From NCBI GenBank assembly GCA_009914755.4, contig CP086569.2, forward strand, positions 10,240,001 through 10,304,000: a stretch of DNA of 64,000 nt, written 5' to 3'. The position numbers were made by a program, and so were the translations under genes. Below the pieces are notes generated by a model. It was not told where the DNA came from. It saw nothing but the letters and a program-made list of their open reading frames with translations, and did no database searches. Positions 1 to 64,000 of this stretch are shown here, one piece after another; position 1 is the first letter of the stretch, and the number at the start of each line of letters is the position of its first letter. The DNA comes from the human T2T-CHM13v2.0 reference genome, Homo sapiens.

Positions 1-2273
1 CCAAAGTGACTCGTTAATAGTGTTTCTTCATTCAGCTCAATTTCAGGAGGAGAAAATGATACAATTATATCAGCCTTATAATGGGTTCTGGGTCTTAGCA
101 TTTCTGTTTCAGGTTGGATCCAGGTTCTCACTTTACCAGCTTTAAAAACAGCAAAGCATTCAATAATATCAGCTTCAGACTGGATCCAGTGCATGTCTGC
201 TTTGGCTACAGGTAGTATCCAAGATATGAGTGTTCTTCCTATAAGCAAGGTCCATGGTTTGACTACTGGAGATAGAACCTTGGGCCAGAAACTTAGTAGG
301 AAGCTTTCAGACCGGATTAAAGCGTGAATTATATCAACTTCAGGCTGGATCCAGGGAATGAGATTTTAAATAAGCCCATGATCTGCCTTTATTCATTTGA
401 ATATTAAATGAAGATCTGACTATATCAGTTTCTTGCTTGATCCAGGGTCTCACTGCTTGGTTCTCAGCATTGGTTCGGTATGTAGCAGCTCTTTGCTGAG
501 TCCAGGGCCAAAATATACCAACTTCAGTTTGGACCAGGGAGAGACTTTCAGGATGAATCCAGGGTCTAACTGTATCACATTGAGTCTGTAAGTGAGATGT
601 GACTGTATCAATTTCAGTCATGTTTCAGGGCTTTATTCCTTGGCTTACAGTCCAAATTTGGAATACTTCAGTTTCAGATTGGTTCCAGGATCTTATTGAA
701 TTCATTTGAGTCTGGAACCAGTATCTTATCACTGGATTGGCTTCAGGGTGGGTCCAGGGATGAATTTCAGAGTATAAGTCCATGATCTGATAGTAGCAGG
801 TACATGCTGAGTCCAGGAGTAATTATGCTAACTTGATTCTGGGTCCAGGAGTGTGCCATTTGAGATTCAAGTTGGGTCCAGGGCCAAACTGCATAGTTTT
901 GAGTTGGGGACCAACATGTCAACATTCCGCCTCAGGCCAGGTCCTAATTTCTTGAGATTCAGGCTCAGTCCATTGTTCTATTTTATCAAATTCAGAATGT
1001 GTCCAGTGTCTGACTGTATTGATTTCAGCATAGGTCCACGGTTGAATAACATCACATTCAGACTGTGTCCAGGGTCTAACTGCATTCTTTTCAGATTGGT
1101 TCCATGGGTGGGTTATTTACCATTCTCTCTGGCTTCATCCAGGTAGTAACTGTTTGAGAATAAGGTTGAGTACCATTTCTTCTTACATGCTTTTGGGTCT
1201 GAAACCAATTACTCAGAGTATTAATGTCAGACATGGTCAAGCCTGATTCAATAGTGTACCAGACTCATACATGTAACAGTGTATCAGACAAGGCCAGGGT
1301 CCAGAGTCTGACTGCTTGAAATTCACCATGAGTCAAAGGTCTGATAGTATTAGTTTTAGCTCTAGTCCAGGGCTGGATGGTGCCTGCTTCAGTCTGGATC
1401 CATAGTTTTACTGTATCAGCTTCAGAAATGTTCTGGGATCTCATTGTACCTACTTCAGACTGGGTACACAGGAAGAAGACATCAGTTTCAGATTGGATCC
1501 ATGTTATAAATGTTGTAGTTCTGTGTTTAGCCAGGATTCTATTTTACCAGGTCCAAAGGGAGTAAATGTGCTCAGTGTTTGAAATTCTGGCTGAGCCCAA
1601 GGTTTAATTTTTTTTCTGTTGCCGTTTTAAACAAACTTCTGCTAGTTAGAGCTTCAGGTTGGGAGCATAGTTTTGCTGCTTGATAGTGCAGAGGCACTAC
1701 CAAGGATATAAGGGTTCCAAATTCAGGCAAGGCCCATTCATTGATGTTTTCAATTTCATGATGTGTCCACAAAATAGTGCTTGATTTTCATATTGGATTA
1801 AGGGTTGTGTAGTATCACCTATAGGTTCTGTCCAACAAACTACTGCTGGAGATTCAGCCTGAGGCCATGGTGTGTCTGTGTCATTCGTAGGCTTTGTCCA
1901 AAGATTTCCTGCTGGAGATTGAGAATGTGCCCATAGTGTGACAGTAGCAGCCCAGGGCAGTATTTATGGATATTCTGTTGTTAATTCAGCCTCTTTCCAT
2001 AGTGTGATGGTATCAGCTATGGATGTTGTCCAGGTATTTACCGATGGACATTCAACCCGGGTCCAAGGTATGACTATGGAAGATATAGGCTGTGTCCATG
2101 GAATTACTACTGGAGATACAGCCTAGGCCCATGTTGTGACTTTGGAATTTACAGCATCTGTGCACGAATTTACTGTTGGAGACTCAGCTTGTGTCCACAG
2201 GATAACGTTATCAGATTCAGGTAGTGTACAGAGATTTACTGCTGAAGATTCATGTTGGACCCAAGGTTTTGTG
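1..2273. repeat. Degenerate tandem-repeat array (about 30 bp sub-unit, about 60-63 bp higher-order unit; core motif TGGATCCAGGGTCT / TGTCCAGGGATTTACTGCTGGAGATTCAGCCTGGGTCCATGGTGTGAC). Extends past the left window edge. Family unidentified.
   Basis: The motifs ggatccagggtct / gtccagggtct / tccatggtgtgac recur about every 30-33 bp along the whole segment. The period is a multiple of 3, so stop-free frames propagate; this produces the long ORFs on both strands, for example 340..621 on - and 853..1146 on +. Units are 30-40% diverged from one another. Confidence 0.8.
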
Positions 2274-2962
2274 TCTAGAATTTATTCCCTCTGGTGGGTT
2301 TGTGGTCTCACTAACTTTGAGACTGAATCCACGGAACCTCACCGTGAGTGTTACAGCTGTTAAACATGGTGTGTCCAGAGGTTGTTTCTTCAGATGTTCA
2401 GATGTGTCCAGAGTTTCTTCCTTCTGATGGGTTTGTGGTCTCGCTGACTTCAAGAGTGAAGCTGCAGACCTTCCCAGTGAATGTTACAGCTCTTAAAGGT
2501 GTAACAGCTCCAGAGTTGTTTGTTCCTCCTGCTGGGTTCTTGGTCTCACTGACTTCAGGAATGAAGCCACAGACCCTGAGGTGAGTGTTACAGCTCATAA
2601 AAGTAGTGCAGACTCAAAAAGTGAGCATCAGCAAGCTTTATTGTGAAGAGCAAAAGACCAAAGCTTTCACAGCATGGAAGGCGACCCAACCAGGTTGCTG
2701 CTGTGAGCTAGGGTAGCTAGCTTTTATTCCCTTATTTGGCCCCATGCACATCCTTTGATTGGTCCATTTTACAGAGCACTGATTGGCCCATTTTATAGAG
2801 TGCTGATTGGTCCATTTTACAGAGTGCTGATTGGTGCATTTACAATCCTTTGGCTAGATACAGAGCACTGACTGGTGCATATACAATCCTTTAGCTGGAC
2901 GGGAAAGTTCTCCAAGTCCCCACCCCATCCTCAAACTGAGGTAAAGCTCAGCTGGTTTCACC
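2274..2962 (+). mobile_element. LTR12-family (HERV9 LTR) fragment covering the 5' U3 portion, truncated on its 3' side and inserted into the tandem array
   Basis: The start reads ...gaatttattccctctggtgggtttgtggtctcactaactttgagactgaa..gtgagtgttacagct.., and tgagtgttacagctcataaaagtagtgcagactcaaaaagtgagcatcagcaagctttattgtgaagagcaaaaga follows. These are followed by tandem copies of ccattttacagagtgctgattggt (CCAAT/ATTGG box) that I recall as typical of LTR12, and then ..gttctccaagtccccacc..cagctggtttcacc. The GC-rich 3' half of LTR12 is missing. Confidence 0.75.
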
Positions 2963-5480
2963 TTTCAGTTTGATTGTATAAGATTGATCCTGTGTAAATG
3001 GATTTATTGGTGGAGACTCACTCTGAATCCATGGTATAGTACTAAACCCACTAGTTTGTCCAGGGATTTATGGCTGGAAATTCAGGCTTGGTCCACAGCC
3101 TGTCTCCATCAGCTATTGTCTGTGTCCATGAAATTAGTGTCGGAGAGTCATTCAGGATTCCCTGTGTGACTATGTAAGTTTCAGACTGTGTCCAGGCATT
3201 TCCTTCTATAAATTCACCCTCATTCCATGGTAGGACCATATCAGTGATAGCCTTTCTTCAGGGATTAATTGCTGGAGATTTACCTGGAATCCATGTTGAC
3301 TACAAGATACTGGTGGATGTTCAGCATGGGTCTGTGATAGTAATATACCATGTGCCCAGGGACCTACTCCTAGAGTTTCAGCCAGAATCCACGTTGTGAG
3401 TATATCAGTTTCAGACTGTGTCCAATGATGTAGTAATAGTGATTCAGCCTGGATACACATTATTATGACCATATCAGATATAGGAGAATATATCCATGAA
3501 TTCATCACTAGTGATTCAGCATGGGTCCCTAGTGTGATTATATCAGCTTCCAACTGTTTCCAGGAATGTACTGCTGGAGACTCAACCTGGTTTCACAGTG
3601 TTATTGTTTCAGTATCAAATTGTATCTGGTAGTTTACTGCTGGAAAATAAGCTGTGGTCCACAATGAGACTGAATTAAATTCAGATGGGAGCCAGTTGTT
3701 TCCTTCTAGATATTCAGGCTGCAATTTTGTCCAAGGATTTATTGTTGGCATTTCATCAAGGGTCAATTGTATGACAGTTTCAGCTATAGCTTTTGCCCAG
3801 GGATTCATTGCTGGGAATCTATCCTGGGTCCATGGTGTGACTGTCTTAGCTATAGGCTCTGTCAAGGGAATTAAGGCTGGAAATTCACCTTGATTCCAAC
3901 GTGTGACTTTATCAGATACAAAACGTGTCCAGAGATCCACTGCTGGAGATTCAGCAATAGTCCACAGTATGACCGGATCAGTTTCAGACTGTCTCCAGCA
4001 TGTTAATCCTTGAAATTCAGCCTTTGTCCATGTTGTGACTATATCTGCTGACATATTTGTCCAATAGTTTACTGTTGGAGTTTCACACAGTGGGACTGTG
4101 TGAGTTTCAGATTGTGTCCAGGGATTTAATTCTTGAGACTCTCCCTGCATCCATGGTGTTTACATAATAGCTTCATTTTGTATCCAGGAGTTGATTACAC
4201 CAAGGTCTTTCTGAATCCAGGGTCTCAGAATGTCATCTTCAGCCTGGGTCCATGATCTAACTTTACCACTTTCAACCTTGCCCCAGTGTCTAAATGCATA
4301 AGTTTCATGAAGTATCCAGTCTCTTACCTTTTTAGCCACAGGCTGGTTCCAAAACCTCACTATTTCAGTGTCAGACTGTATCCAGTGGTGATCCATCAGA
4401 GTTACTGGTTCTCTCCACTATGTGACTGGCTCTGCTTGAGACTGAAACAAAAGTTTGATGATATCAGCTTCAGTGTGATTCAGGGTCTGCATTTATCAGC
4501 TTCAGGTTGGGACCCGGGTACCACTGTTTCCATTCCAGTTTGGGCCCAATACCTAATTGGATCTGTTTCTGGTCGGGTCCAATGTTTTTCTTTCCATTCT
4601 TCAGTCTGCGTTCTGGGCCACAATATCTAATATTTATGCCGAATCCAGGGTCTCACTCTTTCAGTTTCAGTTTGTAACCATGGTTTAATTGTATCAGCTT
4701 TCAAGTGAGTCAAGAGTCTTCCTGATTGAGTTTCTGGCTGGGACCACGTTTGGAATATGGTTGTTTCAGGCTGATTCCAGGGTCTGATCATGTCAACTTT
4801 AGAGTGAATTAAGGGCTCAATTATGTTCATAATAGGATTTATTAAGATCCATGTCTGCATTGGGGGTTTCAGTATAACAGCCTCATGTTTATTCAATGTA
4901 CTAAATCTATTCATTTGATATAAAGGCCTGATAATACTTGTTTTCTGTTGCATACAGTACCTAATATTGGCATCTTTTGACTTAGCACATGACTATGGAG
5001 TATGCAGTATGGAAGAAATCCAGAACTGATTGACTCAGCTTCCGTCAGAATCCAGTATCCATCTGTCCTTTCTATAGTTTCTTGGGATCGAAATATATTT
5101 AAGACTGGCTGACACCATGGTTCAAAGTTATGGATTACTGTAGGATACTGAGATCCATCTTCATTGAGGGAAGAATGAGCCCATAGTTCAATTTTATTAA
5201 CTCTGAAAGGTACCAGTGGAATCCAGTTGTAAGTTACTGGTTTAACACCAGGTTTAACTCTATGAGCTGCATGATACGTTTGGTGTTTGAATCTGCATCA
5301 CTGTTTCTGTTTTATAAGACACAAACTGTTTCCAAGTTTCAACTTCAGGAGTAATTTCTAGCCAAGGTATAGCTACAAGTTGTCGATGAGATGGAACATT
5401 AATAGATTGAACCTGAGACTGACCAATATCCATCTTAGAAGAAACTGGAGATCCATCTATCCCACTTGAAAAGAGAAACC
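2963..5480. repeat. Continuation of the same tandem-repeat array, a different sub-family of units, becoming degenerate and unique-like beyond about 4,960
   Basis: The same 30/60-bp periodicity (tgtccagggatttactgctggagattcagc.. / ..gtccatggtgtgactatatcagtttcagac) resumes directly after the LTR12 fragment. The minus-strand ORFs 3593..4150 (185 aa), 3206..3553, 4160..4396 and 4627..4953 all show a Trp every 10-11 codons (PW[TI]Q.ET..V). Confidence 0.8.
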
Positions 5481-5483
5481 AGA

Positions 5484-5901
<418 letters not shown>

Positions 5902-6552
5902 TTATAATAGCTAATGTATTAATCCAAGATCTTGCTGAATCAGTCACAGTTTGATACTTATAATTCATTGCATTTTTCTGAGGAAGATTCCAGGATATAG
6001 CTATAATAACAGGGGTACTCCAGTGTTCAGCTGTATTGGGATGATTCCGTAGTTCAGCAACAGGAGAAATCCAGGATCATACCATTGGGAATTTGCTAGC
6101 AGAGGAGAGGTGACCACTTTGAAAGTGTAATAATCTATTGGCATGAAAAAAGTCTCTATTATTTGAACCAAAAAACATTGATTGAGGATTCCAGTGCTTT
6201 CTGTTTACTGGGAAAGTGCTTAATCTTCTCCCCTATGTTTGTACTGAGAATCCATGGAACACCAAAGTGGCAGAGCCTGTGTTAGAGCAAAGTGTGTTTT
6301 GTGGACTGTCTTTTACTCCAGGAGGAAAGTTGCAGGGTAGAGAAAAAGTAGGACCCAGTGGCTTCTGGGATGCCTTGGTAAGCCATCTCATCCATATGTA
6401 TGGGACTGTCCTGATGACAAGAACAGGGTCATAACAGGCTTCTGAGGTTATCACTGACCAGGCCTACCAGTTCCCAGTGACTTCCAAAGAGGCAAAGAAC
6501 AGGAATACCTTGCTGTACCTGAAAGGTTAGAAACAAAGATAACCAAATATAT

Positions 6553-7162
6553 TAGAAATACATACAGACATGTAGTATACACTATTAAAATACATAATGC
6601 ATAAATTACATATATATGCAATACATGTATATTAATTATAAAATACACAGATACATATATTTTATGTTCATCAATACTTATATTTATAAATTAGTTAAAT
6701 AGTTATGTGGTTTATACATATATTAAATTATAAGATATTAAATTGTAAATATAAGTTATACTTTTGTATCACATGTAAATTTCATATTACTTGATGGGCA
6801 ATAATAAATATTACATGGTCCATACTTCAAGAGTTCCATATGATACTTAGGAATAAATAATTCTAACTGTGGTTAAAATAGTAAAATTAAATACTAGAGG
6901 GAAATTAGAGGAAAGTTCTATACCATAAAAAATCACCTTCATACTCAAAATCATTATCTGAATATTACTTATGCCTTTAGCCAAGTAATCTTAGGCAAAG
7001 CAAAACTTATACAGTCATATGAAATGACTGTTTGTATCATCTCCTCTGCCACTACATTTGTTGAAGCCATCACCATTTGTTTGGTCTCTCTGCTTGATTC
7101 TGATAGCTACTTGCCTCTCACAGTTTGTTCTCCCAGTAGCCAGAACTACACTCAGAGTAAAA
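6553..7162 (+). repeat. Direct repeat copy A (about 610 bp, AT-rich) immediately upstream of the old L1
   Basis: agaaatacatacagacatgtagtatac... through ...ctcccagtagccagaactacactcagagtaaaa. Its paralogue sits at 10598-11250. Confidence 0.8.
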
Positions 7163-10100
7163 GTACTTATTCTAAAACTGACTACGTAATTGGAAGTAAA
7201 ACACTCCTCAGCAAATGCAAAAGAACAGAAATCATAACAAACAGTCTCTCAGGACACAGTGCAGTCCTCAGGATTAAAAAAGTCACTAAAAGCTGCACAA
7301 CTACATGGAAACTGAACAACCTGCTGCTGAAGGTCTACTGGGTAAATAATGAAATGAATAAAGAAATTCTTTGAAACCGATGAGAACAAAGACACAACAT
7401 ACCAGAATCTCTGAGAAACATTTAAAGCAGGGTTTTGAGGGAAATTTATACCACTTAATATCCACAAGAGAAAGTAGGAAAGATCTAAAATTAGCACACT
7501 AACATCAAAACTGAAAGAACTAGAGAACAAGAAAAGCAAGAGCAAACAAATTCAAAAGCTAGCAGAAGACAAGAAATAACTAAGATAAGAGAAGAACTGA
7601 AGGAGACAGAGACACAAAAAACCCTTCAAGAAAATCAATGAATCCAGGAGCTGGTTTTTCAGAAACATCAACAAAATAGATAGACCACTGGCCAGAGTAA
7701 TAAAGAAGAAAAGAGAGAAGAATCAAATAGACACAATAAAAAATGATAAAGGAGAGATCACCTCTGATCCCATAGAAATACAAACAACCATCAGAGAATA
7801 CTATAAACACCTCTACCAAAATACAGTAGAAAATCTAGAAGAAATGGATAAATTCCTGGATGCACACACCCGCCCAATTTTAAACCAGGAAGAAGTCGAA
7901 TCCCTGAATAGACCAATAACAAGTTCTGAAATTGAGGCAGTAATTCATAACCTATAAAACAAATAAACAAAAAAATCCAGGACTAGATGGATTCATAGAC
8001 AAATTCCAGCAGACATACAAAGAGTAGCTGGTAGCATTCCTTCTGAAATTATTCCAAACAATAGAAAAAGAGAGAATCCTCCTGAACTCGTTTTATGAGG
8101 CCAGAATCATCCTGATATCCAAACCTGGCAGAGACACAGCAAAAAAAGAGAAAATTTCAGGCCAATATCCCTGATGAACATTGATGCAAAAATCCTCAAT
8201 GAAATACTGGCAAACCAAATCCAGCAGCACATCAAAAAATGTATCCACCACGATCAAGTCAGGTTCATACCTGGATGCAAGGCTGATTCAACATGTGCAA
8301 ATCAATAAATGCAATCCATCACATAGACAGAACCAATGACAAAAACCACATGATTATCTCAATAGATCCAGAAAACCCCTTCAACAAAATTCAACATCCC
8401 TTCATGATAAAAACTCAATAAAGTAGGTATTGATAGAACATATTTCAAAATAATAAGACCTACTTATGACAAACCCACAGTCAATGTCATACTGAATGGC
8501 TGAACCTGGAAGCTTTCTTTCCCTCTGAAAATCTGCACAAGACAATGATGCCCCCTCTCTCACCACTCCTATTCACCATAGTATTGGAAGTTCTGACCAG
8601 GGCAATCAGGCAATTGAAAGAAATAAAGGGTATTGAAGTAGGAAAAGAGGAAGTCAAATTGTCTCTGTTTGCAGATTACAAGATTGTATATTTAGAAAAC
8701 CCCACTGTCTCAGCTCAAAATCTCCTTAAGCTGATAAGCAACTTCAGCAAAGTCTCAAGATACAAAATCAATGTGCAAAAATCACAAGCATTCCTATACA
8801 CCAATAGCAAACAGCGAGCCAAATCATGAGTGAACTCACATACACAATTGCTACAAAGAGAATAAAATACCTAGGAATATAACTTACAAGGGATGTAAAG
8901 GACCTTTTCAAGGAGAACTACAAAACACTGCTGAAGGAAATCAGAGAGGACACAAATACATGGAAAAACATTCCATGTTCATTATAGGAAGAATCAATAT
9001 TTTGAAAATGGCCATCCTGCCCAAAGTAATTTATAGATTCAATGCTATCCCCATTAAAGGTATGATTGACTTTCTTCACAGAATTGTTAAAAACTATATT
9101 AAACTTCATATGGAGCCAAAAAAGAGCTGGCATAGCCAAGACAATCCTAAACAAAAAGAAGAAAGCTGTAGGCATCATGCTACCTGTCTTCAAACTGTAA
9201 CAACACAAGGCTACAATAAGCAAAACAGCATGGTACTGGTACCAAAACAGATATATAGACCAATGAAACAGAACATAAGTCTCTGACATAATACCACGCC
9301 TCTACAACCATGTGATCTTTGGCAAATCTAACAGAAACAAGCAATGGGGAAAGGATTTCCTATTTAATAAATGGTATTTGGAGAACTGGCTAGCCATATG
9401 CAGAAAACTGAAACTGGACCCCTTCCTTACACCTTATACAAAAATTAACTCAAGATGGATTAAAGACTTAAACATAACACCTAAAACCATAAAAACCCTA
9501 GAAGAAAACCTAGATGATACCATTCAGCACGTAGGCATCAACAAACACTTCATGTCTAAAACACCAAAAGCAATGGCAACAAAAGCCAAAATTGACAAAT
9601 GGGACCTAAGTAAACTAAAGAGCTTCTGACAGCAAAAGAAACTATCATTAGAGTGAACAGGCAACCTACAGAATGGGAGAACATTTTTGTAATCTATCCA
9701 TCTAACAAAGGACCAATATCCACAATCTACAAGGAACTTAATCAAATTTACGAGAAAAAAATAAAACCACCCATCAAAAAGTGAGCCAATGATATGAACA
9801 GACACTTCTCAAAAGGAGACATTTATGCAGCCAACAAACATGAAAAAAAGTTCATCATCCCTGATCATTAGATAAATGCAAATCAAAACCACAATGAGAT
9901 ACCATCTCATGCCATTTAGAATGGTGATCATTAAAAAGTCAGGAAACAACAGATGCTGGAGACGACTGGAGAAATAAGAATGCTTTTACACTGTTGGTGG
10001 TAGTGTAAATTAGTTCAACCATTGCGGAATACAGTCTGGTGATTCCTCAAGGATCTAAAACTAGAAATACCATTTGACCAGGCAATCCCTTTACGGGTTA

Positions 10101-10598
10101 TATACCCAAAGGATTATAAATCATTCCACTATAAAGACACATGCAAACTTATGTTTATTGAGGGATTGTTCACAATAGCAAAGACTTGGAACCAACCCAA
10201 ATGTCCATCAATGATAGACGTGATAAAGAAAATGTGACACATATACACTATGGAATACTAAGCAGCCATAGAAAAGGATGAGTTTATGTCCTTTGCAGGG
10301 ACATGGGTGAAGCTGGAAAGCATCATTCTCAGCAAACTAACACAAGGACAGGAAGCCAAACATGGCATGTTCTTATTCATAAGTTGGAGTTGAACAATGA
10401 GAACACATGGAGGGGAACATCATACACCGGGGCTTGTCGGTGGGTGGAGGGTTAGAGGAGGTATAGTATTAGAAGAAATACCTAATATATGTGATGGGTT
10501 GATGGGTGCAGCAAACCACCATAACACATGTATACCTATGTAACAAAACTGCACGTTCTGCACATGTACCCCAGAACTTAAAGTATATACAAAAAAGA
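7163..10598 (+). mobile_element. Old LINE-1 element, 5'-truncated (ORF2 3' two-thirds plus 3' UTR), heavily mutated
   Basis: The ORF track fragments (7024..7374, 8545..8829, 8960..9286, 9312..9629) align to L1 ORF2 by homology with the intact L1 in this window ([28 protein letters not shown], [42 protein letters not shown]). It ends with ..cacatgtaccccagaacttaaagtatatacaaaaaag. Confidence 0.9.
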
Positions 10599-11250
10599 AA
10601 TACATATTTATATATAGACATATACTATACATATATTAAAATATATATAATGCACAATATACATGTATTAAATACATATATTGCACAAAGTTCATCTATA
10701 GGTAATACATATATAATTATAAAATATGTGGATGCATATATTGTATATGTTTAGGAATACTTATATTTATAAATTAGTTATATAGCTTATATGATTTATA
10801 CATATATTAAATTATAAGATATTAACTTAAAAGTATAAATTATAGTTTTCTATCACATGTAAATTCCATATTACTTGATAGACAGTAATAAATTTTACAT
10901 TTTATATACTTCATGAGTTCCATATTAACACTTAGGCATAAATAATTGTAACTCTGGTTAAAAGAGTGAAATAAGATACTAGAGGGAATTTAGAGGAAAG
11001 TTCTAAACAAAGATCACTTACATACCCAACATCGTTATCTGAATATTATTTATGCCCTCAGCCAAGTAACTTTAGGCAAAGCACAACTTATACAGTCACA
11101 TGAAATGACTGGGAGTATCACTTTCTCTGCCGTTACGTTTGTTGAAGCATCATCATTTGTTTGGTCTCTCTGCTTGAACCTGATACTCACTTGCAGCTTA
11201 CAGTTTGTTCTCCCTGTAGCCAGAATTATACTCTGCGTAAAACCAAAAGG
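10598..11250 (+). repeat. Direct repeat copy B (about 650 bp) immediately downstream of the old L1, paralogous to 6553-7162
   Basis: agaaatacatatttatatatagacatatac... through ...ctccctgtagccagaattatactctgcgtaaaaccaaaagg, about 85-90% identical to copy A by eye. Confidence 0.8.
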
Positions 11251-12526
11251 ATTTGTCTTTGATCTCAATTAAGTGTTTTATTTTGTTCATCTTGCCACAT
11301 GATGGGAGTATGACTACTTGCTTAATTCTAGTCTCAGAATTATTTCAGTGGTTATTTTCTCTGCCTGGAATTCTCTTCCTTCAAATATCTGCCTAGATTA
11401 CTGCCCCAAAGGTTTAGTCTTTGCTTAAGTAAAGCATTTTTAAAGTCATGCCACTCCAAAAGACATTTGCCAACATCTTTCTATCACTTATTAATTTATC
11501 AAAATATGTTTTACCACTGAACATTTTACTTTACTTTTTTCTTGCTTGTAGATTGACAAAAAATGTAAGCTTCATGATAGTAAGCCTAATTACATGATTT
11601 TATAACCAATAACCCTTAGCCCACACGAAAATAAATGATTAAGCACTTCATATTTTACAAATGAATGACTGCTCATTGTTTTTGTTCTATATTCAATATC
11701 ATTACGTTGAAATGTAAAGAATATTAATTTATTTAACATATTAACAGATTCTTAAATATGATTTAATTTTTAAAGACCATCTTGCCTATTGCTTTCCAGA
11801 ACAGAAAATGTTTTATTCCTCTAAAATGTGCTACTTTTGCTTTAAAATATTTCTGTAGGAAATTTTTTTCTGTGGCTCCTACTGATTAAATAATCAAGTC
11901 TAAATATCATAACTTCAAATTATGAATTCAGCTTATTTTTCTGTTCTCATGTCTTCTCTATCTCTTTTTACCAACTTTTTTCAGAAAAAAAAACACATTT
12001 TCCTATCCAAATATAATCTATGTATTAAATATTCTTCCTACATCTGTATATCTTATTTCTATAATAAAGAGCTGCTTTTCTTTCAAAGCCCATTCTAAAA
12101 ACCTAATGAATGTGTACATATAATGAACCATATATTCTATATATTCCTACTGTTTGCAATACAAATTCCTGCATGAACATGGACCATTATATCTTGTAAA
12201 GTTATTGCACTATCCTTTACACTTGATTTATTTCATATTAGGCAGTAAGCTCTCTAACTACAGGGCTCAGGATTGGATTTTCTGAGAAGTGGGATGAGGC
12301 CTGTTTCCTGTATGTGCCCCATTAGGTTAGAATTCTTTGTCTGTACTGGTATCCTGCCTGTCTTAATTGCAAGTTTTTTAAGTACAAATTTTATGATTTT
12401 TTATGGTAGTCTTTTGGACTTCGAAAATGTTCCAATAATGTTTGTTAGCAAAGAATATTGAAATGATTTAGTAACCTTTCTCCATCATAAATTCCATTCA
12501 TATTTCAAATAGTTTAACTTTTCTAT

Positions 12527-12752
12527 TTTTTTTTTTTTTTTGAGAGAATGACTCTTCTCTGTCCCCTAGGGTGGAGTGCAGTGGCACAATCTCAGCTCAC
12601 TGCAAACTCTGCCTTCTGGGCTCAAGCGAGTCTCATGCCTCAGCCTCCTCAGTGGCTGGTATTACAGGCACACATAACCACGACAGGCCAGTTTTTGTAT
12701 TTTTAGTAGAGAAAAGGGTTTCACCATGTTGGTCAGCCTGGTTAAGTTTCCT
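12527..12752 (-). mobile_element. Alu, minus orientation; its 5' end is truncated by the adjacent Alu
   Basis: A poly-T head, then gagagaatgactcttctctgtcccctagggtggagtgcagtggcacaatctcagctcactgcaa... The ORF 12571..12795 is an Alu translation. Confidence 0.85.
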
Positions 12753-12757
12753 TCTAA

Positions 12758-13057
12758 GGCCAAGCGTGGTGGCACATGACAGTTATCCAATGTAATTTGG
12801 GAGGTTGAGGTGGGCAGATCACTTGATCCCAGGAGTTCAAGATTAGCCTGGGCAACAGTAAGACTCCAACACTAGAGAAAAATAATTAACTAGGTGTTGT
12901 GGTGCATGCCTATGGTTCCAGCTACTGGGAAGTCTGAGATGGGAGTATCACTTGAGCCTGGGATGTCAAGGCTGCAGTGAGCACTGATTATGTCATTGTA
13001 CTCCAGCCTGGATGACAGAGTGAGACCCTGTGTAAAAAAATAATAATAATAATAATT
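12758..13057 (+). mobile_element. Alu, plus orientation, with a (TAA)n-containing A-tail
   Basis: ggccaagcgtggtggcacatgacag...gcactgattatgtcattgtactccagcctggatgacagagtgagaccctgtgtaaaaaaataataataataat. Confidence 0.85.
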
Positions 13058-13414
13058 CTGGCCATTTTTGTCTTATTAATTGTGGCTATTTATACACTAA
13101 ATATTACCCCCTTCAGAAGGTACTACATGATATCCTACATTAGGCTTTAAGAAAAAGACCATGATATTCTTTCAAAAGTAGCTATTTGTAGACGTGTGTT
13201 TTTCAGAACTAATTTTGCTGTGTCATTTTGGATTTTCATAATTGATAATGACCTTTCATGACTTCAGATTTTCATTTTTTATAAATTCTCAGTTTATATT
13301 TGTTTAATTGGATTATAGATTTTTTCTAACAACTGAGTTCAGGAATCAAACTATAACTCTGTCGGTTTTTCCCTTTGTTTCTAAATACCTTTTCATTTAT
13401 TCTATTTGTTCATT

Positions 13415-13693
13415 TTTTTTTTTTTTTTTAGAAACATAGTCTCCCAGGCTGGAGTGAAGTGACAAGATCATAGGTTACTGCAACCTCAAACTCCCTGGCT
13501 CAAGCAATTCTTTCCCAACAGACTTCAAAGTAGCTAGGGCTACAGGCACAGTCCAAAACACCCAGCTATTTTTTTTTTTCTAGAGACAGCATCTCACTAT
13601 GTTCACCAAGCTAGTCTGGAACTCTTGGCCTCAAGTGATCCTCCTGCCTCAGTTTCCCAAAGTATTGAAATTATAGGCATGAGCCCCTGTGGC
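13415..13693 (-). mobile_element. Alu, minus orientation
   Basis: A poly-T head at 13415, then gaaacatagtctcccaggctggagtgaagtgacaagatcataggttactgcaacctc ... aggcatgagcccctgtggc. Confidence 0.85.
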
Positions 13694-14798
13694 TTCAAAG
13701 ACTTTCTATGTAAGTTCCCTATTTCTCAATTTTTTAAAATCACTAAAAATGCTTCTGCTTTATTTATTTGTGATTAAAGAAAATACATTCCTTCATGAAC
13801 CTTTATAGAATTGGTAAGGTGTTTCTACAACCCCCTCACAATGCTAACTTTGCCTTTATATAGGAAGTTCCCAGCAGTCTTCTTGTGGCTGACTCCAGAT
13901 ACATAAATTATTATTCCTAGTCTTGTGAGTATGTTGATGGTGGCAGAAGAAGGGGTCTAGAAGCTTGACTGACAACTTCTTGATACTGCTGCCAAAGTTA
14001 TTGTGAGCTGAAGAAACAGAGATGAGAAGGATATGAGACATGCATTATTCCATTAGGCAATTTATAGCATGGCTTTCCTATAAGATTTTATATTATAGCT
14101 TTCATTCATTACAAATATCCCTGAGACAGTTCAAATTCTCCTTTTCTCCATCTTATCTCATATATACTTACTTCATAGACTCTTGGATTTTGGCAAATCA
14201 CCTTACACCAGGTAACATAATTCAGAGTAATTTCAATGCCTGACATTGTGATTTTACTTCCATTGTTACCCATATAAAGAGGAATAATATGGATTCAATT
14301 GTATGCTAGTTTTTTATACACTTCTGATTTTATTTTTCCATTAATTTTGTTTTTATTGTCAACCTCTGAATTATATTAATGATATAGAGAATATGACTCT
14401 TGTGGCTTAGTCTGATATTGCTATACCCTGCAGTGTCTGTACAAGCAGTTATAACAGCTCTTCCAAAAGATGTTGTAAGTGTGGGAATCTGGCATTTCTT
14501 CACTTCTGATAGGGTATTGGAGAAGGACCACTCCTATATCCCCCATTCCTGGATCTGTTCCGATTTGTGGATTAAATCTTGGGTGCAGGCAGATTTTGGG
14601 GCCCAGTAAAACACTGGTGAATGACTCCAGAAATGGTTAGTGTGCACTGCATTCTGGTCAATGACTCCTGAAATGGTTAGGGTGCAAATAGTTCCTAATG
14701 GAATGGAAACATAAAGAATACAATAAAGATTAAAGTGAGAAAACATTTAATTTTACTTCAATTTAAACTTAAATGTTTGCTAAAATATAATTTTTGTT

Positions 14799-15115
14799 GG
14801 CTGGGCATGGTAGGTCAGACCTGTAATCCCTGCATTTTGAGAGGCCTGTAATCCCATGACTGCCCAACACAGGCAGACAACTTCAGGTCAGGAGTTTCAG
14901 ACCAGCCTGGATAATACCGTGAAACCCATCACTACTAAAAATACAAGAAAAAAATGGGTAGGTATTGTGGCACGCACCTTTAGTCCAAGCTACTCAGGAG
15001 GCTCAGGCAAGAGAATCACTTGTATCGGGAATGGAGGTTATAGTGACTGAGATTGTGCCACTGCACTGCAGCCTGGATGACAAAGCGAGACTCCATCTCA
15101 ATAATAATAATAATA
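14799..15115 (+). mobile_element. Alu, plus orientation, with an internal about 30 bp duplication near the 5' end
   Basis: ggctgggcatggtaggtcagacctgtaatccctgcattttgagaggcctgtaatccc... ...gccactgcactgcagcctggatgacaaagcgagactccatctcaataataataat. Confidence 0.85.
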
Positions 15116-15379
15116 CAATAAAATATAAAATAAAATAAATCCTTATTTAGCAATTTAAGCACTTGATATTTTACAAATGAATGATCCCTCATTTTTATTC
15201 TATATGCTATATCATTACAGTGAAATGTAAACAGTATAAATTTATTTAATAGACTGCATTGTTGCTAGATGCTGACAATGGGGCAACCATTGGGGTCAAC
15301 GAGTATAACCACTGCTTCTGAGAATTAGGAACTAAATGCCTTTATATTGTACTTCATTTTGTACTTTTTGTTAATTTGT

Positions 15380-15803
15380 TTTTGGGACAGGTTCTCACTC
15401 GGTTACCCAGACTGGAGTGTAGTCGCTTGATCATGGCTAACTGCAGCCTTGACCTCTCCACTCAAGCAATCCTCCTACCTTAGACTTCTGAGTAGATCAT
15501 ACTACAGGCATATACCACCGAAAGTAGCTAATTTTTGAAACAAATATTCTTAGAGATAAGGTCTTTCTATGTTGTTCAGGTTGGTCTTGAACTCTTGGAC
15601 TTAAGTGATCCTCCCAGTTCAGCCTCCCAAGCAGCTGGCACCATAGGCGTGCACCACCAAGCATAGCTAATTAAAAAAAATTCATATATTAGAGATGGGA
15701 TATCCCTGTGTTGCCCAAGATGATCATGAACTCCTGGGATCAAGCGATTCTTTCACTGCAGCCTCCCAAAATGCTGAGATTACTGGTGTGAGCCACAGCA
15801 CCT
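15380..15803 (-). mobile_element. Alu, minus orientation; composite or extended (a full Alu plus an extra left-monomer-like piece)
   Basis: tttgtttttgggacaggttctcactcggttacccagactggagtgtagtcgcttgatcatggctaactgcagcc ... gctgagattactggtgtgagccacagcacctg. Confidence 0.75.
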
Positions 15804-15824
15804 GTTCAGTATTTTCTCCCCCTT

Positions 15825-15915
15825 TCTTTCCTTCCTTCTCTTTCTTTCTCTTTCTTTTTCTTTCTTTCTTTCTTTCTTTTCTTTCTTTCTTTTTTCTTTC
15901 TTTCTTTCTTTCTTT

Positions 15916-15958
<43 letters not shown>

Positions 15959-16005
15959 CTCTCTCTTTCTTTCTCTCTTTCTCTCTTTCTTTTCTTTTGT
16001 TTATT
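15825..16005. repeat. (CTTT)n/(TTTC)n tetranucleotide microsatellite with CT-rich degenerate ends
   Basis: tctttctttctttctttctttc.. repeated many times. ORF 15695..16057 (FLSFFLSF...) is its translation artefact. Confidence 0.95.
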
Positions 16006-16021
16006 TCTTACAGGGTCTCAC

Positions 16022-16127
16022 TCCCAGCAACATGTCATGGCTAGTGTCCATGGCTGAATCCTGCCAGGGTATTATTCTCAGTTGGTGGTAGATCCTGTCT
16101 ACAGCCAGCTGTCTGACTAAACTGTAA
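16022..16127 (+). repeat. Left arm of an about 106 bp inverted repeat. The partner is 16628-16737. A further direct partial copy of the adjoining sequence lies at 15260-15337, matching 16730-16805.
   Basis: cagcaacatgtcatggctagtgtccatggctgaatcctgccagggtattattctcagttggtggtagatcctgtctacagccagctgtctgactaaactgtaa is the reverse complement of 16628-16737. Confidence 0.85.
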
Positions 16128-16207
16128 TTATGTAGAACAAGGCTAAAGAGCAGTGGCTCAATACAGCCAAGTTATCAGGCTTAGGTGATCCTACCACCTC
16201 AGCCTCC

Positions 16208-16500
16208 CAAGGAGCTAAGATGGGGTCTCACTCCAGTTGCCCAGGCTGGAGTGTAGTGGAACAATCTTGGCTGACTGCCACCTCTGCGTCTCAGGTTCAA
16301 GCCATCTTCCTGCCTTAGCCTCTTGAGTATCTGCAAGTACGGGTATGCACCACCATGCCCAGCTAATTTTTGTATTTTTGGTACAGATGATGTTTCAGCA
16401 TGTTGCCCAGGCTGGTCTCAAACTCCTGGGCTGAAGCAATTTTCATGCATTGATCTCCCAAAGTGCTGGGGGTTACAGGAATGAGCCACCATACCTGGCC
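16208..16500 (-). mobile_element. Alu, minus orientation, preceded by a short additional Alu fragment at 16165-16207; it lies in the spacer of the inverted repeat
   Basis: gatggggtctcactccagttgcccaggctggagtgtagtggaacaatcttggctgactgccacc ... ggttacaggaatgagccaccatacctggcc. Confidence 0.85.
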
Positions 16501-16627
16501 TATTATTTTCTAAAGAAGATTAAAGTCCCTTTCATGTATCAAAATCCAAGGCAAATATAGTTAATAATGATGAAATAGATCTAAAAACTAAATGTAAGCA
16601 TAATTCCATTCTCATGGTTCTAAATAC

Positions 16628-16737
16628 TTACAGTTTAGTCAGACAGCTGGCTGTAGACAGGATCCACCACCAACTCAGAATAATACCCTGGCAGGATTCA
16701 GCCATGGACACTAGCCAGGATGTGTTGCTGGATGCTG
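16628..16737 (-). repeat. Right arm of the inverted repeat (reverse complement of 16022-16127)
   Basis: cttacagtttagtcagacagctggctgtagacaggatccaccaccaactcagaataataccctggcaggattcagccatggacactagccaggatgtgttgctgg. Confidence 0.85.
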
Positions 16738-17489
16738 ATAATGGGGCCATCAATGGGGTCAACATGTATAACCACAGATTCTGAGAATTAGGTACTATAA
16801 ATGGGGGGGAATGGTAAATATAACATGAAAAACAGTATCTTTTCAAATGATCAGTGAGATATGTCATCCTATATATTTACTTGTTTGATGAAGAGGAAAT
16901 TAAGGAAATACAGAGAAGAATGAGAAGGAGTAAAGAAAAGCATCTTCAAAATGTAGAATTAAGGGAAAGGGACCCATTAAATATAGTAAATGAGATAAAT
17001 AATGTAGAGAAGAAAGAAGTGATAATATTTTAAAGACTAAAAACAAAACCGTAAGTACTCAGAACAACAAGTCTTAGTCAGGAGATTTACTTGAGAAAAA
17101 AAATTCCATGTTCTGTAACTTACCAGCAGAACAGTGAAGAAACAATCCCCAAGAAGAAAAGTAGAACTCCCATGTTGGCTTAAGTGTGTGCGAATAGAAG
17201 ATAGGGTTTATGGTTATCTATGAAGATAGGGTTTTAGGAAACTATTTTGGAGATTAAAATGGCAGGATATAGAATGTCTGACATCATAAGAGGTCCTTGT
17301 GAGATAACTGCCTTCCTTTAGGATTAACTAAGCGTTATATGCAAGAAATGTAGCCAAATTAAATGAGATATTAAAATTTTAACTCTTCCATTAGTTCAGT
17401 GTTAACCATTAATTTTGGAGTAGGGACAGATAATATTCCAGTCCCACACCTTTTAAAAATTTAGTGTCTATTCTGTGTTACTATGTAGC

Positions 17490-17823
<334 letters not shown>

Positions 17824-18485
17824 TAGTAATTAAAAACAAATAGATAATCTATATTATCTGACATATTTTCTGCAACAAGTTAAGGAAATATTGATAATTA
17901 TTTAAAATAACCAATAAATAAATATAAAGAACAATAGCACATTTCATTCATATATCTATTGACATACCCACATCTACTCATTATTATATCTCTACTCAGA
18001 AACACTGATATTGTAAATTTACAGAAAATATCTCAAGACAAATTATCTGGCTTTCCTTTAATGGCAATCTGAAGCAAAGAGCTACAATTCAGTAAATTTT
18101 TATCAAATCTCTCAATTGGAATGGGCTATAAGTCAGACACATATATGAGGAAGACCAGTCTTTGCTCTCAGGGAGTTTTCAAGGCAGGGGAGAACAATTA
18201 ATACATAGTATGGGTAGTTGCTACTAAACAAAATAGAAAAGCTGAAGTCAATTATATATAAATAAATTTATATTCCATACTATATAAGTCATGAGATAAC
18301 AGAGAAGGCAGATTACGCAGATTAATGATTTTATTCTAGATCCAAATATATTTTATCATTCCACTTAGCAATTATAGTACATTACTTTCAGCTTCAAGAT
18401 GACTGTAAGACAGCCTCACTGTACCCATCTCTATGTCCTTGTTCAAAATACCAAAAAAGAGGAAAGAAAATAGGGGGAAACCTTT

Positions 18486-18816
<331 letters not shown>

Positions 18817-18829
18817 CAATAAATGATTA

Positions 18830-19010
18830 AAAAAAAATAATTAGCCAGGGATAGTGGTGCATTCCCCTAGTCTTAACTACTGGGGAAGCGAAGGAAGAGG
18901 ATATGTGAGACTTGGAATTGGAGGCTGCAGCGAGCTATAATGGCACCACTGCACTACAGGCTGGGGAGAGAGACCCTGTCTCAAAAAAAAAAAAAAAAAG
19001 AGAGAACAAA
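18830..19010 (+). mobile_element. Partial Alu (right arm) in plus orientation, with poly-A
   Basis: aataattagccagggatagtggtgcattcccctagtc..ggaggctgcagcgagctataatggcaccactgcactacaggctggggagagagaccctgtctcaaaaaaaa. Confidence 0.8.
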
Positions 19011-19125
19011 AGAAGAAAAGAAGGAAGGAAGGAAGGAAAAGAAAGATGAGAGTAGGGAAGTGAAAGGGAAAAGAAAAAGAAATACAGGGAAAGGAAGAAG
19101 GAAGAATTTGTCAGCAAAATAGTGG
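19010..19125. repeat. (GAAA)n/(GGAA)n purine-rich microsatellite, derived from the Alu tail
   Basis: gagagaacaaaagaagaaaagaaggaaggaaggaaggaaaagaaagatgag... ORFs 18940..19122 and 18935..19117 are its translation artefacts. Confidence 0.9.
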
Positions 19126-19199
19126 CACTTAAACAGATTTTTCAGATTTATGCCCTAGAATTCATTACATATTAATTTGTTTTCTGTGTGTGTTTACTA

Positions 19200-19502
19200 G
19201 TTTTGTTTTGTTTTTGTTTTTGACACAGGGTCATGCTGTATCACCCAGTCCAGAGTGCAGCGGCGTGATCTTGTTTTAGTGCAAATTCCACCTCCCGGGT
19301 TTAAGGGATTCTCCCAGCTCACCACCTGTAGCTGGCACCACAGGCCCATGCCACTACTCCCAGGTAATCTTTTGTATTTTTGGTAGAGACAGGGTTTCAC
19401 CATTTTGGCCAGGCTGGCCTTGAACTCCTGGCCTCAAGCTATGTGCCCCACCTTGGCCTCCCAATGTGCTAGAATTACAGACTTGAGCCACCAAGCTGTG
19501 CC
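19200..19502 (-). mobile_element. Alu, minus orientation
   Basis: gttttgtttttgtttttgacacagggtcatgctgtatcacccagtccagagtgcagcggcgtgatcttg ... ctagaattacagacttgagccaccaagctgtgcc. Confidence 0.9.
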
Positions 19503-20195
19503 TACATACAGGGTTTTTCTTTCTTTCCAAACAATTCTTGATAAATCATGTTTTTTCTTGAAATTATCTGTCATCTTATTTTTCACATGACTATGATAAT
19601 AGTGCAACGATTTCTTACAATTCTTTTATTTTTCTTTCTCTTGTTAAATTATCTTGTTATTTATTCTTCCACTGTGTGTATGTGAGTTTGTGTGTGTACT
19701 CATACATGTGTATTTCTTCATTTCTTTACCTTCCTTGTATGCATGTATAAGTGTAAGTATACATTAATATAAATAAACTATTGGATATTTTACTTGATGC
19801 ACAACATCCAAAGCAACTCAATTTTTAAAGTATATTTTATATATTTTGACCAGTCACTAAGGAAAGCAGGATTGCAAGTATACCTCTAGGTGTCACTGAA
19901 TATAAATGTAATTATGACAATTCTATACATTTTTTAGCCCTAAACTATGTTGTATGTACTGTGCACAATACATTATTAATCTTATGATAATAATATCTAG
20001 TAGATACTGTTATTATATTCTCTGTGTTGATTGGGTAAATTTCAAAGATTAAGCAGTCTAACTTCACACAGCTATTAAGTGGTGAAGGTTAGATTTTTCT
20101 TGGTTTGCTTAACTTTATATTGTACAAATCACCACTGCATTATACTATCTTATAGATATTAAGCTTTTAGTCAAATGATTTTTAACTGCTGCCCT

Positions 20196-20213
20196 AAAAA
20201 AAAGTAGCCTATT
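20196..20213. repeat. 5' target-site duplication of the young L1 (aaaaaaaagtagcctatt)
   Basis: The identical string gtagcctatt, preceded by an A-run, recurs at 26285-26304 immediately after the L1 poly-A. Confidence 0.8.
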
Positions 20214-21118
20214 AGGGAGGAGCCAAGATGGCCAAATAGGAACAGCTCCGGTCTACAGCTCCCAGCGTGAGCGATGCAGAAGACGGGTGATTTCTGCATT
20301 TCCATCTGAGGTACCGGGTTCATCTCACTAGGGAGTGCCAGACAGTGGGCGCAGGCCAGTGTGTGTGCGCACCGTGCGCGAGCCGAAGCAGGGCGAGGCA
20401 TTGCCTCACCTGGGAAGCGCAAGGGGTCAGGGAGTTCCCTTTCCGAGTCAAAGAAAGGGGTGATGGACGCACCTGGAAAATCGGGTCACTCCCACCCCAA
20501 TATTGCGCTTTTCAGACCGGCTTAAGAAACGGCGCACCACGAGACTATATCCCACACCTGGCTCAGAGGGTCCTACGCCCACGGAATCTCGCTGATTGCT
20601 AGCACAGCAGTCTGAGATCAAACTGCAAGGCGGCAACGAGGCTGGGAGAGGGGCGCCCGCCATTGCCCAGGCTTGCTTAGGTAAACAAAGCAGCAGGGAA
20701 GCTCGAACTAGGTGGAGCCCACCACAGCTCAAGGAGGCCTGCCTGCCTCTGTAGGCTCCACCTCTGGGGGAAGGGCACAGACAAACAAAAAGACAGCAGT
20801 AACCTCTGCAGACTTAAGTGTCCCTGTCTGACAGCTTTGAAGAGAGCAGTGGTTCTCCCAGCATGCAGCTGGAGATCTGAGAATGGGCAGATTGCCTCCT
20901 CAAGTGGGTCCCTGACTCCTGACCCCCGAGCAGCCTAACTGGGAGGCACCCCCCAGCAGGAGCACACTGACACCTCACATTGCAGGGTATTCCAACAGAC
21001 CTGCAGCTGAGGGTCCTGTCTGTTAGAAGGAAAACTAACAACCAGAAAGGACATCTACACCGAAAACCCATCTGTACATCACCATCATCAAAGACCAAAA
21101 GTAGATAAAACCACAAAG
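20214..21118 (+). promoter_or_regulatory. L1 5' UTR, carrying the internal RNA pol II sense promoter (and, by established knowledge, an antisense promoter)
   Basis: The 5' UTR is complete: it starts at the canonical gggaggagccaagatggcc.. and runs uninterrupted to the ORF1 ATG. Promoter function is inferred from L1 biology, not read from the sequence. Confidence 0.6.
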
Positions 21119-22135
21119 ATGGGGAAAAAACAGAACAGAAAAACTGGAAACTCTAAAACGCAGAGCGCCTCTCCTCCTCCAAAGGAACGCAGTTCCTCAC
21201 CAGCAACAGAACAAAGCTGGATGGAGAATGATTTTGACGAGCTGAGAGAAGAAGGCTTCAGACGATCAAATTACTCTGAGCTATGGGAGGACATTCAAAC
21301 CAAAGGCAAAGAAGTTGAAAACTTTGAAAAAAATTTAGAAGAATGTATAACTAGAATAACCAATACAGAGAAGTGCTTAAAGGAGCTGATGGAGCTGAAA
21401 ACCAAGGCTCGAGAACTACATGAAGAATGCAGAAGCCTCAGGAGCCGATGCGATCAACTGGAAGAAAGGGTATCAGCAATGGAAGATGAAATGAATGAAA
21501 TGAAGCGAGAAGGGAAGTTTAGAGAAAAAAGAATAAAAAGAAATGAGCAAAGCCTCCAAGAAATATGGGACTATGTGAAAAGACCAAATCTACGTCTGAT
21601 TGGTGTACCTGAAAGTGATGTGGAGAATGGAACCAAGTTGGAAAACACTCTGCAGGATATTATCCAGGAGAACTTCCCCAATCTAGCAAGGCAGGCCAAC
21701 GTTCAGATTCAGGAAATACAGAGAATGCCACAAAGATACTCCTCGAGAAGAGCAACTCCAAGACACATAATTGTCAGATTCACCAAAGTTGAAATGAAGG
21801 AAAAAATGTTAAGGGCAGCCAGACAGAAAGGTCGGGTTACCCTCAAAGGAAAGCCCATCAGACTAACAGCGGATCTCTCGGCAGAAACCCTACAAGCCAG
21901 AAGAGAGTGGGGGCCAATATTCAACATTCTTAAAGAAAAGAATTTTCAACCCAGAATTTCATATCCAGCCAAACTAAGCTTCATAAGTGAAGGAGAAATA
22001 AAATACTTTATAGACAAGCAAATGCTGAGAGATTTTGTCACCACCAGGCCTGCCCTAAAAGAGCTCCTGAAGGAAGTGCTAAACATGCAAAGGAACAACC
22101 GGTACCAGCCACTGCAAAATCATGCCAAAATGTAA
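21119..22135 (+). CDS. L1 ORF1p (RNA-binding chaperone with coiled-coil, RRM and CTD); intact 338-aa reading frame
   Basis: ORF 21119..22135: MGKKQNRKTGNSKTQSASPPPKERSSSPATEQSWMENDFDELREEGFRRSNYSEL...YQPLQNHAKM. It has the same length as L1HS ORF1p and, from memory, about 8 aa differences from it (for example ELWEDIQ, ARELHEE, RMPQRY, ARQKG, FIDKQ, EVLNMQ). Confidence 0.9.
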   Translation: MGKKQNRKTGNSKTQSASPPPKERSSSPATEQSWMENDFDELREEGFRRSNYSELWEDIQTKGKEVENFEKNLEECITRITNTEKCLKELMELKTKARELHEECRSLRSRCDQLEERVSAMEDEMNEMKREGKFREKRIKRNEQSLQEIWDYVKRPNLRLIGVPESDVENGTKLENTLQDIIQENFPNLARQANVQIQEIQRMPQRYSSRRATPRHIIVRFTKVEMKEKMLRAARQKGRVTLKGKPIRLTADLSAETLQARREWGPIFNILKEKNFQPRISYPAKLSFISEGEIKYFIDKQMLRDFVTTRPALKELLKEVLNMQRNNRYQPLQNHAKM

Positions 22136-22198
22136 AGACCATCGAGACTAGGAAGAAACTGCATCAACTAATGAGCAAAATCACCAGCTAACATCATA

Positions 22199-26019
<3,821 letters not shown>

Positions 26020-26284
26020 ACAATGAGATCACTTGGACACAGGAAGGGGAATATCACACTCTGGGGACTGTGGTGGGGTCGGGGGAGGGGGGAGGGATAG
26101 CATTGGGAGATATACCTAATGCTAGATGACACATTAGTGGGTGCAGTGCACCAGCATGGCACATGTATACATATGTAACTAACCTGCACAATGTGCACAT
26201 GTACCCTAAAACTTAGAGTATAATAAAAAAAAAAATTAAAAAAAAAAACAATATTAGGTCTTCCAATCTATGAACATGGGATGA

Positions 26285-26304
26285 AAAAAAAAAAGTAGCC
26301 TATT
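26285..26304. repeat. 3' target-site duplication of the young L1
   Basis: aaaaaaaaaaagtagcctatt, matching 20196-20213. Confidence 0.8.
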
Positions 26305-29300
26305 TGCATGGCAAGCAAAATGTTTCATGATCTTGCCCTCCCTCCCTGTGTCCGCTACTGACATTCCCTGATCTTTGTGTATTTAGTCTTGTTTCACTGA
26401 CCACAAGAAAATGTAGGTTATTCCATCAAGTTGATTTTTACTTATAACACTGCATGTTTCCGCACATTCTCCTAGCAAATCTCATTCTATATTTGTGTTT
26501 TTGCTTCTCCTTCCACCACACAGATTTTAAAAACACTGTTTATCTGCATGTTTTATCTCTGCCTAGAAAATATTTCTTAGTACTATGTAATATATTAAAA
26601 ATCATTTTCAGTCTTGTTTTTTTCCATTTCTTTATAACAGATAGTTTTCTTTAAGAGCAAAATATTTCTGGAGGAAAGATTTGTTGGTTTAAATCCTAAT
26701 TTTTTTAGTAATATCCTCTTAAAACTGTGTAGCTTTCAAACGCTTGTAACTTAAGTTTCCTGTTTTGCAAATTAGGCCTAGTAAAAATTTTACAAATGTT
26801 ATGGGACTTCTAAAAATGAAGTTGGTATAAAATGTATGTAGATATTTTATCAAAGCAGTTGATCCTTATCATTATTTAGAAAATGACATTATGTGTATCC
26901 TCTTTAAAAAAAAAAACACTGAAGCATTTTCTCATACATCTTATGGCATCAATCATTATGTATTATTTACAAATCTGTTTTTCCTGTGGTGTAGGCTCAC
27001 TATCTAACTTATTAATTCATTTTTGTATTAGTTATCAATTTAGTATAATATACTACTCAATTACATATAACATTAGTAAATGCATTCCCTCAAGTAAATA
27101 TAAATTGAAACAAAGGGAAATATTTTCTCTTCAAAATGGAAAAAGAGTAATCTATAATGTAGACAGAGCCATGGTCAAATTAATGTTTTTCTGGTAAGAA
27201 TGTGACAAAAAGAATGTGAGAATAGAATGCTACAGTGGGTTTTGTAGCAAAAAAAACTAATAATAGAAATAGATTTGTAACCATAATTTAAGAAACTTTT
27301 TCTAAAATATACATAAACATATAAAATATCTTTCCTTCAGAGCATGATTTTACTGTTAGAATATTCATCAAAAAAGGAAGTGTTAAAAAGATAAATTAAA
27401 ATATTTATGCAGACACAAACAGCTCTATATTGGTATGGTATAGTTTATGAACTAAGTAGTTCATAAGTGGGAGTATAGAATGTATAGACTTTAATTTGTT
27501 TAAATTAATATAAAGCACTTAAAATGTGGCTTATAATAAGCCTTTTTAAAAGTACTGTTCTTTAAAATTCTGATATGCACAATTTATAGACAAACTCAGA
27601 AAAATAAGTTTGGGTTGCATTGTGTAGATATTTAAATGTATTTTTTATGTTACATTTTATTTTGCAACAAAATTCGTAAAATGAAATAGGTAGGGGGAGA
27701 ATAACTTAACGGACAATATAGTCTGTCAGCTAATAAAATATTTTTCTCAGGCATATAAATAGTATTTATTTTACTAGAGCTCTGTTAATTAAGGATGTTA
27801 CTTATTATATACAAATTGAGGACAGAGAAATTGCCTATTTGTGTACATTGTTTTTGTTAATTTTGGAATTTTGGGTCAAATCACTACATTTATCTACTAA
27901 GCAAATAAAATAAAGTGTTCAAATATTTATATTACAACCCAAGAGAGAAGATACAAGATTAAGATGTAGAAACTTTACATTCCTAATTGACTTATTTTTC
28001 TTGCTTTCTTTTAATGTTACTTATTATTGCTTGTTTCTTATGGAGTTCTTTAAATTTTAGTTATTACTTTCCCCTTTATGCATTATTTTATGAAATAAGC
28101 TTATTGCTAATATTTGAGAGGGGGATGAAACATGGATGACTATTTCAAAATAAAAATACTTCTTTAAGGTTGATCACACTACCACAGTTGAAAAAAGTAA
28201 ATAATGAAAATAATATAGAACACATTTTGGCATTTTAATTTTCTTTCCTTCTCTTTTTGTTTTTAATTCAAAAGTTTCTTGGGCCACGCTTTCTTTTATT
28301 TCTGTTACACTTGTCTTTCCCTACTTCCTTTGTGGCTCTCGCAGGGATGGTATATCCGGGTTTCTAAGCTTTTTAGCTGGGTACGCCACTAGCCTCGACT
28401 TTTCCTTCAGCTCATGGTGACAGAAGGTCGTGCACAGGCAGTTTCTCAGAAAATCAGGGAAATTAGGCAAATAAATTCTTAATTTTAAGCAGAGAGGACA
28501 TGTTTGTATCTCAGGTGACAGAGATAATGTCTAAATCATCTGCGAATAGAGGAAATGTGGTAATTCAATCCATGTCTCTCAGGCTTATTTTGGCAAATGT
28601 TAAGAAATTTTATAATTGTTATTATGTGTGGATTTATGTATATAACTGGTTTCTTGTATACCACGGAGTTTTTTCAGACCCCTAAGATTTTGGATTTTTT
28701 TCTTTTTTCTTTTTGCTTTGATGGGTTTTCAATGTGTGGGTGTTGAATTATGGGAGGAAACAGTAGGGAGAGAACTCTTTACTGCTATTAAGAAACTCAC
28801 TTTCGTTAAACTCGCTGATTTTTCTTGAGTATTCTTCCCTTTACTGTCAGACATGTCCGACATGCGGGCAAGTTGTGGGAGATGGAGCTAGGGCGCCATT
28901 TTTTTCATGTGCACTTTTTGTTAAAGTGGTTTTCCTCTGTGAATGTGGTCATAATTCAAATATATAGGCAATATACTTAACCACTGTGATTAAAAACTTG
29001 TATTTTTACTCATAACATGTCAAATTTGTGATTTGCTTGACAGAAATTATGAAATTTTGACATAAATTGCATTACTTTAGTGTATGAGGAAGTCTGGGGC
29101 CATAAATTATCTCAGTTTAAATTTGTCTCCGCAAAACCTTTAATCGTCTCCTTCCTTGTATGACAATATTTGAAACATGTTTCAAGTACCTCTGGCACCG
29201 TAAATAATTTAAATCGAATAAGTGGGTGTAATCGAGATAAATGGTGAAAGATAGCTTAAAACAGAGACAAAATAATACGTTTAAGTTTCTCTGTTAACTT

Positions 29301-29404
29301 GGCACACGGACTTATTTTTGTAATCCTACCATTTTGGGAAGAGGAGGTGTGAGGATGGCTTGAAGTCACGAGTTAGAGACCAGCCTGCGTAATATAATGA
29401 GCTC

Positions 29405-29900
29405 CTTTAATCTACTGCCATTTTGGCACCAGGGACCGGTTTAGTGGAAGGCATTTTTCCACAGACAAGAGGTGGGTAGTGGGAGAAGGTGGTGAGGTGG
29501 ACACCTTGGGAAGGTGGGGGGCGGCCGTTCCAGGAGGAGTACAGGGTAGGGAGGGGTTTTGGGCCAGAGCAGTGTGACGGGGGGCAGCGATGGGACAGCG
29601 GGGTTGCCAGGGGAACAGGGCAGGCCAGCGGGGAATAGGGAGAAGGGATTCTGAATGAAACTGTTCCACCTCAGGTCACACTCAGGGGTTACATTCTTCT
29701 AAGGAGAGCGCCACATAGATCCTCACATGCGAGGTTCACAGTAGGGATCTTAACTCCTGTGAGAATCCAGTGCCTTCGCCAGGAGGCGGGACTCAGGCGG
29801 TGCCAGTGGTTCACCACCTGTTCTGCAGCCGGGTTCCTAACAGGCCACAGACAGATACTGGTTGGAGACCAGGGTTTGGGGATCCGTGATCTATTGTATA
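29405..29900. repeat. Ancient interspersed repeat of MER type; family not identified with certainty. It is GC-rich and has a terminal ggttcctaacaggccacagacagatactggttggagaccagggtttggggatcc motif.
   Basis: A conserved core (catttttccacagacaagaggtgggtagtggg...gaaactgttccacctcag...tcctcacatgcgaggttcacagtagggatcttaactcctgtgagaatccagtgccttcgccaggaggcgggactcaggcggtg) resembles a widespread human repeat consensus. A partial Alu-monomer-like piece lies immediately upstream (29310-29400). Confidence 0.5.
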
Positions 29901-30004
29901 TTTCAAATCACGAAAATATTGTAAAATACTTAAAACATTCTCCCCCAAGAAAGCATGTATTTTAGTTAGCTTGGTTTAATCATTTATTAAAATTTCAAGC
30001 TGGT

Positions 30005-30270
30005 CGTGGTTGTTCACCCTTGAAATATCAACACCTTGGTAGCACCAGGCCAGAAGAGCGCTTGAGTCCAGGAGTTCGAGACCAGCTTGGGTACCATGGA
30101 GAATCCCACATCTATTAAAGAAACACAAAAAAATTGCCTACTAGCTCTGATAGCGAGAGCCTGTAGCTTCCCAAGTAGCTGAGAAGTGGGAGGATCACTT
30201 GAGGCTCCGTAGGGGACACTGCAGTGAGCAGTGCACGTTGGCAACAGGAAATTTCCATCTCAAAAAAAAA
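30005..30270 (+). mobile_element. Diverged Alu (AluJ-like), plus orientation
   Basis: ggccagaagagcgcttgagtccaggagttcgagaccagcttgggtacc ... gcagtgagcagtgcacgttggcaacaggaaatttccatctcaaaaaaaaa. Confidence 0.7.
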
Positions 30271-50740: not shown

Positions 50741-51960
50741 GACAAACTTCCTAACCTGCCAGAAAGATGGGAAAATTCACATTAAGGAAAAAAGGTCTCC
50801 AACATAGGGAATCAGGAAATAATCTTCACTCAGGAAAGAGACTAGAAAAAGGGAACCCAGCCAATGGAGTCACGGAAAACCCCACTCAGGGAGTAGCTAG
50901 GAAAAAAGATATTTAGCATAGAGAATCAGGGAAAAAATCTTACTTGAGAATAGACATCCAAGAGGAAAATTCAAGCCAAAAATGTCAGAGAATAAGCCAC
51001 TCTTGGGCAGAAGGGTATACAACACAGAACCTAAAGGGATAATCTCAAACATGAAGAAAAGCTGACAAAAAAAGAGTTGCAGACTTGGAAATCAAGAAAC
51101 AATTTCCAGTCAGATTAGAGAGCAAGGCAAGAGAGACTTACAACCCCAGGGAGTCAGGGAATAATCATAAGAAAAGTGATAACCTGGGAAAAGAAAATGT
51201 CATGCTAGGAGACAGGGAATAATACCCAATAAAGAAAAAGAGCCAGGAAGATGAGATTTCCAACTAACGTATCAGGAAATAATCCTCAGAAAATTGGAAT
51301 AATCTGTAATAAGGGAAAAAAAGTTAAGAAAAACAAAACAAAACAAGAAAATGTCCATCTCCTGGAGTCAGACAGTAATCACTAGTAAGGGAAACATCAG
51401 GAGGAAAATACTTTCTGCACATTAGGAATAAATACCACTTGGGAAAGAGAGAGCCATAAGAAGGACTTCTACCTAAGAAAGTTAGAATAATCCTTATTTT
51501 TTTAAAAAAAGAGAGAAAGACAGCTTTAAAAGAAAAGTCAGAGTATAATCCCAATCAGGAAATTAGAGTCAGAAAGAAGAATTTTGAGCCCAAATGTCAG
51601 AGAAAAATTTCAAATCAGGAAAAAGAGAGAGCCAGGGAATAATCTTCAATCATGAAAAGAAGTAGAAAAACAGTCTTTCATCACAGAGATCATTTAATAT
51701 TTACCTCAGAGAAAAGAACAAAGGGAAAAAAAGAGGTTCAGTCCAAGGATTCAGAGAATAATACCAGTTTAGGACAGGGAGCCAAGAAGTGACTTTGAGC
51801 TCAGAATCACATGAGAATTGTTCTCATTTAGGAGAGCGAGAGACAATCAGGTAGTCAGAAAATTTTACCCATTAACAAAGAGACCAGAAAGAAGAGATAC
51901 CTAGCCAGAGAGTCAGAAAAGAGAACTAATAAGAAGTGACTTACATAATAAAATAACAAC
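50740..51960. repeat. Purine-rich degenerate minisatellite / tandem array (about 55-60 bp unit; recurrent ..GAGCCAGG..AGTCAGGGAATAATC(T/C)TCA..AGGAAA.. motif); unidentified
   Basis: Variants of (a/g)tcagg(g/a)aataatc recur at about 50812, 50925, 51113, 51205, 51270, 51365, 51420, 51480, 51545, 51600, 51640, 51745, 51800, 51850 and 51900. The strand is more than 70% purine and lacks CpG. Confidence 0.7.
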
Positions 51961-52107
51961 AACAAAAGGACAAAGATGGCTGCTAGAGTCACTCAAGACT
52001 CACCTCCTCCACAAAGAAGGTCCAAATAGCAAATAGATGACTATGCACTGAATTGAACATCTTTGGGAGAATGCTGGAATTCAGCAGGGAAGTGACTGTG
52101 ACTCTCT

Positions 52108-52908
52108 TGGGAAAACTGGCTAGCCATATGCAGAAAACTGAAACTGGATCCCTTTCTTACACCGTTTACAAAAATCAACTCAAGATGGATCAAAGACTTA
52201 AATGTAAGACCTAGGACCATTAAAATCCTAGAAGAAAACCTGGGCAATGCCAATGAAGACACAGGCATAGGCAAAGACTTTATGTCCAAAACACAAAAAG
52301 CAATGGCAACAAAAGACAAAATTGACAGATGGGATCTAACTAAACTAAAGAGCAAAATAAACTATCCTCAGAGTGAACAGCCAACTTATGGAATGGGAGA
52401 AAATTTTTGCAATCTCTCCATCTGACAAAGGGCTAATATCTGGAATCTACAAAGAACTTAAACCATTTTACAAGAATAAAACAAGCAACCCCATAAAAAA
52501 AGAGCAAATGATATTAACAGACACTACTCAAAAGAAGACATTTATGCAGCCAACAGACTTATAAAAAATGCTCCTCATCAGTGGTCATTAGTGAAATGCA
52601 AATCAAAACCAAAGTGAGAGACCATCTCACTCTGGTTAGAATGGCAATCATTAAAAGTCAGGAAACAACAGATGCTGGAGAGCTTGTGGAAAAACAGGAA
52701 TGCTTTTACACTGTCGGTGAGAGTGTAAATTAGTTCAACCATTGTGGAAGACAGTGTGGCAATTACTCAAAGATCTAGAACTGGAAATACCATTTGACAC
52801 AGCAACCCCATTACTGGGAATATACCAAAGGATTATAAATCATTCTCCATAAAGACACGTGCACACGTATGTTTATTGCAGCACTATTCACAATAGCAAA
52901 CACTTGGA
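52108..52908 (+). mobile_element. LINE-1 fragment (ORF2 C-terminal portion and 3' UTR start) that is truncated on both sides; its 3' truncation point directly abuts the ERV internal sequence
   Basis: gggaaaactggctagccatatgcagaaaactgaaactggatccctttcttacaccgtttacaaaaatcaactcaagatggatcaaagacttaaatgtaagacctag... ...gcactattcacaatagcaaacacttgga. Confidence 0.9.
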
Positions 52909-55900
52909 CCCCCAAAAAATAAGATGAAGAAAGGCACCATGCGGTCAAGTTAGTGAGTAATCACTAAGTCATTGGTCTGCACTCGAGGTCACCACGTTCT
53001 GGCGGAAGTTCATTCAAGCTGAGTTTTCATTATGGGACAACAGTTATCAGCACCACAGAAACAGTATATAAAACTATTGAAGCAGCTGCTTAGGTCTAGG
53101 AGAGTTTCAGTTTCACAGGTTCAATTAAGGAAATTATAAACTGTGGTCACATATAATCCGTGACTTCCAGAAGAAGGAACCCTACACGTAGAACTGTGGC
53201 AACAAGTAGGGAGAAATCTTAAACAATATTATGCACAGGGGCATCAGGTCCCAGCATCAGCTTTAACACGATGGGCTTTACTAAGGATGGCTTTAGTCCC
53301 ATTATACACAGAAGAGCCTAAAAAGGAGAAGGAGGGAGAAAGGTGACCTGCCTTATCACCTCCTTTTCCCTCAGTCCCACTATCACCGGGATAAAATAAC
53401 AAAAAGTAAATGGAGGGTTTGCCTGACCCCCTCTTACTATAAGTAGAAAAAAAGACAAGAAACGTACTTCAGCTATGGGACCTTGTCTTAAACAAGCAGC
53501 ATTAGAAGGAGAGTTCTTAGCCTGTCCAGTAATGCAAGACCGACATGGTAATCAAGTATATGAACCCGTTTCCTTTCACACTTACAAATAACTAAGAAAA
53601 AGCATTAAAGAAAACGCTCCCACTAGACCATTTACAAAAGGAATGATTGAGGCCTTAGCAGACCACTTCTGTATGGCCCAATGGAACTGGTCAATTCTGG
53701 CTAAAGCAACTCTGGAGCCTAGCCCATACCTCCTCTGGAAGGCAGAATATGATGAGCTGTGTGAACAAGAAGCCAACCAGAATCAGGCGGCGGGGCAAAA
53801 TATAACTGCTGATAAGCTCCAAGGGAAAAGTCCTCATGCTGATGTACAACAACAACTAAATTTTGATCCCCAGGCCTATGATCAAGTGTCTTTGTGTGCT
53901 CTCAGAGCTTGGGACTGAATTCCCAAGAGCTGACTGAGTTCAGCAGGTGTCTTTCGTAAATATTTGACAAGGGCCTCAGGAGCAATTTGTTGAGTTTATG
54001 GATCACTTAATTCAGGCAATTAAGAGGCAAATCAGTCACACCCAGTCCACTCCTATCTTATTGTTGCAGTTGGCTTTCAAAAACATTAATGTGGATTGCC
54101 AGCAGGCAATGCAGGCAATCAAAGGAAAGGCAGGCACCGTCAGGGAGCTGATATAAGCATGTCACCTGGTAGGAACTGAGACAAACGAGGCCAGAATATT
54201 AGCTATGGCATTAAGGCCTCCTAAAGTGAGAAGGGAGAGAAAGCAAAATCATTTTCTATGTGGAGTGAAAGGTCATGTGAAGAGGAAATGCCCCCATAGT
54301 AAAAAGCAAGCTAACTCAGGGAAAGGACCCTTTTCTATATGTCCTGGATGTAGGAAAGGGAGACGTTAGGAAAATCAATGCAGGTCTAAATTTGATAAAA
54401 ATAGCCATCTCATAGGAAATCAGTTGGGAAACTTCATGAGGGGACGGCCCCAGGCCCCACTCCCAACTGGGGCAATGCCAACAGCTTTCCTCGGTTGGCT
54501 AGAAAGCCCACAGTCCTCTCTCTCAGAGCAGTCACTACTGGGAGTGCATGACTGGACTTACTCTGCTCTGCCAAATTAGTGCTACAAGAGGAAGAAGGCC
54601 CTGCAAGGGTTGAGACTGGGATCTGTGGCCCGCTGCCTCCAGGAACAGCAGGATTATGCCTGGGGCAGTCTAGCCTATCTGTAAAGGAATTAATGTGCTC
54701 CTTGGGGTAGTTGATAGTGATGACCAAGGTGAGATATTGGTTATGATGGAATGTAAAGGTCTGCATGTTCTTCCCCCTGGATCAAAAAATAGCTTAGTTA
54801 AAGATTTTACCATGCTGGGTCCCTAATGCCCATGAGAAGGAAAGGGGAAAGTGAAGTTTTGGAAGCACAGGAGCATATTGGAATCAATTAATCACTGATC
54901 AGAGATGCATGATTACCTTAAAAATTGGTAATAAGAATTTTACTGGCTTATTGGGCACAGGGGTGGACATTTCAATCATTAGTGATCAGAACTGGTCAAA
55001 AATCTGTCCTTGGGTCACTCAGAAACAGAAAACTGTCAGCAACAGGAAAGCATACACAGCCAAACAGAGCACATGCCCCTGAACCTGCTGTGATTCAGAA
55101 GGAAAAAAGGCATTATACAACCTCTGATTGTGCCCATCCCTGCTAATCTTTCAGGATGGGACCTATTAGCCCAATGGTGGGGCGGGGGGGCACTCTGCAG
55201 ACCCCTTTCTAACAATGGCCACTCTTGTTATTCCTCCACTACCTCTGACTTGGATGTCTCAACACCTGGTCTGGGTAGCACAGTGGCCTCTGAAGGGAGA
55301 GAAATTACAGGGAACTCATGAGTTTGTTGAGGAGCCATTAAAGGCTGGACATCTTGAACATTCTACCAGCCCCTGGAATTCGCCTATTTTTGTCATTCCC
55401 AAAAAGTCTTGGAAACAGAGGTTTTTAAATGACTTACATGATATTAATGCTAATTTACAGCCCATGGGACCCCTTCAAAAGGCCTCCCCTCCCCCACAGT
55501 GATTACTCAAGATTGGCCTATAATTGTTATTGACTTAAAAGATTGCTTCTATACCATTCCTCCAGCAGAACAGGAGAGAGAGAACTTTGTGTTTACAATA
55601 CCAGCTGTCAATAATGAAAAGTCAGCTTGTCAATTTCACTGGCAAGTGCTTCCTCAAGGAATGCTAAATAGTCCTACCATGAGTCAGTATCATGTTAATC
55701 AAGCTCTGCTCCCTAGTAGAAAAGAATTTCCTGACTGTAAAATTATTCATCCTATAGATGATATTGTACTAGCAGCCTGAACAGATCAATACTTTTACAT
55801 TTGTTTACCTCTGTCCTAAAGAATACACAGCTGAGAAGTTTAGTCATTGCACCTGGAAAACTACAAGTGTCCAATGTCCTCTCCTTGGAAATACCTTGGA

Positions 55901-58900
55901 TATCTGTTAACCTCCTGGTCAGTAAGACCTCAAAAGGTTAAACTAAGTACTAGCAACTTATACACCCTAAATGATTATCAGAAATTACTGGGTGATATTA
56001 CCTGGCTCCATCCCATTTTGGGAATTCCTAAAAATAAACTACAAAACCTGTTTTCTATCTTAAAGGGCAATCCAGCTCTTGATTCTCCCAGATATTTAAT
56101 CCCTGCAGCAAAAAGAGAAATCGAGGAAATTGAGCAAGCCATCTCTGAGAGACGGCTAGATCGCATTGATCCATGGTATTCAATTCAGTTGTATATCTTT
56201 CCCAGCAAACACTCCCATGCAGGGTTACTAGGACAAATGACCCCTGGGCTACGTTTCCTACAATGGTTTTTTGCTCACATAACCGAGACTAAAATACTGT
56301 CTCCCGATATTCAGTTAATTACTAGAGTCATCTATTCAGGTTGCAAACGTTGCAATCATTTACTAAGTTATGACCCTGATGTCATCAGGATCCCTTTAAA
56401 AAGCAATTAGAAGCAGGATTACCTTTGTCAATACACCTGCAAATAGCTTTCTCTGATTACACAGGGCAAATAGAGCACATCCTCTCTGCTGATAAACTCC
56501 TTCATTTCTTATCTCACACTCCGACAATATTGCCTATAAAAATAATTTACTCCCCCATGCATAATCCTTTAACACTGTTTATCAATGGGTCGGCTAAACA
56601 TGGAAAAGCAGCAGCCTGGAGACCCCAGAATTCAATCACTCAATCTGGGTTAACTAGCACTCGGAGAGCTGCAACTGGGGCTCTGATTTTGGCCTTAGAA
56701 ACTTTTTCCACTCAGCCCATAAATATAGTTAGTGATTCTGCATACTCACTTCATTTATTACAAAAGTTTGAAACAGCACTGATTAAGTCCACTCTGGAGC
56801 CAGCCCTGTTTACTCTTTTTCTCTGACTTCAGCAATTGCTAGATCAATGTGCACATCCTATTGTTATTACCCACATGCGAACTCACAGCTCACTGCCTGA
56901 TCCGTTGGTTTATGGCAATGAACAAGCTGACCTTCAGGTTATGACATCACTGCTAGACCAAGCCACTCAATCACATCCATTTTTCCACCAAATATTGGAG
57001 AAACTTATCTAAACAATTTCAAGTAGCCCAGAGACTGGCTAAACAAATTATCCTACAATGCCCAGATTGTCAACTCACAGGCACGTCCCCTCCTTCTAGA
57101 GATGTGCACCCTAGAGAATTGGAAACTAATCAGTTGTGGCAAACAGATGTTACAGACATCCCTGAATTTGGGAAGCTAAGATATGGCATGTATCCCTTGA
57201 TACCAACACTCATTTAATTAGTGCAGATGCTTTGCCTGGAGAGCCTACTCGAAATGTCATTAAACATCTTCTTTTAACTTTTGCATTTATGGGGTGACCC
57301 ACAAAAATTAAGATGGATAATGGCCCAGCTTATACCAGCTCAAAATTTAAAAAAAATTGTGACACATGCAATATTCAACATTCCACAGGCATCCCATAAA
57401 ACCCCCAAGGACAGGCAATAGTAGAACATGCACACTTCACCCTTAAAAATATGGACAAAGAACAGAAAAAGGGGAATATAGGTAAGGCTCCTGCAACACT
57501 ACTGGCACAAGCCTTATTTACCCTTAATGTTTAAAATTTGGTGTCAAATTGCAATCAGCTATAGAAAAGCACTTTGCTAAAACCTCTCAAGGCATAAAAC
57601 CTGCAGTTTTATAGAAAGATGTAAACAGTAATGAATGGTGTGGTCCTAGCAAATTATTAACACTGGGGAGACGGTATGCTTGTGTTTACATTCCATCAGG
57701 TCCTCTTTGGATTCCAGCATGAGGCATCAAACCATACCATGGTGTAGCTAGGATCCAACCCAGTACCAGAATTGAAAGAGTTAACCCTGCAAGACCCACA
57801 GTTCTAGAGGATGCGGCTTCCACAGACAACACAGCCCTGGACATTAGCTGGGGATGCTGAAGAGGACAACTCAGGAGACTGAACAAATCCTGCTCTGGAC
57901 ACAGACACCATTTACTCCAGATAATTTTTTTCTTGCTATGCTTTCTATTGTACATTGGGATTCATATAGGGTATTGATCCTTTTTATCCTCTTGCTTTGT
58001 CTGCAACCTGTACCTGCTACACTCTATTGGGCTCATATATTAGGCCCACTTTTCTTTCACCCTGTCACCTGGGCAGACACTCCCTTCCCAGTCTACAATA
58101 ATGTGACCGCTTGGCAAGGAAGGATAGAATTACCCCCCAGCAGGGTCCCTCAATAATGGCAAACATTGGACTAAGGTGCCAGATAACACTACATATCACT
58201 CCACTATCCTCCCACTGCATGTAAGTTATAAAGGCTCTAACCCTTACTGCGTACCTGGCCAAAGACAAGTATGGCTACATCATGGCAAAGAAAATGCCTT
58301 AACATTTTTAGCTATAGGTAGCCTCAAACTGGGCAATGCAATCCATGCTTCTTTCCCAAGTAGTCCTTCCTGTGCCAAAGAGCAGAGCTGAGAGAGTAAT
58401 GAATTTCACTTTAGCTGTGAAGTCGGTCATGGGAAACAAGCCTATAGCCTCCAGTTTAGCAATTAAAACATTTTAGACTGGAGTCCCCATGGCCAATTGC
58501 AGGGCAGCCTTACAAATGTCTTTGACCATCATAGCATTAATCACTGTTTCATAGCCACTTCTCGTTCCCCTCTAATTTGGGCTGATGGGGAGATGGGATA
58601 TCCCCAGATCCCAAGTAAAGTCCATGCCAATCCAAGGCATGTTATGGTGCCTGGGACATCTTAGTACCTACCTTAACACCTGCCATGGGAGATAAAATAA
58701 TTCCAGCTGCAACTACACTATAGTCTTTATTCATATTCACACTGATCAGTGGCTGGTTTGCACTACCCATCCATATGTTTTGCTTATGGGAACTAACATT
58801 TCCATTACCACTGGAAACTCCACATTTATGACCTGGGTGCAGGGACAGGCTTGGTTTGCCTCATGTATCACTAGTCACAATGTATCTAAATTAAAAACTT

Positions 58901-59600
58901 CTAGTGTCATGGTATTAAGGAGACAATCTGAGGCATTTCTACCAGTCAATCTGACAACTGATTGACAAGCTGCCTCTGCCCTTGTTACCTTAGAATGTGC
59001 CCTGTCCCAGGTCAGACACAAAAGATTCACATTTACACTTACGGCCTTTATAGTCTCAGCCATAGGCGTTCTGGCAATGGCTAGTGTTGCTGTTGCATCT
59101 ATAACTGAATCAGTACAAACAGCTGCTTTTGTAGATAATCTGGCCAGAAATGTAAGTAATGAACTTCTCTTACAGTAAGGGAAGAATGTGTGAGAGAGTG
59201 ACAAGATGCACTAGCATTCTGTCAACAGTTAAACTGTGACTGGGAACATAAACACACTTGTGTCACTTCTCTACCATTGAATCAATCAATGCATAGTTGG
59301 GATGAGGTGAAACAACACCTCTGGGGCAACTTTCATAACAATTTAACAGCAGATATGAAGCAACTTAAAACTAAAATTTTGGAATCTGTTCACACCTTAG
59401 ATCTGCAGACCCAACAAACAGCCATGTGGAAGGGTGTACAAGATCATCTCTCCTAGTTCCATGCTCACTCCTGGGGGACACTCTTTGACTGGAAAAAAAT
59501 TTTGCTAATTATGCTCATGTTTGTCTTATGTTATTTGCTAATCCTAGGATGCAAAGTCTAAATAAGAGCAGTGACTGCCTCATCTGAAAATCCTGTGGCT
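52909..59600 (+). mobile_element. Endogenous betaretrovirus-like provirus remnant (HERV-K superfamily / class II ERV; HML group not determined). Internal region gag-pro(dUTPase)-pol-env, all reading frames broken, no 5' LTR present.
   Basis: gag starts at the ATG at 53032 (MGQQLSAPQKQYIKLLKQLL...). The capsid region ..LCALRAWD resembles HERV-K ..ICLRAWE. The CCHC knuckle CGVKGHVKRKCPHSKK is at about 54270, and ..CRSKFDKNSHLIGN resembles HERV-K CRSKFDKNGQPLSGN. There is a dUTPase-like TTGSA motif and a degenerate protease LLGTGVDISIIS at about 54,540-54,990. RT motifs are [21 protein letters not shown] and PIDDIVLA (ORFs 55215..55502 and 55499..55780). RNaseH reads FINGSAKHGKAAAW..TSTRRAATGALILALE (ORF 56425..56826). 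The integrase HHCC motif reads THMRTHSSLPDPLVYGNEQAD and the core GQAIVEHAH at about 56,860-57,450. env TM reads FTFTLTAFIVSAIGVLAMASVAVASITESVQTAAFVDNLARN.. and ends ..LLILGCKV* at about 59,560. Confidence 0.88.
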
Positions 59601-59659
59601 GCACATATCTGTGCTCTGCAATCAAAAAACCCTAATAAAGAAAACAAAAATGGAGAAAT

Positions 59660-60235
59660 GTTGGGATTCATTCAGGATGGTCGCAGAAATATTAAAGGGA
59701 AATATTAGGAAAAGTTCTAGGGAATAGTCACAAAACTTTTGGATGGCCAAAAGGTCACATAGCTTGTAATAATTGAGCAGGCTGAAGGCAGCCAGTTCTT
59801 ACCTTAGAATATTAGGTCATAGGGTAAATATGAGGGACAATAGAGGCTTCCCTAGATAAGTCTGTTTATCCTACCTCCATCAACTAACTTTTGAGCCAGA
59901 CAGCCCTCTCAGAAGGAGGTCAACCAAGGGTATTGCCCCCTAATGGTATTTACTTTAGACCAGGGTACCTGAGCTTTAATTATTCATAGAACTGCTGTCT
60001 TAACCATGTTTATTATCCTCAAGTGTATTTACTCAAGGCTTCTGTTGGTCGTTGTATACTAAATCAATGCCTGGAGTGCCAGCTGCTCAGGGCTGGCTGC
60101 AGTGACAAACCTTTCTTGGTGTGCAGGCGGTCAGATACAGCAGGACTGGCAGAACAGAATATCTTTGTATCAGTGTACATTTTATTCATCCATCGTTTGG
60201 GTCAGGACCCGCAGGCAGACCCCCACAGCTAATGC
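59660..60235 (+). mobile_element. Probable 3' LTR of the ERV; boundaries uncertain
   Basis: It lies directly after the env stop and an A/G-rich PPT-like stretch (ttaaagggaaatattaggaaaag). It is a non-coding, CpG-containing segment (ctcaaggcttctgttggtcgttg.., ..gtgcaggcggtcagatacagc.., ..gggtcaggacccgcaggcagacccccacag) unlike the flanks. I could not match it to a specific LTR family by eye. Confidence 0.35.
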
Positions 60236-61916
60236 CCTTTTGTGAGGAGGAATAACTCAGTTAGGAAACTCAAACTACTGGTAGTTCAACTCAGGGTAGT
60301 TGAGTTTGAGTCCCACTAATTTAGAGAGAGTAGACAAAAACCTTTGGCTTCCTATTGAAATTGCAGAAGGGATACACTTCAGGAAGAAAATCTATAAGCC
60401 AGGAATAAAGAATTCAAAATGAGAATAAGGATAAGATCCCAACAATCTCATCCTAATAAAGTATAAGACAAAGGTTCTACAACATCTGTATGACTAGCCA
60501 ACAATTTCTGCTAGAACAAATGCCAGCCTTTTTCAGAGAAAGAAAATAAATCCATTCTCTAAACATGCAACTGCAATTCACAGAAAAATGTTGTTACGTA
60601 TACAAAGAAACAAGAGCATATTGAGATAGGAGAGATAAATAAGAAGTCAGACTGCTCCATGACCCAGATATTGGAATTAACACACAATTAAAACCGTGTG
60701 TTCAAGGACTTAAAAGATAAAAAGGCTGTATTAGCAGAGAGAATTCAATATCTGAGAAATTTTAAAAGTGGATGCTTTTAGCAAGACTTGGAGAAGAAAA
60801 TAAGTAAGGTCAATGTTCAAGAATGTGGTAAGCAGTATGGCTTCTAGATGCTAGAAAAAATAAAGGGAATGACTCTCTGGTAGAGACTCTAGAAGAAATG
60901 CAGCCTTGCCTACACTTTGGTTATAGTTTACTGGCCCCGTTTCAGACTTCTGACATCCATAGCTGTGAGAAAATAAAGTGTAATCTAAGATCTGAAGAAA
61001 ATGAAAGTGTCAGTCTGAGAAGACTAACAGAAAACAGTATGGGAAAAAAGCAAAGGGGAAAAGCTGTGAACCAAGACAGAACTTGAAAACATGGGCAACT
61101 TGAATCAAATATTATTGACTCTGGAATAAGGGGTGGGCCTGAGATATGAGGTTAGAGCATTGGAGAGCAGGCACACCATGAGGGCCTTGTGGATGCTGGT
61201 AAAGCAAGTAGTTACTTTCTGAGACATATCCTCCACAAACACATTCCTTAAGAAGAGTGACTTAATATAATTTATATTTTTAAAAAAGGGAGTATTACAG
61301 AGAATAAATTTGAGAAGGCAAGAGTGAGAAGGTGTTAAATTTTAGGAAAGCTATTTCAGTAGATGAAGCAAAATATAATCGTGGCTTGGATTTACGGTGG
61401 ATATTTAGAGCAGAGCATACTTTGATTGGGGATATTCCGAAACTAAGTTTAGCAGGACTGAATTATGGATTTGATGTAAAGCTTTAAGGAAGAAAGAAAT
61501 TGAGGATAACACTTTGGTGTTTTGTCTTGAGTGTTCGATAGTGGCTTACAGGTTTTTAGCAGTGAATGCCACTGTTAATAAAAGACTCAGTTGGAAACTG
61601 ATGATGGGACTGCCTGAATGCAAAGCTCCTGTTTTTTACAAGCTGAAAAATCATCCCTACTTGGTCCCAGGATTTCTATATATAAAAAATAAAAAAGGAA
61701 AAAAGTTGTGAAACCAATATGATTTATCTCAGTTTTGTAATTCTCTGAGACTTTTACTCAATTCCTTGGTCTGCAAATCAAAAAACAAGAACTGAATTAA
61801 TGTATATCCAATTTGTTACCCAAATGTGTTCATCTAACAAATTCAACACTCACACACACATTGACATACACATAGCCAAGAAATAATGAAATATATTGTA
61901 AAGTACAAGAACTTGG

Positions 61917-62258
61917 GGCTGGGCATGGTGGCTGATGCCTGTAATCCTAGCATTTTGGGAGGCTGAGGTGGGTGGATCACGAGGTCAGGAGTTCAAGACC
62001 AGCTTGGCCAAAATGGTGAAACCTTGTCTCTACTAAAAATACAAAAATTAGCTGGGAGTGGTGGCGGGTGCCTGTAATCCCAGCTACTCGGGAGGCTTAT
62101 GCAGAGAATTACTTGAACCCTGGAGGTGGAGGAGGATGCAGTGAGCTGAGATTGCACCACTGCACTCCAGCCTGGGAGAGAGAGTGAGACTCCATCTCAA
62201 AAGAAAAAACAAAACCAAACCACAACAAAACAAAACAAAACAAAAAAAACTTGAAACC
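61917..62258 (+). mobile_element. Alu (AluY/S-like), plus orientation, with a (CAAAA)n-type tail microsatellite
   Basis: ggctgggcatggtggctgatgcctgtaatcctagcattttgggaggctgaggtgggtggatcacgaggtcaggagttcaagaccagc ... gcactccagcctgggagagagagtgagactccatctcaaaagaaaaaacaaaaccaaaccacaacaaaacaaaacaaaacaaaaaaaa. Confidence 0.9.
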
Positions 62259-64000
62259 ACAAATACACTTGTTTTTGAGTCTCGGCACTAGCACTTTCTG
62301 ACATGTGTCATTATATATGTCATTTAACCTTTATGAAACTCAGTTTTTTAATAAATAAAAGCATATATTAATACTCACAACATTGTAAGCATATTAACCA
62401 AATTATATTTGACCGTAAAATTAAAAACTAGAAGTACATGTTGGTTTTTCAGTGCTCTTACAAAAAATTAATCATTATAACATTTGAAAATAAGAAGATG
62501 TGGAAGATAAATTAATACTTTTCTTTTCTTCTTCCAATTTCAAATATAAGCACTCATAGCAATTTGACAATAATTTTCATGAAGTTAATTTTGCATATAA
62601 AACATCTGCAAAGATTATGTTCACATTTACAAAACTGAAACTGCTATACACACATCCATGTACACACATAATACATGCACATTCTATAATTTGCCTTTGC
62701 TAAAATACACATTTTAGATTTTCTTCCAAAGCAACACATGTATCAATCTTATTTGCATTAATAGCTACATAATAATCAATATTATATTTATACCAAGGTT
62801 TCAATTGATGCACCATTTAATCTTTCTGATTTTGAGGACAGTTCTAACATTCCAAATCTTTTATATTAATAACAATGCTATAATAAACATGGTGGTATAT
62901 TTATCTTTTATTCTTGGTGATGTTATTTGTATTTAATAAGTGGTACAAAATGTGAAAACTTGGCCAAGTGCTGTAAGTACTGTGCATTGAAATTATTTAA
63001 ATACTAAATTTATGTAATATTAAATAAAATTATAACTATTTATGTATCAAATTACTTTCCAAAACCCTTGTAGTAATCACATTTCTTCTAGCACTTACAA
63101 TTTCATCAACAATGGATGCTACTATTAGTTTTTATTTTTGTAAACTAATGAATGTTTTATCTATTATCTTAACTTCACTTTTTTTTTGAGAACTGGAAAT
63201 TTTGTTTTATTGTTACTGATCTCTAGGATGTTGATTGTTTTTCTAGCCAGAAACGTCTGTGGCTGTGACACCTTTGCCTGAGATCTTGTCCTGTGTCAGG
63301 AAGAATGAGGTAGAATGAGGTATGCAGACAAGTGAATGGTGAACAAGAAGAAACATTCTACTTAGTGTTAGTACAGCTCAGAGGAATGGTTTGCTCCTCT
63401 CTGTAGGCAGGTTTTCCAGTCGAGTGTTCAGCTCTTAGCAGAGAGGAGGCCCTGGAGAGCGTGGCTCTTCTCCATGGCAAAGTCATTCAAGTCTCTGCAG
63501 ACCTCTGAAACTGTCAGCAGAGACAGTAGCTCCTCTCTGTTTGTGTCCTATATGTAATGCTAAGAAAATACTGATGTTGAGCTTTAAAGCAACATTTCAC
63601 TATCTTTCTCCACTGGCAATGCTCTTATTAAAATATAAGTAATCATTTGGCTTATACAGTATCATATTATGAAATGTAATGAGAGGCACCTACTTACAAT
63701 TTTTAGATTTCAATTTTGGTAATGAATATTGGCTTTGCCAGACACTCATGTAAGATGTACATCTAAAGTTTAATTTATGTTATTTGGATATTATTTCATT
63801 AAATATCTAAATATTGGAAAGCATTAATCAATGTGTTTCACTTCAGAAATGCCTGCCATATATCTTTCATATTTGTTAATCAAATGAAGTCTTGGCAAAT
63901 TCAAATTTTTACAGCTTAGAAATTTTCAAGGAAAATGCAATGCACAAAATCATAAATGGTGATATTATCCCAAATCTTAAGTCAAGTAACATGTCATTAA

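What the first reader, a model, noticed from the sequence alone, without database searches (positions are those of the whole stretch)
6553..11250. 5'-truncated old L1 bounded by an unusually long (about 610 bp) direct repeat
The 3.4-kb L1 remnant (7163-10598) is flanked, exactly at its two junctions, by paralogous AT-rich segments. Copy A is 6553-7162, ending ..cagagtaaaa|L1. Copy B is 10598-11250, starting L1 poly-A|agaaatacat.. and continuing ..gcgtaaaaccaaaagg past the point where A stops. A canonical L1 TSD is 7-20 bp. A 610-bp flanking duplication implies one of three things: an extremely long TSD from widely staggered nicks, insertion into a pre-existing tandem duplication exactly at its junction, or an L1-associated duplication or gene-conversion event. 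By eye, A/B divergence (about 10-15%) is of the same order as the L1's divergence from young L1. That fits the duplication being created at the time of insertion.
Basis: seen in the sequence. Interest (0 to 1): 0.5.

Follow-up and report, generated by a model that had tools for sequence, protein, structure and literature searches.

The report
L1 insertion with 610-bp target duplication
An old, 5'-truncated L1 retrotransposon is flanked by a roughly 610-bp direct repeat that has the same age as the L1 and meets it exactly at both ends, so it is most likely a rare, very long target-site duplication made when the L1 inserted, a kind of event so far documented mainly in cultured cells and tumours.

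Summary
Copy A (6554-7162, 609 bp) and copy B (10596-11242, 647 bp) are collinear. They are 85.4% identical (K2P 0.163, 95% CI 0.131-0.201). The repeat occurs nowhere else in the window.

Homology begins right after the L1's short A-tail and ends at the L1's truncated 5' end. The last 40 bp inside the repeat match 35/40; the first 40 bp outside match 9/40.

The insert (7163-10590, plus an A5 tail) is one uninterrupted L1 ORF2/3'UTR fragment. The target reads TATT|AGAAAT, which I recognise from memory as a TT|AGAA variant of the L1 endonuclease site.

I fetched 120 L1 copies from contaminant contigs to date the L1. Its own branch is K2P 0.081 (private changes at least 7.0%, difference from consensus at most 9.0%). 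Half the A-B distance is 0.082. The duplication and the insertion are therefore the same age.

Best reading (about 0.78): a single target-primed reverse-transcription event whose second-strand break lay about 610 bp downstream. This gave a giant TSD, equivalent to a small tandem duplication with the L1 at its junction.

This kind of event is known from HeLa and NER-deficient cells and from cancers. Here it is a fixed germline example.

No orthologous empty site could be retrieved, so a pre-existing tandem duplication is not formally excluded. Interest is moderate.

The parts
6552..6557 (+). Inferred first-strand (bottom-strand) nick site. The top strand reads TT|AGAA, with the cut between 6553 and 6554.
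   Evidence: Read directly from the sequence. TTAAAA and its single-transition variants (including TTAGAA) occupy only 0.6% of positions in the reconstructed target. That these variants are L1 endonuclease target variants rests on my recollection of Jurka 1997, not on a tool result.
6554..7162 (+). Copy A, the 5' copy of the long target-site duplication (609 bp, 27% GC). Its first ~100 bp are TA-rich low-complexity sequence.
   Evidence: Collinear with B at 85.4% identity. It ends exactly where the L1 sequence begins.
7163..10590 (+). 5'-truncated L1 (L1a). It runs from about nt 2,575-2,595 of a ~6.05-kb full-length element (inside ORF2, 5' of the RT domain) to the 3' UTR end. It is heavily decayed, with 53 stop codons in one reading frame.
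   Evidence: A single collinear HSP against full-length L1s at 20195-26251 and 46858-40676. Matches RVT_1 and human ORF2p residues 662-749, E = 4e-41. The 5' end GTACTTATTC aligns to GCACTTATTC in related copies.
10591..10595 (+). Residual poly-A tail (5 A). The next A, at 10596, is shared with copy A and is counted in the TSD.
   Evidence: Related old L1 copies end ...CTTAAAGTATAAT followed by A-runs of similar short length.
10596..11242 (+). Copy B, the 3' copy of the long target-site duplication (647 bp). It carries ~38 extra bases in the TA-rich part.
   Evidence: Homology to A stops at 11242 (..GTAAAA). The sequence from 11243 onward (CCAAAAGG...) is unique flank.
11242..11243 (+). Inferred position of the second-strand (top-strand) break in the pre-insertion site (GTAAAA|CCAAAAGG). 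It lies ~609 bp downstream of the first nick.
   Evidence: Inferred from the end of A/B homology. There is no endonuclease-like motif on the top strand here.

Best explanation
One L1 retrotransposition event by target-primed reverse transcription created both the insert and the repeat.

Proposed steps (all inferred):
1. ORF2p nicked the bottom strand at the site that reads TATT|AGAAAT on the top strand.
2. The A-tail of an L1 RNA primed cDNA synthesis there.
3. Reverse transcription stopped, or was resolved, inside ORF2, which left a 5'-truncated copy.
4. The top strand was broken about 609 bp downstream (after ...GTAAAA) instead of the usual 7-20 bp.
5. Fill-in of the two long single-stranded stretches copied the 609-bp AT-rich target on both sides of the L1.

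The product is a giant TSD, which is the same thing as a small tandem duplication with a polyadenylated L1 at its junction.

Shown by sequence: the architecture, the exact junctions, the endonuclease-like site, the A-tail and the equal age of the repeat and the L1.

Not resolved: whether the distal break was a distant nick on the same duplex, or a pre-existing break or replication intermediate (possibly on the sister chromatid) captured by the cDNA. The sequence cannot tell these apart.

The event dates to roughly the time of early catarrhine primates. This is an inference from ~8% neutral decay per lineage and general knowledge of primate substitution rates.
For: 1. Layout: unique flank - A - L1 (5'-truncated, complete 3' end, A-tail) - B - unique flank, with A and B collinear at 85.4% identity.
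2. All four edges coincide. A and B both start at AGAAATACAT, A directly after TATT and B directly after the A-tail. Both end at GTAAAA, followed in A by the L1 5' end and in B by unique flank. Matches are 35/40 just inside the repeat and 9/40 just outside.
3. The hexamer at the 3' junction is TT|AGAA. Such TTAAAA-like hexamers make up only 0.6% of local positions.
4. The L1 ends at the normal L1 3' terminus with an A-run like those of other old copies.
5. Ages match. Half the A-B K2P distance is 0.082 (CI 0.065-0.100). The L1a terminal branch has median 0.081 over 122 three-point estimates (range 0.069-0.114). Strictly private substitutions are 7.0% and the difference from the consensus of related copies is 9.0%.
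6. Mismatches between A and B are evenly spread, 6-10 per 50 columns, so gene conversion has not distorted the date.
7. A/B is single-copy elsewhere, so it is not an interspersed repeat.
8. The two other L1s in the window have ordinary 14-18 bp TSDs, so the method of reading TSDs works here.
9. Precedent in the literature:
   - TSDs over 100 bp occur in under 10% of HeLa events.
   - TSDs range from 5 bp to 5.3 kb (median 1,495 bp) in NER-deficient cells (PMC5223499).
   - Extremely long TSDs are associated with 5'-truncated inserts (PMC2912911).
   - 1-10 kb tandem duplications with L1 at the junction are 'regarded as large TSDs' (bioRxiv 10.1101/2024.12.14.628481).
   - An L1-mediated tandem duplication model has been published (PMC7058536).
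Against: - No empty orthologous site was seen, so the single-copy pre-insertion state is inferred rather than observed.
- The A-tail is only 5-6 A. It abuts an A-run at the end of copy A (..GTAAAA). A very short conventional TSD (AAAA) could therefore be hidden there, which is what insertion at the junction of a pre-existing tandem duplication would look like.
- The endonuclease-like hexamer is a one-off match in 73% A+T sequence.
- There is no recognisable motif at the inferred second-strand break.
- The age match has wide error (the CI of the half-distance is 0.065-0.100). It cannot exclude a duplication that arose a few million years before the L1.
Confidence: 0.78

Rival explanations
1. 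A ~610-bp tandem duplication already existed, and the L1 happened to insert exactly at its junction by ordinary TPRT. Its TSD is very short and hidden in the A-run.
For: The reconstructed junction of such a duplication would read ...GAGTAAAA|AGAAAT..., which is A-rich and a plausible endonuclease target. The 5-6 A after the L1 could be A-tail plus a 4-bp AAAA TSD. Short TSDs are relatively common for 5'-truncated L1 (PMC2912911).
Against: - It needs an insertion within +/-1 bp of one particular position in a rare structure.
- It predicts an A-B distance greater than twice the L1's own decay, but the two are equal (0.163 vs 2 x 0.081). The duplication would have had to arise just before the insertion.
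- No recognisable non-A TSD flanks the L1.
Confidence: 0.08
2. A DNA-repair or replication error (end joining, template switching, or endonuclease-independent capture of L1 cDNA or DNA at a break) produced a tandem duplication. An L1 fragment was inserted as filler at its junction, without ORF2p nicking of this site.
For: Tandem duplications with inserted filler DNA are a known repair outcome, according to the abstract of PMC2671141 (the paper itself was not read). The A-tail is very short. There is no motif at the distal break. The age match fits this scenario equally well.
Against: - The filler ends precisely at the natural L1 3' terminus plus an A-run, and it abuts a TT|AGAA site.
- From established knowledge, endonuclease-independent insertions are typically 3'-truncated, lack A-tails and lack the target motif.
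- The L1 piece is a single sense-oriented collinear segment, as expected for a cDNA.
Confidence: 0.09
3. The duplication arose after the L1 insertion, by later duplication or gene conversion of one flank, or A and B are terminal repeats of another element (LTR-like) that happens to enclose an L1.
For: The layout of direct repeats of a few hundred bp flanking a 3.4-kb interior superficially resembles an LTR element.
Against: - A later origin predicts A-B divergence below twice the L1's decay, and this is not seen.
- There are no conversion tracts.
- A and B do not begin with TG or end with CA.
- The interior is L1 from the first to the last base, with no other sequence.
- No other A/B copy exists in the window or in the fetched contigs.
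- A precise placement of a flank copy at both L1 ends has no known mechanism.
Confidence: 0.03

Closest known systems
Large (>100 bp to kb) target-site duplications of engineered L1 insertions in cultured human cells (Gilbert 2002/2005 and Symer 2002, as cited in PMC5223499; Servant et al. 2017, PMC5223499)
   Same: A polyadenylated, usually 5'-truncated L1 flanked by a direct duplication of hundreds of bp to kb of target DNA, with an endonuclease-type site at the 3' junction. The size here (609 bp) lies inside the reported range: 5 bp-5.3 kb in NER-deficient cells, 2 bp-1.6 kb in complemented cells, and over 100 bp in under 10% of HeLa events.
   Different: Those are de novo somatic events of marked elements in transformed or repair-deficient cells. 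This is an endogenous element that went through the germline, was fixed, and has decayed for tens of millions of years.
L1-mediated tandem duplications in cancer genomes (PMC7058536; bioRxiv 10.1101/2024.12.14.628481)
   Same: A tandem duplication with a polyadenylated L1 insert at the junction and an endonuclease motif at the 3' breakpoint. It is explicitly described as equivalent to a large TSD.
   Different: The cancer cases range from 1-10 kb up to 22.6 Mb, and they are attributed to break-induced replication or capture of a sister-chromatid break. Here the duplication is only 0.6 kb and germline, and the sub-mechanism cannot be read from the sequence.
Canonical L1 insertion with a 7-20 bp TSD (for example the two full-length L1s in this window)
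   Same: The same hallmarks: a complete 3' end, an A-tail, a TT|A-rich target, and a direct repeat that starts right after the A-tail and ends at the L1 5' end.
   Different: The TSD is about 40 times longer than the 14-16 bp mode (PMC2912911). Genome surveys such as that one looked only at 5-30 bp TSDs and would have scored this element as having no TSD or a short one.
HERV-K (HML-2) insertions with long TSDs (PMC5488345)
   Same: A retroelement flanked by an atypically long duplication of target DNA.
   Different: That is an LTR element with integrase-mediated insertion, an unrelated mechanism. I saw only the title and the start of the abstract in search listings and did not read the paper.

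Membership tests
L1 insertion by endonuclease-dependent TPRT | The insert is L1 sequence that reaches the natural 3' end of the element | tested here: met
   A single collinear match to full-length L1s up to ...CTTAAAGTATA. The ORF2p/RVT_1 match is.
L1 insertion by endonuclease-dependent TPRT | A 3' poly-A tail | tested here: met
   An A5-6 run at 10591-10596. It is short, but comparable to the tails of other old L1 copies retrieved.
L1 insertion by endonuclease-dependent TPRT | A TT|AAAA-type target at the 3' junction | tested here: met
   TATT|AGAAAT at 6550-6559. Such hexamers are 0.6% of local positions. This is a single instance, so it is supportive only.
L1 insertion by endonuclease-dependent TPRT | A direct repeat of target DNA that abuts both ends of the insert (TSD) | tested here: met
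   A and B abut the L1 5' end and the A-tail exactly. The length is 609 bp rather than 7-20 bp.
L1 insertion by endonuclease-dependent TPRT | An empty orthologous or allelic site with one copy of the TSD sequence | not testable with these tools
   A 22-mer shared by A and B has no hit in metagenome, prokaryote-genome or viral contigs. The local ORFs are absent from the protein collection. No primate genomes are available.
Long-TSD / L1-mediated tandem duplication class | The duplication is created in the same event as the insertion (same age) | tested here: met
   Half the A-B K2P distance is 0.082 (0.065-0.100). The L1a own branch is 0.081 (0.069-0.114), with private substitutions of 7.0-9.0%.
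Pre-existing tandem duplication hit by an L1 | The repeat is older than the insert, and a normal TSD lies inside the repeat junction | tested here: not met
   The repeat shows no excess age. No non-A TSD is present, although a 4-bp AAAA TSD cannot be excluded.
LTR retrotransposon (terminal repeats enclosing an interior) | TG...CA repeat termini, a PBS/PPT and a gag-pol interior, a 4-6 bp TSD, and other family copies | tested here: not met
   The repeats start AGAAAT and end GTAAAA. The interior is entirely L1. No other copies exist.
L1 3' or 5' transduction | Extra unique sequence between the L1 and a second A-tail (3'), or upstream of a full-length 5' end (5') | tested here: not met
   L1a is 5'-truncated. 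B is followed by unique flank without an A-tail, and it is homologous to the upstream flank rather than to a foreign locus. By contrast, L1b in this window does show a 35-bp 3' transduction.

The most novel reading that the evidence does not exclude
This is a fixed germline L1 insertion whose second-strand break lay ~0.6 kb from the first nick. It would show that the 'giant TSD / L1-mediated tandem duplication' outcome seen in repair-deficient cells and tumours also happens in the primate germline and survives.

If such cases are systematically missed (TSD surveys cap at ~30 bp), L1 may be an unrecognised source of small tandem duplications. The AT-rich, easily melted target may also point to what permits the distant break.
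Probability: 0.75. Interest if true: 0.45.

Novelty: new member of a known kind. Interest (0 to 1): 0.38.

Why it matters
Long TSDs are documented for engineered L1s in HeLa and NER-deficient cells and for somatic L1 events in cancers. The genome survey I could read restricted TSD searches to 5-30 bp (PMC2912911), and I found no report of a fixed germline L1 with a TSD of several hundred bp in the searchable library.

A dated natural example has three uses:
- It shows that the aberrant second-strand step occurs in the germline.
- It gives a concrete template (L1 with A-tail, flanked by a diverged direct repeat over 100 bp) for a genome-wide scan that would measure how often this happens.
- It bears on whether L1 contributes to small tandem duplications, including possible exon or regulatory duplications.

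It does not change the accepted mechanism of retrotransposition.

Tried and rejected
1. Orthologue hunt.
   - An exact look-up of ten ORFs spanning the flanks and junctions in the 15-billion-protein collection found none. I therefore did not spend a homology search or contig look-ups on this route.
   - A 22-mer identical in A and B had no hit in metagenome, GTDB-genome or viral contigs.
2. Idea that the repeat unit extends into the L1 tail. The left unique flank ends in a sequence that looked L1-3'-end-like (18/40 ungapped matches). A local alignment against the L1 tail scored 11.5 against 9.7 +/- 1.4 for shuffles, and 56 of 500 shuffles scored as high. I rejected this as chance in A-rich sequence.
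3. Using the two young full-length L1s in the window as an age reference. This gives a 0.135 branch for L1a, but it mixes subfamily change with decay. I replaced it with 120 L1 copies fished from contaminant contigs.
4. LTR-element, transduction and NAHR-between-L1s models. The junction sequences do not fit any of them: the D flank is not L1, there are no TG..CA ends, and there is no second A-tail.
5. Gene-conversion tracts between A and B. None were found; the index of dispersion of mismatches is 0.25.
6. Translating the whole L1 as one protein for a PDB search failed because of 53 stop codons. I used a 94-aa ORF instead.
7. Literature searches for germline L1s with TSDs of several hundred bp found only cell-culture and cancer cases.
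Full report
**Observation**

The region reads: unique flank U (to 6553), copy A (6554-7162), L1 fragment (7163-10590), A-run (10591-10595), copy B (10596-11242), unique flank D (from 11243).

The repeat finder reports six collinear blocks with a start-to-start spacing of 4080-4085 bp and 82-89% identity. A global alignment with the refined edges gives:
- 603 aligned columns and 85.4% identity;
- 48 transitions and 40 transversions;
- K2P 0.163, bootstrap 95% CI 0.131-0.201;
- 11 gap events, most of them in the TA-rich low-complexity first ~100 bp of A, where B is ~38 bp longer.

The non-repetitive 500 bp has only 4 gap events and 85.5% identity. The local alignment score is 375, against 18.6 +/- 2.9 for shuffled sequence. 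There is no third copy of A/B, U or D in the 64-kb window or in 265 kb of fetched primate-derived contigs.

**The insert**

Positions 7165-10596 align as a single HSP to two much younger full-length L1s in the window. These lie at 20195-26251 (+) and 46858-40676 (-), and the identities are 84.7% and 83.4%.

A 94-aa ORF in the fragment matches Pfam RVT_1. It also matches residues 662-749 of the solved human L1 ORF2 protein at E = 4e-41.

The fragment starts about 2.6 kb into a 6.05-kb element. Related copies read ...CATCGCACTTATTCTAAAA where L1a reads ...TAAAA|GTACTTATTCTAAAA. The L1 therefore begins at 7163, with no filler and no meaningful microhomology.

The fragment ends at the natural L1 terminus (...CCCAGAACTTAAAGTATA..), followed by a short A-run like those of other old copies.

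**Junction anatomy**

Both copies begin with AGAAATACAT. In A this follows TATT; in B it follows the A-tail. The inferred target therefore reads TT|AGAA on the top strand. I recognise this as a single-transition variant of the TT|AAAA endonuclease site; that rests on my knowledge of Jurka 1997, not on a tool result. Such hexamers occupy 0.6% of positions in the reconstructed target.

Both copies end with GTAAAA. In A the L1 5' end follows; in B unique DNA follows. Ungapped identity is 35/40 just inside the repeat and 9/40 just outside.

This four-way coincidence is the definition of a target-site duplication. Only the length (609 bp) is unusual. The two other L1s in the window have ordinary 14-18 bp TSDs.

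**Timing**

That mixes subfamily evolution with decay.

I instead scanned metagenome contigs for a 23-mer of the L1a 3' UTR. This returned 120 L1-bearing contaminant contigs, plus two more from prokaryote assemblies. Against a pile-up of the related copies:
- L1a differs from the majority base at 9.0% of sites (an upper bound, because it includes subfamily differences);
- L1a carries strictly private alleles at 7.0% of sites (a lower bound).

Three-point distance estimates over 122 pairs of related long copies give an L1a terminal branch with median K2P 0.081, range 0.069-0.114. Half the A-B distance is 0.082 (0.065-0.100). Repeat and insert are therefore the same age within error.

A/B mismatches are evenly spread, 6-10 per 50 columns, so conversion has not reset the clock.

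About 8% decay per lineage implies an event some tens of millions of years old. This is an inference from generally used primate neutral rates.

**Mechanism**

The most economical account is a single TPRT event:
1. A bottom-strand nick at TT|AGAA.
2. cDNA priming on the A-tail.
3. Premature resolution inside ORF2.
4. A top-strand break ~609 bp downstream.
5. Fill-in that duplicated the intervening AT-rich (27% GC) segment.

The architecture, junctions, motif, tail and age match are shown by the sequence. The steps themselves are inferred.

The sequence cannot tell what made the distal break. Three possibilities have been proposed:
- a distant nick on the same duplex;
- a pre-existing break or replication intermediate;
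- capture of a sister-chromatid end, as proposed for tumours (PMC7058536; bioRxiv 10.1101/2024.12.14.628481).

**Rivals**

(a) Insertion at the junction of an older tandem duplication. The A-run could hide a 4-bp AAAA TSD, so sequence alone does not exclude this. However, it needs a hit on one specific base pair of a rare structure, and it needs a duplication that arose essentially at the same time as the insertion.

(b) A repair or replication error with L1 filler and no endonuclease involvement. This fits the age match. It does not explain why the filler ends exactly at the L1 terminus with an A-run against a TT|AGAA site.

(c) Later duplication, conversion or an LTR-like element. This is contradicted by the ages, the termini, the all-L1 interior and the single-copy status of A/B.

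An apparent similarity of the left flank to an L1 tail would have suggested a larger repeat unit. It is not significant: 56 of 500 shuffles scored as high.

**Comparison with known cases**

- TSDs over 100 bp occur in under 10% of HeLa events. They dominate in NER-deficient cells, where the range is 5 bp-5.3 kb and the median 1,495 bp (PMC5223499).
- Extremely long TSDs were noted specifically with 5'-truncated inserts (PMC2912911).
- 1-10 kb tandem duplications with polyadenylated L1 at the junction are 'regarded as large TSDs' in cancers and L1-induced clones.
- A 22.6-Mb example with a published model exists.

The kind of event is therefore known. What is less documented is a fixed germline instance. 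The genome survey I could read restricted itself to 5-30 bp TSDs, and my literature searches found no germline case of this size. The library is incomplete, so this is not proof of absence.

**Limits**

The decisive test is an L1-free orthologue with one copy of the segment. I could not run it, because no primate genomes are reachable with these tools.

The L1 subfamily was not named, because no Dfam or Repbase library is available. The age estimate rests on a consensus improvised from contaminant contigs.

**Verdict**

This is a new member of a known kind, a germline L1 insertion with a ~0.6-kb TSD. Interest is moderate.

Noticed in passing
window 20196-26304: A full-length young L1 (about 20214-26248, + strand). 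It has a canonical 18-bp TSD, AAAAAAAAGTAGCCTATT (20196-20213 and ~26287-26304). It also carries a 35-bp 3' transduction (26249-26283) that ends in a second A-tail (26284-26294).
   Followed up: partly
window 40665-46857: A second full-length young L1 on the minus strand (about 40676-46841). It has an imperfect ~14-16 bp TSD (AAAAAAGCCTAGGGCC vs AAATAAGTCTAGGGAC). It is 94.7% identical to the L1 at 20991-26251 over 5.3 kb, inverted relative to it, and ~14.4 kb away. The pair is a possible substrate for inversion by homologous recombination.
   Followed up: partly
window 5520-5790 and 12520-12970: Alu-like repeats in opposite orientation bracket the locus (153-nt arms, 75% complementary, 6.8 kb apart). 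The left one is followed by a GAAA/GGAA-type microsatellite at ~5780-5890.
   Followed up: no
window 11639-11736 and 15155-15249: A 98-bp segment of the right flank recurs 3.5 kb downstream at 84.7% identity. It is probably a fragment of an unannotated interspersed repeat.
   Followed up: no
window 52107-52911: Another L1 ORF2 fragment (~0.8 kb, 82% identical to L1a positions 9377-10193). Its age and boundaries were not examined.
   Followed up: no
The hits include 'marine' and 'human oral' assemblies. It also hit two short contigs in Gordonia and Legionella genome assemblies. This illustrates host-DNA contamination in these collections. L010 and L026 are nearly the same L1 copy (branches of 0.013 and 0.019).
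   Followed up: no
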